Source of the DNA: Bacteroidales bacterium
GTDB lineage: Bacteria > Bacteroidota > Bacteroidia > Bacteroidales > P3
Reading direction: 5' to 3'
NCBI GenBank assembly: GCA_045597945.1
Contig: JAZLLD010000055.1
Coordinates: 1,985-65,984, forward strand
DNA: 64,000 nucleotides
Positions 1-64,000 of this stretch are shown here, one piece after another. Position numbers and translations under genes: made by a program. Numbering within the stretch: the stretch's first letter is position 1; the number at the start of each line of letters is the position of its first letter. The notes below the pieces were generated by a model. That model was not told where the DNA came from. It saw only the letters and a list, made by a program, of their open reading frames with translations, and did no database searches.

Positions 1-72
1 GGGCCTCTGCAATAAAATAATAAGGTATAATACTAAATAGAAAATCAAAACAACTAAACAAATAACACAACA

Positions 73-1296
73 ATGAAAAAAATCGCTTTAATGTTGACTC
101 TCGCAGTCATCGGTTACGCAGTAAGCGCACAGTCGTTGAACGTGTCTAGTGCTCGTGAAGCTCAGAATCGCGGTTACTACGACAAAGCCAAAAAACTCAT
201 TGACGCTGCTTGCGAACACGAGCAGACCAAGAACGATGCCAAAACCTGGTACTATGCAGGTCTTATCTACAGCCAGATTGGTGGCGAGCAGGAGAAACCC
301 AGATCCAAGTACAAAGACCTCGATCCCGAGTGGCTGACCAAATGTAAAGATGCAGCACTCCGTTGCAAAGAACTCGATACCGATAAAGAATACGCCGAAG
401 GTAACAATGCCATCCTCAACTACGTCGGTAACGGTTACTACAAAAAAGCCCTCGATTCCTTCCAGGCTCAAAACTGGGACGAATGCATGGCTCTTGGCGA
501 AGAAGCCATCAAGATCTTCAACCAGACCGGCAGCAAGGAATTCGCTTCTCAGAGCTACATCCTCGTTGGTAAAGCCGCTATGAACGCCCACAACACCGAG
601 GCTGTCAACAAATACTTCTCCACCCTCATCCGCTATCGCACCAAAGAAGAACTGGTCTACAACACCCTCTTCAGAAACTACAAAGCCGCTGGCGATACCA
701 ACGCAGCTATCGATGTTGCTCAGAAATATGCCAAGAACTGCCCCGAAGACTTCCACTCCAACATGATGCTGGCCGAAGCCTACATGCTGAAAGGCAACAT
801 GGAGCAGGGCAATGCCGAAATCCAGAAAGCTCTTGACAAGACCAAAGACCAACCCGAACTCCATGCTAACCTCTTGGCAGCTGCAGGTGCTACCTACGAG
901 AGTGTCAACGACTTCGCCAACGCAGAATCTCGCTACGTCGAGTCCCTCAACACTCTGCCCAACCAGTTCCTCGCAAACTTCGGTCTTGGCAAAATGCTCT
1001 ACAACCGCGCTGTTGACAAACTGACTGAAGCTAACAATGTTCCCCCAGACGATGAGACCGGCCTCTACGACAAATTCCTCGACGAGTCCAAAGACTTCTT
1101 CCGCCAGTCCATCCCTTACTTCACCAACGCAATTGCCTTCATCGACAACCTCAGTGCTGAAGGCCAGGGTGCACAGCGTCAGAACCTCTTCAACTGCCTC
1201 AACGCATTGAACACCGTTTACGCACGTCTTGAGATGTATGACGAACTCAAACCCATCAAGGCTCGCATCGAAGAGCTCACCAAGGCTGCTCACTAA
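73..1296 (+). CDS. secreted TPR-like helical repeat protein (hypothetical)
   Basis: 407-aa ORF with ATG at 73. N-terminal signal peptide MKKIALMLTLAVIGYAVSAQS. Helical repeat-like composition. A hairpin terminator follows. Family not recognised. Confidence 0.6.
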   Translation: MKKIALMLTLAVIGYAVSAQSLNVSSAREAQNRGYYDKAKKLIDAACEHEQTKNDAKTWYYAGLIYSQIGGEQEKPRSKYKDLDPEWLTKCKDAALRCKELDTDKEYAEGNNAILNYVGNGYYKKALDSFQAQNWDECMALGEEAIKIFNQTGSKEFASQSYILVGKAAMNAHNTEAVNKYFSTLIRYRTKEELVYNTLFRNYKAAGDTNAAIDVAQKYAKNCPEDFHSNMMLAEAYMLKGNMEQGNAEIQKALDKTKDQPELHANLLAAAGATYESVNDFANAESRYVESLNTLPNQFLANFGLGKMLYNRAVDKLTEANNVPPDDETGLYDKFLDESKDFFRQSIPYFTNAIAFIDNLSAEGQGAQRQNLFNCLNALNTVYARLEMYDELKPIKARIEELTKAAH

Positions 1297-1320
1297 TCGA
1301 CCTTTTTAAAATCTAATAAT

Positions 1321-1360
1321 AAGGCCGCCCATCATCGGGCGGCCTTATCATTTTCGTTTT
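1321..1360 (+). terminator. rho-independent terminator of the 73-1296 gene
   Basis: 10-bp GC-rich stem aaggccgccc (1321-1330) / gggcggcctt (1337-1346), 6-nt loop, T-rich tail. Confidence 0.6.
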
Positions 1361-1763
1361 AAGCCCATCAAAAGCGAATATAACAGAAACTAGACTCAAA
1401 ATATTCCATACAGAAAATACCACTACTTAACATAACGTAAATACTCGTAAACAAGAATCTGCGAAATAACAACCTCACGAGAATCGCTTAAACACTACAA
1501 GCCTGAGTCGTTGACTTGAATATCAAAAACTGGAGACAACTGAAATACTACACAAACAAGACGGCAAACCCGAGGTAATGCATGTTGAAGATAAGGAATT
1601 TTCTAGTTTGATTTAGAACTGTTTTTCAATGATTCAACAGCGGCAGCCCTAGATCATTTCACTCAAAATATTATTATGGCAATGTCGCCACCAAAAAACA
1701 CTCAAAAAATTCTCATCTAAAACTGTTAATAATGGCTCTAGTCCTTGGCGTGGTTCTAATTTT

Positions 1764-1962
1764 GGATTTTACATTTTACATTTATTGCTATCCGGCTTGT
1801 TTTCAGCATAATACGAATGAGAAAATGTAAAATTTACATTTTTGGATAACAAGACAAAATAAAGTTAAAATGTAAAATGTGTATTACATGTAAAATTTAC
1901 AAAATCAGCATGAAATCAATTGATAACTAGCTATTTGACGCAAAATGTAAAATGTAAAATCC
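1764..1962. repeat. inverted-repeat element built from TGTAAAAT words
   Basis: Perfect 20-bp inverted repeat ggattttacattttacattt (1764-1783) / aaatgtaaaatgtaaaatcc (1943-1962). Internal palindrome 1822-1842. Eight exact copies of TGTAAAAT/ATTTTACA between 1766 and 2016. Confidence 0.7.
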
Positions 1963-2059
1963 ATTTTTAAACATTACCTGACCCAATCCCACAGTTTTTA
2001 CTGAGGGCATTTTACATTTCCATGCAGTCCACAAATTCGACTTTTGCACCTCCACTTCA

Positions 2060-2134
2060 CCCTCGCTCTACCTTCGCTCTGCCTTCGCTCCTATGGACGG
2101 GTCTAGAACGGGTCTTCAACGGGCCTTCAACGGG
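2060..2134. repeat. two adjacent degenerate 11-bp tandem arrays
   Basis: First array: ccctcgctcta / ccttcgctctg / ccttcgctcct (2060-2092). Second array: tctagaacggg / tcttcaacggg / ccttcaacggg (2102-2134), preceded by atggacggg. Confidence 0.65.
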
Positions 2135-2165
2135 AGTGAAATGAAACCAAATTTTTCGGCAATCA

Positions 2166-2495
2166 CTAAATTTCCGTGTATTTCTTTGCCGATCCTTTGG
2201 CTTTATCCACTGGATATTTTTCGGCATTTCGAGCAATCTTGGCCAGACAAATGTCCTTGACATCCAGATTGTATTTCATGGCAATGTGGAACGCATAATT
2301 AAAAACATCGGCCAATTCCTCCTTCACCTTATCCAGGTCCACATCCTCGGCCGACTTCCACAAAAAAGCCTCATTCAGTTCGGCGGCCTCGATACTCAAG
2401 GCCAACGCCAAATTCTTGCCATCATGGAACTGTTCCCAATCTCGCTCATCCGTAAAACGGCGCAAAGCTGCCATAACCTCTTCAATCTCAGTCAT
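2166..2495 (-). CDS. MazG-like nucleotide pyrophosphohydrolase (all-alpha NTP-PPase)
   Basis: 109 aa. The pattern RRFTDERDWEQFH...NLALALSIEAAELNE...EELADVFNY is typical of small MazG/dCTP-pyrophosphatase-like proteins. ATG at 2495. Own TAnnTTTG box at 2553-2560. Confidence 0.75.
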   Translation of the reverse strand: MTEIEEVMAALRRFTDERDWEQFHDGKNLALALSIEAAELNEAFLWKSAEDVDLDKVKEELADVFNYAFHIAMKYNLDVKDICLAKIARNAEKYPVDKAKGSAKKYTEI

Positions 2496-2552
2496 AATAC
2501 TAAATACTAAATTTACGATTATCCTTAAATCCTGCTATTTAATTTGTTTCTG

Positions 2553-2560
2553 CAAAAATA
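2553..2560 (-). promoter_or_regulatory. Bacteroidetes -7 box (TAttTTTG) for the MazG-like gene
   Basis: Plus strand caaaaata equals minus strand tatttttg, about 58 nt upstream of the ATG at 2495. Confidence 0.4.
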
Positions 2561-2660
2561 CGAAAAGTAAATGAACTACCAAAATCAAAAAACATTTTTT
2601 AAGAAATTTTCTTCTTTATTATGAAACTGCTGAAAACAAATTTTATAGATTACCGATATA

Positions 2661-3893
2661 TTATTCCAAACCAATCGATTTCTTCTTATTCAAATGCTCC
2701 AGAACCTTTCCAAGATGATATTCAACTACTTTGTTTTCAGCATCATAAACAATATCTGTTATTTGGATTAGCGCGGTTTCTCTATCCGTTGCATATCCCA
2801 CCCCCAGGCGCAAAATATCGTATGGTCGCAAATATCGCTTGCCATCAGCCGGGTCTAAATATGTATATCTGCTAATTGTGGTTTGTTTCAATTCTCTGTA
2901 TTCCACCTTCTTCTCTCCGCTGATAATTGCATCAAAATACACCCTTTCAATCGGCAATGTTAAAACCTTGAATCCTGTCAAATCGAAAGACGACCTCTCC
3001 CCTATTACAACACGTTCCAAACACTGCAATTTGCTGTTATACATATAGTTCACTATACTCCTATCCACAATCTTCTTCACAATCAAGTTTATCACCTTCA
3101 GCGGCACCACATACCATTCCTTAGGTTCATGCTCCACACCTTTCGTGTCCTTAACTCTTACATGAAATCTAGCTTCCTCTAACACCTGATGTATCAGATT
3201 TTCAAGCGTATGCGAATTCATATTCACCACCTTATATGTAGCCACAACCTCCACACCAGCCATCAGATATGTAGGATCATTCTCAGCATTGGCAATCCTT
3301 TCCTCCACAGTATTGGTAGTAAATCCTATCTTATATAAATCTGCCTGACTAGCAATGGCCGCATCTTCCGACAGCGATTTCAGCACATATATGTACCCCG
3401 TAATCTCGTCACTTTTTGTCAATTCAGAATTCTTTGTAAGCGAATCGCTTTGCTCTTCTTCTGTCTGGGTAATAATATAGCCGTTCAGCGACACATTCTT
3501 TCTCAGTGTCGACAAATATTCATCTTGCTCTGTTCCATTCTCATAAATACACCGTGTCCTAGCATTTCGCATACCATTCGAACCTTTTGAATACTCGCCT
3601 ATTCGTTCCAAATAAACAATAGTTCCGTCAACCACATAGAAATTGCCCTCTGAGAAATTCTCCGATTTTCCCGACTTCAGCAAAATGCGCTTCCCATCCT
3701 TCAGCTCCTGCCTTACTTTGGCAAACAAAGGCTCATAATCCTCAAAGTTCTCACAACGAACTCTTTGTGCCACATGGTCAGCCTTCTTTTTTGCCGACTT
3801 AGCCTTCTGCATATCTTCCGGAACATCAAATAGGCTAGCCATAGTTTCGTCTATTTCCAATAGCGGATCGTTCAAAATGTCGTCTAGATTCAT
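2661..3893 (-). CDS. T5orf172/Mug113 (GIY-YIG superfamily) domain protein with C-terminal ASCH/PUA-like domain
   Basis: 410 aa. Central block GYIYVLKS...LYKIGFTTNTVEERIANAE...EWYVVPL matches the T5orf172 signature. The C-terminal VYFDAIISGEKKVEYRELK...YDILRLGVGY resembles ASCH/DUF3850-type PUA-like folds. ATG lies 2 nt after the upstream stop. Confidence 0.7.
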   Translation of the reverse strand: MNLDDILNDPLLEIDETMASLFDVPEDMQKAKSAKKKADHVAQRVRCENFEDYEPLFAKVRQELKDGKRILLKSGKSENFSEGNFYVVDGTIVYLERIGEYSKGSNGMRNARTRCIYENGTEQDEYLSTLRKNVSLNGYIITQTEEEQSDSLTKNSELTKSDEITGYIYVLKSLSEDAAIASQADLYKIGFTTNTVEERIANAENDPTYLMAGVEVVATYKVVNMNSHTLENLIHQVLEEARFHVRVKDTKGVEHEPKEWYVVPLKVINLIVKKIVDRSIVNYMYNSKLQCLERVVIGERSSFDLTGFKVLTLPIERVYFDAIISGEKKVEYRELKQTTISRYTYLDPADGKRYLRPYDILRLGVGYATDRETALIQITDIVYDAENKVVEYHLGKVLEHLNKKKSIGLE

Positions 3894-3895
3894 AT

Positions 3896-4150
3896 CTACA
3901 AAATATTACTCGTGTCGTAAGGTTCCAACAATTCTTTTTCTTTGCGCAAAGCCGCCAATGCTCTGCACAGCATCTTCTCAGCCAAGTCGCCGTTGGCTTG
4001 TGGCTCTCTTCCATGCGCTGCAATCCAGTCTGCCACCTCCTGCAACTTCTGCACCTTGCGGTCGTCAGCCGTCATCGGTTGCGGCTTCAACTTCACATCC
4101 GCCAGCAGCGGATCGTCAAATATTTCCAACAATTCTTTCGGCCAATCCAT
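3896..4150 (-). CDS. small hypothetical protein (84 aa) of the MTase-helicase operon
   Basis: Its ATG (4148-4150) overlaps the helicase stop (4150-4152) as TAATG. It shares an N-terminal (I/L)x(D/N)DPLL motif with the next protein. Family not recognised. Confidence 0.5.
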   Translation of the reverse strand: MDWPKELLEIFDDPLLADVKLKPQPMTADDRKVQKLQEVADWIAAHGREPQANGDLAEKMLCRALAALRKEKELLEPYDTSNIL

Positions 4151-6168
4151 TACAATTCATCATTATAGTCCAACCCCTTCAATCTTCTCAACTTCAAGTT
4201 TACAAGTTTCTGGAAGGCTGCCGCCAACTCCCTCACCTTGGGGTCGGGGTCGTCAGCCGATGGCTTTTGGCCATCATGCTCTTCCAAATATTTCTTATAA
4301 GGTCCTTGAAACAACATCACGGCCTGCTCCATCGTCATATCTATCTTCATCTCTGCCAAGGTGTCCTGAATCACTCTCAGCACCTCGGCATCCACATTCT
4401 TCGACACAATCTCGTATGCCCGCTGGAATGGATTGATAGACTCTATCAAGTTGATATGCAGCTTGCTCAAGTCAATCATTCGGTTCGTCAGTTTCAGGAA
4501 TCTGTTGCCTTCGCTTTCCGTGTCCTCGCCATTACCAAATTTGCTCACATCAATGGCATTGCCGTCCTTATCCACCACCTCATTGCTCTTGAACAGAATA
4601 TTCAGCATTGTCCTATGCGACACGGCTTCCACATCATCATCCGTCAGCTCAGGGTATGTCTCCCTCACAATCTTAGGAATCAACACCTTAGTTATCGTCT
4701 CTGCGGTAGTGTTCCCACTGATGGCCTTCTGTATATGCACATCCTGCAATATTGTAGCCGTCAGGTCATCCAGTTGCTCATCCACAATTTGCTTAGCCTT
4801 CACGCTTCCCAGCGGCTTCAATCCTTCAACCACTACCGTCCTTACCACGTCCATACCTTCCAGCACCTTAATACCTTCTAGCTTAGTATGGAAATGCCAC
4901 TGTGGTGCCATCACTTGCTCCATAAGCAGCGACGCTGTGATAGCTTTCAAAAAGTCGTTCACCGCCACCTTCACATCCGGCTGTTCGGCATCAGGCATGG
5001 CAATCATATTCACAAACCTTGCTGTGCTCTTGCCTTCGCAGTCGCGTGTGCACCTTCCGATAATCTGCACAATCTCTGTCAGCGAACCCCTCACGCCTAT
5101 GGTCAGACACATCTCACACCATGCCCAGTCGAAACCCTCTTTGGCAGTTCCTAGGGCAATAATGATGTCCATGTCCTCAGCCCGGGTCATGTTTTGCAGA
5201 TAGCCATACACATGATTCCTCACCTCTGGCGCATCTTCCACCAAGTCAGCCACTTTCAGCACCCTGCCGTCAGGTGTTCGCATCTCGTAAATACCATTAT
5301 CCCTCCTCACCTCCGTACCTATATAGGCCATAATGTCGGCCACCTCTTGATATTTCGACCCCGTGCTGGCTCGGCTATTCACACTCGGAATATGGATGAT
5401 AGTCTTCTTCGTAGTGTCAAGCACCTCGCCTATATGGTCCAAATACGAACCCGAATAGAAATGATAGCCCAAAACCAAGTTTTTCAAATATTTATAGCCG
5501 TTCAACTGCTGATAGTAGTTGTATGTCACCGGGGTAAATCTGGCCTCGTCCTCTGCCCGCAGCACAGGCACACCGTCGCCTCGGAAATACGAACCAGTCA
5601 TGGCCACGATATGCGCCGTCGAATTGTTCATCACCCTTCTCACAATCTCGCCCAATCCGCTTTCAGCATCGGCACTCGTGTGGTGGAACTCATCTATGGC
5701 CAATAAACAGTTGTCAAACCGATTATCGTCTATCATCTTCATACCGTTGCGCAGCGTGGCATGAGCGCATATCAAAATCCTCTCTTGGCAATCATCGCGC
5801 ATAAACTCGCAGAATCGGCCGGCCTTGTCGGTCTCATTCTCTACATCGCATAGATTAAAGTATGGCTTCACTTTCCAATCGTCAAAGAAGCCAAAATCTG
5901 TTAGTTGCGTATCTTTAAACGAGCGACCAATACTCTTTTCCGGCACAGCCACCACCACCTTTTTCAGCCCCTGATTTCTCAGCTTGTCCAAAGCTATAAA
6001 CATCAGTGCGCGACTCTTGCCGCTGGCGGGGGGCGCTTTGATTAGCAGAAAACGTTCGTTGCGCTGGGCGTAGGCCTTGGCCTGCATCTCGCGCATACCC
6101 AGTTCGTTGGTCAAACTGCTGCTCCCTTTTTGCGAATAGTTCACTTGTATAGTCAGATTATCTTTCAT
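4150..6168 (-). CDS. SF2 (DEAD/DEAH, Res-like) helicase/ATPase
   Basis: 672 aa. Walker A APPASGKS, motif II DEFHH, motif III MTGS, motif VI QIIGRCTRD. The about 230-aa C-terminal region is unassigned. No nuclease motif seen by eye. Confidence 0.85.
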   Translation of the reverse strand: MKDNLTIQVNYSQKGSSSLTNELGMREMQAKAYAQRNERFLLIKAPPASGKSRALMFIALDKLRNQGLKKVVVAVPEKSIGRSFKDTQLTDFGFFDDWKVKPYFNLCDVENETDKAGRFCEFMRDDCQERILICAHATLRNGMKMIDDNRFDNCLLAIDEFHHTSADAESGLGEIVRRVMNNSTAHIVAMTGSYFRGDGVPVLRAEDEARFTPVTYNYYQQLNGYKYLKNLVLGYHFYSGSYLDHIGEVLDTTKKTIIHIPSVNSRASTGSKYQEVADIMAYIGTEVRRDNGIYEMRTPDGRVLKVADLVEDAPEVRNHVYGYLQNMTRAEDMDIIIALGTAKEGFDWAWCEMCLTIGVRGSLTEIVQIIGRCTRDCEGKSTARFVNMIAMPDAEQPDVKVAVNDFLKAITASLLMEQVMAPQWHFHTKLEGIKVLEGMDVVRTVVVEGLKPLGSVKAKQIVDEQLDDLTATILQDVHIQKAISGNTTAETITKVLIPKIVRETYPELTDDDVEAVSHRTMLNILFKSNEVVDKDGNAIDVSKFGNGEDTESEGNRFLKLTNRMIDLSKLHINLIESINPFQRAYEIVSKNVDAEVLRVIQDTLAEMKIDMTMEQAVMLFQGPYKKYLEEHDGQKPSADDPDPKVRELAAAFQKLVNLKLRRLKGLDYNDEL

Positions 6169-6172
6169 AATA

Positions 6173-8926
6173 TCATTTCTTAGCTTTGGTCATTTTTTCA
6201 TATAGTTTGAAGAGGCACTCCAGTCTGGCCTCATCGTTGGCAAACGGATAGCCCGGATAGCAGCTCTCCACCACATCGTCCAACTTCTGGTGAGCCTCAC
6301 GCAATGGCTCGGGCATCTTGTCGGGGTCGTAAAGATCGGCAAGAGTTGCGCCAGGATAGTCCTCGCGTGTCAGCAACACCTCCTCAGCTGCCGCTTCAAT
6401 CTCTTTCTTCTTCGTTTCGGTCAGTTTGGGAAATGGGAAGGAGTTGTAACAGAGGCTAGTATATCGATAATCAGTCTTCAACTTTCCTCCAATTGTCTTC
6501 ATCCATACCATACTCATTAATGATGTACACACTCCGAACACCCAGATAGGACAAGATTGAATCATATACATGGCATTTGTAACAACCATCTGAGTATTAG
6601 CGTATCCCATTGGGATATACAATCTATTTTCAGATGAAGTAGACGGAATCACAAGCGTACAGTCATCACAAGAAATGAATTCTCTAAATTGATAAGGTTT
6701 CACCGCAAGGGCATTAGCTCCCTCATCAGAACTAGACAATCTCATTTTTTTTGTTTTTTCAACTCTTTCATAAATAAACGAATATTTTAATGCATCTTTT
6801 TCATCTTCATCTGAGATCCACAAACAATATCTTATATTTCCTTTTATATAATCCGCCGCACTATATAATTCTTTAATATACTTATCATTGCCTATCTCAT
6901 TTATAAGTTCGTCTTTTTCGCTCAATGACAATATTAAATTACCACCATCATAAGGCATACACCCTCTTATGATAATAGGCAAACTTGATATAGGTTTTGT
7001 TTGTTTAAACACTACAAGTTGCGCACCGTCTGTTAAATATGGCGATATTGAATTTGCATATCTTTTTTCATTACCCACAAACAAAACCTTTTGTTTATTG
7101 ACGCAAGAAAGCCCAACAATTACACATATAACAGCAGCATTTTTTCTTGCATTATTTCTCCATTTAAATGAAGTATATGCAAAATCAATATTTACACCAG
7201 ATTTATATATTGCCGTCCATAATGGTTCAACCATCTCCCCTTGACAAATTGAATTAGTACTCACAAAAGCACATTTTGATTTAGTCTTTTTGATATATTC
7301 AGCACCTTTAATAAACCAAACACCAATATAATCTATTTTTTTGTATCCTTTATATTTACCAATGGACACTTTCATGTCGTTTTTTTGTTCTGATGTTTGT
7401 AAGCTAACACCCAAATACGGCGGATTGCCAAACACAAACACTTCTTCATCTTTGGTATGGGGGCAGACTTCGTTCCAATCCATACGACACGCATTGCCAA
7501 GTCTGATTTGGGTGATGTTTTGCAGAGGCAGCGCATGGGTGTTGATGCCAAAGTCTTTCATCAACTTCCTATTCATCTGATGCTGTGCCAACCATAGCGA
7601 CAGCATGGTCATCTCATGCGGAAAGTCCTGCAACTCTATGCCATAGAACTGCTGCAATGTAATGACCGATGAATCCATCTGCGTCAGCAAACCATATTGG
7701 ATAGTGCATTCTTGCATCAGCTTCAAGATTTCCATCTCCAGCAATCTCAACCGCTTGTAGGTGATAATCAAGAAATTGCCACTGCCACATGCGGGGTCGA
7801 AGAATTTCATCTTGCTCATACGCTTCAGCAGTTTTTGGCAACTCTGCATCACGGGCTTACATTCTTGCTCATACTGATTGCCGCTACTGATGCCCAAATC
7901 TCTGCGCTCTTTGATGCCGCTATGTACATCTTTTATCTTTTTAAATTCTTCTTGCAACTCATCCATAAACAGCGGATTAATCACCTTCAGGATGTTAGGC
8001 ACACTGGTATAGTGCATTCCCTGGTTGGCTCTCACTTCGGGGTTGACTACGGCCTGTATCATGCTGCCAAAGATATCGGGGTTGATTTCTTTCCAGTCCA
8101 GGCTGCCGCAGTCCACCATAATCTTGCGAGCCCGGCGGCTAAGTTTCGGAATCTGAATAGGATGGCTGAACAGTCCGCCATTGACATAGGGGAAATGCTT
8201 TACCACAGCTTTGGTTTCTTTGGTGCGACTCTTCTCCGGGATGTCCATAATGGCAAAAGCCTCAGACAGATAATCACTCAGGTCGCTACCATCTTCCAGC
8301 GTATAGCTCTTGATACTGTTGGTGAAAAGGTTGTCGGGGAAGATGCCGGTATCTTCGGCAAAGTAGCAGAACAAAAGCCTGGAGATGAATATATTGAGGT
8401 CGTGGAGGTCGGTGTCGCTCGTAAACTCATTGAAGGCACGTATCTCATCGTGCAGCTTGGCAAGCTTTTCGGCTGCCTTCACATCGGCGGGACTTTCCTC
8501 CACATTATGCACCCGCTCCACATCGGCCAAGGGATAAAAGAAATTGAAATCGTAGCATAGGCCAGCCAGTCGATTCTCGTAGGTGTCGTTCTCGCGCAGG
8601 TCGTAGGCTAGCATGGTCTCGCCGTCGCTCACCATGGCTATCTTTGGTTTGGCGGCCAGCACCCTGGTGTCGGCTTTCATCTGCTCCAGTTCGGCAGTCA
8701 TATCCTTGGCCGTTGAGGTGCGGTAGGCGATTAAGTTTTTGATTAGCAGACCGTCGTAGCTTTTCACCACTCCTTTGCCCTCTCGCCAGCGGCGGATGTC
8801 GGCATCGGTCTTGCCAAAACTATAGAGCAGCCGAAATGGAACATCGTCGGCTGCCACAGTATTGTCTTTGAAACATTTGAGTCTTTGTTCTATCTCCTGA
8901 TAGCCAAGCTGTGTTTTCTTTGCCAT
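6173..8926 (-). CDS. MmeI-family (Type IIL/ISP-like) gamma-class N6-adenine DNA methyltransferase with TRD
   Basis: 917 aa. Motif I FFDPACGSGNFL, motif IV FGNPPYLG, upstream GMHYTS motif. C-terminal LADLYDPDKMPEPLREAHQKLD...EARLECLFKLYEKM tail is typical of MmeI-like enzymes. AT-rich central TRD. Confidence 0.85.
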   Translation of the reverse strand: MAKKTQLGYQEIEQRLKCFKDNTVAADDVPFRLLYSFGKTDADIRRWREGKGVVKSYDGLLIKNLIAYRTSTAKDMTAELEQMKADTRVLAAKPKIAMVSDGETMLAYDLRENDTYENRLAGLCYDFNFFYPLADVERVHNVEESPADVKAAEKLAKLHDEIRAFNEFTSDTDLHDLNIFISRLLFCYFAEDTGIFPDNLFTNSIKSYTLEDGSDLSDYLSEAFAIMDIPEKSRTKETKAVVKHFPYVNGGLFSHPIQIPKLSRRARKIMVDCGSLDWKEINPDIFGSMIQAVVNPEVRANQGMHYTSVPNILKVINPLFMDELQEEFKKIKDVHSGIKERRDLGISSGNQYEQECKPVMQSCQKLLKRMSKMKFFDPACGSGNFLIITYKRLRLLEMEILKLMQECTIQYGLLTQMDSSVITLQQFYGIELQDFPHEMTMLSLWLAQHQMNRKLMKDFGINTHALPLQNITQIRLGNACRMDWNEVCPHTKDEEVFVFGNPPYLGVSLQTSEQKNDMKVSIGKYKGYKKIDYIGVWFIKGAEYIKKTKSKCAFVSTNSICQGEMVEPLWTAIYKSGVNIDFAYTSFKWRNNARKNAAVICVIVGLSCVNKQKVLFVGNEKRYANSISPYLTDGAQLVVFKQTKPISSLPIIIRGCMPYDGGNLILSLSEKDELINEIGNDKYIKELYSAADYIKGNIRYCLWISDEDEKDALKYSFIYERVEKTKKMRLSSSDEGANALAVKPYQFREFISCDDCTLVIPSTSSENRLYIPMGYANTQMVVTNAMYMIQSCPIWVFGVCTSLMSMVWMKTIGGKLKTDYRYTSLCYNSFPFPKLTETKKKEIEAAAEEVLLTREDYPGATLADLYDPDKMPEPLREAHQKLDDVVESCYPGYPFANDEARLECLFKLYEKMTKAKK

Positions 8927-9023
8927 ACTTTCAGATATTTTCCAGCATCGGGTGTGGAACTATCTGATCAAATTATGTATGGCTTTCGCATCAGGGCAAC
9001 AAAAAAGGGTGCAAGCCCTCTTA

Positions 9024-9232
9024 CGGTCGTCTGAGGCGTAAGCGTAGGAATTCTCTGGCCTCTCCTTCAATAAGATTGATGCTTGACCCTATAAGGGTGC
9101 AAGTCATCGTTCTATCAACATTGAAGGATTGCTGGCTTTGATTATTCCACGCTATATGTGGTAAAGCCAACCATCATTGATGTGGTAAATATCAGAGAGA
9201 TTAAGTTTCCTACGCTTACTTTCGTGACGACC
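9024..9232. ncRNA. candidate structured RNA / long-range inverted-repeat element in the MTase operon leader
   Basis: Interrupted 26-bp closing stem: 9025-9031/9226-9232, 9038-9050/9207-9219 (13 bp perfect), 9052-9057/9193-9198. It encloses about 135 nt with at least three internal helices. Strand and class undetermined. Confidence 0.35.
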
Positions 9233-9341
9233 ACAATGATAGTCTGATGCTGCTATATGTTTATTTTTAAACTATTTGTACTTTACTTCTTCTTGTTTGT
9301 ATTCAATAATTAATAATGTTATTATATATATATTCCAATTG

Positions 9342-9349
9342 CAAAGATA
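9342..9349 (-). promoter_or_regulatory. -7 box (TAtcTTTG) of the MTase-helicase-T5orf172 operon
   Basis: Plus strand caaagata within ttgcaaagatacgaa, the same context as promoters of many genes in this window. About 415 nt upstream of the ATG at 8926. Confidence 0.45.
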
Positions 9350-9372
9350 CGAATTTTTTTCGTATTAGCGAA

Positions 9373-9380
9373 TATCTTTG
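9373..9380 (+). promoter_or_regulatory. divergent plus-strand -7 box (TAtcTTTG) with no downstream ORF
   Basis: tatctttg lies on the plus strand, 24 nt from the minus-strand box. The two flank the palindrome atacgaa-ttttt-ttcgtat. Confidence 0.35.
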
Positions 9381-10044
9381 TTGATTTTGTTGCAAATAAT
9401 TCTTTCTGCAAATTGTTTCAGCGGGAGTCCACCCCTACCCTTCTTGGCGGATGATGGGAATATAAAATGTAGAATGGCTGCCACTCCGGTTTTATGATCG
9501 ATTGGAGTATTTTTTTTATTCTTCAGCCACTAAACTACCAAGCAGTTATGCTCATTACCTATAAACGTGTTGGTACGCTGTAACTCCGTTGTAGCTCCGT
9601 TGATTCTACGGGGTGAAGAAGGCTGTCACAGGCAGCCTTCGATAGCGTAGCGGAGAAATCAACCACTCTGGGGAGCGGATCCTCAGGGGGTGGACAAAGA
9701 ATGTATGATACCCCTAAAATATAGAATCTAGAATGGATTTTTGCAACACTATGCACATTTGTGTGTAATCAATGTGTTATGCGATTCTATATTCTAGATT
9801 TATGGTCATATTGATGTGGCGGACAGCTATTGATAGTGCGAATACTAGTTTGTTACCATTTGAATAACAGGTATTAAATAGCCAATCTGTCACGAACATT
9901 CAATACCAGAGGTTTTGACGCAGATATAGAATCTTGGTTCTATATCTAGAATGCAAATCCGACACAATGAGTGATTCTGCCACTAAACAACTAAGCAAAC
10001 TCGTTGGCGGGTCGCACATTTGTCGCCGATATGCGGATAATCGC

Positions 10045-10082
10045 AAAAAAGGAAGCCCCGAAATCTCAGGGCTTCCTTTTTG
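10045..10082 (-). terminator. glyA terminator (bidirectional hairpin)
   Basis: Stem ggaagccc (10051-10058) / gggcttcc (10069-10076), flanked by an A-run and a T-run, 35 nt downstream of the glyA stop. Confidence 0.7.
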
Positions 10083-10116
10083 GATATGTTTTGGAGTCTG
10101 TTGACCCCAGAATCTA

Positions 10117-11394
10117 CTACCAAGCGAAGAGAGGACGGTTCTGCATCATCTCGTTGACGGTAGCGCGTACCTTTGCGATGGTGTCCTCGGTGGGGTTGCA
10201 GAGCACGGTGTCGATCAGGTTGACAACCTCGGGCATCTCGTTCTCTTTCAGGCCACGGGTGGTGATAGCGGGGGTACCAACGCGGAGACCGGAGGTCTTG
10301 AAGGCGCTGCGGCTGTCGAAGGGAACCATGTTCTTGTTGATGGTGATGTCGGCAGCAACGAGAGCATTCTCAGCTTCCTTACCGGTCATCTCGGGGAACT
10401 TGGTGCGGAGGTCAACCAGCATGAGGTGGTTGTCGGTACCGTTGGAGATAACTTTGTAGCCCTTCTCCATGAAGCACTCGCACATGACCTTGGCGTTCTT
10501 CATAACCTGCTGGATGTACTGGTCGTAGCTGTCGGTAAGAGCCTCGCCGAAAGCAACAGCCTTAGCAGCGATGACGTGCTCGAGGGGACCGCCCTGGGTG
10601 CCGGGGAACACTGCGCTGTCGAGGAGAGCAGACATCTTCTTGATTTCGCCCTTAGGAGTGGTCTTGCCCCAAGGATTGTCGAAATCCTGACCCATGAGGA
10701 TCATACCGCCACGAGGTCCGCGGAGGGTCTTGTGGGTGGTGGTGGTGACGATGTGGCAGTATTTAACTGCGTTGTTCAGATAGCCCTTAGCGATGAGGCC
10801 GGAGGGGTGGCTGATGTCGCCCATGAGGATAGCGCCGATCTTGTCAGCGATCTCACGCATCTTAGCCCAATCCCAGTCGCGGCTGTAAGCGGAACCGCCA
10901 CCGATGATCAGCTTGGGGTGATGCTCGAGAGCTTTCTTCTCCATGTCTTCGTAGTCGACCATACCGGTCTCTTCCTTCACCTGATAACCAACAACTTTGT
11001 AGTTGAGGCCGGAGAAGTTGACGGGGGAACCGTGGCTGAGGTGACCGCCGTGGTTGAGGTCCATGCCCATGAAGGTGTCGCCAGCGTTGAGGCAAGCCAG
11101 GAAGACTGCCATGTTAGCCTGTGCACCGCTGTGGGGCTGAACGTTTGCCCAGCAAGCGCCATAGAGCTGCTTAGCGCGCTCGATAGCGATGGTTTCGCTC
11201 TGGTCAACGATCTGGCAGCCGCCATAGTAACGCTTTCCGGAGTAGCCCTCGGCATATTTGTTGGTCATTACGGAACCCATAGCTTCCATGACCTGTTCAC
11301 TTACAAAGTTCTCAGAGGCAATGAGCTCGATGCCCTTGGTCTGACGTTCTCTTTCTTTCTGAATGAGATCGAAAATTTGAGTATCTCTTTGCAT
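10117..11394 (-). CDS. glyA: serine hydroxymethyltransferase
   Basis: 425 aa. [20 protein letters not shown] and [14 protein letters not shown] motifs. Confidence 0.97.
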
Positions 11395-11435
11395 ATCAAA
11401 TATATGTATTAAATTAGTATTATTTTTCTTTTGTG

Positions 11436-11443
11436 CAAATATA
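11436..11443 (-). promoter_or_regulatory. -7 box (TAtaTTTG) of glyA
   Basis: Plus strand caaatata within gtgcaaatatacgaaaaa, about 42 nt upstream of the ATG. Confidence 0.45.
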
Positions 11444-11521
11444 CGAAAAATATTTGGAACAATAGAATTTAATTAATATTTAAGAATTAATAATGCAAAA
11501 TTATAGGTGGTTTGGGGAGGA

Positions 11522-11575
11522 AAGTTGGAGGAGTTGATGGAATTGATGGAGTTAATGAAGTTGATGGAGTGAGGG
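11522..11575. repeat. 9-bp tandem repeat (about 5-6 units)
   Basis: Units gagttgatg / gaattgatg / gagttaatg / aagttgatg / gagtgaggg (11531-11575), preceded by aagttggag. Confidence 0.6.
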
Positions 11576-11809
11576 TGTTGGGATAGTTGTTTTTTGAGGG
11601 CGGTAGCTTGGGTGGATTGATGCAGAAATCTGCATTTTTTTTGAATTTAAAATGATTTTTTGCAAGTTATTTTTTCAGTTGTCTGCATTTTTTTTTACTT
11701 TTTTTTCTGATATCACAATCTATTTGTATTCAATTAAGTATGCATTGCTTCATGTGCTCTGCGAGGGCGGATGTTGAGAGTGGTGCAGTAAATATGCACA
11801 TGTAGGTTT

Positions 11810-11936
11810 TATCTTTGCAATCAGAAAAAAGATAGGAACATCCTACATATAGATTTTTCTTACTAGAGGCTATACAAGGTGCGTGTTTGAAAAAAATAGC
11901 CTAAACATCTCCGAGTTCTTCGGAGATGTTTTTTTA
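11810..11936 (+). ncRNA. candidate small RNA (promoter box plus intrinsic terminator, no ORF)
   Basis: TAtcTTTG box at 11810-11817. Terminator aacatctccga-gttc-ttcggagatgtt plus T-run at 11904-11936. Internal hairpin ggctat...atagcc. No ATG-initiated ORF in between. Confidence 0.4.
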
Positions 11937-11982
11937 TGTCGCACAACTTTGAAAGCATAGTTTGAGACCAAGTGATGATTTA

Positions 11983-13038
11983 TCAGCCGAGGCCATTGAG
12001 TTTCATTGCATTGACAATATGTGCTTTATGGCGTTCGATCAGGGTGTCGGGGCTGAGCACACGGCAGCAATCGCAGTAGTACAGGAGAGAGCCCTCAAGT
12101 TCCTGGTTGACTTTGACATTTAGTTTCACGTCAAGCACTCTCTCGCCATCCACTTCAATCCATTTGGCTTTCTGCGAACCATGCAGCGGACAGTTTTCAA
12201 CATATGGCGCAGCCCAACCAACAAATTGCAGATGAATATCTTCCGGAGGGTTGGGAGTGTTAATGACACCGATGAAATCCTCAAAATAAGACTCCGGGTC
12301 GAAATTGGCATTGATATAAGGGTCGGTGCAGGGCTTGATGGCCTGGATGCGGTCCATGGCAATGGTCTGGATTTCATTAGGTTTCTCGGTCGTGACACCG
12401 AAAGCATACCAGAAGCCGCGGAACTGCTTGAAATAGCACGGATGGAAGTGATATGTGCAATGTCCGCGCTTGAAACAGCCATATTCAATGGTCAGCGGCT
12501 GGTGGTCTTGGATGGCTGTGAAAATCTGCTCGAAATGCTTGTAGACCTCCATGGCACGGGGACCGCCTAAGTCGGGGTTGACATCCAGCTGGATGCGAGG
12601 CACATTGCTTTTGTGTTTGGAAATGGCGCTCATGCCGTTGAACGACTCCTGAATCCACGCAATCTGGGGCAGCCCCATGATAACGTCGAGACATTCCATG
12701 GCCGAGGTAATGCAGACCACCTGCTTGGTTGTCAGCGGCATGTGGTCGATACTGAAACTGGGGTCGTGGTAGCGGTAGGCCGTGTAGGGGCGGTTGTGGC
12801 CGTGCTCATCGGGGCGGATGATGCGGAAAGTGTCGATCTCGGCATCCAAACCATCTGGCGACCGCATATAGGCAATGTCCACATAGAGCTGGCGCTCGCC
12901 CACGGGCTTTGGATTGGCAGTCTCGCTAAGGCCGCGGTTAACCTCTTCCAAGAGGTCGGCAAGGGTATAATCACGCGAGATGTCGCGGAAACATTTGTCG
13001 AGCAAACGATAGCGCTGGATAGCTTTATTAGAGACCAT
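11983..13038 (-). CDS. WYL-domain transcriptional regulator (HTH-WYL)
   Basis: 351 aa. N-terminal HTH-like KAIQRYRLLDKCF...LADLLEEV. WYL-type motif FRGFWYAFG. Confidence 0.65.
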   Translation of the reverse strand: MVSNKAIQRYRLLDKCFRDISRDYTLADLLEEVNRGLSETANPKPVGERQLYVDIAYMRSPDGLDAEIDTFRIIRPDEHGHNRPYTAYRYHDPSFSIDHMPLTTKQVVCITSAMECLDVIMGLPQIAWIQESFNGMSAISKHKSNVPRIQLDVNPDLGGPRAMEVYKHFEQIFTAIQDHQPLTIEYGCFKRGHCTYHFHPCYFKQFRGFWYAFGVTTEKPNEIQTIAMDRIQAIKPCTDPYINANFDPESYFEDFIGVINTPNPPEDIHLQFVGWAAPYVENCPLHGSQKAKWIEVDGERVLDVKLNVKVNQELEGSLLYYCDCCRVLSPDTLIERHKAHIVNAMKLNGLG

Positions 13039-13092
13039 TGCTTATTAATTTTTTGGTTTAACTATAGTTATTTAAAATTGTAGTGTACAATA

Positions 13093-14115
13093 CTATAAAC
13101 GTTTCTTCAACGCAGCCACGAAGTTGTTGATATCGTCTTCCTGGGTGTCGAAGGAACACATCCAGCGGACCACATTGGCGGCCTCATCCCAGTCGTAGAA
13201 GAAATAGTCGTCAAGCAGGCTGGTCCACACCTCGCGAGGCAGCTGCACAAAGACGCTGTTGACCTGCACAGGGTACATGACCTTGGCCTGCGGCACATCC
13301 TGCAAGGCCTTGTAGAGCAGCTGCGCCATGCGGTTGCTGTGCTCGGCATTGCGACGCCAGAGGTCGGTGGTGAGGTAAGCCTCGAACTGGGCGGCAATGA
13401 AGCGCATTTTGCTGCAGAGCTGCGACATCTGCTTGCGGCGGTAGCGCATGTCAACATCCAGCGTGGGGTTGAGAATCACACAGCTTTCGCCCATGAGCAT
13501 ACCGTTCTTGGTGCCGCCAAATGAGAGGCAGTCGACACCGCAGTCGGTGGTCATCTCCTTGAAAGTGCAGCCCAAAGCCACGGCAGCATTGGCCAGGCGC
13601 GCACCATCCATGTGGAGGTACATGTTGTAGCTGTGTGCCAGATCGGCCAGGGCGCGAACCTCGTCAAGGGTGTAGAGGGTGCCCAACTCGGTAGACTGGG
13701 CAATGCTGATGGCGCGAGGCTGGGAGTGGTGCTCGAAGCCGAAGCCGTGAAGTTGGGTTTTGACCAACTCGGGGGTAAGCTTGCCATCGGGGGTGGGCAC
13801 GGTGAGCAGTTTGCAGCCCACAATGCGCTGAGGCGCACCGCATTCGTCGACATGGATATGGGCAGTGTCGGAGCAGACTACGGCATGGTGCGAGCGGCAC
13901 ATGGCATCGATGCAGAGCACATTGGCGCCGGTGCCGTTGAAAACAAAATACACCTTGGCCTGGGGGCCGAAAGTCTGACGGAAGAGTTCTTCTGTGCGCT
14001 GCGAATATTCGTCATCGCCGTATGCCACAGCGTGTTCTACATTTGCCGAGGCAATGGCCTCAAGTATTTCGGGGCTGATGCCCGAGTGATTGTCGCTACC
14101 AAATCCGCGCTTCAT
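13093..14115 (-). CDS. ltaE: low-specificity L-threonine aldolase
   Basis: 340 aa. FGSDNHSG, NGTGANV and GGTKNG motifs of the beta-eliminating lyase / threonine aldolase family. Confidence 0.85.
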   Translation of the reverse strand: MKRGFGSDNHSGISPEILEAIASANVEHAVAYGDDEYSQRTEELFRQTFGPQAKVYFVFNGTGANVLCIDAMCRSHHAVVCSDTAHIHVDECGAPQRIVGCKLLTVPTPDGKLTPELVKTQLHGFGFEHHSQPRAISIAQSTELGTLYTLDEVRALADLAHSYNMYLHMDGARLANAAVALGCTFKEMTTDCGVDCLSFGGTKNGMLMGESCVILNPTLDVDMRYRRKQMSQLCSKMRFIAAQFEAYLTTDLWRRNAEHSNRMAQLLYKALQDVPQAKVMYPVQVNSVFVQLPREVWTSLLDDYFFYDWDEAANVVRWMCSFDTQEDDINNFVAALKKRL

Positions 14116-14180
14116 TGTATCTGGGGTTTAAACAATGAGTGGACAAAGGCTTGCCCACTCATCATTATTATACATTAAAA

Positions 14181-16226
14181 TTATTTATCCATTGTAAAGA
14201 GGAATTCCTCGTTGGATCTTGTGTTGGCCATGTTCTTGAGTAAGAATTCCATCGACTCCACGGGGGTCATGTCGGTCAGCAAGTTGCGCAGGGCCAGGAT
14301 GCGCGAGAGCATGTTCTTGGGGACCAAGAGATCATCGCGGCGGGTGCTGGAAGCAGCCAGGTCGATGGCAGGATAGATGCGCTTGTTGGAGAGCTTTCTG
14401 TCCAGCTGGAGCTCCATATTACCTGTACCCTTAAATTCCTCAAAGATAACGTCATCCATCTTGCTGCCGGTCTCGGTGAGAGCGGTGGCGATGATGGTGA
14501 GGGAACCGCCGTCTTCAATATTACGTGCGGCACCAAAGAAGCGCTTGGGCTTCTGGAGGGCATTGGCCTCGACACCACCGGAGAGCACCTTGCCGGAGGC
14601 AGGCTGCACGGTGTTGTAGGCACGAGCCAGGCGGGTGATGGAGTCAAGCACGATGACAACGTCGTGGCCACACTCGGTCATGCGCTTGGCCTTCTCAAGC
14701 ACGATGTTGGCAATTCTCACATGGCGGTCGGCGGGCTCGTCGAAGGTGGAGGCGATAACCTCAGCCTTGACACTGCGCTGCATGTCGGTGACCTCCTCGG
14801 GGCGCTCATCAATCAGCAGCACCATGAGGTAGACCTCGGGATGGTTGTAGGCGATAGCGTTGGCAACCTCTTTGAGCAAGGTGGTCTTACCGGTCTTGGG
14901 CTGAGCCACGATGAGGCCGCGCTGACCCTTTCCGATGGGGGTAAACATGTCGATGATGCGGGTGGAGCGGGTCTCGCTGGGGTGGCCGGTCAGCTTGAAT
15001 TTCTCATCCGGGAAGAGCGGGGTGAGCGACTCAAAGGGGATGCGGTCGCGGATGCGGTCGGGCGACAAGCCATTGATATCAAGAATCTTGACCAAGACAA
15101 AGAAGCGGTCGTTCTCCTTTGGAGGACGCACACGGCCATGGACGGTGTCGCCGGAGCGCAGGCCATAGGAATGGACTATCTGGGCGGAAACATATACATC
15201 GTCGGGGGAGGCAAGATAGTTGTAGTCGGATGAGCGCAAGAAGCCGAAACCATCGGGTGCCAGCTCAAGCACACCTTCGCAGTCCACCACGCCCTCGGTA
15301 TCAAAAGGATACACGGGTTTGGGGCGAGCCTCTTCGGCCGACTGCTCGGCATTATTATCTTGATACTTATTAAATTTACGATTTTTGCGGTCGAACTTAT
15401 TGAAGCGTTCGCGGCGGTAGCCCTCGGCATTCTCCTTGGGGGCTTCGGCAGGCTGGGCTTCGCCTTCGCTGCTGGGGGCAGCGCTATCGTCGCCTTCGGC
15501 TTGCGCAGCGGCCACGGGTTCCTGATGGATATGCTCGCGATGTTTTTTTGTAGCTACCACAGCCTCAGCATTTTCTGCTGCGGGAGTTTCCACGGCGGGA
15601 GTCTCGGCCTTCACTTCCTCGGGCTTCTCGGCGTCGGTAGGAGCCTCGGGCTGTGCCTCGGCATCCTTGGCGGCGGTCTTCTTGGCGGGTTTGGCCTCAG
15701 CTGCATCAGCGGCAGCCTTCTTGGGGCGGCCACGGCGCTTCTTGGTCTCCTCAGTAGAAACATCTTCGGCAGCCGGGGCGGCAGGAGCTTCTTCCTCCTT
15801 CACGCGGATGAATTTGCCGGAAGGGCTGACTACATCGGGAATGGTGGGGATTTCCGGCACTTCGATATTGAAGCCCAGGGGGTCGCTGTCAGCAACCGAG
15901 AAAGAGTCTTTCTTCTCCTCAGCCGGGGTATTGTCGACCGGGGCTTTGCGGCCGCGCTTGTGCAATTCGGGGTTGTTTCTGGCCGACTCAGCGATAGGCA
16001 TAGGTTTGATGCGGGTGCGCTTGGGGCGTGCGGTCTCGGCGGCCTTGGCCTTTTTCTTTTCTTCCTGCTCTTTGGTTATCGCATTGGGATTCTCAGACTG
16101 CAGTCCGATGATTTTATAAATGAGATCCTGAGGTTCCAACCTTTCCGCATTGGCAATACTCAATTCTTTGGCAATATTGATGAGTTCAATATGAGCCTTG
16201 GCTTCTAATTCTGCTTTGCTATACAT
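14181..16226 (-). CDS. rho: transcription termination factor Rho with long N-terminal insertion
   Basis: 681 aa. C-terminal ATPase [15 protein letters not shown] with RNA-binding and Q/R loops. About 250 aa of A/E/K/P-rich low-complexity insert. Confidence 0.95.
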
Positions 16227-16410
16227 ATCGCTAGCGTGTGTGCTTAGTGTTTTTTGAAAAAAATAGGTTCAACAAAAAAATCTTGGAACGGACTGAGAAT
16301 AAGCAAATAATTTACAATTTTCAAACAATCTCAGCCGGTTTTTGATACCGCAAAATTACAAAAAAAAACTAACATTTGAAAAAAAATTTTGTTGTTTGAA
16401 TGAAAATGTG

Positions 16411-16418
16411 TAATTTTG
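16411..16418 (+). promoter_or_regulatory. -7 box (TAatTTTG) of gcvH
   Basis: taattttg lies about 48 nt upstream of the ATG at 16466. Confidence 0.4.
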
Positions 16419-16465
16419 CAAACAATTAAATAAACAATTTATAACACTTAATTAAGTAATACACA

Positions 16466-16843
16466 ATGAACATTCCTGAAAATCTGAAGTACACCCAGGA
16501 CGACGAATGGGTACGCATTGAAGGCGAATTTGCTTATGTAGGTATCACCGACTACGCTCAGCACGAGCTCGGCGACATCGTTTTTGTTGACGTTGATTGC
16601 GAAGGCGACACCATCGAAGGTGGCGAGGCTTTCGGTAGCGTTGAGGCTGTGAAGACCGTTGCTGATCTTCTCATGCCCGTAACCTCTGAGGTTGTTGAGT
16701 TCAACACCGCTCTCGAGGACGCTAGCGCTATCAACAACGATCCTTACGGCGCAGGCTGGATCATCAAGGTTAAGCCCGCTAACATGGCCGACATCGAGGG
16801 TCTCCTCGACGCTGCTGCTTATAAAGCAAAAATCGGTGCATAA
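16466..16843 (+). CDS. gcvH: glycine cleavage system protein H
   Basis: 125 aa. Lipoyl-lysine motif VEAVKTV and the typical YTQDDEWVR start. Confidence 0.95.
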
Positions 16844-16867
16844 TCGCCCATTATTTTGCCTTTACTC

Positions 16868-16902
16868 AAAGGCTGTCCGCAAGGGCAGCCTTTACTTTTT
16901 TG
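16868..16902 (+). terminator. gcvH terminator
   Basis: aaaggctgtcc-gcaa-gggcagccttt hairpin with a GNRA-like loop, followed by ttttttg. Confidence 0.7.
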
Positions 16903-17050
16903 CCTTCCCCCGCCCTTCCTCCGCCACTTATACCTTATTTATACTATAGTTATCCTATATTTATACTATTATATATAGGATAAATAAGGTATAAATATAG
17001 AATAAATATAGGATAAGGAACGGAGGTAGAGCGGAGGTAAGGTGGGGTGA
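16903..17050. repeat. 11-bp-module quasi-palindromic element, copy A (reverse orientation relative to B and C)
   Basis: Core at 16926-17024. The reverse complement reads ccgttccttat cctatatttat tctatatttat accttatttat cctatatataa tagtataa atataggataa ctatagtataa ataaggtataa. GG-ending 11-mers at 17024-17045. Confidence 0.8.
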
Positions 17051-17120
17051 CGCTTGGGCTGCTCCGGCAGAGGTTTGGCCGCAAAGTGAATTTTTTTTCG
17101 CAAATATCAATTTTTTTATG

Positions 17121-17128
17121 TATATTTG
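17121..17128 (+). promoter_or_regulatory. -7 box (TAtaTTTG) of the hydrogenase sensor operon
   Basis: tatatttg lies about 37 nt upstream of the ATG at 17165. Confidence 0.4.
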
Positions 17129-17164
17129 CATTTTATTAATTTGTACAAATAATAATATAATAAT

Positions 17165-17461
17165 ATGATTATCAAAGTATGCGTCGGCAGTTCATGCCAT
17201 TTGAAAGGTTCCTACGACGTGATCGAGGCCATGAAGAACATCCTGAAGAAGCACCAACTGGAGGACAAAGTAGAGCTGGAAGCCAGTTTCTGCCTGGGTC
17301 ATTGCGCCAAAGGCGTTTCGGTTGCCGCTGAAGAGTTGGGCGACGTCAAGGTGGTTGAAAACCCCAGCGTCTCCATCACCGAGGATGGCTTGATGCTCCA
17401 CAATGTTAACGGCCAGAACGTTGAGGCCCTTTTCGAAAAAGAAATCCTGCCCCTGCTGTAG
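17165..17461 (+). CDS. thioredoxin-like [2Fe-2S] ferredoxin (NuoE-like)
   Basis: 98 aa. Cys pattern C6-x4-C11 ... C43-x3-C47 (VCVGSSCHLKG ... CLGHCAKG). Confidence 0.7.
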   Translation: MIIKVCVGSSCHLKGSYDVIEAMKNILKKHQLEDKVELEASFCLGHCAKGVSVAAEELGDVKVVENPSVSITEDGLMLHNVNGQNVEALFEKEILPLL

Positions 17462-17539
17462 TCGGCCAATAACATCCGGCTGTTTTCACTGATTCCGGCG
17501 ATAACTCCAATCGCCGACAACAAACTTAAGCCCACAAAC

Positions 17540-19264
17540 ATGGCTATATCTCAGTTTCTAGATTTCAAGCGCGTGAAGTGCAAGGACTGCTTCCGCTGCT
17601 TGCGCGAATGCCCGGTGAAGGCCATCAGCTTCGCCAACCAATATGCCCAGATTATCGACGACCGCTGCATCCTCTGCGGCCGCTGTATGCATGTATGCCC
17701 GCAGAATGCAAAGATTGTACACGGCGATTTCGACCGCGTGCTCAATATGTTACGCAACGGACAGAAAGTGATTGCCAGTGTGGCACCTTCCTTTGTTTCG
17801 TGCCTGGGGCTGAAGAGTTTTGCCCCGCTGCGCGGAGCGCTGAAGCAGATGGGTTTCTACGATGCTGAGGAGACCGCCCGCGGCGCTGAATGGGTCACCC
17901 GGGAGTACGACCGCCTGCTGAAATCTGGTGAGTACAAGAACTTTATCACTTCGGCTTGCCCCTCGGCATGCCGCCTGATTCAGGAATATTTCCCCCAGGC
18001 CCTCCCCTACCTCGCCCCCGTGGTTTCGCCCATGGTGGCACATGCCAAACTGATTCACGCTGAGCACCCCGATGCCGAGGTGGTGTTCTTCGGCCCCTGC
18101 CTGGCCAAGAAACGCGAGGCCGCTGAGTCCGGCGAGATTTCCGCCGTGATTACTTTCAGCGAGATGATGGATGAGAAATGCCCGGTTGACTTGAAGACGG
18201 TGATTGCCAACAGTGCCGAGGATTCTTCTGCCCCCGCAGCCATCGACTACAAGGCCAAGGGGTATCCCGTGACCGAAGGTATCATACGCTCATTCACCAA
18301 ACTGCCTGAGGGCTACAGATATATGACCGTGGACGGCCCCAAGCGCTGCATGGAGGTGCTGGAGAATATTGAGAACTACGAGGGTGTGTTTATGGAGATT
18401 AACATCTGCCCTGATGGTTGCGTGAATGGCCCTTGCGCCGTGCTGCCCATAGGTGGCATCACCAAGGCCAAGGTGGAGCTGTTGGACTATGTTGACAATG
18501 AGAAGGAATTGTATCCCACTGCAACTCAGCCCGAAACAACGGATGTTGAATTCCAATGCGAGCACCCGAGAGTGACTAACCGCAGTCGCAAGGTGACTGA
18601 CAAAGAGATTGAAGAGGTGCTGCAACGCACCGGCAAGATGTCGCCAGCCGATGAGCTGAACTGCGGTGTGTGCGGTTATCGCAGTTGCCGCGGCAAGGCA
18701 TGGGCCGTGATTAACGGTTATGCCGATATCGAGATGTGCCTGCCTTATATGCGCAAGAAGGCCGAGTCGCTGGCCGTGGCCGTAGTGCACAAGAGCCCTG
18801 AGGGCATCATCATCGTGAACAGCGACATGGAGATTGTGGATGCCAACGCAACGGCTATGGACATGCTGGGCATGGGCGGCAATCCCGAAAGTCTCACCCC
18901 GCAGCCGCTGAACGACTTTTTCTCGCCCCTTGATTTCTATCTTGCCTATACACAAAAACATAATGTAGAGGTTCACAAGCAGTTTATCCGCTCCACGCAG
19001 CGTTATGTGGATATCACCATCTGCAACATGGAGGAGAACAAGCTGATTTTCGGCCAGATGAAGGATGTGACCGAGGAGGTGAACTACGAGAAGAAGTTGG
19101 AACACCTGCGCCATGAGACGCTGGAAACTACCGATAAGGTGATTATGAAGCAGATGCGTGTGGCTCAAGAGATTGCGTCGCTTCTGGGCGAGACAACCGC
19201 GGAAACCAAGGTGGCGCTGCTGAACTTGAAGAAGATGTTGCAACAAGAGACCGAAAAGGAGTAG
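17540..19264 (+). CDS. HydS-type putative sensory [FeFe] hydrogenase (4Fe-4S + H-cluster-like domain + PAS)
   Basis: 574 aa. Two N-terminal CxxCxxCxxxCP motifs. H-cluster motifs are diverged relative to HydA in this window (TSACPS, GPCLAKK, CPDGCVNG). Then CGVCGYRSC and a PAS-like C-terminus. Confidence 0.8.
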   Translation: MAISQFLDFKRVKCKDCFRCLRECPVKAISFANQYAQIIDDRCILCGRCMHVCPQNAKIVHGDFDRVLNMLRNGQKVIASVAPSFVSCLGLKSFAPLRGALKQMGFYDAEETARGAEWVTREYDRLLKSGEYKNFITSACPSACRLIQEYFPQALPYLAPVVSPMVAHAKLIHAEHPDAEVVFFGPCLAKKREAAESGEISAVITFSEMMDEKCPVDLKTVIANSAEDSSAPAAIDYKAKGYPVTEGIIRSFTKLPEGYRYMTVDGPKRCMEVLENIENYEGVFMEINICPDGCVNGPCAVLPIGGITKAKVELLDYVDNEKELYPTATQPETTDVEFQCEHPRVTNRSRKVTDKEIEEVLQRTGKMSPADELNCGVCGYRSCRGKAWAVINGYADIEMCLPYMRKKAESLAVAVVHKSPEGIIIVNSDMEIVDANATAMDMLGMGGNPESLTPQPLNDFFSPLDFYLAYTQKHNVEVHKQFIRSTQRYVDITICNMEENKLIFGQMKDVTEEVNYEKKLEHLRHETLETTDKVIMKQMRVAQEIASLLGETTAETKVALLNLKKMLQQETEKE

Positions 19265-19268
19265 CGCT

Positions 19269-20429
19269 ATGGAACTATGTCTTGAGACCGGCTATACCTC
19301 GCTGAACCATGTTGGCGAAGAGTTATGTGGCGACCATGTGGAGAGTTGCGTGAATGGCGAGTACACCACTTTGGTTCTTGCCGACGGACTTGGCAGCGGT
19401 GTGAAAGCCAGCATCTTATCTACACTTACGTCAAAGATTCTCTGCACCATGGTGGCGAACGAAATCGACATTACCGAGTGTGTGCAGACAATTATCGAGA
19501 CACTGCCCGTGTGCCATGAAAGAGGCGTGGCCTATTCCACTTTTTCAGTCATCCATGTCAACCGCCAAGGCAAGGGCTATCTGTTTGAATTTGACAATCC
19601 CGAGGCTATTTATTACCACAACGGCAAGGCTATTGATTTCGAAAGAGAGGAGCTGGATGTTTGCGGTAAGACGGTGTATAAGAGTGTGTTGTCCCTGACT
19701 GAGGGCGATATTGTGATGGTGATGAGCGACGGAACAGTGCATGCCGGCATCGGCCGAGTGCTTAATTTCGGCTGGCCCCGCGAGGTAATCAAGGAATATC
19801 TCAACCACCATTTGACGGATGATCTGACAGCCCGTGCGGCAGCCTGCGTGCTGGCCACGGCTTGCAACGAGATTTATGAAGGCGAACCTAGCGACGACAC
19901 TACGGTGGCAGCAGTTCGCATCCGTAAACGTATGGATGTGAGCGTGATGGTTGGTCCTCCGGTAAATAAAGAACAAGACGAAGAGCATGTGCGCCGCTTT
20001 ATGGAAGGCGACGGCTACAAAGTTGTGTGCGGGGGTACCAGTTCAAAGATTCTAGCTCGCCAGTTAGGCAAACGAGTGAAACCTTCGCTAGAATATAGCG
20101 ACCCCACCATTCCGCCTACCGGTATTATAGATGGTATCGACTTGGTGACCGAGGGCGTTATCACATTGCGCCGACTGTTGGAGATTTCTCGCAAGTATCT
20201 TTCCATTTCCGACTTGACACCCAAGTATTTTGAGAAGGACGATGGTGCGTCGCGCCTAGCAGACATGCTGTTTGAGCGTTCCACTCATGTGCATTTCTTT
20301 GTAGGCCAAAGTGTTAACGAAGCCCATCAAGGTTTGGAGATTGACATTACAATGAAACTTAAATTGGTAGAAAGTCTTGCCGCCAACCTCCGAGCTATGG
20401 GCAAAGAAGTCACCCTACTTTACGACTAA
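19269..20429 (+). CDS. SpoIIE/PP2C-family protein phosphatase
   Basis: 386 aa. CGDHVE...LADGLGSGVKA...MSDG motifs. Starts 4 nt after the HydS-like stop. Confidence 0.8.
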   Translation: MELCLETGYTSLNHVGEELCGDHVESCVNGEYTTLVLADGLGSGVKASILSTLTSKILCTMVANEIDITECVQTIIETLPVCHERGVAYSTFSVIHVNRQGKGYLFEFDNPEAIYYHNGKAIDFEREELDVCGKTVYKSVLSLTEGDIVMVMSDGTVHAGIGRVLNFGWPREVIKEYLNHHLTDDLTARAAACVLATACNEIYEGEPSDDTTVAAVRIRKRMDVSVMVGPPVNKEQDEEHVRRFMEGDGYKVVCGGTSSKILARQLGKRVKPSLEYSDPTIPPTGIIDGIDLVTEGVITLRRLLEISRKYLSISDLTPKYFEKDDGASRLADMLFERSTHVHFFVGQSVNEAHQGLEIDITMKLKLVESLAANLRAMGKEVTLLYD

Positions 20430-20434
20430 GAATT

Positions 20435-20836
20435 ATGGTAAAAAAACACTGGCTGATTTTGACGAATGGCCTTGTATGGACAGCCGCAGGCATAAACATT
20501 GCCCGCATCGGCATTATTTCGGCCATTGAAAACGGCACATGGGTCTGGCTCTATGGCCTGATAGTCTTTGCGCTATTCGGCACTATGTTTTTTCGCGTCA
20601 TCAGCAAAAACACCAAGCGCATCCGGGCTATGGAGCAAGAAAAAGCTCCTATTTATAAGTTCCTCACTCTCAAAGGATATCTCATTATCGCGTTTATGAT
20701 GACGCTGGGAATTGTCCTCCGCCATATAGGAAGTATCCCCAACAGCTTTTTTGCTTTCTTTTATTCTGGATTGGGATGTGCCTTAGCCTCGGCAGGACTG
20801 TATTCCATCTTCAAACTTGCCATCACGAAGAGATAA
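20435..20836 (+). CDS. multi-pass membrane protein (hypothetical)
   Basis: 133 aa with about four hydrophobic segments. Starts 5 nt after the phosphatase stop. Confidence 0.5.
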   Translation: MVKKHWLILTNGLVWTAAGINIARIGIISAIENGTWVWLYGLIVFALFGTMFFRVISKNTKRIRAMEQEKAPIYKFLTLKGYLIIAFMMTLGIVLRHIGSIPNSFFAFFYSGLGCALASAGLYSIFKLAITKR

Positions 20837-20854
20837 TAATTCCAATCATAAAAT

Positions 20855-20890
20855 AAAAAGAGGTCGCCCGAAAGCGACCTCTTTTATTTA
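20855..20890. terminator. bidirectional terminator between convergent operons
   Basis: aaaagaggtcgc (20856-20867) / gcgacctctttt (20874-20885) with loop ccgaaa. A/T runs on both sides. Confidence 0.7.
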
Positions 20891-20903
20891 TGCCAGATAA
20901 CTA

Positions 20904-21383
20904 TTATTCAGCATATTCGGCAATGATGCCGGACACCATGTTGGGGGTGAGTCGGCCGTAGACCTTCTCGCCAATCATGGCCACGGGAGCCAAGCTGCAA
21001 GCACCGACACAGCGGAGGGTGTTGAGAGAGAACTTGCCGTCGGCAGTGGTCTGACCTTCGCCGATGCCCAGCTGGCGCTTGAACTCCTCAAGGAGTTTGT
21101 CGCTACCGCGCACGTGGCAGGCAGTACCCAGGCAGATGTCGATAGGATATTTGCCCTTGGGGGTCATGGTGAAGAAGGAATAGAAGGATACGATGCCGAA
21201 AACCTTGGCCACAGGCATTCTGAGCTGTTTGGCCACGAACTCCTGTACCTCAGCGGGGAGGTAGCCGAGTTTGCCCTGCACACCATGGAGCACATGGATA
21301 ACATTTGAGGCGAGGTTGCCGTTTTCATTGCAGACGTCAATGATGACCTGCTTGTTTCTTTCGTTTAATTCAAACTTACACAT
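20904..21383 (-). CDS. hydC: [FeFe] hydrogenase NuoE-like [2Fe-2S] subunit
   Basis: 159 aa. Thioredoxin-like 2Fe-2S Cys pattern (CLGTACHVRG ... CVGACSLAP). Last gene of the hydB-hydA-hydC operon. Confidence 0.85.
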   Translation of the reverse strand: MCKFELNERNKQVIIDVCNENGNLASNVIHVLHGVQGKLGYLPAEVQEFVAKQLRMPVAKVFGIVSFYSFFTMTPKGKYPIDICLGTACHVRGSDKLLEEFKRQLGIGEGQTTADGKFSLNTLRCVGACSLAPVAMIGEKVYGRLTPNMVSGIIAEYAE

Positions 21384-21398
21384 AGCTTTCTCGGTTTA

Positions 21399-23171
21399 TT
21401 AGAGTCCAAAATTCTTTTCTGACTTATCAAAGTAGTGAGTGTGAAGCAGATGATGTGCCTTCTCGCCACAAGGTTCGCCCAAGTACTCTTTGTAGAGTTC
21501 CTGAATGTAGGGATTCTCGTGGGATTTGCGGATGGGCTTGGATGCATCTTCCTCGTACACAGCCTGCAGACGTTTCTCAACCTTGGAGAAGTCGCCGTGG
21601 TGGTAGGGCTGGCCAGCGCCACCTACGCAACCGCCGGGGCAAGCCATGACCTCGATGGCATGGAACTGAGCTTCGCCACTGCGAACTTTGTCGAGCAGTT
21701 TGCGAGCATTACCCAGACCGTGAGCAATACCAATGTGGATGGGAGTGCCATCAAAATCAACGGTTGCTTCGCGAACGCCAGAGAGGCCGCGGAGCTCCTT
21801 GAAATCGACTTTGCCGAGGGATTTCTTGGTGTAAAGTTCATAAGCAGTGCGAGTTGCAGCTTCGATAACACCGCCAGTTGCGCCAAAAATAACAGCGGCA
21901 CCGGTGCTCTCGCCGAGAGGACGGTCGAAGTCGCTTTCAACCAACTCATCAAAACGGATACCAAGAAGTTTGATCATGTCGGCAAGCTCACGAGTGGTGA
22001 GGCTGTAGTCAACATCGGGATTACCGTCAACCTTGAACTCATCGCGCTGACACTCATATTTCTTAGCAACGCAAGGCATGATAGCTACGACAACGAGGTC
22101 TTCGCGTTTGATGCCAAGTTTCTCAGCCCAGTAGTTCTTAGCGATAGCGCCAAACATCTGCATGGGGCTCTTTGCGGTCGAGGGAACATCCAGCATATCA
22201 GGATAGTAGGTCTCGAAGAAGTTAACCCAACCGGGGCAGCAGCTGGTCATGATGGGGAGGCGGACGCTCTTGTCGCCATTCATGAAGCGAGAAATACGGT
22301 CAAGCATCTCGGTACCTTCTTCCATGATGGTGAGGTCGGCAGCAAAGTCGGTGTCAAACACATAGTTGAAACCGAGCTGACGCAGAGCGGTAACCATCTT
22401 ACCAGTTACACGACTACCGGGTTCCATGCCAAATTCTTCACCGAGGGCAACGCGGACGGCGGGAGCGGTCTGGACGATAACGGTTTTCTTAGGATTGTTG
22501 AGGGCGTTCATCACATCGCGGGTGTTGTTGACCTCAGAGAGGGCTCCAACGGGGCATGCCTGGACGCACTGACCGCACATAACACAAGGTGTATCAACGA
22601 GTTTCTTCTCAAAAGCGGTGCCAACTACAGCTTCAAAACCACGGTTAATACCGGAAAGAACGCCTACGGTCTGCATCTCATTGCAGACGGTTTCGCAACG
22701 GCGGCACATGATGCACTTGTCCATGTCACGGATGATGGCGGGAGAAATATCTTTCTTATAATGAGACTGTTCACCTGAATAAGTGATCTCACGCAGACCC
22801 AGGTCGATGGCCAGTTTCTGCAGTTCGCACTTGCCAGCCTGAGGGCAGACGAGGCAGTCAGCAGGATGGTCGGAAAGGATGAGGTCGACCACGGTGCGGC
22901 GAGCCATGATGACACGCAGAGAGTGGGTATGGACAACCATGCCTTCGGACACCTGGGTGTAGCAGGAAGGAACGAGATTCTTGTTGCCTTCAACCTCAAC
23001 AACACAAACACGGCACGAACCGGGTTTGTTTTCAATGCCCTGACCTTTCAGTTCGTAATGGCAGAGGGTGGGAATTTCAATACCGACGCTTTTTGCAGCC
23101 TGAAGGATTGTGGTACCTTTGGGGACCTGCAAATAATGATCATCGATAGTTAATGCTATCATATTTTCCAT
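21399..23171 (-). CDS. hydA: [FeFe] hydrogenase catalytic subunit
   Basis: 590 aa. N-terminal 2Fe-2S and 4Fe-4S motifs. H-cluster motifs MTSCCPGW, MPCVAKK and MACPGGCVGGAGQP. Confidence 0.9.
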   Translation of the reverse strand: MENMIALTIDDHYLQVPKGTTILQAAKSVGIEIPTLCHYELKGQGIENKPGSCRVCVVEVEGNKNLVPSCYTQVSEGMVVHTHSLRVIMARRTVVDLILSDHPADCLVCPQAGKCELQKLAIDLGLREITYSGEQSHYKKDISPAIIRDMDKCIMCRRCETVCNEMQTVGVLSGINRGFEAVVGTAFEKKLVDTPCVMCGQCVQACPVGALSEVNNTRDVMNALNNPKKTVIVQTAPAVRVALGEEFGMEPGSRVTGKMVTALRQLGFNYVFDTDFAADLTIMEEGTEMLDRISRFMNGDKSVRLPIMTSCCPGWVNFFETYYPDMLDVPSTAKSPMQMFGAIAKNYWAEKLGIKREDLVVVAIMPCVAKKYECQRDEFKVDGNPDVDYSLTTRELADMIKLLGIRFDELVESDFDRPLGESTGAAVIFGATGGVIEAATRTAYELYTKKSLGKVDFKELRGLSGVREATVDFDGTPIHIGIAHGLGNARKLLDKVRSGEAQFHAIEVMACPGGCVGGAGQPYHHGDFSKVEKRLQAVYEEDASKPIRKSHENPYIQELYKEYLGEPCGEKAHHLLHTHYFDKSEKNFGL

Positions 23172-23173
23172 GA

Positions 23174-25051
23174 TTACTTAACTTGAATAGCGTTAAACTT
23201 ACATTTGTTGATGCAGGTGCCGCACTTGATGCAGGCTTCCTGGTCGATCTGGTGAGGCTGTTTACGGTCGCCGTGGATGGCTTCGGCAGGACAGTTGCGT
23301 GCGCAAGCGGTACAGCCAACGCAGATGGACTGATTGATTTCGTAGCGGATAAGGTCTTTGCAGACACCGGCACGGCATTTCTTGTCAACCACATGTTCCA
23401 CATACTCATCCCAGAAGTTGTCGAGGGTAGAGAGGATGGGGTTGGGAGAAGACTGGCCGAGGCCGCAGAGAGCGGTATCTTTAATATTGATAGAGAGGTT
23501 GCGCAGTTTCTCCAGGTCTTCCATGGTACCCTTGCCCTTGGTGATTTTGTCGAGCATCTCAGCAAGACGCTTGTTACCGATACGGCAGGGATTGCACTTA
23601 CCACAGCTCTCAGGCACGGTGAAGTCCATATAGAACTTGGCAATAGAAACCATACAGCTGGTCTCATCCATGATGACCATACCGCCAGAACCCATCATTG
23701 AGCCTGCAGCGGCCAAAGACTTGAAGTCGATAGGCACATCGAGATATTTCTCTGTCAGGCAGCCACCAGAAGGACCACCAGTCTGGACAGCTTTGAACTT
23801 CTTGCCACCCTTGATACCGCCACCAATCTCGTAGATAATCTCGCGCAGTGTGGTGCCCATGGGAACCTCGATAAGACCAACGTTATTCACCTGGCCAGCC
23901 AGAGCGAACACCTTGGTACCCTTGGAGTTCTCAGTTCCGATGCTGCTGAACCACTCAGCACCCTTGCGGATGATGATAGGCACATTGGCATAAGTCTCAA
24001 CGTTATTCACATTGGTGGGGAGCATGTTGTAACCCTTCTCAGAGGTTCGTGGAGGTTTGAAGGTGGGTTCGCCACGCTTACCTTCCATGGAGTGGATAAG
24101 AGCGGTTGCCTCACCGCAAACGAATGCGCCAGCACCATAGCGGAGCTCGATGTCGAAATTGAAACCTGTACCGAGGATGTTCTCACCCAGGAGGCCATAT
24201 TCTTTAGCCTGAGCGATAGCAACATGCAGACGGTGAACAGCCATGGGATATTCGGCACGGATGTAAATCAGACCCTTGTTAGCACCGATAGCGTAGCCAC
24301 CGATTGCCATAGCTTCCAGCACACTGTGAGGGTCGCCCTCAAGGATAGAACGGTCCATAAATGCGCCGGGGTCGCCCTCGTCGGCATTGCAGACCATATA
24401 CTTCTGATCAGCTTTTGCGCGAGCAGCAGAAGCCCATTTCTTGCCGGTGGGGAAACCAGCACCGCCACGGCCGCTGAGGCCAGACTCGGTGACGATGTCG
24501 ATAACCTGCTGCTGGCTGTACTCGGTCAAGCACTTAGCCAGGGCAAGATAACCTTCACAAGCGATATATTCCTCAATTTTCTCAGCATCAATCACGCCGC
24601 AGTTGCGCAGTGCGATACGGAGCTGCTTCTTGTAGAAAGGAATATCCTCGGGTTTCTCAATAGCCTCAGAATTCTCATCGTCGCGATAGAGCAGACGTTC
24701 CACGCGGCCACCATTCACAATGTGGGTTTCGATGATTTCTTCTACATCATCAGCATCAACCTGAGTGTAGAAAGTGTTGTCGGGCATAATCTTAACGATG
24801 GGACCCTTTACGCAGAAGCCGAAGCATCCGCAGCGAACAACCTTGATCTTGCCGTCCAGTCCGCGCTCAGCGATAGACTTGCGGAAGTTCTCAATGATGG
24901 GAACGCTGCCCGATGCGGCACAACCCGTATCGCCACAAACCAAAATGGTCTTGGTGTCGCTGTTGGGTTTCGATGACTTTCTGTCGGCCACAATGGGCTG
25001 GAGGGACTCATAGAGTGCCTGCAATTCGGCCAACGAATTTACCTTTGCCAT
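23174..25051 (-). CDS. hydB: [FeFe] hydrogenase NuoF-like flavoprotein subunit (NAD(P)-binding)
   Basis: 625 aa. GRGGAGFPTGKKW FMN/NADH-binding block, SCGKCNPCR 4Fe-4S motif, two C-terminal ferredoxin motifs. Confidence 0.9.
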   Translation of the reverse strand: MAKVNSLAELQALYESLQPIVADRKSSKPNSDTKTILVCGDTGCAASGSVPIIENFRKSIAERGLDGKIKVVRCGCFGFCVKGPIVKIMPDNTFYTQVDADDVEEIIETHIVNGGRVERLLYRDDENSEAIEKPEDIPFYKKQLRIALRNCGVIDAEKIEEYIACEGYLALAKCLTEYSQQQVIDIVTESGLSGRGGAGFPTGKKWASAARAKADQKYMVCNADEGDPGAFMDRSILEGDPHSVLEAMAIGGYAIGANKGLIYIRAEYPMAVHRLHVAIAQAKEYGLLGENILGTGFNFDIELRYGAGAFVCGEATALIHSMEGKRGEPTFKPPRTSEKGYNMLPTNVNNVETYANVPIIIRKGAEWFSSIGTENSKGTKVFALAGQVNNVGLIEVPMGTTLREIIYEIGGGIKGGKKFKAVQTGGPSGGCLTEKYLDVPIDFKSLAAAGSMMGSGGMVIMDETSCMVSIAKFYMDFTVPESCGKCNPCRIGNKRLAEMLDKITKGKGTMEDLEKLRNLSINIKDTALCGLGQSSPNPILSTLDNFWDEYVEHVVDKKCRAGVCKDLIRYEINQSICVGCTACARNCPAEAIHGDRKQPHQIDQEACIKCGTCINKCKFNAIQVK

Positions 25052-25151
25052 AATTTTACTATATTTTATTTAGAATTAATAATTATCGTCATAAGCACAT
25101 TTGTCTAATACACAATTATATAGAACAAACGCACGTACGCTCGTCATTTAG

Positions 25152-25159
25152 CAAAGTTA
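25152..25159 (-). promoter_or_regulatory. -7 box (TAacTTTG) of hydBAC
   Basis: Plus strand caaagtta within agcaaagttacgaaaaaa, about 100 nt upstream of the hydB ATG. Confidence 0.4.
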
Positions 25160-25253
25160 CGAAAAAATAATCAATTACAACTTCTTTTATAAAAAAATAT
25201 TCAAAATATTTATTAACAATGGTTTTCCTATCTCCTCATCAGCGCATAACAAA

Positions 25254-25289
25254 CCCTAGGTCTCATCAAAAAATTGACGACACCTAGGG
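25254..25289 (-). terminator. possible ribH terminator hairpin
   Basis: 8-bp stem ccctaggt (25254-25261) / acctaggg (25282-25289). The loop is large and the T tail weak. Confidence 0.3.
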
Positions 25290-25313
25290 CTTAAATTGAT
25301 ATGATTCTACCGT

Positions 25314-25775
25314 TTAGAGCTGCTTGATCAGGTCCACCATCTCGATAGCGGTGGTGACTGCCTCAAAGCCCTTGTTGCCAGCCTTGGAACCGGCACGCTC
25401 AACAGCCTGCTCGATGTTATCGGTGGTCAGCACACCAAAGATGATAGGCACACCAGTCTGCAGACCAGCCTGTGCGATACCCTTAGTGGCCTCGCCGGCA
25501 ACCATGTCGAAATGTGCGGTAGCGCCACGGATAACAGCACCCAGGCACACAACTGCGTCATATTTGCCGCTTTCGGCCATCTTCTTGGCCACCAGGGGAA
25601 TCTCGAATGCGCCGGGCACCCATGCGAGGGTGATGTCGGCCTCATCGCCACCATGACGTTTGAAAGCGTCGATAGCGCCACCCAGAAGTTTGTTGGTGAT
25701 AATCTCGTTGAAACGGCCTGCCACGATGGCAATCTTCTGGCCCTGAGCCAAAAGTTTTCCTTCAATAGTATTCAT
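25314..25775 (-). CDS. ribH: 6,7-dimethyl-8-ribityllumazine synthase
   Basis: 153 aa. [15 protein letters not shown] and VCLGAVIRG motifs. Confidence 0.95.
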
Positions 25776-25903
25776 TTATATAATATTAAATATTTAACAA
25801 TTTTATTGTTCAGTTGATGAGGATGGAAATAACCGCAAACAAGCGCTAGGCCATTTGGAGCCACCTTGCCCAGCCTCACCAACACTGAAACTACATTATC
25901 CAA

Positions 25904-27112
25904 TTATTTCTTAACAGGTTCTTTCACATGCAGGAGGTGACCCATCTTTTTGTACTTGGTGTAAAGATAGAAAGCATCTTTCTCATTGCAGGTCATCTCA
26001 ATAGGCTCGCGGTCGACGATGGTGATATCATAGCCTGCCAGACCTGAAATCTTGGTAGGATTGTTGGTCATGACCACAATCTTGCGAATGCCCAGGTCGG
26101 AAAGAATGGCAGCACCGGTACCGTAATCACGCAAGTCGGCAGCAAAACCGAGAGCAAGATTTGCCTCTACGGTGTCCATACCCTGGTCCTGCAACTTATA
26201 GGCTTTCAATTTGTTGATGAGACCGATACCACGGCCTTCCTGGCGGAGATACAGAATCACGCCACGGCCCTTGGCCTCGATACGGCGCATAGCCTCATGA
26301 AGCTGATCGCCACAATCGCAACGCAGCGAGCCGAAAGCATCGCCCGTAAGACATTCAGAATGAACGCGGCAGAGCACAGGTTCATCACCAGAGAGGTCGC
26401 CCTTCACCAAGGCAATATGGTGCTCATTGGTAATCTTGTCAACAAAACCTACAGCATGGAATGTGCCATACTTGGTGGGCAGCTCGCTCTCGCTGACACG
26501 CTCCACAAGATGCTCATTACGACGGCGATACTTAATCAAGTCGGCAATAGAAGTAATCACCAGGTTGTGCTCTTTTGCAAACTCGACCAACTCGGTCGTG
26601 CGCATCATGGTGCCGTCCTCGCGCATAATCTCGCAGCAGAGACCGCAAGGCTTCAAACCAGCCAGGCGCATGAGGTCTACAGTAGCCTCGGTGTGGCCGT
26701 CGCGTTTCAGCACACCACCTTCGCGAGCCTCCAAGGGAAACATGTGGCCGGGGCGGCGGAAATCCTCGGGGCGGGCGCCATCCTCAACCACCTTCATGGC
26801 GGTAATAGAGCGCTCCTGGGCCGAAATACCCGTAGTAGTGTCAACATGGTCGATCGAGACAGTGAAAGCAGTGCAGTGATTATCCGTATTTTCAGTAACC
26901 ATCTGATTCAGGCGCAACTTCTTAGCCAACTCTTTGGTCATGGGCATGCAAATCAAACCCTTACCATAGCAAGCCATAAAGTTCACATTAGCCTGTGTGG
27001 CAAACTCGGCGGCACAAATCAGATCGCCCTCATTCTCACGGTCAGGATCATCAATAACAATAATGTTCTTACCTTCGCGCAGTGCTTGTAAAGCTTCTTC
27101 TATAGTATTCAT
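25904..27112 (-). CDS. ribBA: bifunctional 3,4-dihydroxy-2-butanone-4-phosphate synthase / GTP cyclohydrolase II
   Basis: 402 aa. [12 protein letters not shown] (RibB) and [19 protein letters not shown] (RibA) motifs. Confidence 0.95.
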
Positions 27113-27129
27113 TTATATGATGTATTTGT

Positions 27130-27759
27130 TTATTTCAATAAATCCAGCAGGTCCTCGTCACTCATTTTTGAGCTGTGTCCCAGCATCTTCTGCACATATT
27201 TGGCAATAATGTCGTTCTCCAGATTCACCTTCTCTCCCACCCCTTTGGAGGTCAGCGTAGTGTGGCTCTGAGTATGGTTCACAATCGAGACACCAAAAGA
27301 GCGCTCATCCACATCAGTCACTGTGAGCGAAATGCCGTCAATCGTAATTGAACCCTTCTTCACAATGAGGTCAAGAATTGAAGTATCGGCTGAAATACGA
27401 ATAATTATAGCATTCTGTTCCTGATACTTACGGATAATCACACCCGTACCGTCAACGTGCCCCGACACAATGTGTCCACCCAGGCGGCCACCCATCTGCA
27501 TGGCGCGCTCCAAGTTCACTTTGTCCAGGGGGCGCAGGTCTGCCAAATTAGTCATACGCAACGTCTCGGGCATCACATCGGCACTATAGCTATTGCTGTC
27601 GAAGGAGGTGACAGTAAGGCAGATACCATTTGTGGCAATACTGTCGCCCAACTGCACACCCTCCAATACCTTCTTTGCCTCAATGGTCAGCCGCACAGTG
27701 TCGCTCAGCCGCTGAACCGAACGCAGGGTTCCAATCTCTTCAATTATTCCTGTAAACAT
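27130..27759 (-). CDS. ribE: riboflavin synthase alpha chain
   Basis: Canonical MFTGIIEEIGT start at 27759. The ORF-track start at 27810 would overlap ribD. Duplicated lumazine-binding repeats. Confidence 0.9.
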   Translation of the reverse strand: MFTGIIEEIGTLRSVQRLSDTVRLTIEAKKVLEGVQLGDSIATNGICLTVTSFDSNSYSADVMPETLRMTNLADLRPLDKVNLERAMQMGGRLGGHIVSGHVDGTGVIIRKYQEQNAIIIRISADTSILDLIVKKGSITIDGISLTVTDVDERSFGVSIVNHTQSHTTLTSKGVGEKVNLENDIIAKYVQKMLGHSSKMSDEDLLDLLK

Positions 27760-27766
27760 AAGTATA

Positions 27767-28924
27767 TCAGTTTTGGAGTTGATGAAGTTTCGTAGAATTT
27801 GTTTTCGCAATTTTCATTACCAACAAAAGGTCTCTGCCAATTGTTTGATACTCTATATCTTGCATAACGACAGCATCCGCCATCTTCTCAATGCCGAGGT
27901 CGCCCACAAAGCCGGGCGCAGCATTTCCGCCTACTAGCTTGGGAGCCAAGAAAAGGTTTATCTCATCCACAGCTCCGGCTTTCAAAAACGAAGCATTCAG
28001 TGTTGCCCCGCCTTCAAGCAGCACCGAGCTGATTGAGGGCATGCTCTTATCGGTAGGATTGGCCAGATGAAACAGCATATCGTCGATATCTACTTGGCAT
28101 TCAGCTGTCTTGCAAAGCAAAGTTCTCACACCAAGCTGCCGCAGCTGCTCTAGCTTTTCAGGCTCAGCCAGGTCGGTATGGGCCACAATAACCGGAATCT
28201 CACGAGCGGTCTGCACCAGCTTGCATTCCAAAGAAATCCTTGCCTTGCTGTCAACCACAATGCGGATAGGTTGGCACACCTCGCCTTCCAGCCTGCAATT
28301 GAGCATCGGGTCGTCCATCTCCACGGTGCGGATGCCCACCATGATGGCCATCATTTGATGACGCAGGCGGTGCACATACTGCCTGGACTCCTCGCAAGAA
28401 ACCCAGCGAGAATCGCCAGTCTCGGTAGCAATCTTGCCATCCAACGTGGCGGCAGATTTCATCAGCACATAGGGGCGGCGAGTGGTGAAAAGTTTCAAAA
28501 AATGCTTGTCCAACTCGCGAATTTTGTCTTCTTCAAAGCCAACTTCCACCTCAATTCCGGCATCGCGAAGCTGCTGAATTCCGTGTCCGGCAACAAGCGG
28601 ATTGGGGTCTTCTATGCCCACATAAACTTTGGCAATCCCCTGCTCGATCAGCAGTTCGGAACATGGAGGCTGCTTACCATGATGGCAGCAAGGCTCGAGG
28701 GTCACGTAGGCCTCCGCGCCCCGCACATCCACACCCGCAGCCAGGCATTTCATCACAGCGTCGCGCTCGGCATGATAAGCGCCATAGCGGGCATGCCACC
28801 CCTCGCCTATCACCTCGCCATCTCGCACCAACACACAGCCCACCAAGGGATTAGGGTCGGCAAACCCCTCTCCTTTCCTGGCCAGCTCAATGGCGCGCAG
28901 CATGTATTTTTCGTTATATGACAT
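27767..28924 (-). CDS. ribD: bifunctional diaminohydroxyphosphoribosylaminopyrimidine deaminase / 5-amino-6-(5-phosphoribosylamino)uracil reductase
   Basis: 385 aa. HAERDA and TLEPCCHHGKQPPC deaminase motifs plus a C-terminal reductase domain. Confidence 0.95.
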   Translation of the reverse strand: MSYNEKYMLRAIELARKGEGFADPNPLVGCVLVRDGEVIGEGWHARYGAYHAERDAVMKCLAAGVDVRGAEAYVTLEPCCHHGKQPPCSELLIEQGIAKVYVGIEDPNPLVAGHGIQQLRDAGIEVEVGFEEDKIRELDKHFLKLFTTRRPYVLMKSAATLDGKIATETGDSRWVSCEESRQYVHRLRHQMMAIMVGIRTVEMDDPMLNCRLEGEVCQPIRIVVDSKARISLECKLVQTAREIPVIVAHTDLAEPEKLEQLRQLGVRTLLCKTAECQVDIDDMLFHLANPTDKSMPSISSVLLEGGATLNASFLKAGAVDEINLFLAPKLVGGNAAPGFVGDLGIEKMADAVVMQDIEYQTIGRDLLLVMKIAKTNSTKLHQLQN

Positions 28925-28997
28925 AAAAAAACTACCCTATCAATTATATTAATAATAATCGCCAGGGCAGACTCAGACACGCTCAAAAAAAGCGTCT

Positions 28998-29125
28998 ATG
29001 ACCTTCTTCTTCCATCCGGACTTTCACCGTCGGTCTCGGAATTTCGCCGAGTCAGTTCCCCTGGGGGAAGTAGCGGACTATCACCGCCGGAAAGGACTTT
29101 CACCTTACCCTGAAGACTGTTCCAA
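28998..29125 (-). promoter_or_regulatory. FMN riboswitch (RFN element) in the ribD leader
   Basis: The minus strand reads ...gtcttcagggtaaggtgaaagtcctttccggcggtgatagtccgc...ggcgaaattccgagaccgacggtgaaagtccggatggaagaagaagg. This matches conserved RFN blocks including the P1 closing tcttc/gaaga. Confidence 0.85.
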
Positions 29126-29166
29126 ACCGCCAAAACAAACCTCTCTGCTCGGCTGGTTTGAGAATG

Positions 29167-29174
29167 CAAAGATA
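29167..29174 (-). promoter_or_regulatory. -7 box (TAtcTTTG) of the rib operon
   Basis: Plus strand caaagata within atgcaaagatacat, about 45 nt upstream of the riboswitch 5' end. Confidence 0.45.
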
Positions 29175-29293
29175 CATATTTTTTTTCAATTAATAAAAAA
29201 AAGTTCATCTCGGTGATAAAAAAGGTTCATTCCGCCAAAACTTTTTTGATTTCCGACCCCACCCAAAAAACTATACTCAGCCCCGTCCTTCCC

Positions 29294-29390
29294 CCGTTCC
29301 TTATCCTATATTTATACTATAGTTATACCTTATTTATCCTATTATATATAGTATAAATATAGAATAAATAAGGTATAAATAAGGTAAAAC
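29294..29390. repeat. 11-bp-module quasi-palindromic element, copy B
   Basis: Reads ccgttccttat cctatatttat actatagttat accttatttat cctattatata tagtataa atatagaataa ataaggtataa ataaggtaaaa. Confidence 0.8.
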
Positions 29391-29457
29391 AAGCGGGTTT
29401 ACTACGGTGCCAAGGTTCGTTTGCTGTTGTTCAACAACTATTTGGCTGGACTCAAAG

Positions 29458-31749
29458 CTACTTTATGAGTGCGTACATTTGAACCAAATCATCGCAGTGC
29501 GACACAAAGTCTGGCTGGCCTGCACGATTATACAAATCCGACTTGAATTTCAACAAAATAGGATAGTATTTCGACTCGGCGTTCAACACAAAATTGTAAG
29601 CCGAGTAGTCGTCATTCCAGGCCCCGTAATACAAGTTGTCGTGCCCCTGATGCAGCAAGAGATAGTAGGCCTTGTATCGGAGATCGGCACGCTGGCTGGC
29701 AAGCGATCCCAGGAGCAGATTGCGCGACTGACCGAGGAAGTCAAATTGGTCTTCAACCGCTGAGTCATAAATAGTTTTGTCGTGAACAGTCGAAACAGCG
29801 TAGCGCGCAAGCCACCAACAACTGCCTATCTCTGAAGCCTGATGATAGAGTGCACCCAAATTGTACTGGCCCTCATAGAGGTCTTCGCCCCGGGCAATCT
29901 TGATGTGTTTCTGCAAGGCCAACACCTCTTGGCAGAACTCCACTTTGGCATTCTTGCTGAGTTTAACGTTACCGCTCAGTTCAGCCTCGTCCACGAGCGT
30001 TTTCTCCCAGGGAAGATCCTGAATGCTCCGCATAGCGGCATAAGGCGCAATGGGTTGGCGTTCAATAAAATCAAGCGGCACCTGCTTAAGATATTTGATA
30101 GCCTCGGCAAAACGACCGTTGAGGATAAGCATGGTACCCATCACATCCAGATAGTCGTTTCGCACAAAAGGCAGACGCCCACACAGATAGCGCACCAACG
30201 CTCCCTGTTTGGAGGTTGCGCCCATGAGGTCCAGCAGCTGCTGCTGCTTGCCAAGACTGAGTGCGCAGAACATGGAGTAGTGTTCTGAGTGACTAGAGGG
30301 CAGATACGAGTATGTGTCGCCGTATTGCTGGCACAGCAGACTCCATGCCATGGTAGCCATAACCGAGTCTCCCTCACGCAGATAGCGGTCCACAATGCCG
30401 TTCTTCACCAAATAGTTCAGCCGGTCCTCGTCGCTTACCCGCGGGGTCTCATAATCGTAGTAGGTATAGCTGCCGTCTGCCGAGGTGCTCACCCAGATGT
30501 CCTCATCCGAGATGCGCAGACTGGGCAGCCATTTTGCCAGGGTGCTTTCCATCACCTTGAGGCTGTGCTGGCGCGTAGAGAGCAGCATACATAAATAGCA
30601 TGCGTTGCTGATTGATGCGGGGCTGCCGAGCATCTTCATAGCCTGCTGGATCTCTTCCCAGGCCTTATCGTAGTCGGCCTTGAGATAATGCAGATAAGCC
30701 TTGGCGCTCATCCACATACAACGGTCCTTGACCTTTTTGTCGGCCAGCTGGCGCTCAATCACTTCGTTGACGACTTTATACTCTTCCTGGGTCACTTTAT
30801 AGATGGACACCAAGGAGAACCATTCCTCCATGCTGGGTAGGCTTGCCAGAGCCCATTGGCCGTCGGGGCAAGTTCTATAATCCAAATTCATATAGGGCAC
30901 CTTCAGCTCCTCTGCTTTCTCCCAAGTGATACACTGCCCCAGATAGTTGCGCATGAGCGCCACGCGAGTATAATATTCGTAGCTCTCGCGACTGCCGTTC
31001 ACGATTTCTTCAAGCATATAAGGCAACACGGGCGAGTTTGGATCTTGCTGGACTACACGGCTAAGGCATTGTGCGCCATGCATATTGCGCATACATTGAT
31101 GGGCATCGTAGAGGTTGCCGCTCAACGCATACTGAACTGCGGCATCTTCTTGGCGGCCAAGATGATAGAGCGCACCAGCATAGTAGTCGCGAGCCATGTC
31201 GACAAACACACTGCTGCCCTGCAACGGCTGCTTCTCCCACAAAGCAACGATGGCGTTGTAGTTGTTCTGGCGGAAAAGGATGCGGAGGCGAAGCAGATAA
31301 TATCTGTCGCTCAGCAACTTGCCGCTATAGCCGGCTGCCTGGTTGAGCATTTTTTGCAAGTTCTTGTTATACTGCGAAATCTCCTCAGCGCTGGGGTAGT
31401 TCCACGAATTGTAGGAGAAATTGGCATTGTTGAGATATGACACCAAAAGTCGCACATAGCTGCCAACTTCTTGATTTTTGAGGGCATAGCGAGCGATGGG
31501 GTTGTTTAGGGTGTCCAGCTCGGCGAGGGTGATTTCGGCCAATTGGCGGCTCTGCGCCACAGTGACTTTCTGGCCAATCAAGGCGCTCCACGCATCGGCC
31601 AAACGCTGGTCGTTGTTCTGAGAATAACTCATCGGCGAGGGACACAGGCTGAATACATAGGCGTTATAATTTGCCCCGTAGGGTCCGCAGGCCACCACTT
31701 TTGCCATGCCTAAAATCACGGCTATTACTATCAATAATATCTTTTTCAA
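29458..31749 (-). CDS. large hypothetical lipoprotein/secreted helical protein (TTG start)
   Basis: 763 aa. The first codon at 31749 is TTG. The signal/lipobox-like (M)KKILLIVIAVILGMAKVVAC would be lost if the next ATG were used. No family recognised. Confidence 0.55.
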   Translation of the reverse strand: MKKILLIVIAVILGMAKVVACGPYGANYNAYVFSLCPSPMSYSQNNDQRLADAWSALIGQKVTVAQSRQLAEITLAELDTLNNPIARYALKNQEVGSYVRLLVSYLNNANFSYNSWNYPSAEEISQYNKNLQKMLNQAAGYSGKLLSDRYYLLRLRILFRQNNYNAIVALWEKQPLQGSSVFVDMARDYYAGALYHLGRQEDAAVQYALSGNLYDAHQCMRNMHGAQCLSRVVQQDPNSPVLPYMLEEIVNGSRESYEYYTRVALMRNYLGQCITWEKAEELKVPYMNLDYRTCPDGQWALASLPSMEEWFSLVSIYKVTQEEYKVVNEVIERQLADKKVKDRCMWMSAKAYLHYLKADYDKAWEEIQQAMKMLGSPASISNACYLCMLLSTRQHSLKVMESTLAKWLPSLRISDEDIWVSTSADGSYTYYDYETPRVSDEDRLNYLVKNGIVDRYLREGDSVMATMAWSLLCQQYGDTYSYLPSSHSEHYSMFCALSLGKQQQLLDLMGATSKQGALVRYLCGRLPFVRNDYLDVMGTMLILNGRFAEAIKYLKQVPLDFIERQPIAPYAAMRSIQDLPWEKTLVDEAELSGNVKLSKNAKVEFCQEVLALQKHIKIARGEDLYEGQYNLGALYHQASEIGSCWWLARYAVSTVHDKTIYDSAVEDQFDFLGQSRNLLLGSLASQRADLRYKAYYLLLHQGHDNLYYGAWNDDYSAYNFVLNAESKYYPILLKFKSDLYNRAGQPDFVSHCDDLVQMYALIK

Positions 31750-31845
31750 TTTGTTGAATGGTTTAAAATATTCCTATAATGTTGTTTGGCGAAATCGCTA
31801 TCCGGCAAGGGTGAAGGCGAAATTGAGAGCGAACAGGGTTCACCC

Positions 31846-33402
31846 CTACTCTACTACATACCGCTCAATGTTGCGGTGTTCTTTAGAGAAGTTAAGGCCT
31901 ATACGGATAATCTGCTGACCGTCGAGCTCAAAGGGGAGAGTATAGTTGCGGTCATTAATCTGTGCCAAGGCCTCCTCGGCTGTGCCGTCCAGCTTGAACT
32001 CCATCACATAGCAGTAGTTTGGGGCTTTCAGCACCAAGTCTATGCGGCCTCGGCTAGTGTGATACTCGGCCTGGACATAGAACCCCATCAGTTTGGCCAC
32101 AATCCATATAACATTCTGATAATGATTCTCCAAGTCCTTGACCAGCTCGTAGGGTGTGTCGGCAAAGAGGCTGCGCAGACGCTCGAGGAACAGCTCGGTG
32201 CGCCCGGCTCGCACATCCTGCACAAAGTTTTTGACGTCAAAACTAGTGCTTCCCTGCCTACATGAGGTATAGAATGGCAAGAGATATTTGGCAAATCCTT
32301 CGGCAACCTCATCGTTGGGAAATCCCAATCGATAGGTGCCAAATTCTGCGTCGCAGCCCTTGATGGTGAGGTATCCGCTTTGGAAAATGACAGGGATTGG
32401 GTTCTGCGAAGTGATATCGATGGAGTTGAGCGTGTCGGCATCCGTCTCATAACTGGCCATCTGCTCAAGGTTGGTATCGTGTTCCTGAAGTAATTGTACA
32501 AGATACGATGGCGTTCCGGTTTCAAACCAATAACTGCCAAACTTCAGCTTTTTGAAGGTGTTCAACACACTGAAAGGGTTGTAAACTCCCGGTGCGGTTT
32601 CTTCAAAGTGGTAGCCGTCATAGCGTTTGCGCAAACGTGCTATACATTCGTCGCGAGTCAGCTTGTTGGCCTCGGCCAGCCGGTCAATCTGGGAGGGAAA
32701 GTTTGCCAAGAGTTCCTCCTCAGTGATGCCGCAGATGTCGTAGTATTCGGCATCCATCGATATGTCCATGAGGTTGTTCAAGTCGCTGAAAACGCTCACC
32801 TTGCCGAACTTGGTCACGCCCGTGAGCATAGCAAACTGAATGTGCTCGTCCATCGATTTCAGCGCACCATAGAAGCCCTTCAATGTGGCGCGGTAGGCAT
32901 CCTGGAGCTCGGCGTTGCCGATAGCCTGCAGCATGGGCTTGTCGTATTCGTCCACCAAAATCACGGTGCGGAGGCCGGTCTTTTCGTGGGCACGGCGGAT
33001 AAGTCCTTCAAAACGAGTTGCTAAAGTCTGCTCTGAGGGGTCGGCACCCCATACCGACTCATGCTGACATAGGATGGTATTGAGTTTTTTGACCAGGGCC
33101 TCGGGAGTGTCGTATTGCTCGGTGTTGAGGTCGATATAGATGACCGGGAACTTCTTCCACTCCTTCTCTACAGTGCTGATATACAGCCCCTCAAACAGCT
33201 CGCGCTTGCCCTCATAGTAGCATTTGATGGTGGAGAGCAGCAGACTCTTACCGAATCTTCTTGGGCGGGAAAGAAAGTAGTAGCGATTAGTATGCGTAAG
33301 TTCATAGACTTGCCGAGTTTTGTCGACATATAGGTATTCGTCGTTGCGAAGCCCCTCAAACCCTTGTATTCCAATCGGAAGTCGCTGCAAAGTGATACTC
33401 AT
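31846..33402 (-). CDS. AAA-ATPase-like protein with C-terminal PD-(D/E)xK (DUF1703/PDDEXK_9-type) domain
   Basis: 518 aa. N-terminus GIQGFEGLRNDEYLYVDKT...YFLSRPRRFGKSLLLST is typical of the Bacteroidales predicted AAA-ATPase family. C-terminal ...GRIDLVL...YVMEFKL fits PD-ExK. Confidence 0.8.
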   Translation of the reverse strand: MSITLQRLPIGIQGFEGLRNDEYLYVDKTRQVYELTHTNRYYFLSRPRRFGKSLLLSTIKCYYEGKRELFEGLYISTVEKEWKKFPVIYIDLNTEQYDTPEALVKKLNTILCQHESVWGADPSEQTLATRFEGLIRRAHEKTGLRTVILVDEYDKPMLQAIGNAELQDAYRATLKGFYGALKSMDEHIQFAMLTGVTKFGKVSVFSDLNNLMDISMDAEYYDICGITEEELLANFPSQIDRLAEANKLTRDECIARLRKRYDGYHFEETAPGVYNPFSVLNTFKKLKFGSYWFETGTPSYLVQLLQEHDTNLEQMASYETDADTLNSIDITSQNPIPVIFQSGYLTIKGCDAEFGTYRLGFPNDEVAEGFAKYLLPFYTSCRQGSTSFDVKNFVQDVRAGRTELFLERLRSLFADTPYELVKDLENHYQNVIWIVAKLMGFYVQAEYHTSRGRIDLVLKAPNYCYVMEFKLDGTAEEALAQINDRNYTLPFELDGQQIIRIGLNFSKEHRNIERYVVE

Positions 33403-33453
33403 AACTTATATATTAATAATGTTGAATAACGCAAACTCGCGAAAATTATTGTA

Positions 33454-34428
33454 TCAATATTTGTTTATTGCCGACAAATGAAAATGGATTGTCTGCCGAT
33501 TGATTTCAGGACGCTGAGCCTCAACCATTTTCCGCACAACGGAAACCTCCTCGCCCGCACACCAATATCGCACCACATCGCCGGGCGAGAGCGATATATC
33601 CGGCACCCCGGGCAACACCGGGACATCATGGGGAATCAACACACGAAATGTATGGGAATCAACATATTGATACAACGTATTGCTGTCCAGATCAACATCG
33701 TAAAGGATGCCGCGAAACTCGCTATCGTGGTACAGCAGTTTCCATTCAAAGCAAGGATAAGCTGCGCAGAGGGGCAAACGATAGTGTTTCAAATACTTGA
33801 GGTAAGGCTCAACATCTCGTGGGTCAAGTATGGGATTGCGGTCGGAAGCAAAGTTGCGAAAATCGCCGGTGTTGTACAGCATCAGCGCTCCGTAGTCGGC
33901 AGGCGGAGGAGTTGAAGACAGCTGATGAAGTCGGATAGTGCTGGAAATCAGCAGACTGCTTCGGTAGGAACGCACAGCCTGGAGGAATGCGAAGTAGCCC
34001 TTCTCGGTGGTAGCGGTCCAATCGCAGTCGAACTGGATTTCGTTGTATTCAAATCCGTGTGTTTCAGCAATCTGCGCCACCCTATCGACTGTGCGACGAG
34101 CCAAATCTTCGGCATCAATCGGCGAGCGAAAGAGGGTGTAATCAATAAAAATCGTGGGCACAACGGCCAGCCCAGCGGGCAGTGAGTCCTCGAAGCTGAT
34201 CGTAGCATTCGGCTGCGGACCCTGCGAGGTGGGCACCACGTCGAACAAGCGAAGATACAACTTGCCCGCTTCACGCAGAGCATGTTGTTGAGAATCATTA
34301 AGTTTAAACGTAGTCTTCCAATAATAATACGACACGGCAGGGCCGGACACCTGCCCCACTCTATGGCACGAGGCCATAACGCACAATAGCATAAAAGCCA
34401 GCAATATGAACTGAATCTGAGTCCTCAT
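33454..34428 (-). CDS. hypothetical lipoprotein
   Basis: 324 aa. Signal/lipobox LLCVMASC. The ATG overlaps the upstream stop (ATGA at 34425-34428). Confidence 0.55.
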   Translation of the reverse strand: MRTQIQFILLAFMLLCVMASCHRVGQVSGPAVSYYYWKTTFKLNDSQQHALREAGKLYLRLFDVVPTSQGPQPNATISFEDSLPAGLAVVPTIFIDYTLFRSPIDAEDLARRTVDRVAQIAETHGFEYNEIQFDCDWTATTEKGYFAFLQAVRSYRSSLLISSTIRLHQLSSTPPPADYGALMLYNTGDFRNFASDRNPILDPRDVEPYLKYLKHYRLPLCAAYPCFEWKLLYHDSEFRGILYDVDLDSNTLYQYVDSHTFRVLIPHDVPVLPGVPDISLSPGDVVRYWCAGEEVSVVRKMVEAQRPEINRQTIHFHLSAINKY

Positions 34429-35144
34429 AGCTTGCCGCAGATTAGAAAATCTTTCATCAAATCCAAGTACCAGTCTGAGCGGGTTCTGTCAAGATTGCGC
34501 ATGCAGCATACTTGTTCATCCACTACTTCAACATTGCCTTTCTTATACACTAGCACATAACGTTTTGCGCCTTTCTCGGGAATGGTTTTGATAATAAAAT
34601 TCTGATACAGACTGAATCCTGCTGACCGACACTGCGAGTCGAAGTCTTTCAGCACCTCGGGCGGAATGCAGACCGAGAACAAGCCCTCGGAGGCAAGCAA
34701 ATCGTAGGCGCCCCCGATAAGCACCGGGAAGGGCAGACTGGAGGTGTGGCGGGCACGGGAGCGGCCCTGATCTGGACACTCAAGACTGCGGTCGAAATAG
34801 GGCGGATTGCACACAACGGCATCGAACTGAGGCAGAGGGTTTTGCTGGAGATAATCCTGCAACGATGAATGCACGAGCGCAAGGCGGTCGGCCCACTTAG
34901 ACTGCTCGAAATTATAGGCTGCGTCCAACACAGCATTCTCGTCGATCTCAATGGCGGTTATCCGGGCCTCGGGAAAGCGCTGGGCCAGCATCAGTGAGAG
35001 CACCCCGGTGCCCGTGCCGATATCCAGCACTGCGCGCCCTCCGGCGCAGAGAGCACCCAGCAAATCGCTATCGGTGCCCACCTTCATGGCGGCATGTGTT
35101 TGACGAATGGTGAATTGTTGGAAATTAAAGAAATCGCAAGCCAT
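34425..35144 (-). CDS. trmN6: tRNA1(Val) (adenine(37)-N6)-methyltransferase-like SAM-dependent MTase
   Basis: 239 aa. VLDIGTGTGVLSLMLAQR (motif I), CNPPYF (motif IV), N-terminal FxIxQ...MKVGTD pattern of the YfiC family. Confidence 0.75.
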   Translation of the reverse strand: MACDFFNFQQFTIRQTHAAMKVGTDSDLLGALCAGGRAVLDIGTGTGVLSLMLAQRFPEARITAIEIDENAVLDAAYNFEQSKWADRLALVHSSLQDYLQQNPLPQFDAVVCNPPYFDRSLECPDQGRSRARHTSSLPFPVLIGGAYDLLASEGLFSVCIPPEVLKDFDSQCRSAGFSLYQNFIIKTIPEKGAKRYVLVYKKGNVEVVDEQVCCMRNLDRTRSDWYLDLMKDFLICGKL

Positions 35145-35159
35145 GAATGAAGTGATAGT

Positions 35160-35801
35160 TTAATGAATATTCTGTAGTAATTCGGCCATCGAATCAACGA
35201 CAAAAGTGGGGTTGGCGGTGAGGAGTTTCTGCCGGGAATGGTTGCCGTAGGTTACCGCCACGGTGCGGCATCCGGCACGGTTGCCCATCTCGATATCGAA
35301 GGTGGTGTCGCCCACAACCAGCGCATCTTCAGCCTCCAGCCCCATGCGGCTGAGCAATGCAAAAACCATGTCGGGTGCGGGCTTGGGAGGCAGATTGTCG
35401 TTGCACGACACCTTGGTCTCAAAATAATGGTTGATGCCGAAACGCTCCACCATCAGGTCGAGGGTGATCCCGGTGCGGCTGGTGCAGATGGCCATCCTTA
35501 TACCTCGGCGGCTCAACTGTTCCAATGTTTCGCTAACTTGCGGGAATACAGATACATGCCCTACCTCGTAGACCGGGAATAGCTGGCGATAGACCGCCGT
35601 GCCGTGCTCGGCTTCATCGGGTGTGAGTCCGCCCAGCTGGCGCACGGCCTCAACTAGCGGAAGCCCAATTGTTTGGCGCACCTGCTCGGCGGAAGGTACG
35701 GCAAGCCCCATCTGCTCGAAAGTCTTCTGCATGGTGAGCACGATGCCGGGTGCCGTATCGGCCAGGGTGCCGTCGAAATCAAAGAATACTGCTTTTATCA
35801 A
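35160..35801 (-). CDS. HAD-IA family phosphatase (phosphoglycolate phosphatase-like), TTG start
   Basis: 213 aa. FFDFDGTLADT motif I and VGDTTFDIEMG motif IV. The only in-frame start after the upstream stop is TTG at 35801. Confidence 0.8.
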   Translation of the reverse strand: MIKAVFFDFDGTLADTAPGIVLTMQKTFEQMGLAVPSAEQVRQTIGLPLVEAVRQLGGLTPDEAEHGTAVYRQLFPVYEVGHVSVFPQVSETLEQLSRRGIRMAICTSRTGITLDLMVERFGINHYFETKVSCNDNLPPKPAPDMVFALLSRMGLEAEDALVVGDTTFDIEMGNRAGCRTVAVTYGNHSRQKLLTANPTFVVDSMAELLQNIH

Positions 35802-35807
35802 GGCTTG

Positions 35808-35960
35808 CTAGTTTTTGTTCAATATAATAAGCGCGGCAATCGTTCCGGGCACCCATCCGCAAAGCGTGAGGATGAAGGTGATGAGGACAGACCCGCACCC
35901 CTTGTCCAATACGGCCAAGGGAGGGCAAAAGATAGCTAGAATCGCACGAATCAGACTCAT
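35808..35960 (-). CDS. YqaE/Pmp3-family small membrane proteolipid (50 aa; below the ORF-track cutoff)
   Basis: Hand translation gives MSLIRAILAIFCPPLAVLDKGCGSVLITFILTLCGWVPGTIAALIILNKN. The PPLAV...LT..GW.PG...A pattern is typical of Pmp3/YqaE. ATG at 35958-35960, TAG at 35808-35810. Confidence 0.7.
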   Translation of the reverse strand: MSLIRAILAIFCPPLAVLDKGCGSVLITFILTLCGWVPGTIAALIILNKN

Positions 35961-35981
35961 AACTACAAGAATTGTTGCGGA

Positions 35982-36686
35982 TTAATAAGCAAACAAGCTG
36001 GGAGCGAGCGACACGCCCTCCATAACGTCCTCAGCCTTGCCCTTCTTGGCAGAGAGGAACTTGGTGTACATCTTGGCCGATTTGTCGAACTGCTTGGCCA
36101 GCATCTTGTCGGCAAACAGCTGCACGCATTCCAGCACTTCCTCGCCTATAGTCACCGACTTAGGGGCAAATTCCACTTTGGCGTGATAGGTCTTCACGGC
36201 ACCCTTGCGCCCGTCGGCCACCTCGAAATATTCCACATCGGCCTCGGTAGGCAGCGAGAGGTCGAGCTTGGGGGCGCTCCATTTAAGCAGGAAGTAGCGC
36301 TCGGCCAAATAGTTGCCATCTTTGTCGCGGGTGCAGAACGTGATGGGGATGCAGTAATGCCAATCACCTGCGCCCTCATACGAAAAGAGGAACAAATTAT
36401 TGTAGACCAACGTGGTACTGTTGCGCTTGTACTTATTGATGCCGATGAGGGTGCGCAGCGCCACCACATTGCCGCTCATGCTGACCGACATGGAGCTGGA
36501 GGGGTCGAGGAACACGGTGGTGGGCTTCTGGAAGACGAAGTGGCTGATGGTGTTTGCGCTGGCCGCAGCACCGCCCACCGATTCAAAATAATCGCGTTGG
36601 CCCACCACATTTTGGGCACAGATGCCGGAAGCCGAAGCAACGAGAATACATACTAAAGCAATGATAGATAGCGAGATATGTTTCAT
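35982..36686 (-). CDS. hypothetical secreted protein
   Basis: 234 aa. Signal peptide MKHISLSIIALVCILVASASGICAQ. TAtcTTTG box at 36720-36727. Confidence 0.55.
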   Translation of the reverse strand: MKHISLSIIALVCILVASASGICAQNVVGQRDYFESVGGAAASANTISHFVFQKPTTVFLDPSSSMSVSMSGNVVALRTLIGINKYKRNSTTLVYNNLFLFSYEGAGDWHYCIPITFCTRDKDGNYLAERYFLLKWSAPKLDLSLPTEADVEYFEVADGRKGAVKTYHAKVEFAPKSVTIGEEVLECVQLFADKMLAKQFDKSAKMYTKFLSAKKGKAEDVMEGVSLAPSLFAY

Positions 36687-36914
36687 AATAGGGGGTTGTT
36701 AAGGATTTCTTTTCTTTTGCAAAGATACGAAAAAATATCCGTATAGCCAAATTAGCGATGAAGAAATTGCGATTTTTTTAGCAAAGCAATTAATTATCAA
36801 CATTTTGAATGCCGGCAAAAAGCGGTGCGGAAACGAACCGGACAACTGTCTCGAGACCGTCCTGGGAGCTGGGTGCGGAGCGGGTCTGCTGCGGCTCTTC
36901 TGCGGAGGTTGGCC

Positions 36915-37136
36915 GGGGGAGATGCACTTTGAGATGCACCAAAATCACAAAATCACTATTTCACACAACATTTGTTTTGCATGACAAGTGAGAAAAGAAT
37001 GTAAAATTTAATTTTACAAATAAGGTATATTATATACTATGTATATATTATTTCTCTTCTACCTCTACATTGCTTGCACATGAAATGTGAATTGTGGATT
37101 TTGTGATTTTGCGCATGTTTTGGCGTATGTCCCCCC
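36915..37136. repeat. large imperfect palindrome (about 60-bp arms, about 100-bp AT-rich centre)
   Basis: Left arm 36915-36974 versus right arm 37077-37136. A 15-bp perfect core caaaatcacaaaatc (36940-36954) pairs with gattttgtgattttg (37097-37111). Central palindrome tgtaaaatt-t-aattttaca at 37000-37018. Confidence 0.7.
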
Positions 37137-37253
37137 GCTCCCGAGAGCGAAAGTTTTTTTTGGGAAACAGTGCAAGAGATTCCGCCTGAGAGGTACTAAA
37201 GAGAAAGTTGAAAACTTTTTGACATAAATATATATTATATCAAAAAAAAGTTG

Positions 37254-37261
37254 TATCTTTG
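37254..37261 (+). promoter_or_regulatory. -7 box (TAtcTTTG) of the WG-repeat gene
   Basis: tatctttg lies 21 nt upstream of the ATG at 37282. Confidence 0.5.
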
Positions 37262-37281
37262 CAAAACGAAAAAATTGAATT

Positions 37282-38658
37282 ATGAAAAAATACATCTTTA
37301 TCCTAACGACCCTTTGCATGCTGACAGGCAGCGCTTTAGCACAGACACTGGCCTTCGACGACATCAGCATGAAGTATGGCTACAAGAACGCAAACGGCAT
37401 TTGGCAGATTCAACCCAAGTACCAAGTGGCCTTCGCTTTCCAACATTTGAACAGAAAATTCGCCGTGGTGAAGTACGACGGCCGCTGGGGCTGCATTGAT
37501 GAGGCCGGCAACATGATTGTCCGCAACATCTTCCGCACCCAGGAAGAGGCCCAGGAGGCCGGCAATCAGTGGTACACCGCCGAGGAGCCCGGCAAATGGA
37601 TCTACCCCGCCGAGAACCCCGCCGACCACAAATGGGGCTTTGTGAACTACTACGGACAATGGAAATACGAGCCCGCCTACGAGGGCGCCGGCGAATACTT
37701 CGGCACCGACCCCATGAGCTTCGCACCCGTCAAACAGGACGGCCGCTGGGGCTGCATCGACGCTAAGGGCATCCTGATTATCAACAACATCTTTGAAAGC
37801 ATGGAAGACGCGCAAGAGGCTGGCCGCCAATGGATTGTTGGCCGTCATTACGATACCTGGCGCATCGCCGTGACCAACCCAAACAACACCAATCAGTGGG
37901 GTATCGTCAACTACCTCGGCCGCTGGGTCGTACAGCCCCAGTACGCCATGATCCGCCAGTTCGCAGGCGAGCATAACTACATCTACACCCAGGCACTGAA
38001 GGGCGGCCGTTGGGGCAATATCGACCGCAATGGCAACGTTATCAGCGACTTCATCTTCCAGCATGAGAGCGACTGCGTCTACGCACTCTCCCAAATCGAG
38101 CACGGCCGCGACATGGACGCCTGGCGCCTGCCCGAGATGCGCACCGACACCAACCTCTGGGGCTGGGTGAAGCCCGACGGCAGCTGGGCCATCCCCCCAA
38201 TCTATCTCGAAGTGTCCAACTTCCCCAACGACACAGGCCTCTTCGCCACCGCTAAATGCGAGAACGGCTTCTGGGCCAGCATCCACGAAGACGGCCGCCT
38301 GCTGAGCAAACCCGTGTTCATCCTCAGCAGCGACGCCACCAAGGCCGGCAAGGAATGGGACGACAACGAAAAAGGCATTGAGGAAGCCGAACTCGGACAT
38401 TGGCTCTTCCCCATCCAGGAACCCACCACGGGGCACTGGGGCTATGTCGACTTCGAAGGCGAATGGGTGATCCTGCCCCGCCTCGAGGATGCCAAACCCT
38501 TCATCAACACCTGGAACAACCGCGTGGCTCCCGCCAAGCAGGAAGGCCGCTGGGGATGCGTGGACCACACCGGCCAGTTTGTGGTGAAACCCATCTACAA
38601 CAACTCGGCCGACGCCTATGTAGCCGCCCGCGCATGGGGTGGCAAGAAGAAGTTCTAA
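37282..38658 (+). CDS. WG-repeat (KWG-type) secreted protein
   Basis: 458 aa with a signal peptide. Recurring RWGCID / WGFVNY / WGIVNY / WGYVDF blocks alternate with EAQEAG(N/R)QW-type segments. Confidence 0.8.
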   Translation: MKKYIFILTTLCMLTGSALAQTLAFDDISMKYGYKNANGIWQIQPKYQVAFAFQHLNRKFAVVKYDGRWGCIDEAGNMIVRNIFRTQEEAQEAGNQWYTAEEPGKWIYPAENPADHKWGFVNYYGQWKYEPAYEGAGEYFGTDPMSFAPVKQDGRWGCIDAKGILIINNIFESMEDAQEAGRQWIVGRHYDTWRIAVTNPNNTNQWGIVNYLGRWVVQPQYAMIRQFAGEHNYIYTQALKGGRWGNIDRNGNVISDFIFQHESDCVYALSQIEHGRDMDAWRLPEMRTDTNLWGWVKPDGSWAIPPIYLEVSNFPNDTGLFATAKCENGFWASIHEDGRLLSKPVFILSSDATKAGKEWDDNEKGIEEAELGHWLFPIQEPTTGHWGYVDFEGEWVILPRLEDAKPFINTWNNRVAPAKQEGRWGCVDHTGQFVVKPIYNNSADAYVAARAWGGKKKF

Positions 38659-38754
38659 CCCACAGACCATCAATCACCTATTTCCAATAAAAAGTGGCTT
38701 GGTTCGCCCCGAAGGCGGCTGAGCCACTTCACAAATAACCTCAAGCGACACAAG

Positions 38755-40095
38755 ATGAACTACATAATCAAGAACGGCACCGTGGTGAACGAGGGACGCA
38801 TGGAAAAACGCGACCTCTATATCAAGATGGGCAGAATCGTCGAAGACGGCTCCGCGCTGGCCGACGCGCAAGTGTTCGACGCAGCAGGATGCTATGTGAT
38901 GCCCGGCGTGATCGACACACATGTGCATTTCCGCGCCCCCGGTTTCCCCGACAAGGCCGACTTCGCCACCGAAAGCCGTGCCGCCCTGGCAGGAGGCGTG
39001 ACCTCGGTTATCGACATGCCCAACACCAACCCCCAGACCACTTCTATCGCCGAACTTGAGGCAAAAGAACAAATCGCCGCCCAGAAAAGCGCAGTGAACT
39101 ACGGCTTTATGCTCGGCGCAACTAACGACAATATCCGCCAACTCCTTGAAATCCCCGTCGAACGCTACGCCGCCATCAAACTGTTCCTCGGCAGCAGCAC
39201 CGGCAACATGCTGGTGAACAAGCCCGACGCCCTGGAAACCCTCTTCAAGGAAAGCAAGAAACTGATCGTGGCCCATTGCGAAAGCGAGGACATCATCACG
39301 GCCAACATGCGCAACTACAAGATGCAGTATGCCGGCACCGCCGAGGAAACGGCCGCCCTGCACCCCAAGATTCGCAGCACCGAGGCCTGCTTCGTCTCAA
39401 CCTACAAGGCCATCGAGCGCGCCCGCAAATACGGCACCCGCTTCCACGTGGCCCATATCAGCACCGCCACCGAGCTTTCGCTCCTGAGCAACCAGGCGCT
39501 GGGCGAGAAGAACATCACCGCCGAGGTCACACCCAACCATCTGTGGTTCGACGACCGCGACTATGCCGAGCTGGGCAACATGATCAAGTGCAACCCCGCC
39601 ATCAAGACAAACGACGACCGACTGGGCCTTTGGGGCGGACTGGTAGACGGCCTTATCGACACGATAGCCACGGACCATGCCCCACACACCTTGGCACAAA
39701 AGCAGCAGCGCTATTTCGACGCCCCGGGCGGCATACCCAGCATCCAGCACTCGCTGCAGATGATGCTGGAAGGCTTCTTCAGCCCCACAGCTTTGGAGAA
39801 TGCCGACCACGAAGAGCTCCTGCGAGAATGGTTCCCTCTGATCGTTTCCAAGATGTGCCACAATCCGGCCACCATCTTCGGCATTGAAGACCGCGGATTC
39901 CTCAACCCCGGATGCTTCGCCGACGTGGTAGTTGTGGAACCCGGCGAGGTTTCTGTCGACAATAATATTATAATGTATAAGTGCGGATGGAGCCCCTTAG
40001 TGGGTCAGACCTTCCACACCCGCATCAAGCAAGTGTTCCTCAACGGCATGCCCGCGGGGCAGTCGAAGGCCGAAGCGCTCAAATTCAACAAATAG
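38755..40095 (+). CDS. pyrC: dihydroorotase (amidohydrolase superfamily)
   Basis: 446 aa. PGVIDTHVHFR metal-binding HxH, VAHCE, TDHAPH. Confidence 0.8.
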   Translation: MNYIIKNGTVVNEGRMEKRDLYIKMGRIVEDGSALADAQVFDAAGCYVMPGVIDTHVHFRAPGFPDKADFATESRAALAGGVTSVIDMPNTNPQTTSIAELEAKEQIAAQKSAVNYGFMLGATNDNIRQLLEIPVERYAAIKLFLGSSTGNMLVNKPDALETLFKESKKLIVAHCESEDIITANMRNYKMQYAGTAEETAALHPKIRSTEACFVSTYKAIERARKYGTRFHVAHISTATELSLLSNQALGEKNITAEVTPNHLWFDDRDYAELGNMIKCNPAIKTNDDRLGLWGGLVDGLIDTIATDHAPHTLAQKQQRYFDAPGGIPSIQHSLQMMLEGFFSPTALENADHEELLREWFPLIVSKMCHNPATIFGIEDRGFLNPGCFADVVVVEPGEVSVDNNIIMYKCGWSPLVGQTFHTRIKQVFLNGMPAGQSKAEALKFNK

Positions 40096-40098
40096 CCT

Positions 40099-40875
40099 AT
40101 GCGAAAGATAGCTAAATACACATTCCTCCTCCTCGTCGCACTGAGCCTTACGGCCTGCTACAACGAGAAACAGCGCACCCTGCGCCAATATGTGAAGGCC
40201 ATCAACAGCGACTGCCCTATCCCGATGGGCGACGTGGCCAAGATGACGGAGGCTCGGTATCACGGCAACAGCGTAGAATTCAGCTACTTGTTCTCCGACA
40301 TGTTTGACCTCAGGGCATGGAGAACAGACGATTTCTACCAACTGATGCTCAGAAGTTTCGAGAGCAACTCGGAAGAAAGTTTCTGCAAACTCATCGACGC
40401 TATTATCGACGCCCAGGCCGACCTGAAGGTCACGATGAAACCCGAGAATCCGAAAAACGATTTCTACGGAATGACGATTCTCTTCGTTACAGACTCACTC
40501 AAAGCACACCGTCCGACTCCGCTGTCGCAAAATACAGAAGGGCAGCTACTTTCGATAATGAATATGTACCGCATGCAGCTGCCCATGCATATCTCTAACG
40601 GGATTGAGTGCACTCGCATTGAGCTTGAAAAAGATTATTACACATATTACTACGACTGCGACGAAACGGTATGCAATCTTGACGATATGCAGAGCTCGCT
40701 CAGCGAGAACCGCACCCAAATGGTGAACATGATCCTGGGAACCAACGACCCTTCGTTCGTGAAGTTGCAGACGCTCCTAGCTGCCAGCCATCGTGGAATC
40801 CGCTACGTTTATCAAGGCAGAGTTAGCGGCAAGACAGCCGAGTTCGCTATCAGAAATGATGAATTGAAACAATAA
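40099..40875 (+). CDS. hypothetical lipoprotein
   Basis: 258 aa. Lipobox LSLTAC. Confidence 0.5.
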   Translation: MRKIAKYTFLLLVALSLTACYNEKQRTLRQYVKAINSDCPIPMGDVAKMTEARYHGNSVEFSYLFSDMFDLRAWRTDDFYQLMLRSFESNSEESFCKLIDAIIDAQADLKVTMKPENPKNDFYGMTILFVTDSLKAHRPTPLSQNTEGQLLSIMNMYRMQLPMHISNGIECTRIELEKDYYTYYYDCDETVCNLDDMQSSLSENRTQMVNMILGTNDPSFVKLQTLLAASHRGIRYVYQGRVSGKTAEFAIRNDELKQ

Positions 40876-40890
40876 ATTAATAATTAGAAT

Positions 40891-41316
40891 ATGAAAAAAG
40901 TAATTTTAGCCCTTTTCACTATTGTTCTCCTGGCCGGAGCCGCCAACGCTCAGAGCAAAAAACGCACTATCGACCCCGAAAACATGCCCAAGCAGGCCAT
41001 CCTCACCATCGAGAAACACTGGCCCAGCTGCGCCATCGTGAATACCTACGTTAAGGGTAAGGAATACGAAGCCCTCCTCACCGACGGAACCATCATCGAA
41101 TTCGACAACAAGGGTGTGTGGAAAGAAATGAAATGCACCGACGGCCTGCCCGTAACCCTGGTGCCCGTGTACATCACCCGCTATATCGTGAACCGCTACC
41201 CCAAACAGCTCATCATCGACTGCGAGAAGATGAAGGGAGGCTACGAAGTCACCCTCACCAACGGCCTTGAAATCCAATTCGACCTCAAAGGCAACGTGAC
41301 CCACGTAGACGACTAA
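40891..41316 (+). CDS. PepSY-like (DUF2874-type) periplasmic protein
   Basis: 141 aa with a signal peptide. Duplicated ...YEALLTDGTIIEFDNKGVWKE / YEVTLTNGLEIQFDLKGNV modules. Confidence 0.6.
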   Translation: MKKVILALFTIVLLAGAANAQSKKRTIDPENMPKQAILTIEKHWPSCAIVNTYVKGKEYEALLTDGTIIEFDNKGVWKEMKCTDGLPVTLVPVYITRYIVNRYPKQLIIDCEKMKGGYEVTLTNGLEIQFDLKGNVTHVDD

Positions 41317-41330
41317 TCGGACATAATAAT

Positions 41331-42407
41331 ATGGTACTATATTATTATTATAGAATGCGCTTCGCATATTGGCGCCGTCACAAGGACTGGAAAGAATCGG
41401 AACCTTATAAGTGTGGCGAAATGTACACCAACTACAAAGGCGAAGACAAGAAAAGCAAAATTCAGGTCTTTCGAGAACTGGTCGCACTGAGTAGATTCTG
41501 GAAATGCTATCCTGAATCCTACTTTATTTACTCCATGTTCAAGACCGACTTCACCTCGATGGAGCGAATGAAATCATTCGTACCCTCCGGAGCATATGCA
41601 AGATATTGCCGTAATTCAGAACCCAAATACCAGATTCTCATCGATGATAAGATTTTATTCCACGATGTGATGAAAAAATACAATCTGCCCGTTACTGAGA
41701 GATTCTTTTCTTACAGATTTGGCAATTTCAAACGTGACGGACAATTCATTACAGACGCAGAAGTTGACAATATCTTGGCTGGTATTACCGACAATAGAAT
41801 CTTCATCAAACGCAATATGTGCGGCGAAGGTAGCGGAATTTCTGTGGCCGACAAAAAAGAAGACGGCTTCTATACCGAAGACGGCATCAAACTCACTGCC
41901 CACAACATTCGCACCAATTTCAAAGATGACCAATATCTCTTTGAAAAGATGGTAGTTCAGGACCAGGCAACTGCGCAATTCAATCCAAGTTCACTGAACA
42001 CTTGCAGAATTATTACCTACAACAACAAAGCGGTTGCTTGCGGACTAAGAATTGGCCGAGCTGGCTCTTATATAGATAATGCGGCTAAGGGTGGTATCGT
42101 GGTTAGTGTGGATATGGAAACTGGCCGTCTAGGCGAATTTGCTCAGCGTAGATTTGACACCAACAAATATTACGAACATCCTGACACTCACGTCAAATTC
42201 AAAGATGTCGTGATTCCTCATTGGAAAGAAATTATCGACGCAGTGAACACAACCTGCAAACACTTTCCCTACTATAGCAGTGTTGGATTCGATGTTGCCT
42301 GCACACCAGATGGCCCCGTCATCATTGAGGTGAACACCGGAACCGGATCCTCCGCACCTCAGCTAGGTAAGGAATTCGGCACCGCAGATTGTTTCCTAAA
42401 AGCATAA
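41331..42407 (+). CDS. ATP-grasp fold protein (sugar-transfer-associated type)
   Basis: 358 aa. C-terminal GFDVACTPDGPVIIEVNTGTG is typical of ATP-grasp catalytic cores. The exact start is uncertain. Confidence 0.55.
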   Translation: MVLYYYYRMRFAYWRRHKDWKESEPYKCGEMYTNYKGEDKKSKIQVFRELVALSRFWKCYPESYFIYSMFKTDFTSMERMKSFVPSGAYARYCRNSEPKYQILIDDKILFHDVMKKYNLPVTERFFSYRFGNFKRDGQFITDAEVDNILAGITDNRIFIKRNMCGEGSGISVADKKEDGFYTEDGIKLTAHNIRTNFKDDQYLFEKMVVQDQATAQFNPSSLNTCRIITYNNKAVACGLRIGRAGSYIDNAAKGGIVVSVDMETGRLGEFAQRRFDTNKYYEHPDTHVKFKDVVIPHWKEIIDAVNTTCKHFPYYSSVGFDVACTPDGPVIIEVNTGTGSSAPQLGKEFGTADCFLKA

Positions 42408-42424
42408 GAATCTTCAAAATAAAA

Positions 42425-42452
42425 GAAGCCGCCTACATGGGCGGCTTTTTTA
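42425..42452 (+). terminator. terminator of the ATP-grasp gene
   Basis: aagccgcc (42426-42433) / ggcggctt (42440-42447), followed by a T-run. Confidence 0.65.
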
Positions 42453-42526
42453 TGCAAATTCCGAAATTCTTTTTCAATGCATTTTTAGTTTCAGAATTAG
42501 CCAAGAATCGGAAAAAACAATTCCAT

Positions 42527-42556
42527 AAAAAAAGGGCCACCCCAAAGAGTGACCCT
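42527..42556 (-). terminator. terminator of the acetyl-CoA synthetase gene
   Basis: On the minus strand, an agggtcac...gtggccct hairpin (one mismatch) is followed by ttttttt. Confidence 0.5.
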
Positions 42557-42575
42557 ATTTTTATTTGGTGGAAAA

Positions 42576-44648
42576 TTATTTCTCCAGACGGATGCGTGCG
42601 TCGACTGCGGTGACGTAGCGAGGATTGCCGAGGAGAGGATTGAGATCCATCTCAGCAATTTCGGGAGCAGCCTGAACGAGGGCGCTCACGCGGGCAATCT
42701 GGTCGGCATACATGTCGATATTGACAGCTTCCTGACCACGAACACCTTCAAGAATCTTATAACCACGCAGTTTGGTGAGCATCTCCTTAGCTTCGGCAGC
42801 AGTGATGGGAGCCAGAGCGCTCTGGACATCCTTCAGCACCTCGATGAAGATACCGCCAAGACCGAAGAAGATCTGATGACCGAACTTCTCGTCCTTGATA
42901 GCACCGATGTAGACATCAGTACCGTCAAGCATGGGATACATCTCAACAGCATAGGTCTCGGGGATGACAATCAGGCGGTCGAATTCCTTGGCAACAGTAT
43001 CAAGGTCTTTAACGCCGAGGGTTACACCACCCACATCGCTCTTGTGAAGAGGACCGACAACTTTCATAACCAGGGGCACATCCTTGGAGCAGCCAACTTC
43101 CTTAGCGAAAGCGAGAGCGTCTTCCTTCTTGGAAACCTCCACGGATTTCTTACGGCTGATACCTGCAGCATCAAGGAGCTCGTTGTAGTCGGCAATCTCC
43201 ATGTAGCCGCTCTTGCAGCGGTCGACAGTAGCGCGGATGCGAGCAACATCGATAGCGGGCTGCTCAACATTCTCGGGCTGAGGCTTGGGAGTGTTGTAAA
43301 CCTTGCAGATAGCGTTACCCAGCACGCACTCCTCGGGGAAGTTGATGCGGCCGCCAGCAATAAACTCTTCGATTTCATCCTTCACATTGATGATGGAGGG
43401 AAGCACGGGGAAGATAGGTTTCTTGCAAGTCTTCATCTTCTCGTCGAGAAGCTTGTAGACCTCGCGGTTGGAGAACAGTCCGGGAGAACCGAAGATAACG
43501 ACGGAGAAGTCAATCTCATCGTATTCATTCTCAACAGTATCAATGATATAACCAAGCTGCTCGGCAGTACCGGTAGCGAGGAAGTCGATGGGGTTACCCA
43601 CAGAGGAACCGCCAAAAAGCTTGCTCAGCAGAGCGGGGCTGGCAGGATGGTCTTTCAGGCTGGGAACTTCCATGCCACCATTTGAGAGAACGTCGGTCAG
43701 CATAACGGCGGGACCACCAGCGTGGGTGATGACGGCGCAACGCTTGCCCTTCAGCTCGGGGTGCATGAAAACGGAACATACGGTGGTGAGTTCCTGACGG
43801 TTCTGGCAGCGAACGATACCAGCTTTACGGAACAATGCGTCAACAGCTGCATCATTGGTGGCCAAAGCACCAGTGTGGCTGGAAGCGGCGCGGCTACCTG
43901 CTGCGGAACCGCCCGACTTGATAGCAGCGATGTGGCAACCCTTGTTGATGAGGCTGCGGCTGTGCTTGAGCAGACGCTGAGGATCGCCAATCTTTTCCAT
44001 GTAAAGCATGATAACATGGCTTGAAGTCTCAGGATTGAAAGTAACATCGAGGTGTTCGAGCACATCTTCAATACCCAGCTGAGCGCTATTACCGACAGCC
44101 CAAACGCTGTTGAATTTCAAACCGTTGCTCATGCCGTACTCCTTGATGAACACGGCGGTAGCACCAGAACCGGTGATAAAATCAACACCCTTAGGATCCA
44201 GAGAAGGAATGGGAGTGTCGAAGCAACCGGCATAGTTGGTGTTGAGGAAGCCGGTGCAGTTGGGGCCGATCAGAGAGCCGCCCACAGCGTTGATAGCCTC
44301 TACGATATGCTTCTCGATAGCAGCACCTTCGGCATTCTCCTCGGAGAAACCGGCGCTGACAATGATGAAGCCCTTAGTGCCCTTCTGCTGGGTGAGAACG
44401 TCAACAGTCTGAGCGCAGAATTTAGCTGCGATGCAAAGGATAGCGCAGTCAACCTGAGGAAGTTCCTCAACTTTGGCATAGCATTTCACGCCCTGAACCT
44501 CAGACTCTTTGGGGTTCACAGCATAGACCTGGCCCTTGAAGTTGCTCTCAAGCAAATTCTTCAAAGCCTTTCCGCCAGGCTTATGGATATCGGAAGAAGC
44601 ACCGCAGATGACAATGCTTTTAGGATTCAAAAGTTCGTTACAAATCAT
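42576..44648 (-). CDS. ADP-forming acetyl-CoA synthetase family protein (CoA-binding + ATP-grasp fusion)
   Basis: 690 aa. N-terminal CoA-binding/succinyl-CoA-synthetase-like GPNCTG and SHTGALA motifs. C-terminal ATP-grasp. Confidence 0.85.
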   Translation of the reverse strand: MICNELLNPKSIVICGASSDIHKPGGKALKNLLESNFKGQVYAVNPKESEVQGVKCYAKVEELPQVDCAILCIAAKFCAQTVDVLTQQKGTKGFIIVSAGFSEENAEGAAIEKHIVEAINAVGGSLIGPNCTGFLNTNYAGCFDTPIPSLDPKGVDFITGSGATAVFIKEYGMSNGLKFNSVWAVGNSAQLGIEDVLEHLDVTFNPETSSHVIMLYMEKIGDPQRLLKHSRSLINKGCHIAAIKSGGSAAGSRAASSHTGALATNDAAVDALFRKAGIVRCQNRQELTTVCSVFMHPELKGKRCAVITHAGGPAVMLTDVLSNGGMEVPSLKDHPASPALLSKLFGGSSVGNPIDFLATGTAEQLGYIIDTVENEYDEIDFSVVIFGSPGLFSNREVYKLLDEKMKTCKKPIFPVLPSIINVKDEIEEFIAGGRINFPEECVLGNAICKVYNTPKPQPENVEQPAIDVARIRATVDRCKSGYMEIADYNELLDAAGISRKKSVEVSKKEDALAFAKEVGCSKDVPLVMKVVGPLHKSDVGGVTLGVKDLDTVAKEFDRLIVIPETYAVEMYPMLDGTDVYIGAIKDEKFGHQIFFGLGGIFIEVLKDVQSALAPITAAEAKEMLTKLRGYKILEGVRGQEAVNIDMYADQIARVSALVQAAPEIAEMDLNPLLGNPRYVTAVDARIRLEK

Positions 44649-44720
44649 GATAGCTTATGTTTAGTAATTGAAGGAGTTGATGTGACTAGAAATTAGCCAC
44701 ATCAACTTCAAAATAGTTTA

Positions 44721-46175
44721 TTATTTCATTTCAGGCATAGCGGCCAGGGCAGCAACAAGATACTCGAAGAATTTCTCGCAGCTTGCAATGTTGGCACGCT
44801 CATCGGGGCTGTGAGGGCTGTTCAGGGTGGGACCGAAAGAAATCATCTCCATCTCGGGATATTTGCCACCGAGCGGACCGCACTCAAGACCGGCATGGAT
44901 AGCCATGACCTGAGGATCTTTGCCATAAAGTTTCTGATATGTCTCGCGCATGCTCTTCAGCAGGCCACTCTGCATGTTGGGCTTCCAGCCGGGATAAGCA
45001 CCGCTGAGGAAGCACTTGCCGCCGCACATCTCGGCCAGGCAGACCAAACGCTCAGCCAGGGCATCCTTGGCGGAATCCACGCTGGAACGCAGAAGAGCCT
45101 TGACGGTGAAGGACTTAGGAGTGGTCTTGCAGATAGCCAGGTTGAGAGAAGTCTCAACAAGACCTTCCATATCGTTGCTCATGCGCTGAACGCCGTTAGG
45201 AGCAACCATCATCATATTGATAATCTTCTTGGTGTCGGCCTCGCACATCACATTGCGGGTAATGCGAACGTTCTCAACACTGTAGCGGAAATCTGGTTCA
45301 ACAGTAGCGATTTCTTTCTTCTCCCAATTGTAGACCTTCTCCAACAGCTTCAGCACGCGATCTTTCTTGGCCTTAGGCATAGCGATAACGGCCTCGGCGT
45401 CGCGGGGAATAGCGTTGCGCATATTGCCACCCTCGATGCTGATGATGCGGATACCGCAGTCAACAACCCAACGCAGCATGCGGAACATCAGCTTGTTAGC
45501 ATTAGTGCGGCCGGTGTTGATCTCCGTACCGCTGTGACCACCCTTCAAGCCGCCAATAGTCAGCTTAACAGCGCAATAGTCCTTGGGAGTGGGCTCGGTG
45601 GTGTAAGGAATCTGCATGGTAGCGTCGATACCACCAGCGCAGCCAACATAAAGCTCGCCCTCAGTCTCGCTGTCGAGGTTGAGGAGATATTTGCCTTTAA
45701 GTTCGTTGGGTTTCAGACCGAAAGCACCAGTCATGCCGGTTTCCTCGTCGGTGGTGATGAGAACCTCCAGAGGACCGTGCTTGATGGTCTTGCTCTCCAA
45801 AACAGCCATTGCGGCAGCAACGCCAAGGCCGTTATCGGCACCCAGGGTAGTATCGCAAGCATACACCCAACCATCAACAATCTTAGTCTCGATAGGCATG
45901 GTTTGGAAATCGAATTCCTTGCCGGCGCGAGCCTGGGGCACCATATCCATGTGAGCCTGCAGCACTACGGGGCAGAGCTTTTCCATACCCTTGGTGGCGG
46001 GTTTGGACATAATCACATTGCCAACACCATCGACTCGGCAGTCAATTTTATGTTCGGCAGCCCACTTCACGAGAAACTCGCGAACAACCTCTTCATGCTT
46101 GGAAGGACGAGGGCACTGAGTGAGAGAATAGAAGTTTCCCCACAGTTCTTTTGGTTCTAAATCTTTAATAGTCAT
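44721..46175 (-). CDS. pepD: aminoacyl-histidine (Xaa-His) dipeptidase
   Basis: 484 aa. LQAHMDMV, DNGLGVA and TDEETGMTGA motifs of M20C PepD. Confidence 0.9.
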   Translation of the reverse strand: MTIKDLEPKELWGNFYSLTQCPRPSKHEEVVREFLVKWAAEHKIDCRVDGVGNVIMSKPATKGMEKLCPVVLQAHMDMVPQARAGKEFDFQTMPIETKIVDGWVYACDTTLGADNGLGVAAAMAVLESKTIKHGPLEVLITTDEETGMTGAFGLKPNELKGKYLLNLDSETEGELYVGCAGGIDATMQIPYTTEPTPKDYCAVKLTIGGLKGGHSGTEINTGRTNANKLMFRMLRWVVDCGIRIISIEGGNMRNAIPRDAEAVIAMPKAKKDRVLKLLEKVYNWEKKEIATVEPDFRYSVENVRITRNVMCEADTKKIINMMMVAPNGVQRMSNDMEGLVETSLNLAICKTTPKSFTVKALLRSSVDSAKDALAERLVCLAEMCGGKCFLSGAYPGWKPNMQSGLLKSMRETYQKLYGKDPQVMAIHAGLECGPLGGKYPEMEMISFGPTLNSPHSPDERANIASCEKFFEYLVAALAAMPEMK

Positions 46176-46410
46176 AGTGATATTATATTTTATGATTTAT
46201 TTTCCTTTCTGCGAAGATACGAATTTTTTTTGAATTAATAAAAATAAATATTGAATTTATTATAAATTGCAAATTTTCGGCCTTCTCCCCCACTCCTATT
46301 TCCGACCTCAAGCACCGGCCAAAAAGCCAATTCTCAAGCCAAAATTCAAGGCACCGAAAAACCGCCCAACACCCCGTGAAACATCGCCCGACGGCCGTTC
46401 CTCAGAGCGA

Positions 46411-46454
46411 AGCCACAGCGGAGCTACTACGGCGTTACAGCGGAGCCACTGTTT
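46411..46454. repeat. degenerate 11-bp tandem units
   Basis: Units agccacagcgg / agctactacgg / cgttacagcgg / agccactgttt. Confidence 0.5.
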
Positions 46455-46634
46455 TCTCTCCCAACATCCACTTTAGCCTTCCGGCTCAGAAGCCTTGCCT
46501 CGCCCAGAATTCCATTCCCTCCATTCATCTCTTTCCCCCAAAATCACCCCCTCTCCTCCCCTATTTTAAACAACCTTCCACATGCACCCTGTTCTCAAAA
46601 CAGAAGGCATGTGGAAAGATTTGTAGTAGGCCAA

Positions 46635-48302
46635 CTAGTTAAGAATAACCGTGTTGCCTTTGGGATAGCGAACCGTGTAGGAGAACGTCACCACGCGCTC
46701 CTCGCGGGGCTCGAGCTTCAGATTCCAGCGAATGATGCCTGTGTTGGAATCCAGATCACCATTTGCAGTTTGGATGTTCAGCACGCGGATGTCCACATTC
46801 TTGGACACCGGCACCTGGTCTTTCATCGAAATATCTATAGCCTCGGACTTAGTGTTCTTGATGGTCAGCTTCACGTTAACCACCTCTTCCACCTCCTTGC
46901 CAAACAGTCCGTTACGGTCGGGGGTGGTGCGAGTTACGCGGCGCGACACCTTCACATTGGGATCTTCGCCCACGGCAAAGCGCATCGTGTCACCCATGCC
47001 TGCAGTGCGGATGGCCGACTGCGACACATATTTGTCATTCAAGTACACATTGCAGCCCACTTCCAGCAGCCCCAGGTCCTCCCAGTTGGGCAGCATGGCG
47101 GTGTAGTGCACCTTCTCCTCATTCTTGGGAGTAGCAAAACGTGCGAAGGTAGCATTCGTGGTGTCGGACAAAAGCATCATCATCTGTGCTGGATTGCCGG
47201 ACGCAATGGTTTGGCGGGTGTTAAGTACAAAGTCGCGACTCAGGGTGAGATTCTGCGAGGACGAAGGCATAGCCACATCAGCCATGATGTATCCAATCTC
47301 GCTATTCATGGAACGATCTTCCTCGGCCACTTCTTTGCGTGAGGCCTCATAAGCGTTGGTCATATATTTGGCTCTCGTATTGACTGGAACTGCCGGCGTA
47401 TTGCTAACAAAATCAAGGTAGTAGGTCGGCAGCACACGGTCGTAGCCCGCATGTCCGGCCTCAGAGGTGGCAAACACAATCTCGCAGTCGCGCCAATGCT
47501 CGCCAGTGTTCTGAGCCACATTGCTTTTCAAGCAGAAAACGGCACGGTGGGCAGCCTCGTCCAACTGCACATCGTAGAAGTAGTTGCTAGACGAGTTAGA
47601 GACATGATAGGAATATTTGATCTTGGCCGAGTTGACATTTTCTTTTGACCAGATACTCACCTCGATTTCCTGCTGGTTGGGATAGAATGTGCGTCCGCCA
47701 GTGTACTGGCTTACAATCTTGTCAATCTCTTCCTGCGTCGACTGCAGCTGATATCTGTATTCCTCATTTTCCTTTCTTGCCTTGGCCAGCGCGGCATTGA
47801 TGCTCTTGGCCTCCTTGCACTGGAAATCAAACTGCATCTTAATGCGTTCCACGGTGTCGTACGACACCGTGTTGCGCACAGCCTTCAACTCATAGAGAGC
47901 CGCATGCTGCTGCGTGAGGTAAGAAATCACATCATCATTATTGGTAATCTTCAAGTTCAGCTCGCCAATCTTGTTCTCCAACGCCTGATACTGCGTATAT
48001 GCAGCCGCGGGCAGCAGTCTACCCATAGCCACACTTGCCGGCAGGTTGCACTGCTTCATATTTGAGGAACTGATGAACCACTTGGGCGACGACGAGAACT
48101 GCAGCGTTCCGCCATCAATCCACACAGCGTTGCCGGTGATAACGAATTTGTTCTCACCTTTCTGCAGATGAACCGTCACGCACTTCTCCACCAACGCGCC
48201 GTTGGGGAAAATAGTCACGCGCTCAATCTTACCATTCACCGTGGTCTGGCCCATGGCACTCACAGCCCACAATGCCAGCAACGTAGCAAAAACCTTTTTC
48301 AT
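46635..48302 (-). CDS. DUF4139/DUF4140 (MuiA-like) secreted protein
   Basis: 555 aa with a signal peptide. N-terminal ...IERVTIFPNGALVEKCVTVHLQKGENKFVITG pattern typical of DUF4140. Confidence 0.6.
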   Translation of the reverse strand: MKKVFATLLALWAVSAMGQTTVNGKIERVTIFPNGALVEKCVTVHLQKGENKFVITGNAVWIDGGTLQFSSSPKWFISSSNMKQCNLPASVAMGRLLPAAAYTQYQALENKIGELNLKITNNDDVISYLTQQHAALYELKAVRNTVSYDTVERIKMQFDFQCKEAKSINAALAKARKENEEYRYQLQSTQEEIDKIVSQYTGGRTFYPNQQEIEVSIWSKENVNSAKIKYSYHVSNSSSNYFYDVQLDEAAHRAVFCLKSNVAQNTGEHWRDCEIVFATSEAGHAGYDRVLPTYYLDFVSNTPAVPVNTRAKYMTNAYEASRKEVAEEDRSMNSEIGYIMADVAMPSSSQNLTLSRDFVLNTRQTIASGNPAQMMMLLSDTTNATFARFATPKNEEKVHYTAMLPNWEDLGLLEVGCNVYLNDKYVSQSAIRTAGMGDTMRFAVGEDPNVKVSRRVTRTTPDRNGLFGKEVEEVVNVKLTIKNTKSEAIDISMKDQVPVSKNVDIRVLNIQTANGDLDSNTGIIRWNLKLEPREERVVTFSYTVRYPKGNTVILN

Positions 48303-48307
48303 ACTTA

Positions 48308-49432
48308 TCAGATTTTAATCAATTCATATTCGCGAGTGCCGAGGCCAAGCTTCACCGCGTGGTCCAGTCCGGCAGCCCAGTCGGTGTCGGGGTGCACCAT
48401 GTGGAACACATCGTGCCCCTCATGTTCATGGCAATGGCAGTGCTCATGACCCTTGTCGGCAGCGCTGCCCGGCACAATAGGCTGGGCGTTGCAAGCATCC
48501 ACGCAAGCCTGGTCCATGGCCACGGGGTCGAAAGAGGCGAACATGCCAACATTCGGAATCACAGGCACATCGTTGTGGCCTTCGCAGTCGCATTCGGGCG
48601 ACACATCCACCACCATGCTCACATGGAAATTGGGCTTGCCCTGCAGCACAGCCTTCGTATACTCGGCCACCTTGCGGTTCATCACCGGCTTGGCCTCGTC
48701 CCACTTAGTCATGATAGCACCCTTGGGGCAATAAGCAATGCAGTAGCCGCAACCCACGCAATGGTCTTCATCAATCACAGCTTTTTTGTCAACAATATGA
48801 ACGCCGTTGTTGTTGCAGTTCTTCACGCACATGCCGCAACCCACGCACTTGCTGGCGCTGATATGGGGCGTTCCGCTAGAGTGCATCTCCATCTTGCCAG
48901 CCTTCGAGCCGCAACCCATGCCGATGTTCTTCAGCGCACCGCCGAAACCTGCCACCACATGACCCTTGAAATGCGACAACGAGATGATAATGTCGGCCTC
49001 GGCAATAGCCGCGCCAATCTTAGGTGCGGGGCAATATTCGGCATCTTCCACCGGGATGGCGCGCTCGTCGGTGCCACGCAGACCATCAGCAATAATCGTA
49101 TGCACACCCGTTGCAAGAGGGTTATAACCATTGATATAGGCCGCATCCAGGTGATTGAGCGCATTGTTGCGATAACCAACATACAGTGTGTTGCAGTCGG
49201 TCAGGAAAGGCTTGCCACCACGCTGCTTGATGTGGTCGCACAGCACCTTGGCATACTGCTGGCGGAGGAAAGCCATGTTGCCAACCTCGCCGAAATGGAT
49301 CTTCACGGCCACAAACTTATCAGTAAAATCAATCTCATCAATACCAGCCTTGGTAATCAGACGGTCAAACTTGGACAACAGACTCTCGCCAGTTCTCACA
49401 TGCATATCAGTAAAATAAACCTTGCTACTCAT
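48308..49432 (-). CDS. DUF362-family iron-sulfur protein
   Basis: Start trimmed to the ATG at 49432 (MSSKVYFTD) because the listed start overlaps the TAtcTTTG box at 49457-49464. Two CxxCxxCxxxC ferredoxin motifs. His/Cys-rich segment HEHCHCHEHEGH. Confidence 0.75.
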   Translation of the reverse strand: MSSKVYFTDMHVRTGESLLSKFDRLITKAGIDEIDFTDKFVAVKIHFGEVGNMAFLRQQYAKVLCDHIKQRGGKPFLTDCNTLYVGYRNNALNHLDAAYINGYNPLATGVHTIIADGLRGTDERAIPVEDAEYCPAPKIGAAIAEADIIISLSHFKGHVVAGFGGALKNIGMGCGSKAGKMEMHSSGTPHISASKCVGCGMCVKNCNNNGVHIVDKKAVIDEDHCVGCGYCIAYCPKGAIMTKWDEAKPVMNRKVAEYTKAVLQGKPNFHVSMVVDVSPECDCEGHNDVPVIPNVGMFASFDPVAMDQACVDACNAQPIVPGSAADKGHEHCHCHEHEGHDVFHMVHPDTDWAAGLDHAVKLGLGTREYELIKI

Positions 49433-49542
49433 AATATATATTATATTTTGAAAATGCAAAGATACGAAAATTGAATGATATATAAAAAAATATTTTCACA
49501 ACCCACCATCCTCAGCCACCACATCAGCAACACAAACAAATA

Positions 49543-50472
49543 TCAATCATACATTTGCGCAGCATTTATCAAACCGTTTTTCACCTCGTTCGCAAGCGAT
49601 TGCGGCTTCACCACCTTCAAGAATCGCCCACAACTCAGGATATAAGCCACCAAGTCGCGCGTAGGTCTCATGCGGTATTCAAAATCCACCCAGTCCTCGC
49701 CCTCGCCGCACACACGTTGGCTATGATGGATTGGCAAATCTCGCAGGTAGAAACGTTGCGACTCATAGGCTCGCAACACAATGCGCTGCGGCTTCAAATC
49801 AGTGTTCACCACCACGCCGTAGCTGTCGGCAAAGAATGCCTCGGCATCAAACCCCTCATCCACACTAAACTTCTCATCCGTAAGCCTATACGCCATTATT
49901 CTGTCAAACGAAAACAACGTCAGCCAATCTTTCTCTCCCCGCCGCTCGGTAGCATCGCGGTGCAGCAAGCCAAGCACATACCATCGATGTTTGAAGAGCT
50001 TGAGACAATAAGGCGCAATCACAAACTCGCGACTCTCCTTAGAGCCGTATTTCCGGTGCGAAATGGCCATCTTCACCCCTTGCCGCATGGCCTCAATCAC
50101 AGTCTTCAGCAAGTCGCCCTCCACCGGAGCCGACTCCATCAAGATGCGGTCTTGCAGACTCAGACTATCCGCCACCACATTGTTCACACTAATTGTAGAG
50201 AGCATCCAGTTCTGCACCGAGTCGTCGCGCAACACCTCGGGATTGGCAATATAATAAACATAACCGTCCCTCACATCGCACTCAATCACAATGCCAAAAA
50301 TCTCCTCAATGGCAGCCTTGTGGCGGTTGAAAGTGATGCGCGAAAGCTCCACGCCCTCGCTCAACTCGCAATCCAGCCACTTAGCATTGATATCAGCCAG
50401 CGAAATCCGCCCCGCCCGCCGAATCACATCCACCAACCAAATAAACTCCCTAAACTTAGCGTAATACTTCAT
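49543..50472 (-). CDS. WYL-domain protein (wHTH-WYL regulator)
   Basis: 309 aa. N-terminal wHTH-like region. KHRWYVLG WYL-type motif. ATG lies 3 nt after the upstream stop. Confidence 0.65.
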   Translation of the reverse strand: MKYYAKFREFIWLVDVIRRAGRISLADINAKWLDCELSEGVELSRITFNRHKAAIEEIFGIVIECDVRDGYVYYIANPEVLRDDSVQNWMLSTISVNNVVADSLSLQDRILMESAPVEGDLLKTVIEAMRQGVKMAISHRKYGSKESREFVIAPYCLKLFKHRWYVLGLLHRDATERRGEKDWLTLFSFDRIMAYRLTDEKFSVDEGFDAEAFFADSYGVVVNTDLKPQRIVLRAYESQRFYLRDLPIHHSQRVCGEGEDWVDFEYRMRPTRDLVAYILSCGRFLKVVKPQSLANEVKNGLINAAQMYD

Positions 50473-50475
50473 ATA

Positions 50476-52452
50476 CTATTTCTTGTCTGTTGCTAAAGAC
50501 TTCAAAGCACTTCCCGAACCATCATAAGTTGCTTCAATAAAAGCCTTTGTAAATACATCATGTTCATTGATATTATCAATTGACCATGTTTCATATTTTG
50601 AATACACATATAGCATTTTCAAACTCTCCACATGTCCTTTGTCTACACCAGACGAATATCGCTCCATAACCGCCCGCTTAACCTCAAAACAAGAATTTGT
50701 CAGTGTGCTGTTTTGTCCGGAAGAAATCATAACCATATTTCCAAGACAATCTCTTTTCTCCTTGTTTTCAGGATGTTCTTCGTCATCCCAGTAGAAACGA
50801 TTTTTGTCGCCAAACTCATCTCTAGGGTGCTGGGGAGCGATATGTTCTATTGATCGATTTCTGCGGAAAATATAATTCTTTACCACGGTAGTTTGCTTAC
50901 CCGAGTAAAACAAATCCCTATTTTCCCACAAATAATAGTCCATTCTCCAGAACCAATATCTGTCAATAGTTTGATACTCCAACTTCCCATCCACCAATTT
51001 CTCTTTAGGATGCCAATTATTATCCAATTCTTTCAATTTGGCAAGATACTCATCAGCAGGCAAATACAACGACTTAGTGGTCTTAACGTGGTCTTCTAAG
51101 TACAAAAACAAGGCAGGCATCCACTCATAATACGTCATGGCCGAAGATGCCGAATACAACATGCTTAAATACATTTTCACACGTTTCTTATTAAACTCTT
51201 CACCTTCATACAATTCAAAAGGATAAGGTTCTTCATCCTCATCATCAATTCGGATAATAAAATAATCCATCAACAACCTGTACAATGCCAAGTCCTTGAC
51301 GAATTGCCCTGCATTCAGATTTCTTTTCTCAAATGCCCATTTGAAAGTGTCTCCCAATTTCCTTACATCAAAAAAATCGGTGACATGCATTTCGTCGGCT
51401 TTTAGAATGTCCAAGATATTATTGCCAATACTATCATCACACAAACACCCATAACTCTTCAAGATGCTTATATACAACACTTGCAACAAAAATTCTGAAA
51501 AGAACAAGGGCGAATGCTCCTCGGTTCTTCTCTTTACTAATTTGAACGGATTGTTTGGATTCGATCCAATCTCACCTATAGACATTGATGTGGTCTGATC
51601 ACTAGTCTCGGCATCATCGGCAACATCTTCATCAACATCAAACTTTGCTTTCCCTCGCTCAAAAGTATTACTAATATCCCCTTTTTCAATAATATCCAAG
51701 ATAGCATTCCTATATCGATTTCGCAACTGAGCCTCCTGCTCACCCTTATGCCTGCGCAACATCATCTTTTCCATTATGCTGACAGAATTCCAAACCTGAG
51801 CGCTTAGTTCTTTTTCCGACTCTATCTTCCGCAAAATCTCAACTTTAAGAATCTCATAATTTTCCAACGATTTTCCCGAGGTGTTCATACGCTCAAAGTA
51901 TGTGTTTAATTCCTGGGCATTATACTCATTAGGCAATTCAGAAAGGAAAAATGTCAGATTGTTAAAGATATAGTCTCCAAAATCTTTCTTAGCATTTTCG
52001 TCGTTCCCCAACTTGCATAGATATGAATCAATGGCATTCAACCCAGCCTCCATTTTATTATTCTTTTCCGCAGGCACTTTCCCATCTATCTTATCCATAA
52101 GATATTTCTCGTCCGCATCACGAGCAATGAAACGCAAACGAGGCCGGTCTCCTACCATCAAAAATCTCTCACCCCATCCAAAATATATTCCCAACAAAAC
52201 CATGGCGGTAAAACGCTGCTGTCCATCAACAAGCTCCACTTCACTGCCTCCATTGCGAATATGAGATGTCAACATTCCGATGTAATATGCCGACTCTCGG
52301 TTGCGAAGATAAGAAGCATGCAGGTCATCCAAAAGTTGTTCTATCTGGTCTTTCCCCCATTCAAACAAACGCTGATATAAAGGAATACTAAAAGTTAGAT
52401 TATCTAACTCACTGATTGACTTTGGTGTGTATTTCTTATTGTTTTTCGACAT
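50476..52452 (-). CDS. GmrSD-like DUF262 + DUF1524 (His-Me finger) protein
   Basis: N-terminal IPLYQRLFEWGKDQIEQLLDDL and LVDGQQRFTAM (DUF262). C-terminal RSIEHIAPQHP ... GNMVMISSGQNSTLTN (DUF1524). Start set at ATG 52452 (MSKNNKK) because the listed start at 52476 is TTG. Confidence 0.85.
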   Translation of the reverse strand: MSKNNKKYTPKSISELDNLTFSIPLYQRLFEWGKDQIEQLLDDLHASYLRNRESAYYIGMLTSHIRNGGSEVELVDGQQRFTAMVLLGIYFGWGERFLMVGDRPRLRFIARDADEKYLMDKIDGKVPAEKNNKMEAGLNAIDSYLCKLGNDENAKKDFGDYIFNNLTFFLSELPNEYNAQELNTYFERMNTSGKSLENYEILKVEILRKIESEKELSAQVWNSVSIMEKMMLRRHKGEQEAQLRNRYRNAILDIIEKGDISNTFERGKAKFDVDEDVADDAETSDQTTSMSIGEIGSNPNNPFKLVKRRTEEHSPLFFSEFLLQVLYISILKSYGCLCDDSIGNNILDILKADEMHVTDFFDVRKLGDTFKWAFEKRNLNAGQFVKDLALYRLLMDYFIIRIDDEDEEPYPFELYEGEEFNKKRVKMYLSMLYSASSAMTYYEWMPALFLYLEDHVKTTKSLYLPADEYLAKLKELDNNWHPKEKLVDGKLEYQTIDRYWFWRMDYYLWENRDLFYSGKQTTVVKNYIFRRNRSIEHIAPQHPRDEFGDKNRFYWDDEEHPENKEKRDCLGNMVMISSGQNSTLTNSCFEVKRAVMERYSSGVDKGHVESLKMLYVYSKYETWSIDNINEHDVFTKAFIEATYDGSGSALKSLATDKK

Positions 52453-53770
52453 TGTGACAACTTTTAAATTCTTCAATTAGCAAATAGAGCTTCTCGTTCT
52501 TCTCATACAGTGCCTTTTCCCTTTCAAAAAAATCTCTCCGAATTCCGTCTAAAGTTGAATCATAGAATGGCAACCTTTTGATTATATTTTTAGCTTCGGC
52601 TAAAAAGAATGTTGGCGAAGTAGCCTGGTTAATCATCAGAACGATACCCATTTCCGAGGCATTGTCCATCAACGACTGCTTGTTGGCCTTGCTCTTCTCA
52701 TATCTGAGTTGCGAAACCATGCGAGTAATGCAAGTTAGTGCCTCAGACAAATACTGGTTTCCAAATTTTAAATAGTAAGCAAACAAAAAGGTTGATATTA
52801 CATCGCCATACCACCAATGTGTCCGCACCTTATGCTCTATATTCTCACCCGCTATATCCCTCTTGCCTGAACACGAAATTGTTTCCCATAATATGGCAAA
52901 TTGTTCAGTTTGAATATACTGCCCATATCGCTGAATAAAAGTGTCCACAAAAAAGAAAAAATGCGTGCCCCCTTGGATTGGATCCATGAATTCAAACTTT
53001 TCTCCAAAAGGGGGAATTGCGGTAATAATTGGGGCGGCTTCAAACTCAGTCTTTACTCGGTTAATTTCTTTTACATACCAGTATTGGCGGCGTGTCCATT
53101 TTCTCAAACAATATAAATAGATGCCCAATGTAGTCGACACGCTGCCATCGCCCCCTTCACGCTCACTCCGAACCAACAAATCATCCCACTTCTTAGCCAA
53201 ATGCCGCTGCTGCTGTTCATAGTTCTCTGGAATATACCGCAGATGGTGCGACTTCAGCAATTCATAGTCTGTCAACGACTTCCCTCGAGAATTTTGTGTT
53301 GAGAAAAAGGTGTAGGCCAAATCTATTGACGAATCTTGCAGCGTCAGCACATCAAAACTGACATACTCTTTAATCTGCTGGGATGCTTCTCGCTTTTTGT
53401 CTTGATTAGGAAAGTATCTTTCAATATAATTTTCAACCAAATACCTATTATATCCGATATAATTCTGAGCTTCAACAGAATCAAATTTCTCATTAAGTAA
53501 AGGAATTTCAGTGTCGCCCAATGCACGCAGTATTATGGCCAAAGTTACCAACCTCTGCTGACCATCAATAATATCAAACGCACCATCCTTGAATTGAAAA
53601 ATAACGGTTCCCAAGTGGTATTTGTGCCCTCTCGGCACAAATATATCATCTAGCAATAACTCAACATTCTTCTGTGGCCAACAATAAATACGCTGATACG
53701 AAGGAATACGCAAATTGCGCTCCATGAGTTCACCCAATAGCAGATTTTCCAGAATAACCTGTTCTTGCAT
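52436..53770 (-). CDS. DUF262-domain protein (no recognisable nuclease domain)
   Basis: RIPSYQRIYCWPQKNVELLLDDI and IIDGQQRLVTL motifs. Start trimmed to ATG 53770 (MQEQVILE) because the listed start overlaps the promoter box. Its 3' end overlaps the next gene by 17 nt. Confidence 0.8.
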   Translation of the reverse strand: MQEQVILENLLLGELMERNLRIPSYQRIYCWPQKNVELLLDDIFVPRGHKYHLGTVIFQFKDGAFDIIDGQQRLVTLAIILRALGDTEIPLLNEKFDSVEAQNYIGYNRYLVENYIERYFPNQDKKREASQQIKEYVSFDVLTLQDSSIDLAYTFFSTQNSRGKSLTDYELLKSHHLRYIPENYEQQQRHLAKKWDDLLVRSEREGGDGSVSTTLGIYLYCLRKWTRRQYWYVKEINRVKTEFEAAPIITAIPPFGEKFEFMDPIQGGTHFFFFVDTFIQRYGQYIQTEQFAILWETISCSGKRDIAGENIEHKVRTHWWYGDVISTFLFAYYLKFGNQYLSEALTCITRMVSQLRYEKSKANKQSLMDNASEMGIVLMINQATSPTFFLAEAKNIIKRLPFYDSTLDGIRRDFFEREKALYEKNEKLYLLIEEFKSCHNVEKQ

Positions 53771-53800
53771 AACAATTACATGTATTGTGTAAATTTTTTG

Positions 53801-53808
53801 CAAAGATA
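53801..53808 (-). promoter_or_regulatory. -7 box (TAtcTTTG) of the DUF262 operon
   Basis: Plus strand caaagata within ttgcaaagatacaac, 31 nt upstream of ATG 53770. Confidence 0.5.
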
Positions 53809-53826
53809 CAACTTTTTACTCAATTC

Positions 53827-54228
53827 CTAGGACTTTTTTTTCAATTGCTTTGCCTTATGGGGGTTGGATTGGTCTTCTTCGTTCTTCAGAATGTTGATTT
53901 TCAGGTGGATTTGGCCTTCGTAGTGGGCTTCGGGACAGATGCGGCCAATTGTGCAGCGGAAGATTCTTCCCCAGCCCATATCAAGCATGGCGGCCAAGGT
54001 GGAATTCTCGTTGCGAGGTATGTAGCCGAGATGCACCAGCTCGCCCTCGCCTTCCTCAAACTCACGGCGATACATGACCGCCACGGCATCGTTGTCATAA
54101 CGGTTGTCCAAGTCGCGCTGAAGTTCCAAACGAGTGCCCACTTTCAACTCCGAGAACACTTCATCGAGGTCGTAATACATTGCTCCAGCCAAATGGCATT
54201 CCTTGTAAAACAATTTGTTAGATTCCAT
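53827..54228 (-). CDS. HIRAN-domain protein
   Basis: 133 aa from ATG 54228; the listed start at 54264 is TTG inside the promoter region. LAGAMYYDLD...GTRLELQRDLDNRYDNDAVAVMY...LGYIPRNENSTLAAMLD matches the HIRAN signature. Confidence 0.8.
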   Translation of the reverse strand: MESNKLFYKECHLAGAMYYDLDEVFSELKVGTRLELQRDLDNRYDNDAVAVMYRREFEEGEGELVHLGYIPRNENSTLAAMLDMGWGRIFRCTIGRICPEAHYEGQIHLKINILKNEEDQSNPHKAKQLKKKS

Positions 54229-54432
54229 AATTGCAAGTTTTTTGTTGTTATTTTCAGATTGCAAAATTACAGGCCGCCTGTTTCAAATCGTGATACACCC
54301 CGGAAAATAAAATCATAAAAAATGTTAACAGCAAACAAGCCCAACCATTTTTTCAACTCAAAAAACAAAATGGCAGACTAGAAAATCACACATTCCACAT
54401 CTGCACAAACCCACCGCACTCCCGCTGTAAGC

Positions 54433-54568
54433 CCGTTCCTTATCCTATATTTATACCTTATTTATTCTATAGTTATCCTATATATAATAGTATAACTAAG
54501 GTATAAATATAGTATAACTATAGGATAAGTGGTGGAGGTACGGCGGAGTTGTGGGCGATTTGATGGTG
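54433..54568. repeat. 11-bp-module quasi-palindromic element, copy C
   Basis: Reads ccgttccttat cctatatttat accttatttat tctatagttat cctatatataa tagtataa ctaaggtataa atatagtataa ctataggataa, then aggtacggcgg agttgtgggcg atttgatggtg. Confidence 0.8.
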
Positions 54569-54818
54569 ACGGGGAGTTGGATTCTGGGCTGGAGATTGTG
54601 GTCTTGAAGAGTTTTCCGCGGAGAGGAAAAGGCTTTGTGGAAGGGCGATTGCGATGGGTTTCTAGCGATTAGAAAAATGCTGTTGCCGGCTGGCCGCGTG
54701 GACCAAAAATAGAGGCAGAATTCGTGTTATTGATGCTAAAAATAAATAATATTGATTATATTTTTATTTATGTCATTTTTTTTTCGTATTTTTGCATATT
54801 TGAAATAACGACTGAAAA

Positions 54819-55244
54819 ATGGGAAGAATACTCGCAATCGACTATGGCATAAAGCGTACTGGCATTGCCGTCACCGACCCTAACCGCATAATTGCGACTG
54901 GATTGACCACGGTAAACACCCCTACTCTGCTGCAATTCCTCCAGGACTACTGCCGCCAGGAGGCTGTGGACACGTTTTTGGTTGGTGAGGCCAAACACTT
55001 GGACAACACGCCTTCGGAATCGATGAAATACATCGAGCCTTTTGTGCAGAAACTGGCCCAGGCGTTCCCCGACAAGGAGATTGCACGGATAGATGAGCGC
55101 TTCACCTCCAAGATGGCTTTCCAGGCCATGATTGATGGCGGACTGAAGAAGAAGCAGCGCCAGAACAAGGGCATGATAGACCAGGTGAGCGCCACCATCA
55201 TGCTGCAGAACTATATGGACAGTATGGCTTTCAAAACTAGATAA
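54819..55244 (+). CDS. ruvX: Holliday junction resolvase-like protein YqgF/RuvX
   Basis: 141 aa. ILAIDYGIKRTGIAVTD start typical of RuvX. Confidence 0.9.
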   Translation: MGRILAIDYGIKRTGIAVTDPNRIIATGLTTVNTPTLLQFLQDYCRQEAVDTFLVGEAKHLDNTPSESMKYIEPFVQKLAQAFPDKEIARIDERFTSKMAFQAMIDGGLKKKQRQNKGMIDQVSATIMLQNYMDSMAFKTR

Positions 55245-55271
55245 CACAACGAATTAATAATAAGATTTACA

Positions 55272-55835
55272 ATGATATATCCAATTATCGGCCTCGGCCA
55301 CCCCACCCTGCGCAAGGTTGCGCAACCCATTGATAAAGACTACCCTGAACTGGAGAAACTTATCGCCGACATGTATGAGACCATGTATGCCGCCGATGGT
55401 GTTGGCCTGGCCGCACCTCAGATCGACTTGAACATCCGCCTCGTGGTTATCGGTTTCCGCCCCTATGACGAGAAGACCGACACCTACGGTCCTGTTAGCG
55501 AAGAACATACGCTCATCAATCCTGAGATTCTGGAGTTTGTGGGCGAGAAGGAGTATTTCAACGAGGGCTGCCTGAGTGTGCCCGGCATCCATGAGGATGT
55601 GCTCCGCACCGAGGGCGTCCGCGTGCGCTGGTACGATGAAAAATGGCAGCTCCACGAGGAGGAACTGCACGGCATGTTCGCCCGCGTGGCACAGCACGAA
55701 ATCGACCACCTGGAGGGCAAGGTGTTCACCGACCGCCTGAGCACTCTGCGCAAGACCATGATTAAGCGCAAGATAGCCGACGTCGTGGCCGGGCGCTACC
55801 GCACCACCTACCGCATGAAAGCAAATAAAAAATAA
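55272..55835 (+). CDS. def: peptide deformylase
   Basis: 187 aa. GVGLAAPQI, EGCLSVPG and QHEIDHLEG motifs. Confidence 0.95.
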   Translation: MIYPIIGLGHPTLRKVAQPIDKDYPELEKLIADMYETMYAADGVGLAAPQIDLNIRLVVIGFRPYDEKTDTYGPVSEEHTLINPEILEFVGEKEYFNEGCLSVPGIHEDVLRTEGVRVRWYDEKWQLHEEELHGMFARVAQHEIDHLEGKVFTDRLSTLRKTMIKRKIADVVAGRYRTTYRMKANKK

Positions 55836-55864
55836 CATCACAACTACCTATTTATCTTTTTAAG

Positions 55865-56392
55865 ATGAAGAAAATCTTTTTTACTCTTATCATCGCCTCC
55901 GCAATGCTCGTGGCTTGCGGTCCCAACCGTGAGGAAAGAATCAATCAGATTGAAGACTTTGAGGACTCGGTCTTTGAGGCCGCTATAGGTGCCGACCCCG
56001 CTGTGGCCGACCAACTGACTAAGATGTATGTCGATTTTGCCGACAAATATTCAACCGACACCCTCGCCCCCGAATTTCTGATGAAAGCCGGTGAGGTTCA
56101 GAGCAATGTGCTGCACACCGAGCGCGCTATCGAACTCCTCGACCGCGTTATCAACAACTATCCCGACTTTGAGGATGTGCCCATGTGCTACTTCTTGAAA
56201 GGCAACGCCTACGACCTGAACTGCCAATACGACAAGGCCAAAGTTGCCTACCAAGAGTTTGTTGACAAGTATCCCGACCATTTTATGGCTGAGCAGACCC
56301 GCAAGATGCTGCCCCGCATCGGCATGACTCCCGAGCAGATGCTGGAAGATATCTTGGCATCCGCCAGCGACTCAATTATCGCAACTAACTAA
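55865..56392 (+). CDS. TPR-like lipoprotein
   Basis: 175 aa. Lipobox LVAC. YbgF-like TPR segment (GNAYDLNCQYDKAKVAYQEFVDKYPDH). Confidence 0.55.
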   Translation: MKKIFFTLIIASAMLVACGPNREERINQIEDFEDSVFEAAIGADPAVADQLTKMYVDFADKYSTDTLAPEFLMKAGEVQSNVLHTERAIELLDRVINNYPDFEDVPMCYFLKGNAYDLNCQYDKAKVAYQEFVDKYPDHFMAEQTRKMLPRIGMTPEQMLEDILASASDSIIATN

Positions 56393-56407
56393 TTTCCAAC
56401 CTACAAT

Positions 56408-58231
56408 ATGGACATTATCAACATACTCCCCGATAGCGTTGCCAACCAGATTGCTGCTGGCGAGGTAGTGGACCGCCCTGCATCGGCAGTCAAGGAGTTG
56501 TTGGAAAATGCCCTGGACGCCGGGGCATCAAAGATACAGTTGATCATCAAGGATGCCGGACGCACTCTGATACAAGTGATTGACAATGGATGCGGCATGA
56601 GCGACAGCGACGCAAGGCTTTGCTTTGAGCGCCATGCCACTTCCAAAATCCATAAGGCCGACGATCTTTTTGCCATCCACACTATGGGCTTCCGCGGCGA
56701 GGCACTGGCCTCTATTGCCGCCATCGCCCAGGTGGAACTGAAGACCCGCCAGCACGACAAGGAGCTGGGCACGCAGGTGCTGATTGAGGCCTGCGACATC
56801 AAGGAACAGAATTCTTGCAGCTGCGCCGTGGGCACTTCGCTGAGCATTAAGAATCTTTTCTACAATGTTCCGGCAAGACGTAACTTCCTGAAAAAAGATA
56901 GTGTTGAGCTGAGTCATATCGAGGAAATCTTTAAGCGCGTGGCGCTGATTAACTACAATATCGATTACACTTTCCACAACAACGGCAAGGTGCTCTACGA
57001 CTTGCACTCAGGCAATTTTGCCGAGCGCATCAGCCAAATCTTTGGCCATAGCTATCGCGAGCGACTCTACCATGTGGAAGAAGACACCGATATCGTGAAG
57101 ATTCACGGATATGTCTCGAAGCCCGAGTTTGCCCGCAAGTCGCGCGGAGAGCAATACTTGTTTGTAAACCACCGTTTTATCAAGCATCCTGCCCTCAGCG
57201 CCGCAGTTGAAAAGGCCTACAGCGATGTGATTCCGGACCGCTACTATCCCAGCTATTTCCTCCATCTGGAAGTCGACCCCTCGCGCATCGACATCAACAT
57301 CCACCCCACCAAGACCGAGGTGAAGTTTATCGATGAGCATTCGCTGTTTGCCATCCTCAGGGCTGCAACAAAGAAAGCTTTAGGTCAATTCAGCCTGGCT
57401 GCCGAGCTGGAATTCAATCCGATAGAGGAAGTGAACTTCCCGCCCATTCCCACGGGATATGTGCCAAAAGCTCCGGAGGTAAAGTACGACCCCGACTACA
57501 ATCCGTTCAAGTCTACTGCGCCAAAATCAAAGGGTTACAGCTATCCGTCCGGCGACAGCAAGCCTAAGTCATCGCAATGGACGTCATTCTTCGACTTAAA
57601 GTCGGAACCCGACCCTGAAGTCCAGATGACCGCAGAACCCGAGCAACTCACAATGGAGCAAATGTCCATGCCACAGCCCGCCCGCGAGAATCCGTGCATG
57701 CAGGTGCAGAACCACTACATTATCAGCACTATGCCTTCCGGTCTGTTGATTGTAGACCAGCAGGCCGCGCACGAAAGAGTGCTCTTTGAGCGACTCAGCA
57801 AGCGTAAACTCAGCGCCAATGCCCAGCAACTGCTGTTTCCGGTCAACTGCCAATTCTCTCCTGCCGACTCGGAGATTTTCAACGAAATAATGCCCGAGCT
57901 GAAAGAATATGGCTTTGAAATAGGGTCAATTGGCCAGACCACTTTTGTGGTGTCAGCCACCCCTCCCGATGTGAAAGAAGGCGAACTCCAGCAGATATTC
58001 GACCAAATGATTGTGGAGTACAAAGGCTCTATGATTCAGAAGTTTGCCGACCGCAATCAATGCCTCTGCCGCTCGCTGGCTCGCCATACTGCGGTGAAAG
58101 TTGGCACCGTGCTGCAGCAAGCCGAAATGCAACAGCTGATTGCCGACTTGTTCTGCTGCCAGATGCCCAGCATGAGCCCTTCTGGAAAGAAAACAATGGT
58201 CATTGTTCAGCCCGAAACCCTACTACAGTAA
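56408..58231 (+). CDS. mutL: DNA mismatch repair protein MutL
   Basis: 607 aa. IAAGEVVDRPASAVKELLENALDAG, DNGCGM and GFRGEAL motifs. Confidence 0.95.
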   Translation: MDIINILPDSVANQIAAGEVVDRPASAVKELLENALDAGASKIQLIIKDAGRTLIQVIDNGCGMSDSDARLCFERHATSKIHKADDLFAIHTMGFRGEALASIAAIAQVELKTRQHDKELGTQVLIEACDIKEQNSCSCAVGTSLSIKNLFYNVPARRNFLKKDSVELSHIEEIFKRVALINYNIDYTFHNNGKVLYDLHSGNFAERISQIFGHSYRERLYHVEEDTDIVKIHGYVSKPEFARKSRGEQYLFVNHRFIKHPALSAAVEKAYSDVIPDRYYPSYFLHLEVDPSRIDINIHPTKTEVKFIDEHSLFAILRAATKKALGQFSLAAELEFNPIEEVNFPPIPTGYVPKAPEVKYDPDYNPFKSTAPKSKGYSYPSGDSKPKSSQWTSFFDLKSEPDPEVQMTAEPEQLTMEQMSMPQPARENPCMQVQNHYIISTMPSGLLIVDQQAAHERVLFERLSKRKLSANAQQLLFPVNCQFSPADSEIFNEIMPELKEYGFEIGSIGQTTFVVSATPPDVKEGELQQIFDQMIVEYKGSMIQKFADRNQCLCRSLARHTAVKVGTVLQQAEMQQLIADLFCCQMPSMSPSGKKTMVIVQPETLLQ

Positions 58232-58256
58232 TTATCAGTCAAATAATTAAACAACT

Positions 58257-58865
58257 ATGTCCGATTATTCACCTCAGAGCTTCAAGATGCTGCCTCCAGT
58301 CATCAAGAATTTGCTCATCATCAATCTAATCTTTTTCCTGGCCACGATGGTCCTGGAACGCAACGGTCTGTACGTCATCACCAACGCACTGGCTTTGAAT
58401 CCTATTGGCTCAGGTCGATTCCAACTTTGGCAGCCCCTCACCTACATGTTCATGCATGCCGGTTGGTCACATCTGCTGTTCAATATGTTTGCGCTCTGGA
58501 TGTTTGGCTATGTGCTTGAGAATTTTTGGGGTAGCCGCCGCTTCTTATTCTATTATATCGTCTGCGGACTCGGTGCGGCCATCTGCAAGCTGCTCGTTTC
58601 TGGCTGGGGTATCACCGTGGGTGCTTCCGGCGCAGTGTATGGCATTTTGCTTGCATTCGGAATGATGTTCCCCAACGAGCGTATCTATCTGTATCTCATT
58701 ATGCCCATCAAAGCCAAATGGTTTGTGATTGGTTATGCCGCCCTCGAACTCATCGAAGGTCTGCTTTACAACGATGGCATCGCCCATTTCGCTCACCTAG
58801 GCGGCATGCTCTTCGGTCTGCTGCTTATCCTTTACTGGCGCAAACATCCATTCTCAAGATTCTAG
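58257..58865 (+). CDS. rhomboid-family intramembrane serine protease
   Basis: 202 aa. GASGAVYG catalytic Ser motif and AHLGG His motif, multiple TM segments. Confidence 0.85.
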   Translation: MSDYSPQSFKMLPPVIKNLLIINLIFFLATMVLERNGLYVITNALALNPIGSGRFQLWQPLTYMFMHAGWSHLLFNMFALWMFGYVLENFWGSRRFLFYYIVCGLGAAICKLLVSGWGITVGASGAVYGILLAFGMMFPNERIYLYLIMPIKAKWFVIGYAALELIEGLLYNDGIAHFAHLGGMLFGLLLILYWRKHPFSRF

Positions 58866-58868
58866 ATT

Positions 58869-59444
58869 ATGAAGGTGCTTATCCTCAACGCCAGCCCCCG
58901 CACAGGAGGCAACATCCATCAGATGTTGGACACTATCCAAGGTCAACTATCACTTCAAGGTTGCGACATCAAAAGAGTGGATACCAACCAACTAAACATT
59001 CATCCATGTATGGCATGTATGAAGTGCCGATCCACTCATCAGTGTGTATTGCCAGAAGATGACGCACAACGGATGCTGGAACTTTTCCGCTGGTGCGATG
59101 CCGTGGTGATTGGCGCCCCCTGCTACTGGGGCAATATGCCCGGAACACTCAAACTGATGTTCGACCGCATAGTATATGGTATGATGGGCGAGAACAAGAT
59201 GGCCGTGCCTATCGGACTGCACAAAGGCAAGAAATGCATACTCGTGTCCTCATCCAGCACTTTCTGGCCAGCCAACATTTTGTTCCACCAAACTCGCGGT
59301 GTTGTGAATGCGCTGAAAGAGATATTGGGATGGAGTGGCTTTAAAATAGTGGCAACCATTGAGAAAGGCGGCACATTCAATCATCCCGAATTCACAGAAC
59401 GCAACAGAAGACGGTGCATCAGAGCCGCGAAGAAACTGCACTAA
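58869..59444 (+). CDS. flavodoxin-like fold NAD(P)H-dependent oxidoreductase / iron-sulfur flavoprotein-like
   Basis: 191 aa. MKVLILNASPR start, CMACMKC Cys motif, GAPCYWGNMPG. Confidence 0.7.
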   Translation: MKVLILNASPRTGGNIHQMLDTIQGQLSLQGCDIKRVDTNQLNIHPCMACMKCRSTHQCVLPEDDAQRMLELFRWCDAVVIGAPCYWGNMPGTLKLMFDRIVYGMMGENKMAVPIGLHKGKKCILVSSSSTFWPANILFHQTRGVVNALKEILGWSGFKIVATIEKGGTFNHPEFTERNRRRCIRAAKKLH

Positions 59445-59487
59445 GTGATAACCTAAAGGGCTGCCGAATGGTAGCCCTTCATTATTT

Positions 59488-60072
59488 CTATCGTATATGC
59501 GTAATCTTGTGAGTCTGAAGTGATAATCTCCATTGCGGGTGCGATTTGCAATATTCAATGGCCTGCACCACATTTCGTTGAGTTGCTTCCGCATTTCCAA
59601 AAACGTCAATTGGTTGCAGACAGAACACCTCAGCATCAAAAGAGGCCCATCGTTGAGGATCATCACTTCCCTCACCAAACAGCAGCTTGATTTCCTGACA
59701 CTTATCCACCACCACTTGTGCCACTTTAGGAGAAATAGTAACCCAGTCTACCCCTTGAGGGATTGGCCGAGAGCCATTCGTCTCCATGTGAACTCTATAA
59801 CCTTGGAAAGCACAGCTAATCAGATCCTCAGTCACTTGCAAAGTAGGTTCGCCGCCAGTGAGGCAGACTCTTTGGCATGGATACTGACTGATTTCGTTGC
59901 GGATATCCTGAGACGTCATCAACCGAAAATCCTCATGCTGCGTGTCGCAAAAAGGACACTGCAGATTGCACCCTGAAAAACGCACAAACACCATCGGCAC
60001 TCCTGCCCATGCGCCCTCACCCTGCAATGAATAAAAGATTTCGTTGATGCGGTATTGCTTGACTTCCATCAT
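59488..60072 (-). CDS. queE: 7-carboxy-7-deazaguanine synthase (radical SAM)
   Basis: EIFYSLQGEG and CNLQCPFCDT motifs. Start trimmed to ATG 60072, directly after the queD stop (60074-60076). Confidence 0.9.
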   Translation of the reverse strand: MMEVKQYRINEIFYSLQGEGAWAGVPMVFVRFSGCNLQCPFCDTQHEDFRLMTSQDIRNEISQYPCQRVCLTGGEPTLQVTEDLISCAFQGYRVHMETNGSRPIPQGVDWVTISPKVAQVVVDKCQEIKLLFGEGSDDPQRWASFDAEVFCLQPIDVFGNAEATQRNVVQAIEYCKSHPQWRLSLQTHKITHIR

Positions 60073-60073
60073 T

Positions 60074-60400
60074 TTATTTTTCGTAAATTGCAGTATTACC
60101 TGATGATTCTTGAACACTTACCTTATAGCAATTCGGCACACGCTGACAAATCCAATAAGCGATGTTTTCTGCCGTAGGATTACAATCCATCAAGTCGTTC
60201 AAATTAGTGTGGTCCAGTTGCTTCACCACTTCGGAAATATGAGAAAAATCCACAACCATTCCATTCTTATCCAACTGCTCCGACTTGCAGAAGACCTCAA
60301 TCACCCAGTTGTGGCCATGAAGATTTGCACACTTGCTATCATAGTCGAGATTCAGGTGGTGAGCCCCTGAAATCTCTATCTTTTTGCTAATATAATACAT
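60074..60400 (-). CDS. queD: 6-carboxytetrahydropterin synthase
   Basis: Start at ATG 60400 (MYYISKKIEISGAHHL); the listed longer ORF would overlap queC by 80 nt. HGHNW motif. Confidence 0.9.
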   Translation of the reverse strand: MYYISKKIEISGAHHLNLDYDSKCANLHGHNWVIEVFCKSEQLDKNGMVVDFSHISEVVKQLDHTNLNDLMDCNPTAENIAYWICQRVPNCYKVSVQESSGNTAIYEK

Positions 60401-60404
60401 CTTG

Positions 60405-61058
60405 TTATGCTTGATAAACCGTATTGTCTTGAATTCCAGCGTCAGCCATTGCCTGCTTACGCTCGCGGCAGGTGGCGCAGACACCGCAATGGGTCTCTTG
60501 GCCTTTGTAGCAACTCCATGTTAGAGAATAATCTAGGCCCAACTCAGCACCAATCTTGGCAATATCCGACTTGGAAAGTCCGGTATAGGGTGCAAAAACA
60601 CAGACTTCAGCATCGGTTCCGGCACTGATGGCGGCATCCATGGCCGAGATAAATCCCGGACGGCAATCGGGATAAGTGGCGTGATCGCCTCCATGATTGG
60701 CAATCATCACTCCTTTCAACCCACGGCTATTGGCCAGTCCGGCGGCAATAGACAGCATGATGCCATTGCGGAAAGGCACGACAGTCGATTTGATATTCTC
60801 CTCGGCATAGTCGGCTTCGGGAATAGCTTCCGCGCCCTCTAGCAGCGATGACTTAAAGTGCTGAGCCATAAACCCTAGGTCAATGACCACATGCGCTATG
60901 CCCAACTGTTGGCAATGCAAGGCGGCAAAAGCAAGTTCTTTGGCATTGTGGTTAGCCCCGTAGTTAAAAGAGAGGGCCAACGCAATCTCATTTTGATAGT
61001 GGTAAAGCATGGTTACTGAGTCCATGCCACCCGACAGGATAAGCAGTTTATCTTTCAT
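60405..61058 (-). CDS. queC: 7-cyano-7-deazaguanine synthase
   Basis: 217 aa. LSGGMDS PP-loop. C-terminal CGVCATCRERK zinc motif. Confidence 0.95.
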   Translation of the reverse strand: MKDKLLILSGGMDSVTMLYHYQNEIALALSFNYGANHNAKELAFAALHCQQLGIAHVVIDLGFMAQHFKSSLLEGAEAIPEADYAEENIKSTVVPFRNGIMLSIAAGLANSRGLKGVMIANHGGDHATYPDCRPGFISAMDAAISAGTDAEVCVFAPYTGLSKSDIAKIGAELGLDYSLTWSCYKGQETHCGVCATCRERKQAMADAGIQDNTVYQA

Positions 61059-61123
61059 TAATTCTTGTTTTTAAAGTGGTTAGCAAGCACACTCGGGATA
61101 CTCTCCCCTTACTTTTCAGTTTG

Positions 61124-61131
61124 CAAAGATA
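61124..61131 (-). promoter_or_regulatory. -7 box (TAtcTTTG) of queCDE
   Basis: Plus strand caaagata within ttgcaaagatacaac, about 66 nt upstream of the queC ATG. Confidence 0.45.
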
Positions 61132-61154
61132 CAACTTTTTTCGGAATTACAAAC

Positions 61155-61190
61155 AAAAAAGTGGCCGACAGCTCTCGGCCACTTTTTATT
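61155..61190 (-). terminator. terminator of the 61237-61746 gene
   Basis: aagtggccga...tcggccactt hairpin with flanking A/T runs. Confidence 0.65.
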
Positions 61191-61236
61191 TATGATTTAT
61201 GCCTAATGGGAGAAATCATTGATATTCATATTGCTA

Positions 61237-61746
61237 CTATTCTTTTTTCAACAAATCCGACATGTCGGAAGTGGATTTCACCTCTACTTGTTGCCCTTCG
61301 CCATTGGCTGGGGTATCCCAAGACGAGTTGTAGAGCGACTGGTCTTTCGGCACTACCACTACAGACCCATCGGGTGTAGATAGTGCTTGCCACTCAGGTT
61401 CAACTTCAGGCTCAGATTCAGGCACAGGCTCTCCTAACATTACGTATCCTTCATATTCACCATGTTCCTCATAACTAGAATCGGCATCGGTTGCCAAATC
61501 AGTCCTATTGCAACTGACATTGGCTAGGGCCAATGCGGCAACACCCGCAACTACTACTTTGCGGCCAAGCGAACGTCTGAGGTTCAACGCATCTTCAAGT
61601 TGGCGAACTTCAGATTCGCACCGAGGGCAAGTCCCGCGACATGGCCCTTGGTGCGTACATTCGGACACCTGGAGGTCAATGCCATTAGCCTCAGCCACCT
61701 GGCGCCGCACATCCTTCAGTATGCGGCATTTATCCTTACCTTTCAT
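61237..61746 (-). CDS. hypothetical Cys-rich single-pass membrane protein
   Basis: 169 aa. N-terminal CRILKD...C-x5-C-x3-C-x2-C (SECTHQGPCRGTCPRC), one TM segment (VVVAGVAALALA), acidic C-terminal tail. Confidence 0.5.
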   Translation of the reverse strand: MKGKDKCRILKDVRRQVAEANGIDLQVSECTHQGPCRGTCPRCESEVRQLEDALNLRRSLGRKVVVAGVAALALANVSCNRTDLATDADSSYEEHGEYEGYVMLGEPVPESEPEVEPEWQALSTPDGSVVVVPKDQSLYNSSWDTPANGEGQQVEVKSTSDMSDLLKKE

Positions 61747-61781
61747 GAGATTAGACGCAAAGGAAATAATTCCACATCAAG

Positions 61782-62156
61782 TTATTTATAATCTTCAGCT
61801 AATGCAATATATTCCTTATTTTGAATGAGAAACAGCAGATACTCCTTATATCGAGCCAGCGCAGGAATGATATTGCCAGGCTTTATATGCGAATTGTCAA
61901 TCAGATTTGTTGAATTATTCTTTCTTCGCTCAATACGCACAGACAACTCTGAAACAAGTGTAATTGCAACTTGCGGAATATCAATCTTAAAGAATAGATT
62001 TACTAAATCTAAATAGTTGGGGCTCATCTCAGGGAACACCTCCAGAACTTGCCTCATGTAAGTGCAATACTGATTTCTTGAATTTTCAGAATTAACGTTC
62101 GAATATCTTTCTAGATATTTTTTATATCCCTTTAGTGGGTAATCTAAGTTTGCCAT
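61782..62156 (-). CDS. hypothetical protein
   Basis: 124-aa AT-rich ORF with an ATG start. No recognisable motifs. Confidence 0.4.
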   Translation of the reverse strand: MANLDYPLKGYKKYLERYSNVNSENSRNQYCTYMRQVLEVFPEMSPNYLDLVNLFFKIDIPQVAITLVSELSVRIERRKNNSTNLIDNSHIKPGNIIPALARYKEYLLFLIQNKEYIALAEDYK

Positions 62157-62255
62157 ATTTAATTCATTTTTTCCAAAATAAAAACCTTATTGTATATTTT
62201 TTGAACCTATAATGACCAACAAGTTGAGTTCATTTAAACCACAGGTAAACTCACT

Positions 62256-63674
62256 CTAGAAATAGAGGTCGCGCTCACCCTCGCCAATCTTGCAGAGGTT
62301 GCCCTCAACTCGTTTTTTGAGATCTTCTTTGGCGAAAGTTTCGGTAAGTTGTTTCAGCAGAGCCATACCTTTGGCCTTGGTGGCGGGGCTGGCATAGTCT
62401 TCCAGATACTCACGGAAGGTGAACATGGCGTTGGGCTTGCAGAACTCCTTGATAAGACCAGGCTTAGCCAAATCCATAAAGTCGGCTCCTACCCTGCCCT
62501 TGCGGTAGCAACCGGTGCAGAAACTGGGGATGTAGCCGCCGTCAATCATAGCACTGATGACTTCGTCGAGCGAACGATGGTCACCCAGAGAGAACTGAGC
62601 GCCAGTCTTTTGATGGGCATTCTCATCAATGCTGCGCTCGCCCTCTTCATAGCCACCAGGATTGGTCTCGCTGGCTGCGGAAATCTGGCTGGCACCATAG
62701 CGCACCAGCTCATCGCGCATCTCTGGACGCTCGCGGGTGCTGATAATGATGCCGGTATAAGGCATAGCTATGCGAATGATGGCCACAATCTTACGGAAGT
62801 CCTTGTCACTCACCGGATGAGGCAGATTCTCGGGCAGACTGAAGGGCGTACCCTCTGCGGGCTCAATACGGGGGAAACTGACGGTGTGAGGGCCGCAACC
62901 ATAGTCTTCCTCCAAGTGGCGGGCATGCTCCATAATGGCAAGAATTTCAAAACGATAGTCGGTCAGGCCGAAAAGAACACCCAGACCCACATCGTTGATG
63001 CCGCCTTCCTGTGCGCGATCCATGCAAGTCAGTCGGTAGAGATAGTCGGACTTGGGACCCGATGGGTGGAATTTCTTGTATTCCACGGGGTCGTAAGTCT
63101 CTTGGAAACAGACGTATGTGCCAATCTTCTCGGCATGCAGCTTAGCGAAATCTTCCACGCTCATGGGCGCCAGCTCCACATTGATGCGGCGGATGGTGCT
63201 ACCCTTCTCATCCTTAGCGGCATAGGTGCGGCGGATGGCCTCCACCATATAGTCGGCATTGTTGCGGGGACTCTCACCACAAATCAGCAAGGCGCGCTTG
63301 TGGCCCATGCGCAACAGCTGCAGCGTCTCCTGCTCTATCTCATCCATGGTCAGCACCTTGCGCAACAGACCGTGATTGTCGCGGCGGAAACCGCAGTAGA
63401 CGCAGTTGTTCACACAGGCGTTGCCCGTATAAATGGGGGCAAACAGCACCAGGCGCTTGCCGTAAATCTCATCTTTGCAGTATTTTGCGGTGTCTAAAAT
63501 CTTCTCAATTTCGGCCTCGTCCTCCACGCAGAGAAGTTTAGCCACATCTTCCAAGTTCAGGCCCTTCAGTTTGCGAGCCTTGTTAAGAATATCGTTCAGT
63601 TCCGACTCGGTGGGAACATTATTGTCAAGCAGACCATACAGTTTGTCGCGGTCGATAAAGTTTTGATGACGCAT
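62256..63674 (-). CDS. hydG: [FeFe] hydrogenase H-cluster radical SAM maturase
   Basis: 472 aa. CVNNCVYCGF radical SAM motif. C-terminal CTGC-x22-C auxiliary cluster motif (FCTGCYRKGR...EFCKPN). Confidence 0.85.
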   Translation of the reverse strand: MRHQNFIDRDKLYGLLDNNVPTESELNDILNKARKLKGLNLEDVAKLLCVEDEAEIEKILDTAKYCKDEIYGKRLVLFAPIYTGNACVNNCVYCGFRRDNHGLLRKVLTMDEIEQETLQLLRMGHKRALLICGESPRNNADYMVEAIRRTYAAKDEKGSTIRRINVELAPMSVEDFAKLHAEKIGTYVCFQETYDPVEYKKFHPSGPKSDYLYRLTCMDRAQEGGINDVGLGVLFGLTDYRFEILAIMEHARHLEEDYGCGPHTVSFPRIEPAEGTPFSLPENLPHPVSDKDFRKIVAIIRIAMPYTGIIISTRERPEMRDELVRYGASQISAASETNPGGYEEGERSIDENAHQKTGAQFSLGDHRSLDEVISAMIDGGYIPSFCTGCYRKGRVGADFMDLAKPGLIKEFCKPNAMFTFREYLEDYASPATKAKGMALLKQLTETFAKEDLKKRVEGNLCKIGEGERDLYF

Positions 63675-63743
63675 ATATTTGATTTTTTGTTTCGAAGTTA
63701 ATGAAGTTTGAAATTCTATAAATCCTTATTTATCCGGCAAATA

Positions 63744-63995
63744 CTACACTTTGCTCTTGGTCACAACCGCCTTGGATTCCACGCCCTCAATTCGCCCCAG
63801 TTTGCCAGTCAAGGCATTGATGCGGTCGGTGGGACCTTCCACAATAAGCGATATCACGGCAATATCTCTGTCGTGAAACGGAAGGCCTTGTCGGCAAAGG
63901 ATGATATCAGCAAAATCCGAAACCACGGCATTGATTTCGGCCGACCTTGTACGGTCTTGAATCAGTATAGTAATTGTTCCTATCCTCTTCTCCAT
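63744..63995 (-). CDS. TM1266-family iron-only hydrogenase system regulator (ACT-like)
   Basis: 83 aa. Small ACT-like protein (IGTITILIQDR...ISLIVEGPTDRINALTGKLGRI) immediately upstream of hydG, as in the TM1266 family. Confidence 0.7.
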   Translation of the reverse strand: MEKRIGTITILIQDRTRSAEINAVVSDFADIILCRQGLPFHDRDIAVISLIVEGPTDRINALTGKLGRIEGVESKAVVTKSKV

Positions 63996-64000
63996 CAGGT

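Follow-up and report, generated by a model that had tools for sequence, protein, structure and literature searches.

What kind of system is encoded by four tightly packed genes of a gut Bacteroidales bacterium that divide a DNA methyltransferase, a helicase and a nuclease-like protein among separate polypeptides? The original prediction, made from the 64 kb stretch of DNA that we analysed (the window), had described this operon as a split, restriction-modification-like candidate that fits no named system. We found the four open reading frames intact on the minus strand exactly where they had been predicted (917, 672, 84 and 410 aa, with spacers of 4, -1 and 2 nt), and every protein motif that had been quoted was present in the translations. 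Read from the DNA letters, the junctions are TGA-TATT-ATG (4 nt), TAATG (1-nt overlap) and TAG-AT-ATG (2 nt). The features discussed below are as follows.

9342..9349, minus strand: TAnnTTTG (TATCTTTG), Bacteroidetes-type -7 box, candidate promoter
8927..9287, minus strand: 5′ leader, which moves together with the cassette in the closest relative (locus L001)
6173..8926, minus strand: gene 1, YeeA/DnmA-like MmeI-family gamma-class N6-adenine methyltransferase with fused target-recognition domain, 917 aa, five MmeI Pfam domains
8417..8926, minus strand: degenerate nuclease-like N-terminal domain of gene 1 (aa 1-170), placed by hhalign to the MmeI N-terminus
6422..7027, minus strand: target-recognition domain (TRD) of gene 1 (aa 634-835), Pfam MmeI_TRD, E = 4e-64; mosaic, low GC
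4150..6168, minus strand: gene 2, YeeB-like SF2 ATPase or translocase, 672 aa, ResIII and DEAD domains, conserved helical C-terminal region
3896..4150, minus strand: gene 3, 84-aa open reading frame, detached YeeC N-terminal domain by its fusions in other loci and its identity to YeeC, translationally coupled
2661..3893, minus strand: gene 4, rest of the YeeC-like protein, 410 aa, with a conserved middle domain, nuclease core and ASCH tail
3069-3398, minus strand: T5orf172/GIY-YIG-type nuclease core of gene 4 (aa 166-275), T5orf172 E = 1.4e-15
2694-2969, minus strand: ASCH/PUA-like tail of gene 4 (about aa 309-400), clade-specific, by PHROG and fold match

The predicted upstream TAnnTTTG box is indeed present at 9349-9342, 55 nt beyond the leader conserved with L001, but the motif occurs 56 times per 64 kb on both strands of the window, so that a single upstream box is about what chance would give. 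Likewise, the claim that the operon has no internal promoter-like gaps is correct for the gaps but fails for the motif itself, as three further boxes lie within the coding sequence (8822, 8075 and 5996). Across 363 nt, the leader shares 87% identity with the sequence directly 5′ of the L001 methyltransferase (MT) gene; it matched no other locus.

Contrary to the prediction, a named class does fit: judged by homology to the published YeeB and YeeC sequences, the locus is the gut-Bacteroidales version of the YeeA(DnmA)/YeeB/YeeC system. Gene 2 shares 50% identity with Bacillus subtilis YeeB across 621 aligned aa and 46.5% with Vibrio crassostreae YeeB across 686, while gene 4 shows 38% identity with B. 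subtilis YeeC across 281 aa and 34% with its V. crassostreae counterpart. Morgan et al. 2009 (PMC2731913) had described MmeI homologues without PD-ExK, 'invariably' flanked by a YeeB-like DEAD helicase and a YeeC-like GIY-YIG protein, had proposed a split, Type I-like restriction mechanism for that set, and had reported that purified YeeA and MslORFHP lacked endonuclease activity. In the literature, we found no biochemical evidence that any YeeABC member cleaves DNA, translocates or forms a complex.

On balance, we think it probable that the locus encodes a Type I-like restriction-modification defence with three activities and an MmeI-family methyltransferase at its core. The TRD of gene 1 would recognise a short asymmetric site, and in host DNA the enzyme would methylate a single adenine in just one of the two strands, in the manner of MmeI and DnmA. 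At an unmethylated site gene 1 would not cut; instead its degenerate N-terminal domain would recruit or license the YeeB-like SF2 ATPase, which would translocate along the DNA, and the cut would be made by the YeeC-like GIY-YIG nuclease. In the local variant, YeeC would be produced as two translationally coupled polypeptides, the 84-aa N-terminal domain and the rest, and would have gained a C-terminal ASCH domain.

The motor of this model appears intact. Gene 2 matched the Pfam families ResIII (E = 9e-8) and DEAD (E = 3e-7), and its helicase motifs (G50-K51-S52, D159-E160-x-H162-H163, M190-T191 and Q368..G371-R372..R375-D376) are invariant among 19 aligned homologues. The AF2 model of gene 2 (pLDDT 73) gave structural matches to SF2 cores including MrfA, LlaBIII and HsdR. 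Helicase relatives were found at at least 585 places in species-representative genomes, from which 80 loci of many phyla were kept, and helicase homologues also occur on 265 plasmids, 120 of them conjugative. Linkage was counted on helicase-anchored loci. In genome loci, the MT gene lies upstream in 44/44 and the T5orf172 gene downstream in 68/68, and the full trio, counted where both flanks were available, is present in 40/40 loci across many phyla; in viral contigs, the counts are 30/30 upstream and 47/51 downstream. Relative to L001, dN/dS is 0.05 for the helicase, 0.08 for the 84-aa open reading frame and 0.25 for the MT gene (gene 4 was left out because dS was saturated), showing strong purifying selection on these three genes. 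Defence-type cargo sits between the MT and helicase genes in 35/59 loci, comprising Hachiman, RhuM, YhcG, an OLD-like ATPase and a PIN toxin-antitoxin pair. In locus L006, a separate ASCH-domain protein is inserted at the same position.

These observations bear on the possibility that the cassette is a relic, in which the helicase and nuclease have lost their restricting role and gene 1 is left as an orphan methyltransferase with an epigenetic function, as was concluded for B. subtilis DnmA-YeeB-YeeC. There, phage infection and transformation proceeded unchanged when dnmA, yeeB or yeeC was deleted, plasmids and three phages were unrestricted, the recognition site is not avoided in phage genomes, and DnmA methylation influences promoter activity. 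However, the four translationally coupled genes studied here are uninterrupted, their catalytic motifs are invariant, and the low dN/dS of the helicase and the 84-aa gene and the unbroken linkage of the trio point the same way. Moreover, gene 2 retains, as does V. crassostreae YeeB, a C-terminal tail that is missing from the inactive 599-aa B. subtilis YeeB. In V. crassostreae, inactivation of yeeAB restored sensitivity to one phage group, a protective effect that concerns yeeA and yeeB. We therefore regard a relic as unlikely here.

An active defence of the Type I-like kind would take its nuclease from the YeeC part. The 84-aa gene had been taken for an additional component of the system, but it turned out to be the N-terminal domain of YeeC split off: in 41 loci its counterpart runs in-frame and with no intervening stop into the T5orf172 protein, in 24 it is separate, and a 59-aa stretch of the 84-aa protein shares 36% identity with residues 34-92 of B. 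subtilis YeeC. It matched no family in Pfam, PADLOC, NCBIfam or PHROG. The split looks confined to one Bacteroidales clade and undescribed. Both the 84-aa protein and gene 4 open with an acidic motif, (L/I)(D/E)(D/E)I(F/L)xDPLL, which may serve in assembly. The T5orf172/Mug113 core and the ASCH/PUA-like module proposed for gene 4 were both supported, the former by Pfam (with a further MUG113 match, E = 3e-14) and the latter by PHROG 625 (E = 1e-11) and by its structural similarity to 3iuw, an ASCH protein (probability 1.00, TM 0.68); scanned alone, the tail scored 20.8 bits against Pfam ASCH, slightly under the cut-off of 21.2. The GIY-YIG-type residues GxIY, YKIG, R199, H235 and E259 are retained by 90% or more of 70 homologues. 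The ASCH tail has many invariant positions across 23 homologues, but it was seen solely in the split-YeeC clade and in one Rikenellaceae locus, so it does not belong to the core of the system, contrary to what had been assumed. An ASCH tail on a YeeC-like nuclease also looks undescribed.

Given this fusion, the tail might read a base modification, either host m6A or phage hypermodification, and thereby veto self-cleavage or add a Type IV-like, modification-dependent targeting of the same nuclease. The PUA-like domains SRA, EVE and YTH read modified bases in Type IV enzymes, and the physical fusion to the nuclease, the invariant positions of the tail and the separate ASCH protein of L006 speak for such a role. 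On the other hand, the tail is not needed for the core function, this ASCH subfamily has no known ligand, and the ASCH proteins characterised so far work on RNA or nucleosides. We give such a hybrid only a small chance of being correct.

The Type I-like reading further depends on a gene 1 that does not cut by itself. The prediction of a methyltransferase-TRD module was right but incomplete: besides MmeI_Mtase, MmeI_TRD and MmeI_C (E = 1e-99 to 5e-24), gene 1 carries MmeI_N (E = 2e-14) and MmeI_hel (E = 9e-23), which is the whole MmeI architecture. With phmmer, only residues 93-914 aligned to MmeI 5HR4 (E = 8e-175), and the initial 92 residues gave no alignment. When a 60-sequence family alignment was compared with the MmeI N-terminus by hhalign, the probability was 99.2%, and the catalytic D70 fell opposite a gap, E80 opposite R69 and K82 opposite S71. 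The sequence taken for residues 1-106 of MmeI in that comparison fits the published D70/E80/K82 numbering and residues 107 onward of the 5HR4 alignment. In the 60-sequence alignment, no conserved ExK was present within the first 92 residues. D101 and D109-x-(K/R), located on later strands, are conserved in the family, but an unconventional active site is unlikely because MmeI also has D at both positions. Thus the nuclease domain is not absent by architecture, as had been supposed; by these alignments gene 1 retains an N-terminal domain homologous to the MmeI nuclease domain but devoid of its D-ExK residues, and this domain probably provides the surface on which the helicase and nuclease subunits dock. 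This loss agrees with Morgan et al. 2009 (PMC2731913). The T5orf172 protein is the sole catalytically plausible nuclease, as predicted. Gene 1 and its L001 counterpart share 88% identity in the N-domain and 86% in the C-domain but 36% in the TRD, and GC falls to 0.33 across 6501-7500 compared with about 0.49 in the helicase gene. The TRD appears to have been exchanged between close relatives, as expected of a specificity determinant under diversifying pressure. That gene 1 is a self-contained Type IIG/IIL (MmeI-like) enzyme with unrelated downstream neighbours is very improbable, since its full-length match to PADLOC REase_MTase_IIG (PDLC03598, 963 bits) and its MmeI_N domain are set against the missing D70/E80/K82 equivalents in gene 1 and across the family, the N-terminus unalignable by phmmer, the inactivity of the two purified subgroup members and downstream genes linked in every genome locus examined.

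How, then, does the locus compare with known systems? On the features tested with Pfam, PADLOC and NCBIfam, it is not Type I, II, III, ISP, BREX or DISARM, as originally stated. BREX PglX and DISARM DrmMI are likewise MmeI-related methyltransferases without a working nuclease that act with helper proteins, and gene 1 gave partial PADLOC matches to DrmMI (E = 7e-25) and PglX (E = 4e-4). However, NCBIfam PglX scores were 11.6-16.7 bits, far under cut-offs of 400 to 900 bits, and no PglZ, BrxC, BrxL, DrmA, DrmB or DrmC (DUF1998, PLD) gene was found.

MmeI and other Type IIL/IIG enzymes share with gene 1 the order N-domain, helical spacer, gamma-class m6A methyltransferase, TRD and C-domain, and probably the single-strand modification of an asymmetric site; as gene 1 lacks the MmeI catalytic residues, cleavage must come from other subunits. 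The Type ISP enzymes LlaGI and LlaBIII (4XQK) similarly combine a nuclease, an SF2 translocase, an MmeI-like gamma methyltransferase and a TRD acting at an asymmetric site, and gene 2 matches LlaBIII weakly in sequence (E = 0.044) and also in structure. They do so in one polypeptide with an Mrr/PD-ExK nuclease, whereas here three or four polypeptides and a GIY-YIG-type nuclease are involved; the predicted division of activities is borne out by the domain architecture. As in Type I systems (HsdM/HsdS/HsdR, e.g. EcoR124I), a methylase-specificity module would direct an SF2 motor and a nuclease that are not part of it, the operon harbours cargo genes and specificity domains are swapped. Unlike them, the locus has no HsdS, its TRD is fused to the methyltransferase, it encodes motor and nuclease as two proteins, its nuclease is of the GIY-YIG type instead of PD-ExK, and modification is probably hemi-methylation.

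The closest likeness is to B. subtilis DnmA(YeeA)-YeeB-YeeC and V. crassostreae 7F1_18 yeeA-yeeB(-yeeC), the 'second set' of MmeI homologues of Morgan et al. 2009 (PMC2731913). An MmeI-family methyltransferase-TRD without PD-ExK is followed by a DEAD/ResIII helicase and a T5orf172/GIY-YIG protein in the same order, with overlapping or nearly abutting genes. The helicase tail is full, as in the Vibrio protein; YeeC is split here into 84 and 410 aa and has a C-terminal ASCH domain of about 100 aa that the B. subtilis and V. crassostreae proteins lack. The idea of a split restriction-modification system is sound, yet it was already published in 2009; what looks undescribed is the splitting of YeeC and its ASCH tail.

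The operon and its neighbours on the minus strand comprise the following features.

11983-13038, minus strand: gene for a WYL-domain protein of 351 aa, two genes upstream of the operon
10117-11394, minus strand: SHMT gene
6173-8926, minus strand: gene 1, MmeI-like methyltransferase (MT), 917 aa
6422-7027: TRD of gene 1
4150-6168, minus strand: gene 2, YeeB-like helicase, 672 aa
3896-4150, minus strand: 84-aa ORF
2661-3893, minus strand: gene 4, T5orf172 protein, 410 aa
2166-2495, minus strand: gene for a MazG-like nucleotide pyrophosphohydrolase of 109 aa (Pfam E = 5e-14)

The junctions read TGA-TATT-ATG, TAATG and TAG-AT-ATG, which correspond to spacers of 4, -1 and 2 nt. The original prediction of four same-strand ORFs with these spacings was thus borne out, and every peptide motif quoted in it was found in the ORF translations.

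It had also been claimed that this gene set fits no named system type. However, a second group of MmeI homologues had been reported by Morgan et al. 2009 (PMC2731913): these have no PD-ExK motif, are unlike MmeI in their first 100 residues and 'invariably' have flanking genes for a YeeB-like DEAD helicase and a YeeC-like GIY-YIG protein. In that study, endonuclease activity was absent from purified YeeA and MslORFHP, and it was proposed that the MmeI-like subunit is responsible for specificity and for modifying the host, its altered N-domain engaging the separate helicase and nuclease. YeeA (DnmA) of B. subtilis makes m6A at GACGAG, and the B. subtilis trio of MT, helicase and nuclease restricted neither plasmids nor three phages (Nye et al. 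2020, Fernandez et al. 2023). According to Piel et al. 2021, yeeAB gives Vibrio crassostreae 7F1_18 resistance to one phage group. Our literature search for a later mechanistic paper or a system name on YeeABC returned none. With the class and its proposed logic in print since 2009, and a phage phenotype since 2021, the claim overstated the novelty of the locus; the accompanying idea that the activities are split over separate proteins is sound but not new. The locus almost certainly belongs to this YeeABC/DnmA class, as judged from sequence. Gene 1, which we assign by the definition of the class and by the homology of the two genes that accompany it, is an MmeI homologue without D70/E80/K82 and with about 100 divergent residues at its start; the adjacent DEAD-type helicase is homologous to YeeB; gene 4 and the 84-aa ORF together correspond to the adjacent GIY-YIG/T5orf172 protein YeeC; and the gene order is MT, helicase, nuclease. 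Accordingly named, YeeABC-type, Type I-like restriction is the function that we consider reasonably probable.

Gene 2 is an SF2 ATPase with Pfam matches to ResIII and DEAD, and 19 helicase homologues show no variation in its motifs I, II, III and VI. Using the YeeB and YeeC reference sequences from Fig. S5 of PMC9973331, we found the window helicase to be 50% identical to B. subtilis YeeB (621 aa aligned) and 46.5% identical to V. crassostreae YeeB, which aligns end to end over 686 aa. A C-terminal tail is present in the window helicase and in Vibrio YeeB, but is missing from the 599-aa B. subtilis protein. The AlphaFold model reached a pLDDT of 73, with the C-terminal region of low confidence in parts. 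A fold search returned generic SF2 cores (MrfA, Brr2, PolQ, RadD, LlaBIII, HamB, HsdR), and placement in a subfamily by fold was abandoned for this reason; a PDB sequence search gave marginal matches (LlaBIII, E = 0.044), and an exact-sequence look-up of the window helicase found no record. The dN/dS was 0.05 for the helicase and 0.08, versus the closest related locus (L001), for the 84-aa ORF, with dS saturated in most locus pairs and the ratio computed for few of them, gene 4 excluded; the second value shows that the 84-aa ORF is under purifying selection. These observations bear on the possibility that, as in B. subtilis, the locus is a relic in which the methylase has become an orphan: the inactivity of the Bacillus trio speaks for it, and the full-length helicase and its low dN/dS speak against it, so that we regard a relic as unlikely. 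A functional YeeABC-type restriction system is the better account, and because the window copy is intact, with a helicase that is full-length like that of Vibrio, for which a genetic phenotype exists, and not truncated like that of the inactive Bacillus system, it lends itself reasonably well to biochemical and genetic study in Bacteroidales.

The YeeC equivalent is divided between two polypeptides. Gene 4 carries a T5orf172/MUG113 core (T5orf172 E = 1.4e-15, Pfam) and aligns with residues 99-367 of B. subtilis YeeC (38% over 281 aa, E = 1e-53) and with V. crassostreae YeeC (34% over 253 aa). The 84-aa ORF aligns with residues 34-92 of B. subtilis YeeC (36% over 59 aa); it had no match in V. 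crassostreae YeeC and a weak one in the C-tail of Vibrio YeeB. In 41 loci the stretch homologous to the 84-aa ORF lies in frame with the T5orf172 protein without an intervening stop, giving proteins of about 385-405 aa, while it forms a separate ORF in 24 loci, namely L045 and the Bacteroidales systems L001-L023, where helicase identity is 56% or more. The 84-aa ORF is thus the detached N-terminal domain of YeeC. An acidic motif, (L/I)(D/E)(D/E)I(F/L)xDDxxGLL, occurs in two copies in fused YeeC proteins (a strict regular expression found two or more copies in 23/70 proteins, a lower bound, and in these the duplication is unmistakable). The fission point lies just before the second copy, and thus each window polypeptide begins with one copy, ELLEIFDDPLL or NLDDILNDPLL. 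Moreover, residues 39-70 of the 84-aa protein (3941-4036) resemble residues 624-657 of the helicase C-tail (4198-4299; hhalign probability 93.5%), so that a module of about 32 aa, x-GREP-x-D-x-E-x-L-x-L-x-R/K, is common to the YeeC N-domain and the YeeB C-tail; B. subtilis YeeB, from the inactive system, ends just before it. The natural split of YeeC falls at a domain boundary and delimits a likely assembly module. The 84-aa protein had no match in four family libraries, and gene 2, the 84-aa ORF and gene 4 all lack an NCBIfam family. A PDB sequence search with gene 4 gave nothing meaningful, and the fold search with the whole protein returned no GIY-YIG structures; the GIY-YIG domain call therefore rests on the Pfam match and on conserved residues of this type (GxIY 166-169, YKIG 187-190, R199, H235 and E259).

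The C-terminal domain of gene 4 is probably ASCH. It scored 20.8 bits against the Pfam ASCH model (cut-off 21.2), matched PHROG 625 (E = 1e-11) and, in Foldseek with the whole protein as query, found 3iuw (probability 1.00, TM 0.68) and 5gus (probability 0.98) with E-values of about 1e-2. The tail is detectable only in the L001-L023 Bacteroidales clade and in L025, a Rikenellaceae locus where a 494-aa protein is still fused; within this limited sampling, ASCH appears to have been gained before YeeC fission. Neither the split YeeC nor the ASCH fusion seems to have been described before. If the domain works as a reader, the locus might be an ASCH-mediated hybrid that senses base modifications. 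The tail itself points to such a hybrid and its confinement to one clade plus L025 points away from it, and we think it improbable. A related reading, which we hold to be a little more doubtful still, is that the nuclease of this clade was rebuilt with a free 84-aa assembly domain and an added ASCH base-reader, and could be directed to unmethylated sites by the MmeI-like subunit and to modified bases by ASCH. The freed N-domain, which has the 32-aa module in common with the helicase C-tail, and the ASCH tail would mean that the complex could be assembled or regulated differently, and if true this would be a restriction machine that joins Type I-like with Type IV-like action. Through the ASCH fusion, a connection between methylation-protected and modification-sensing restriction becomes testable.

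Gene 1 matches all five MmeI Pfam domains (N, helical spacer, MTase, TRD and C). The original prediction had correctly recognized the MTase-TRD part but missed this full architecture. The match to the MmeI crystal-structure sequence is strong (E = 8e-175, phmmer) and aligned from residue 93 only, and the alignment still started at residue 93 when the N-terminal 175 residues of gene 1 were used alone. A profile of 60 family members nevertheless matched the MmeI N-terminus with 99.2% probability. In this alignment D70 of MmeI falls on a gap, E80 on R69 and K82 on S71, and no conserved ExK was found in the first 92 residues across the 60 members. For MmeI residues 1-106 we used what we take to be the correct sequence; it reproduces the published D70/E80/K82 numbering and joins exactly to residues 107 onward of the database match. 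Together with the conserved methyltransferase residues, this indicates a protein in which the MmeI nuclease domain is retained but predicted to be dead. A self-contained Type IIG enzyme, to which the full-length 963-bit match of the PADLOC Type IIG model would point, is very improbable, as the Type IIL/IIG MmeI family carries its PD-ExK residues in the N-domain of the same polypeptide and they are absent here. Profile-based tools are likely to mislabel the YeeABC methylase in this way. Compared with L001, gene 1 is 88% identical in the N-domain, 86% in the C-domain and 36% in the TRD, where GC dips to 0.33; the window TRD is 62-63% identical to those of L006 and L019, two related loci whose other domains are no closer. 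This mosaic suggests that TRD cassettes have been exchanged between systems.

We then turn to the distribution of the cassette. The helicase family comprises 324 clusters at 50% identity (E <= 1e-30), with relatives in at least 585 places in species-representative genomes. The 80 loci kept for analysis come from Bacteroidota, Pseudomonadota, Campylobacterota, Bacillota, Planctomycetota, Chlamydiota, Chloroflexota, Spirochaetota, Lentisphaeria and a CPR lineage. A helicase homologue was also found on 265 plasmids, 120 of them conjugative, and metagenomes hold thousands of near-identical copies, apparently mostly from gut and rumen. Among helicase-anchored genome loci, an MmeI-like gene lay upstream in 44/44 with enough upstream flank and a T5orf172 core downstream in 68/68 with enough downstream flank; where both flanks were available, the full trio in the order MT-helicase-nuclease was present in all 40 of 40 loci. 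The Bacillus plasmid pBTBD59S1 has the same order. In 54 IMG/VR contigs with a helicase homologue (L087-L140, classed as viral), the MT gene was found in 30/30 and the T5orf172 core in 47/51 where flanks allow. Closer relatives sit in unrelated chromosomal contexts. The MT-helicase junction holds same-strand cargo of 0.56-5.4 kb in 35/59 loci, including a PIN/DUF6364 toxin-antitoxin pair, RhuM (6 loci), YhcG/DUF1016, an AAA_21+DUF4435 ATPase, an SF1 helicase, a complete Hachiman (HamA-HamB) with a Schlafen-AlbA_2 protein, and a free ASCH protein. This insertion hot spot was seen across L002-L083 (for example, L044 at about 4600-10000 and L002 at 9155-10000), and such nesting is familiar from Type I R-M operons. 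The window junction has no insert, only its 4-nt spacer.

The operon is flanked by genes for SHMT, a WYL protein, the MazG-like protein and a TPR protein; defence loci are often regulated by WYL proteins. The MazG-like gene, directly downstream, has a TATTTTTG box to itself at 2560-2553. We considered this gene as a fifth component, but it is probably not part of the system, because it was found beside the cassette in no related locus. The TAnnTTTG box that had been singled out upstream of the operon is present (9349-9342), but a lone box is not special: the window holds 56 on both strands, one per 1.2-kb gap is about the chance expectation, and three more lie in the operon coding sequence (8822, 8075 and 5996). 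The 360 nt 5′ of the MT start codon (8927-9287) are 87% identical to L001, about the conservation of coding sequence, and include a short GC-rich hairpin with a T run after it, near 9005-9020. This leader was matched only in L001 among the related loci and thus gives no evidence for a family-wide regulatory element, and an Rfam scan of window positions 1-12000 (E <= 0.1) had zero matches, indicating no known RNA in the long leader or flanks. The non-coding 1.2-kb gap between the SHMT gene and the operon contains about six ATATAGAATCTAGAAT-like motif copies in both orientations (9459-9953), including imperfect inverted arms of 26 nt (9719-9744 and 9920-9945); this stretch is missing from L001, which is otherwise syntenic. 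An invertible promoter, suggested by the inverted repeats at 9714-9945, was dropped, as no TAnnTTTG occurs on either strand of the repeat-flanked segment. About eight copies of AAATGTAAAATGTAAAAT, in both orientations, lie in the non-coding gap on the downstream side of the MazG-like gene (1759-2020); two of them, at 1763-1783 and 1943-1963, form a perfect inverted repeat of 21 nt.

Starting from the established protein identities, their linkage and the pattern of lost and intact motifs, a scheme for the YeeABC-type system can be proposed. Gene 1 would bind an asymmetric site and hemi-methylate host DNA. At an unmodified site, its degenerate N-domain would engage the YeeB-like motor, which would translocate along DNA with consumption of ATP, and the cut would be made by the YeeC-like GIY-YIG nuclease; the 84-aa domain and the acidic motifs may have a role in assembly. 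Whether these steps hold is, in our judgement, an even call. YeeABC-type systems are very common. The locus does not overturn current views and would not surprise a restriction-modification specialist; it fills a known gap, as an abundant and useful candidate for working out the YeeABC mechanism at last.

Several known systems share parts with this locus. PADLOC matches to PbeA and PDC-S57 were weak and were rejected as assignments. BREX combines PglX with PglZ, BrxC/PglY and other partners, which is not the gene set seen here, and gene 1 scored 11.6 to 16.7 bits against NCBIfam PglX models with cut-offs of 400 to 900. DISARM consists of DrmMI/DrmMII with DrmA (helicase), DrmB (DUF1998) and DrmC (PLD); domain and PADLOC searches found no DUF1998 or PLD genes, and the DrmMI match to gene 1 is partial (residues 498-909, E = 7e-25, versus 963 bits for the Type IIG model). 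Type I R-M systems have HsdM, a separate HsdS and an HsdR with fused PD-ExK, whereas there were no Methylase_S or HsdR-type matches here and PADLOC MTase_I covered only 90 residues of gene 1 (E = 2e-4). Type ISP enzymes (LlaGI/LlaBIII) carry Mrr nuclease, helicase, MTase and TRD in one polypeptide, whereas here they are separate ORFs with a stop at each junction, and a domain search found no Mrr or PD-ExK domain in the helicase or gene 4. The defining features of Type IIL, Type ISP, Type I, BREX and DISARM are all absent, and the locus resembles a dismantled Type I or Type ISP enzyme.

Follow-up and report, generated by a model that had tools for sequence, protein, structure and literature searches.

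The closest described relatives of the locus studied here go back to Morgan 2009, where a second group of MmeI homologues was recognized that is without the PD-ExK nuclease motif and is accompanied by two flanking genes (PMC2731913). The restriction nuclease that goes with such an MmeI-like methyltransferase is presumed to be a GIY-YIG protein (PMC2731913; PMC9973331), and the synteny of the DnmA-YeeB-YeeC cluster was confirmed by Fernandez 2023 (PMC9973331). The B. subtilis DnmA(YeeA)-YeeB-YeeC cluster, which was also covered by Nye 2020 (PMC7261158), neither restricted transformation nor protected against three phages (PMC9973331); yeeAB of Vibrio crassostreae 7F1_18 provides phage resistance (bioRxiv 10.1101/2021.05.05.442762). 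Cassettes of this YeeABC type are very common. To our knowledge no biochemical activity has ever been demonstrated for YeeB or YeeC proteins, nor the way in which YeeABC cassettes cut DNA.

The window, which is the whole 64,000-nucleotide stretch of Bacteroidales DNA that was analysed, probably contains one of these cassettes. We give a probability of about 0.72 to the whole reading in which the cassette is DnmA(YeeA)-YeeB-YeeC, the YeeC ORF is its nuclease subunit and the ASCH domain at the end of that ORF is an accessory binding module. The four cassette ORFs are all intact, lie on one strand and are tightly packed, with 4 nt from the methyltransferase stop to the helicase start, then a 1-nt overlap and a spacer of 2 nt. 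The features are as follows:

6173..8926, minus strand: MmeI-like N6-adenine methyltransferase with target-recognition domain (TRD), DnmA/YeeA type, 917 aa (Pfam and PDB matches)
4150..6168, minus strand: YeeB-type SF2 (DExH) helicase, 672 aa (Pfam ResIII and DEAD; motifs GKS and DEFH)
3896..4150, minus strand: 84-aa ORF, predicted split-off N-terminal module of canonical YeeC (homology to fused YeeC)
2661..3893, minus strand: YeeC-type nuclease subunit, 410 aa, ATG start (ORF, Pfam and locus comparison)
3414..3893, minus strand: YeeC N-terminal region, residues 1-160 (conserved across phyla)
3069..3398, minus strand: T5orf172 (GIY-YIG superfamily) predicted nuclease domain, residues 166-275 (Pfam PF10544)
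2691..2969, minus strand: ASCH-superfamily (PUA-like beta-barrel) domain, residues 309-401 (profile, fold match and AlphaFold model)
2895..2918, minus strand: ASCH signature GxKxxExR, here G326-E-K328-K-V-E331-Y-R333 (46-sequence family alignment)

The order of methyltransferase, helicase, small module and YeeC is kept in those of the 83 loci that are long enough to show it, and in these a full-length helicase homologue immediately precedes the small module and YeeC. The same gene order is found in dozens of genomes, with loci from Bacteroidota, Pseudomonadota, Campylobacterota, Bacillota, Chlamydiota, Spirochaetota and Patescibacteria. A MazG-like gene at 2495..2166 was considered as a fifth member of the cassette and rejected, given that it has a homologue in 0 of the 83 YeeC loci, is separated from the cassette by a gap of 165 nt and has a TAnnTTTG-like box (TATTTTTG) some 50 nt ahead of the start. 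A search of the interval between yeeC and this gene found no terminator, and transcriptional read-through from the one into the other may take place.

The 917-aa protein matches the Pfam families MmeI_N, MmeI_hel, MmeI_Mtase, MmeI_TRD and MmeI_C, and the MmeI structure 5hr4 aligns to it with an E-value of 7.8e-175 from residue 93 onward. When the first 140 aa were searched alone there was no MmeI match, and within residues 1-92 no conserved D...ExK pattern (D70, E80 and K82 in MmeI) was seen when 49 homologues and the window's protein were compared with one another. Judged from these alignments, the methyltransferase of the window is without a PD-ExK nuclease motif of its own. PADLOC labels it Type IIG, but we reject a stand-alone Type IIG identity because the nuclease motif is missing and the partner genes are conserved. 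The adjacent helicase is identified by Pfam (ResIII with an E-value of 8.9e-8 and DEAD with 3.1e-7) and by the GKS and DEFH motifs in its translation.

The 410-aa YeeC consists, in order, of a DPLL peptide, a conserved N-domain, the T5orf172/GIY-YIG domain and ASCH. The first-pass annotation had placed the T5orf172 block at about residues 165-290, and Pfam agrees, with PF10544 at residues 166-275 (E-value 1.4e-15; 58.1 bits against a cut-off of 20) and MUG113 at 187-275 (E-value 2.6e-14). The residues that are invariant in this domain among diverse homologues are G166, I168, Y169, K188, G190, R199, E259 and W260. In 18 diverse and 29 closer homologues the GYIY and YKIG motifs are kept, with Y169, K188 and G190 invariant and Y187 present in at least 90%, and R199 and E259 are invariant as well. 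From general knowledge of GIY-YIG enzymes we take the GIY and YIG tyrosines, the arginine about 10 residues past YIG and the glutamate to have catalytic roles. With the GIY, YIG, Arg and Glu positions all kept, the domain is predicted to be a competent nuclease. The AlphaFold model of the full-length protein has low confidence for the T5orf172 part (pLDDT 50-60) and is better for residues ~40-140 (pLDDT 73-85).

The front of the protein had been left unassigned over its first ~150 residues. This is right insofar as the N-domain belongs to no Pfam family and residues ~40-145 gave neither a PDB sequence match nor a credible Foldseek match, yet the domain, which takes up about the first 160 residues, is conserved across phyla. 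It starts with the second copy of the DPLL peptide, followed by a helix and beta-rich domain. Matches of the full-length model to eIF5A-like structures were set aside as artefacts of a multi-domain query because they have an RMSD of 13-16 Å over ~170-200 columns. The first copy of the peptide, ELxxIFxDPLL, is found in the 84-aa ORF, for which no Pfam family was found but whose homologues form the first ~90 aa of YeeC in its fused form (P0132, P0135, P0149 and P0159 among others, and at many loci). In most lineages this small module is fused to YeeC, and by homology the 84-aa ORF is a detached front module of YeeC.

The last ~110 residues had been proposed to form an ASCH-type beta-barrel, with structure prediction, Foldseek and an HMM search suggested as checks. 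The AlphaFold model of the domain alone has a pLDDT of 90.3 and a pTM of 0.79 and adopts an ASCH/PUA-like fold. The ten best Foldseek matches in the PDB are ASCH structures only (3iuw, the ZmASCH entries 5gus, 5guq, 5y6b and 5y6c, and 1wk2), with a probability of 1.00 and TM scores of 0.39-0.69, although the E-values are modest (2e-3) and the identity to the solved ASCH proteins is just 11-19%. In the HMM search, Pfam ASCH (PF04266) matches residues 317-387 of the whole protein with 17.8 bits (E-value 0.0057) and the isolated domain with 20.6 bits (E-value 7.6e-4), which is just under the cut-off of 21.2, and it matches 18 of 46 domain relatives at an E-value of 0.01 or less, the best being 1.8e-5. 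DUF3850, which had been offered along with ASCH, was not returned in a Pfam scan at an E-value of up to 1, where ASCH was the only hit, and we do not adopt it instead of ASCH. The two labels overlap at the fold level, because DUF3850 is the name of some of the viral proteins with a matching structure. With a profile built from the domain family, the ASCH protein 1xne is also matched across GxKxxExR, with an E-value of 0.011.

In the 46-sequence family the E and R of this motif are invariant and the G and K are present in at least 90%. In the AlphaFold model the motif follows helix alpha1 and precedes strand beta2, and the published description places it in the same alpha1-beta2 region of ASCH domains (PMC6803910). 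By sequence and by modelled fold, then, the C-terminal ~100 residues of YeeC are a genuine ASCH-superfamily domain, and this domain is probably nucleic-acid-binding. We rejected an identity as a SRA, EVE or YTH reader, since none of the 50 top-ranking PDB fold matches bears the name of such a structure. The domain has 12 viral structure matches at an E-value of 0.001 or less, with names that include ASCH, DUF3850 and 'activating signal cointegrator'. Small ASCH-fold proteins are common in phages, one of them from a crAss-like phage, and additional ASCH paralogues adjoin some YeeC cassettes.

YeeC relatives are numerous (more than 4,200 full-length or close, 558 confirmed among species-representative genomes, and 233 plasmid records), and canonical YeeC, of ~383-412 aa, terminates right after T5orf172. 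Of 82 YeeC proteins, 48 carry ASCH; these fall within a single Bacteroidales clade (SH-aLRT 99), and none of the 18 outside it has the domain. A few members inside the clade do not have the domain, and the YeeC tree requires at least five gains or losses of it. The ASCH part was covered in 0 of the 233 plasmid records with a YeeC homologue. Mean pairwise identity over the 48 ASCH-bearing proteins is 0.60 for ASCH, 0.586 for T5orf172 and 0.50 for the N-domain; ASCH thus equals the nuclease domain in conservation and is therefore functional. The tree and these identities indicate that ASCH was gained inside the Bacteroidales of gut and rumen, has been kept under purifying selection and is occasionally lost. 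From its distribution it is a lineage-specific addition that the core system does not need. Standard annotation overlooks it, with PADLOC giving Type IIG for the methyltransferase and the precomputed Pfam domains of 120 homologues, among the matches listed, naming T5orf172 and MUG113 only.

The domain calls of the first-pass annotation, T5orf172 and an ASCH/PUA-like C-terminus, are borne out. These results also bear on the first-pass annotation's view that a reader of modified bases in one operon with a methyltransferase is an unusual logic, perhaps a dual Type II-like/Type IV-like system. We find no support for either statement, because the DnmA(YeeA)-YeeB-YeeC cassette is known, ASCH is outside its core design and missing from most YeeC proteins, and Iyer et al. 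2015 (PMC4738411) had earlier pointed out that ASCH goes together with N6-adenine methyltransferases.

Looking at how such a restriction-modification-like cassette of three kinds of protein might work, the methyltransferase would recognize an asymmetric site and methylate one strand of it, which would mark self DNA; Type ISP enzymes carry out single-strand methylation of an asymmetric site. At an unmethylated site the methyltransferase would recruit the helicase and YeeC, and the repeated DPLL peptides may act as docking elements. Cleavage would then be carried out by the GIY-YIG domain, in the manner of Type I or Type ISP enzymes. ASCH would be an accessory module of the nuclease that binds nucleic acid or a flipped base and tunes how the substrate is engaged. 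We would expect it to do this rather than to make the basic decision between self and non-self, because most YeeC proteins work without it.

A more elaborate possibility, which we put forward tentatively and consider unlikely, is that the Bacteroidales YeeABC has two read-outs, in which the methyltransferase/TRD would check sequence and m6A and ASCH would inspect a flipped base before cutting. That this base might be the m6A that marks self DNA or a hypermodified base of a phage is an equally tentative suggestion. If this were true it would be the first ASCH domain shown to read a DNA modification in a methyltransferase-containing ATP-dependent system, and the small ASCH proteins of phages, including crAss-like phage, might be competitors or decoys.

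It is quite unlikely, in our judgement, that ASCH specifically reads the m6A of its own system, which is the self-marking idea of the first-pass annotation, and in this way gives an independent second test of methylation by which the GIY-YIG nuclease is blocked or released on self DNA. ASCH is a predicted modified-base binder that is repeatedly fused to or in an operon with N6-adenine methyltransferases (Iyer 2015, PMC4738411), and its cavity with GxKxxExR has been likened in the literature to the m6A pocket of YTH. That the domain is conserved to the same degree as the nuclease domain would also fit. However, the majority of YeeC proteins are without ASCH, some of them by loss. In Type I, Type ISP and MmeI enzymes it is the methyltransferase pocket itself that senses methylation. 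The literature surveyed reports no binding of m6A-DNA by any ASCH domain.

We are more doubtful that ASCH forms a Type IV-like arm that recognizes the hypermodified bases of phages, so that the nuclease attacks DNA escaping the methylation-sensitive arm. For modification-dependent nucleases the literature lists PUA-superfamily domains, ASCH included, as sensors and GIY-YIG as one type of nuclease, and the ASCH-fold proteins of phages together with the ASCH paralogues beside cassettes fit the setting of an arms race. Against this, there is no stand-alone pair of ASCH and nuclease among the loci, and in every locus of sufficient length YeeC is within a methyltransferase-helicase cassette. No SRA, EVE or YTH structure appears by name in the 50 top-ranking PDB matches of the domain, and the literature surveyed gives no experimental ASCH reader in a restriction enzyme.

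The cassette could also be a relic in which the methyltransferase alone is still active, as an orphan epigenetic enzyme, and YeeC with its ASCH has no current function. This is the conclusion that was reached for the methyltransferase of B. subtilis, where dnmA-yeeB-yeeC showed no restriction or phage defence (PMC9973331). We consider it very improbable here: the ORFs are all intact with their close spacing, the catalytic and signature residues are invariant, there are more than 4,200 full-length relatives, ASCH is under purifying selection, and yeeAB of Vibrio does give defence (bioRxiv 10.1101/2021.05.05.442762).

Finally, we consider it very unlikely that ASCH is itself catalytic and acts on nucleic acid alongside GIY-YIG, whether as an RNase in the way of ZmASCH or by base modification or deacylation as in BapA, YqfB and EOLA1: ribonuclease ZmASCH is among the closest solved folds (with EOLA1, an ac4C deacetylase, and BapA, a base-modifying enzyme, as further ASCH folds that are enzymes) and the E and R of the motif are invariant, with its K present in at least 90%, but GxKxxExR is no argument for catalysis because non-enzymatic ASCH domains share it, a restriction nuclease has no obvious need of a second catalytic activity, and the domain is dispensable across most of the YeeC family.

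Returning to the reading of ASCH as an accessory module on a known cassette, its significance depends on what the domain binds. If it reads bases, this would be the first defined role of an ASCH domain in DNA restriction and would give a handle on how phages and their hosts contend in gut Prevotella and Bacteroides. Were it no more than a DNA clamp, the addition would be a case of routine domain accretion.

Among known systems, the general plan of methyltransferase/TRD, SF2 motor and nuclease is that of the Type ISP enzymes LlaGI and LlaBIII and of Type I R-M (PMC2731913). A Type ISP enzyme, though, is one polypeptide with an Mrr/PD-ExK nuclease, whereas the window's cassette has separate subunits and a GIY-YIG nuclease, and neither Type ISP nor Type I has an ASCH domain. 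MmeI (Type IIL/IIG, 5hr4) has homologues of the methyltransferase, TRD, helical spacer and C-terminal domains of the window's protein. For cleavage MmeI uses its own N-terminal PD-ExK, with neither a helicase nor a GIY-YIG partner; in the window's methyltransferase the first ~92 residues are unrelated in sequence and have no conserved nuclease motif, so the chain is not of the Type IIG/IIL kind with an N-terminal PD-ExK.

The pairing of a PUA-superfamily domain with a nuclease domain is shared with Type IV enzymes that have a SRA, EVE or YTH sensor. Those enzymes are defined by having no cognate methyltransferase, whereas YeeC carries ASCH proper and is part of a methyltransferase-helicase cassette in the window and in every locus of sufficient length. 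The PUA-like beta-barrel with GxKxxExR between alpha1 and beta2 is that of 3iuw (E. faecalis), ZmASCH (Zymomonas mobilis), 1wk2 (T. thermophilus), 1xne (P. furiosus) and human EOLA1. These solved ASCH proteins stand alone and act on RNA or free nucleosides, and the window's ASCH is instead the C-terminal domain of a predicted DNA nuclease subunit.

The closest likeness is to B. subtilis DnmA-YeeB-YeeC, with the same gene order and strand and the same set of a MmeI-like methyltransferase/TRD without PD-ExK, an adjacent DEAD/DExH helicase and a T5orf172/GIY-YIG protein. Canonical YeeC, for which fused proteins from Clostridium nigeriense (locus L068) and others served as references, is a single chain, while that of the window is split into ORFs of 84 and 410 aa, and the 410-aa part bears the C-terminal ASCH. 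The DnmA/YeeA-YeeB-YeeC cassette was thus already known, and what is new is the extra ASCH domain on the YeeC of Bacteroidales.

The nuclease gene belongs to a cassette of four open reading frames arranged head to tail on the minus strand, successive ORFs being separated by 4 nt, a 1-nt overlap and 2 nt. A MazG-like gene follows.

8926..6173, minus strand: MmeI-like methyltransferase, 917 aa (ORF and Pfam)
6168..4150, minus strand: helicase, 672 aa (ORF and Pfam ResIII, DEAD)
4150..3896, minus strand: small ORF, 84 aa (ORF)
3893..2661, minus strand: YeeC-type ORF, 410 aa (ORF and Pfam T5orf172)
2495..2166, minus strand: MazG-like ORF, 109 aa (Pfam MazG-like, E 4.9e-14)

All five MmeI domains are found by Pfam in the 917-aa protein (MmeI_N, MmeI_hel, MmeI_Mtase with E 1.4e-99, MmeI_TRD and MmeI_C), which PADLOC labels a Type IIG enzyme, and the 84-aa protein has no Pfam match. 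The first-pass annotation had placed a T5orf172 block at about residues 165-290 of the 410-aa protein, and Pfam does match T5orf172 at residues 166-275 (E 1.4e-15, 58.1 bits against a cut-off of 20), together with MUG113. There is no NCBIfam match to this protein, PADLOC gives weak PDC-S57 matches and nothing else, and the existing annotation reads 'GIY-YIG nuclease family protein', with PF10544 and PF13455 the only precomputed Pfam entries. Signature residues are intact in the methyltransferase (DPACGSGNF and NPPY), the helicase (GKS and DEFH) and the GIY-YIG domain (Y169, Y187, R199 and E259). The G+C fraction falls to 0.33 at 6500-7500, the target-recognition part of the methyltransferase gene, against about 0.49 on both sides, which would fit a swapped specificity module.

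For comparison, species-representative genomes were scanned, yielding at least 558 confirmed relatives; the best 80 of these and three additional loci made a set of 83 loci, which we searched with the proteins of the window and with an ASCH-family HMM. In none of these 83 is there a homologue of the MazG-like protein, a nucleotide pyrophosphohydrolase whose gene lies 165 nt downstream of yeeC. A TAnnTTTG-like box (TATTTTTG) precedes the start of this gene by about 50 nt, and the gene is probably a neighbour unrelated to the cassette. Past glyA, at 11983-13038 on the minus strand, lies a 351-aa protein with a WYL domain (E 8.7e-7) and a weak WCX match.

The C-terminal domain of the 410-aa protein can safely be called ASCH, despite modest Foldseek E-values and a marginal Pfam score, because four independent lines converge: sequence searches, the signature motif, PDB structures and predicted viral structures. 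In the whole protein the Pfam ASCH match is sub-threshold (residues 317-387, E 0.0057, 17.8 bits against a cut-off of 21.2), and the domain alone (residues 296-410) comes marginally under the cut-off with 20.6 bits and E 7.6e-4. Pfam ASCH is matched by 18 of the 46 domain relatives from an exhaustive search (best E 1.8e-5), and a profile built from the 46 domain sequences matches the P. furiosus ASCH protein 1xne (E 0.011) in an alignment that spans the motif. That motif, GxKxxExR, is the ASCH signature and lies at the cavity between helix alpha1 and strand beta2 (PMC6803910). Its residues in the full-length protein are G326, K328, E331 and R333; the domain family conserves the motif, both E and R being invariant, and the model places it exactly between H22-30 and E35-39 (domain numbering). 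The C-terminal part has pLDDT 80-89 in the full-length model; modeled alone, the domain reaches pLDDT 90.3 and pTM 0.79. Its ten best PDB matches by Foldseek are all ASCH (3iuw, five entries of ZmASCH, the Zymomonas mobilis protein, and 1wk2), each with probability 1.00 and with E-values of a modest 2e-3. The ASCH/PUA-like structures 2z0t, 1xne and 1s04 come next with Lon N-domains, and no SRA, EVE or YTH protein is named among the 50 best. Predicted viral proteins give 12 matches with E <= 0.001, the named ones including several activating signal cointegrator, ASCH domain-containing and DUF3850 domain-containing proteins. The best of these structural matches, 84 aa long, comes from a crAss-like phage (BFVD A0A7M1RV17, uncultured phage cr130_1); crAss-like phages infect Bacteroidales. 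The earlier reading of the last 110 or so residues as an ASCH/DUF3850-type barrel holds.

Phages commonly encode small proteins that consist of an ASCH fold alone. Some distant relatives of the ASCH-like domain (P0174, P0207) form the C-terminal part of longer proteins; by eye, the front parts of these resemble HTH/WYL-type regulators.

The domain is present in 48 of the 82 YeeC proteins. All 48 fall within one Bacteroidales clade of 64 rows (SH-aLRT 99) in a tree of the N-domain and T5orf172, and the domain is missing from all 18 rows that lie outside it. At least five gains or losses are needed on this tree, with ASCH-less proteins (loci L038 and L040, L044, L049) nested among ASCH-bearing ones. 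A YeeC homologue is present in 233 plasmid records, none of which reaches 80% query coverage; the best matches listed stop at residues ~286-306. Among ASCH-bearing proteins the domain is conserved on par with the nuclease domain (mean pairwise identity 0.60 for ASCH, 0.586 for T5orf172 and 0.50 for the N-domain). Judged from these sequence comparisons, ASCH on YeeC is a Bacteroidales-specific accretion, one that is under selection and that the core machine does not need.

Further ASCH-family proteins of 140-402 aa lie directly downstream of YeeC-ASCH, on the same strand, in four Prevotellaceae loci:

L006, 11176-11598, same strand as YeeC-ASCH: extra ASCH-family protein
L007, 10762-11970, same strand as YeeC-ASCH: extra ASCH-family protein (Pfam ASCH 28.8 bits)
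L039, 10276-11301, same strand as YeeC-ASCH: extra ASCH-family protein
L043, 10363-10887, same strand as YeeC-ASCH: extra ASCH-family protein

Some of these contain two ASCH-like stretches, and the module may also be provided in trans or expanded in these loci.

Among the 83 loci, the window's gene order (methyltransferase, helicase, small module, YeeC) is found again in Bacteroidota, Pseudomonadota, Campylobacterota, Bacillota, Chlamydiota, Spirochaetota and Patescibacteria. In most lineages the small module and YeeC form one protein of ~383-412 aa, with the module in front and the chain ending directly after T5orf172; Prevotella-type loci encode the module separately, as an ORF of 72-100 aa. 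This makes the 84-aa ORF a detached YeeC head and not an unknown adaptor. An ELxxIFxDPLL-type peptide opens both the 84-aa ORF (3896-4150, minus strand) and the 410-aa ORF (at 3850-3893, minus strand). By a strict pattern it occurs in 48 of 73 small modules and at 58 of 82 N-domain starts, and fused proteins of other lineages have it twice, at the starts of module and N-domain; it may be a repeated docking motif.

Many related cassettes have extra genes wedged between methyltransferase and helicase, in gaps of 0.6-3 kb (e.g. L004, L022, L036); L001 has there a 209-aa ORF (7148-7777) of no Pfam family, and the window has the 4-nt spacer only, with no inserted gene. The A. baumannii plasmid pABTJ1 (L084, NC_017848.1) has a split pair of a 95-aa ORF and a 304-aa GIY-YIG ORF without ASCH. 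ISAba1 appears to interrupt its cassette immediately upstream of a 468-aa 'hypothetical protein' that we take to be a helicase remnant.

By analogy with Type I or Type ISP enzymes, the MmeI-like subunit would recognize an asymmetric site, methylate one strand, and engage the DExH motor and the GIY-YIG nuclease when the site is unmethylated, the methylation state being sensed in its own pocket. If the pocket reads methylation, YeeC would normally need no reader, and ASCH would therefore most likely give the nuclease an extra surface for binding nucleic acid or a flipped base. One rival is a reader of the self m6A mark with a veto role, for which such a pocket would leave little need; association of ASCH with N6A methyltransferases and modified-base reading had been predicted (Iyer 2015, PMC4738411). 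The domain could also be a sensor for hypermodified phage bases, or could itself be an enzyme. In the literature consulted, the ASCH proteins of known activity are ZmASCH, an RNase, EOLA1, which deacetylates ac4C, and BapA, which modifies 5hmC. These three specific roles are inseparable by sequence analysis; the preferred reading is the added binding surface.

MmeI homologues form two groups. One has a PD-ExK motif; the second has none, is unlike MmeI at its N-terminus (~100 residues) and 'invariably' has a YeeB-like DEAD helicase gene and a YeeC-like GIY-YIG gene at its flanks, and it was speculated to be a Type I-like system with single-strand modification (Morgan et al. 2009, PMC2731913). 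The window's 917-aa protein fits this second group. It aligns with MmeI (5hr4, E 7.8e-175) only from residue 93, its first 140 residues searched alone do not find MmeI, and no D...ExK motif is conserved in residues 1-92 of an alignment with 49 homologues from helicase-linked loci. YeeA has since been renamed DnmA and the conserved synteny confirmed, with neither restriction nor phage defence found for the B. subtilis cluster (Nye 2020, PMC7261158; Fernandez 2023, PMC9973331); in V. crassostreae 7F1_18 'only yeeAB mediated resistance' was reported against one phage group (bioRxiv 10.1101/2021.05.05.442762). What is new relative to the literature searched is the accretion of ASCH on YeeC, of which we found no description there, the single paper that names both being silent on such a fusion; the accretion would matter more if the domain proved to be a DNA-modification reader. 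The cassette itself, the T5orf172 annotation and, as a prediction, modified-base reading by ASCH are already known; the domain is a correct observation within a known kind of system, DnmA(YeeA)-YeeB-YeeC.

Follow-up and report, generated by a model that had tools for sequence, protein, structure and literature searches.

A conserved structured RNA in the 5' leaders of restriction-modification operons from gut and rumen Bacteroidales, and its two competing folds

The locus, the structured element and its relatives

The window, by which we mean the whole stretch of 64,000 nucleotides that was analysed, carries on its minus strand a four-gene operon that begins with a gene for a restriction-modification (R-M) enzyme and that is preceded by a promoter box of the Bacteroidetes type.

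2661-8926, minus strand, operon, the proposed target of the leader
6173-8926, minus strand, operon gene 1, MmeI-family type IIG R-M enzyme
4150-6168, minus strand, helicase
3896-4150, minus strand, 84-aa ORF
2661-3893, minus strand, T5orf172 protein
9342-9349, minus strand, Bacteroidetes -7 promoter box TAnnTTTG (tatctttg), ~85 nt upstream of the conserved RNA

The 917-aa ORF begins with an ATG at 8926, and both this codon and the promoter box were located where the initial annotation had placed them. The transcription start and the polarity of the switch discussed below are inferred, as is the position of the 5' UTR, for which we relied on the promoter box and the ORF. An exact-protein look-up found no protein on record identical to the MmeI protein of the window, and the order of the four genes is repeated in loci L001-L003 and L084.

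The structured element had been described from its plus-strand letters. All of the helices listed for it were present when checked on the sequence.

9025-9031 with 9226-9232, plus-strand letters, closing-stem pairing ggtcgtc with gacgacc
9038-9050 with 9207-9219, plus-strand letters, P2 pairing gtaagcgtaggaa with ttcctacgcttac, 13 perfect pairs
9052-9057 with 9193-9198, plus-strand letters, tctctg with cagaga
9064-9071 with 9120-9127, plus-strand letters, ccttcaat with attgaagg
9078-9108, plus-strand coordinates, hairpin
9133-9139 with 9163-9169, plus-strand letters, tggcttt with aaagcca

The MFE structure of 9015-9245 is the architecture then described. The transcribed minus strand of this segment folds at -85.4 kcal/mol, against -52 +/- 4.7 kcal/mol for 200 dinucleotide shuffles (z = -7.09), none of which folds as well (0/200); the plus strand gives z = -7.60. 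The helices are rich in G.U pairs (e.g., U.G in 17/17 sequences at P0 columns 16/89 and nine G.U at columns 238/272), which would be A.C mismatches on the opposite strand. The duplicated 10-mer agggtgcaag was confirmed at 9006-9015 and 9094-9103. This duplication, previously left uninterpreted, is the signature of an alternative pairing (see below).

That the element belongs to no known RNA class was upheld by a search of Rfam 15, whose families include the SAM/SAH riboswitches, T-box, Bacteroidales-1, RAGATH, HEARO and group I/II introns. Nothing overlapped the element in the window even at E <= 10. No family reached its gathering threshold anywhere in the window or in 7 homologous loci, nor was there a match at E <= 1 in 6 further loci that included type-2 and type-3 leaders. 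The literature searched (riboswitch, attenuation or ncRNA with R-M, Prevotella or Bacteroidales) contained no description of the leader. The stretch is a real, conserved and previously undescribed structured 5' leader RNA of R-M operons in gut and rumen Bacteroidales.

We found 22 members (22 sequences from ~13 lineages), all oriented alike and each immediately in front of an operon. Of the 17 loci with enough upstream sequence, L010 and L084 being counted separately, 10 have a TAnnTTTG box 41-189 nt before the element. The boundaries proposed at first, 9024-9232, cover the closed core; the conserved unit is larger on both sides and runs from ~9262 (5' tail), past the closing stem, through 9006-9024 and the U-tract at 9001-9006, with linked elements extending down to the start codon. 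The module measures ~260 nt from 5' tail to U-tract and ~330 nt with the downstream box. Of five Logan contigs, four begin exactly at the first base of the 5' tail, and the fifth begins 3 nt upstream. The parts of the module, all read on the minus strand, are as follows.

9232-9254, minus strand, 5' tail AGCAGCAUCAGACUAUCAUUGUG, nearly invariant in 19 members
9232-9244, minus strand, 5' strand of P0, the 3' part of the 5' tail
9226-9232, minus strand, P1 5' strand GGUCGUC, partner 9025-9031, six sequence variants, all complementary
9207-9219, minus strand, P2 5' strand GUAAGCGUAGGAA, partner 9038-9050, 99% of cells paired
9199-9206, minus strand, conserved bulge ACUUAAUC, precedes the P2a 5' strand
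9193-9198, minus strand, P2a 5' strand UCUCUG, partner 9052-9057, all 5 counted pairs with double changes
9169-9184, minus strand, junction J2a/3 CACAUCAAUGAUGGUU, invariant, 3' strand of P0, contains AUGAUG
9133-9169, minus strand, P3 variable hairpin, in every member, length varies
9064-9127, minus strand, extended hairpin of P4, internal loop and P5
9120-9127 with 9064-9071, minus strand, P4, 91.7% paired, 12/13 pairs with compensatory changes
9109-9119 and 9072-9077, minus strand, P4/P5 internal loop, GUUGAUAGAAC and AAUCUU
9078-9108, minus strand, P5, 92.5% paired
9070-9090, minus strand, segment X (P5 3' strand, linker and CUUAU), partner the P4-P5 interior or Y
9058-9062, minus strand, b1 5' strand GAGGC, partner GCCUC at 9033-9037
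9025-9057, minus strand, 3' strands of P2a (9052-9057), P2 (9038-9050), b1 (9033-9037) and P1 (9025-9031)
9006-9024, minus strand, segment Y GUAAGAGGGCUUGCACCCU, runs into the U-tract, pairs with X or forms the local hairpin
formed by Y, minus strand, local hairpin AAGAGGG/CCCUUUU, weak alternative to X:Y
9001-9006, minus strand, U-tract UUUUUU
8958-8967, minus strand, downstream box UCAGAUAGUU, complements the 5' tail (GACUAUC)
8931-8937, minus strand, UAUCUGA, local partner of the downstream box
8922-8983, minus strand, start-codon-masking hairpin GCCAUAC (8977-8983)/GUAUGGC (8922-8928), ATG 8926-8924 inside

The invariant junction sequence AAUGAUGGUUGGC, found in 17 members, served as the pattern of a gene-blind DNA scan, which returned 11 metagenome loci, 9 of them distinct. 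Eight of these nine precede operons for R-M or DNA modification, which belong to unrelated types (MmeI type IIG, EcoRI-like MTase with REase, split type IIG, Dcm with REase, and DUF4007), and the first gene is a SAM-dependent MTase, drawn from four unrelated families, in 7 of the 8. In one locus, L086, a sulfatase-family membrane protein and no R-M gene stands behind the leader. No protein is common to all of the operons, and none of them carries a gene for a C protein. A diverged relative of the leader lies upstream of many more MmeI-type genes, Prevotella and Segatella included; the type-2 leader upstream of MmeI homologues also contains the P4-P5 module and has the same design of X:Y followed by a U-tract, at -23 to -26 kcal/mol. 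A type-3 leader is present in Segatella copri HDD04, a strain with transcriptome data. The idea of a leader conserved much more strongly than the protein was dropped, as its nucleotide identity (86-97%) is only moderately higher than that of most of the coding sequence (76-99%); low identity of the MmeI protein arises because its target-recognition domain is swapped.

Two folds, each with covariation

In what we call fold A, P1, P2 and P2a close a junction that bears P3 and the long P4-P5 hairpin. Each of the 17 aligned homologues, when folded alone, gave P1-P2-P2a, P3 and P4-P5 (17/17) despite their differing stem sequences. Overall, 93% of cells are paired and 15 pairs show double changes, a count matched by 0/500 shuffles, and slid controls reach 36-50% paired. 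P2 has double changes in four pairs (e.g., C-G in 9 and G-C in 8 sequences), and P2a occurs as UCUCUG/CAGAGA, GUGUAA/UUACAC, UUUGGA/UCCAAA and GCGUAA/UUACGU. The P3 hairpin of L089 has a 75-nt insertion. P4-P5 alone is 92% paired, with 17 pairs with double changes over 130 cells and a covariation reached by 0/500 shuffles; these counts come from a structure-guided alignment of 25 sequences, and from the raw MAFFT alignment a covariance model caught only 6 pairs. Furthermore, in P1, P2, P2a, P4 and P5 a strand pairs better with its cognate partner than with non-cognate ones (p = 0.0002, 13 lineages). Covariation among homologues was the check that had been proposed for the listed helices, and compensatory changes proved abundant.

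Fold B is composed of the 5' tail paired with the junction (P0), GAGGC paired with GCCUC (b1), and X paired with Y, and it is this combination that RNAalifold selects on the MAFFT alignment. It is 96.6% paired with 6 pairs with double changes, slid controls reaching 38-60%. P0 is 100% paired over 11 bp and has two compensatory positions (C-G to U.G to U-A and G-C to U-A); b1 is paired in 80/80 cells and covaries at 3/5 positions (G-C/A-U/C-G, A-U/G-C and U-A/C-G). The X:Y helix spans 17-22 bp, and a G+C-rich segment of ~9-10 bp adjoins the U-tract. Its duplex energy is -17.5 to -26.4 kcal/mol in 19/19 members, every time stronger than that of the P5 duplex, and the pairing is lineage-specific (p = 0.0002). 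When X:Y was enforced, P0 and b1 appeared jointly in the best nested structure. Fold B splits the RNA into two independent hairpin domains with a 45-nt single-stranded spacer that contains a conserved A/U-rich loop.

The two folds are mutually incompatible and each has covariation of its own, with the clash of P0 and b1 against P1-P2-P2a argued from geometry; P0 and b1 could instead be tertiary pseudoknots within one compact fold. Note that nearest-neighbour energies of the full RNA favour fold A over fold B by 10-33 kcal/mol, and that even in the 3' half alone fold B is still 0.3-20 kcal/mol less stable. These fold B energies were computed with enforced pairs, direction-only constraints having given no fold B. 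A thermodynamic two-state switch was consequently ruled out, fold B being too unstable. X:Y cannot form without removal or occupation of the 5' strand of P4-P5, and we found no agent that frees X from this strand.

A U-rich tract follows Y directly in all members. The local hairpin AAGAGGG/CCCUUUU that Y can form is worth -3.8 to -9.2 kcal/mol, including A:U pairs with the U-tract, and has only 3 G-C pairs; a terminator scan did not call it, and it falls short of the G+C-rich stem of >=5 bp, with a U-tract directly behind, that marks an intrinsic terminator. It also shows G-C/G.U variation with the U-tract and could be the real terminator, and the polarity of the switch would then be inverted. 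Downstream, an (A/G)AUAG box lies 37-81 nt past UAAGA in 17/18 distinct leaders, L047 having GGUAG in its place. The 5-bp core of its pairing with the 5' tail is 100% paired and shows one C-G to U-A change. In P0 and in this tail-box pairing, where the two strands hardly vary, independent substitutions are few. The junction, the P4/P5 loop and the downstream box all carry GAUAG/GAUGG motifs. In the MFE structures of full leaders, the AUG is in or directly beside a helix in 10/10 members folded, and it is fully paired in the window, L033, L087, L010 and L047.

A candidate attenuator and the readings that compete with it

Among the interpretations offered by the initial annotation, that of a cis-regulatory leader is supported by the covariation, by a placement that is always sense, with a Bacteroidetes-type promoter before it and the first gene after it, and by the alternative helices that reach the U-tract and the start-codon region. 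Since the leader can take two competing folds, it probably gates the expression of potentially self-toxic genes. The best reading, which we hold at roughly even confidence, is a bistable attenuator acting in cis, in which a long-range terminator forms conditionally and the start codon is masked. X:Y with the U-tract is the sole strong combination of hairpin and U-tract in the leader and is therefore a putative conditional intrinsic terminator. In fold A, X would be sequestered and RNA polymerase would read through, while the 5' tail would be free to pair with the GAUAG box downstream and so to loosen the hairpin that masks the start codon. In fold B, transcription would be terminated and the start codon kept masked. 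Because fold A is so strongly favoured, fold B would need a trigger. This may be a kinetic lock through P0, which would form early, or else a host factor or metabolite that acts on the invariant tail and junction or on the conserved P4/P5 internal loop. Given that the operons have no protein in common, the trigger would have to come from the host and be the same for all, and one signal could then govern several R-M systems.

A special case of this attenuator, with the trigger named, is a metabolite-sensing riboswitch whose junction core would be the aptamer and in which ligand binding would pick fold A or fold B. We regard it as unlikely. SAM/SAH is the obvious candidate ligand, given that a SAM-dependent DNA methyltransferase nearly always comes first in the operon (7/8 distinct R-M or DNA-modification loci), a nucleotide alarmone being the other. 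A covarying structured domain lies in the inferred 5' UTR, the junction is complex and has many invariant unpaired nucleotides (AAUGAUGGUUGGC, UAGGAAACUU, GAAA and CUUAU), and X pairs either with the P5 5' strand or with the Y that adjoins the U-tract, both pairings being lineage-specific, which resembles and is predicted to be an expression platform; the operons, moreover, lack a common protein that could be the effector. However, no SAM, SAH or other riboswitch model matched even at E <= 10, and where DUF4007 or the sulfatase-family gene comes first, the first gene does not encode a methyltransferase. In the absence of ligand a riboswitch aptamer usually has only marginal stability, and the 10-33 kcal/mol by which fold A already lies below fold B argues mildly against a simple ligand-stabilised aptamer. 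The alternative helices might instead serve co-transcriptional folding and partition terminated from read-through transcripts. In this reading, to which we assign a low probability, a constitutive or protein-set attenuator of the zipper type damps R-M genes that are potentially toxic and were acquired horizontally; it would hold them at a fixed low level, or a host RNA-binding protein would set the level, and no metabolite is sensed. The pLS20 leader offers a precedent, its trigger perhaps being a protein (PMC13401043). All leader types folded have a masked start codon, the recurring GAUAG/GAUGG motifs are possible protein sites, and in MFE folds the 5' tail can lengthen P1 into UAAGA (UC-UUGU with GUAAGA, 4-8 weak pairs), a sequence that forms the 5' half of the local hairpin. 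This extension, however, is short and G.U-rich, and with both of its sides invariant it shows no covariation that could speak for or against it. X:Y has better support as the alternative helix than an extension of P1, and no candidate protein was identified.

We consider it quite improbable that the element does not switch at all, being a processing or stability module (for instance one cut by RNase III or RNase E, or one that stabilises the 5' end) or a trans-acting sRNA ending at the U-tract, with the alternative helices as folds of cleavage products. Its long near-perfect helices (13 perfect pairs in P2, ~25 bp in P4-P5), the two hairpin domains and 45-nt spacer of fold B, as expected of a cleaved RNA that refolds, and a U-tract that could end an sRNA of ~350 nt are in keeping with such a role. 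Pure stability, though, leaves unexplained the invariant junction and a Y that mimics the P4-P5 5' strand in every lineage, and complementarity kept into the downstream start-codon region argues for action in cis. It had also been suggested that the element may be an RNA component of the R-M system, which is conceivable, although the operons have no common protein. Finally, the element had been likened to a MITE or other non-autonomous mobile element, with 26-nt imperfect terminal inverted repeats, inserted by chance in a leader. The outer stems do resemble inverted repeats, the same sequence occurs upstream of unrelated operons, assembly graphs break at the 5' edge of the element, and L092 has a partial second copy of the 5' half. 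Against this, the 64-kb window has a single copy and each fetched locus one full copy, 0 copies were found outside 5' leaders or in antisense in ~1.1 Mb of fetched loci, and 22/22 copies are sense and 5' of an operon. There were no copies in phage, plasmid or viral collections, where a BLAST search of plasmids and phages with the leader returned nothing but an A/T-rich chance match and a pattern scan of viral contigs gave 0 matches. Likewise, no target-site duplication flanks 9024-9232, conservation passes the supposed repeats on both sides, and the stems change by compensatory substitutions and are G.U-rich on the sense strand only. The copy search, fixed orientation, missing target-site duplication and compensatory stem changes largely refute this reading, whose probability we put close to nil.

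Several further identities were considered and rejected. The ORFs that start at the junction AUGAUG have 4-41 codons, end differently and mostly stop in P3 in the aligned sequences, which speaks against a leader peptide. A retron or other RT-templating ncRNA lacks an adjacent RT gene, none being present by Pfam and PADLOC in the window operon or in five other operon types. A T-box was set aside with no Rfam match, and an ssDNA promoter for the G.U-rich sense-strand helices and the lack of a conjugation context.

Significance and comparison with known systems

R-M systems are self-toxic, so that their expression must be limited and timed. The known controls, C proteins, promoter methylation and antisense RNAs, are each private to one system. 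Here, one structured RNA module precedes R-M or DNA-modification operons of no fewer than six unrelated types in Bacteroidales from gut and rumen, which suggests a common and portable RNA-level control layer for defence genes in a main phylum of the gut microbiota. The RNA is unusual in its own right, as two incompatible folds, each with compensatory substitutions, make it a mutationally testable switch and a candidate orphan riboswitch. The leader may also explain the poor or variable expression of R-M genes in Bacteroidales and is relevant to the genetic tractability of Prevotella and Segatella strains. We raise as a possible though rather doubtful extension that this is the first riboswitch-like sensor dedicated to R-M or defence operons, a portable leader through which one host signal would control several R-M systems. 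If so, several unrelated R-M systems per cell would be under common RNA-level control, and the candidate signals would be SAM availability or an alarmone of infection or stress; loss of SAM would make restriction lethal to the host, and some phages deplete SAM.

The presumed purpose of limiting or timing the expression of restriction enzyme and methyltransferase is shared with the control of type II R-M systems by C proteins and antisense RNAs. Those controls act on one R-M system each, through a DNA-binding protein or a short antisense transcript, whereas the leader module is common to unrelated R-M types. To our knowledge no riboswitch is known for R-M systems, and none regulating R-M genes was found in the literature searched. 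Like transcriptional riboswitches, the leader has a covarying multi-helix fold in a 5' UTR with invariant junction nucleotides and a competing helix that takes the aptamer strand and adjoins a U-tract; unlike them, it has no Rfam match and its closed fold is far more stable than the alternative. Attenuators of the 1:2/2:3/3:4 kind (trp, pyrBI, and the Bacteroid-trp leader RF01692) have four segments of which the middle two pair with either neighbour, as do the four successive segments of the R-M leader (the P4-P5 5' strand, X, Y, and CCC with the U-tract). The R-M leader differs in having no conserved leader peptide and a very weak 3:4 hairpin.

The leader of the pLS20 conjugation operon (cATT) is likewise ~400 nt long, precedes a horizontally transferred operon, and takes two exclusive conformations by means of a long central stem and mutually complementary flanks that overlap the terminator; its trigger is unidentified, and its authors suggest that it is possibly a protein (PMC13401043). 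That system belongs to Gram-positive plasmids and has no sequence or structural homology to the R-M leader. Its centre is a single long stem, whereas that of the R-M leader is a branched junction with invariant nucleotides, and while the alternative helix of pLS20 lengthens the central stem, the X:Y helix of the R-M leader invades an internal hairpin and ends at the U-tract.

The leader element in the window

Every pairing that the initial annotation listed for the hairpin-rich element at 9024-9232 was found in the window, together with the Bacteroidetes-type TAnnTTTG box (9342-9349) and the ATG at 8926, which starts a 917-aa ORF on the minus strand downstream of the element. The minimum free energy (MFE) structure of the transcribed-strand RNA (9015-9245) has the same architecture, and its folding energy of -85.4 kcal/mol compares with -52 +/- 4.7 for shuffles (z = -7.1; opposite strand, z = -7.6). 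The structure is therefore real, far beyond chance. The window is part of a Bacteroidales MAG contig. The leader measures 416 nt, and 5' UTRs of Segatella copri have a mean length of ~70 nt (bioRxiv 10.1101/2024.04.05.588293). Behind it lies a restriction-modification (R-M) operon with four products:

6173-8926, minus strand: MmeI-family type IIG R-M enzyme (five MmeI Pfam domains; PADLOC REase_MTase_IIG, E = 4e-290)
ResIII/DEAD helicase
84-aa protein
T5orf172 protein

Upstream of this operon is glyA, which has its own terminator. The region downstream of glyA looks, from gene content, like a defence-gene hotspot: at homologous locus L002 an inserted AAA_15 ATPase and DUF4435 gene pair (2369-4256) separates glyA from the leader, at a place where the window has ~770 nt of non-coding sequence (9350-10116). 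A WYL-domain gene (11983-13038, minus; Pfam WYL; PADLOC WYL, E = 1e-20) lies upstream of glyA and some 3 kb away from the R-M operon; control of defence systems is a frequent role of WYL regulators.

The view that the element belongs to no known RNA class was borne out, as Rfam 15 gave no match at E <= 10 on the element in the window and none on the leaders in 13 related loci, and a full-text literature search found it nowhere described. In the whole window, only an FMN riboswitch (RF00050; 29000-29121, minus; 96.8 bits, E = 4e-21) exceeded the gathering score of its Rfam family. The element represents a new family of structured RNAs, conserved on the sense strand of R-M operon leaders, with two covarying sets of helices.

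The closed fold (fold A) followed the same plan in each of 17 aligned homologues folded singly, with these parts:

P1: 7-10 bp
Internal loop: GAAA / GCCUC
P2: 10-13 perfect pairs
Bulge: ACUU..
P2a: ~6 bp
Junction with invariant strand: ..CCACAUCAAUGAUGGUU
P3: variable
P4: 8-12 bp
P4/P5 internal loop: ..AAGAUAG.. / ..UCUUAU
P5: 11-15 bp

Of the cells in the MAFFT alignment, 93% were paired, and 15 pairs changed on both sides; none of 500 shuffles scored as high in pairing and double changes, and slid controls were 36-50% paired. A structure-guided P4-P5 alignment of 25 sequences, including five leaders of the diverged type 2, revealed covariation in 12 of the 13 pairs of P4, with double changes in 130 cells. 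Furthermore, an alignment-free test of P1, P2, P2a, P4 and P5 gave cognate strands much better duplex energies than strands of other lineages (permutation p = 0.0002, 13 lineages). The sense-strand helices are rich in G.U pairs, which marks the sense RNA, and not the antisense strand or duplex DNA, as the molecule under selection.

Distribution and exchange of the leader

The same leader was present at the loci of close MmeI homologues (L001-L003, L095-L097), and a sequence profile search, run on 80 loci of GTDB species representatives, detected it in front of MmeI in L010, L012, L033, L034, L038 and L047. A gene-blind metagenome scan with two invariant motifs (TAGGAAACTT N18-36 AATGATGGTTGGC) recovered 11 loci, 9 of them distinct, with a single copy in each; the pattern had no match in viral contigs. 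The element lies in sense, 60-250 nt 5' of the first ORF, in all nine distinct loci, and in eight it heads DNA-modification or restriction operons that have no protein in common.

Genes behind the leader at metagenome loci
L084: MmeI, helicase and T5orf172
L085 / L091: EcoRI-like type II MTase and GmrSD/HNH type II REase
L087, L089, L090/L093, L094: short MTase, Eco57I-like MTase and T5orf172-helicase, which jointly resemble a split type IIG enzyme
L092: C5 MTase and type II REase
L088: DUF4007 protein
L086: sulfatase-family membrane protein

A MITE, which the initial annotation had entertained, is rejected by the single copies, always in sense and 5' of the operon, and by the compensatory changes in the stems. 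Leader variants are distributed without regard to operon type: GGUCGUC as P1, for instance, precedes MmeI, EcoRI-MTase and DUF4007 operons. Operons have therefore exchanged the module. A de Bruijn graph breaks where a sequence is preceded by several different contexts within one sample. In five independent Logan contigs AGCAGCAUCAG, with the first conserved base of the leader, lies at position 1 (L001, L003, L095 and L097) or position 4 (L096) of the contig, which thus starts at it or 3 nt before. The assembly graph therefore branches at the leader edge, and the same leader would have several upstream contexts within one sample.

In L092 the element's 5' half is present a second time, in part (2525-2639, minus; P1, P2 and P2a 5' strands), in the stretch from the U-tract to the Dcm gene, with another AUGAUAG box behind it; this extra copy is probably a recombination scar. 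The MmeI homologues of L001, L002 and L095-L097 share 76-99% nucleotide identity with the window gene (6173-8926, minus) outside a ~1-kb block, ~nt 1800-2800 from the leader start, where identity is 50-77% in four of five comparisons and stays at 89-96% in L001. The block reflects swaps of the target-recognition domain.

An alternative fold and the downstream elements

RNAalifold, given the same MAFFT alignment, did not return fold A and proposed a different set of helices:

P0: nearly invariant 5' tail GACUAUCAUUGUG with invariant junction CAC..CAAUGAUGGUU; 11 bp, all paired
b1: GAGGC (immediately 5' of the 3' strand of P2a) with GCCUC (P1/P2 internal loop)
X:Y: P5 3' strand, linker and CUUAU with UAAGA..GCUUGCACCC, ending exactly at a conserved U-tract

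In divergent lineages P0 changes from C-G to U.G to U-A at one position and from G-C to U-A at another. All 80 cells of helix b1 are paired, with covariation at three of five positions (G-C/A-U/C-G; A-U/G-C; U-A/C-G). The X:Y duplex (-17.5 to -26.4 kcal/mol in 19 of 19 members) is lineage-specific and beats the P5 duplex in every member; Y mimics the P5 5' strand, which explains the 10-mer that had been noticed, correctly, as occurring twice. When X:Y was enforced, P0 and b1 both appeared in the best nested structure, so the three helices are predicted to form a single coherent alternative fold (fold B). X:Y excludes P5 and a local hairpin (AAGAGGG/CCCUUUU) because nucleotides are common to them. 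On geometric grounds, P0 and b1 should be unable to coexist with stacked P1-P2-P2a, since that would stretch a linker of 1 nt over 19 bp and P0 closes a loop containing the P2 strands. From the junction AUGAUG (9170-9178, minus, and in homologues) run ORFs of between 4 and 41 codons (such as MMVG* and MMVGFTTYSVE*), conserved in neither length nor sequence; pairing in P0 would hide their start codon.

A strong helix with an immediate U-tract is supplied by X:Y. Further 3' by 37-81 nt, 17 of 18 distinct leaders have an (A/G)AUAG box whose sequence complements that of the 5' tail. Its G to A change in L034/L038 matches a C to U change in the tail; the box is also locally paired. The start codon lay in or beside a helix in all ten full leaders folded (in the window, GCCAUAC 8977-8983 with GUAUGGC 8922-8928). 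In MmeI-type leaders the far 5' tail GCAUCAG (window 9244-9250, minus) is complementary to CUGAUGC (8988-8994, minus) just past the U-tract, closing a helix around the entire element in the whole-leader MFE; this pairing is not kept in leaders of other operon types.

Diverged leaders and a regulatory hypothesis

Different but conserved leaders precede other MmeI homologues, type 2 in twelve GTDB loci plus L098/L099 and a third, long type in another 14 loci, two of them in complete genomes of Segatella copri (HDE04, HDD04):

Type 2, ~280 nt 5' of the MmeI homologue: L011, L014, L016, L018, L021, L022, L024, L026, L030, L067, L071, L073, L098, L099
Type 3, ~400 nt 5' of the MmeI homologue: L004, L006, L013, L019, L020, L023, L027, L028, L029, L032, L035, L036, L039, L069

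Type-2 outer stems are distinct (ACGUCUC/GAGACGU, GCUUGGCCG/CGGCCAAGC), and the P4-loop-P5 module is homologous to that of type 1, the window type. Type 2 again has X:Y (20 bp, -23 to -26 kcal/mol) directly 5' of a U-tract, and shows a helix of CUUAUC/GAUAAG plus GUGGGC/GUCCAC that abuts a U-tract. That leaders so diverged keep this design is the strongest reason to regard X:Y and the U-tract as a functional unit. Type-3 leaders reuse motifs such as GGCGUAGG/CCUACGCC, CUUAUC and UGAUAG; one MAG holds two such loci (L023 and L032). A tRNA gene at L098 (704-777, plus; 67.9 bits), ~450 nt upstream of the type-2 leader, suggests that an island was inserted beside a tRNA.

The cis-regulatory option of the initial annotation stands as far as a conserved structured leader RNA is concerned; that it is a bistable attenuator we infer. 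Closed fold A would allow read-through, its freed 5' tail perhaps unmasking the start codon, and fold B would act as a long-range terminator, a host-supplied signal choosing between them. Fold A is favoured by 10-33 kcal/mol in the whole RNA, and in the 3' half alone P4-P5 is still favoured by 0.3-20 kcal/mol; the alternative fold consequently needs a trigger, for which the candidates are kinetic trapping by P0, if it forms early, or a factor occupying either the 5' strand of P4-P5 or the invariant tail/junction. The polarity could be reversed, with the local hairpin as the real terminator; that hairpin is weak (-3.8 to -9.2 kcal/mol) and was not called in a terminator scan. A metabolite riboswitch is possible, SAM being the obvious guess for its ligand. 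In mechanism, the nearest parallel found for the proposed bistable attenuator is a zipper-type attenuator in the conjugation operons of pLS20 (PMC13401043).
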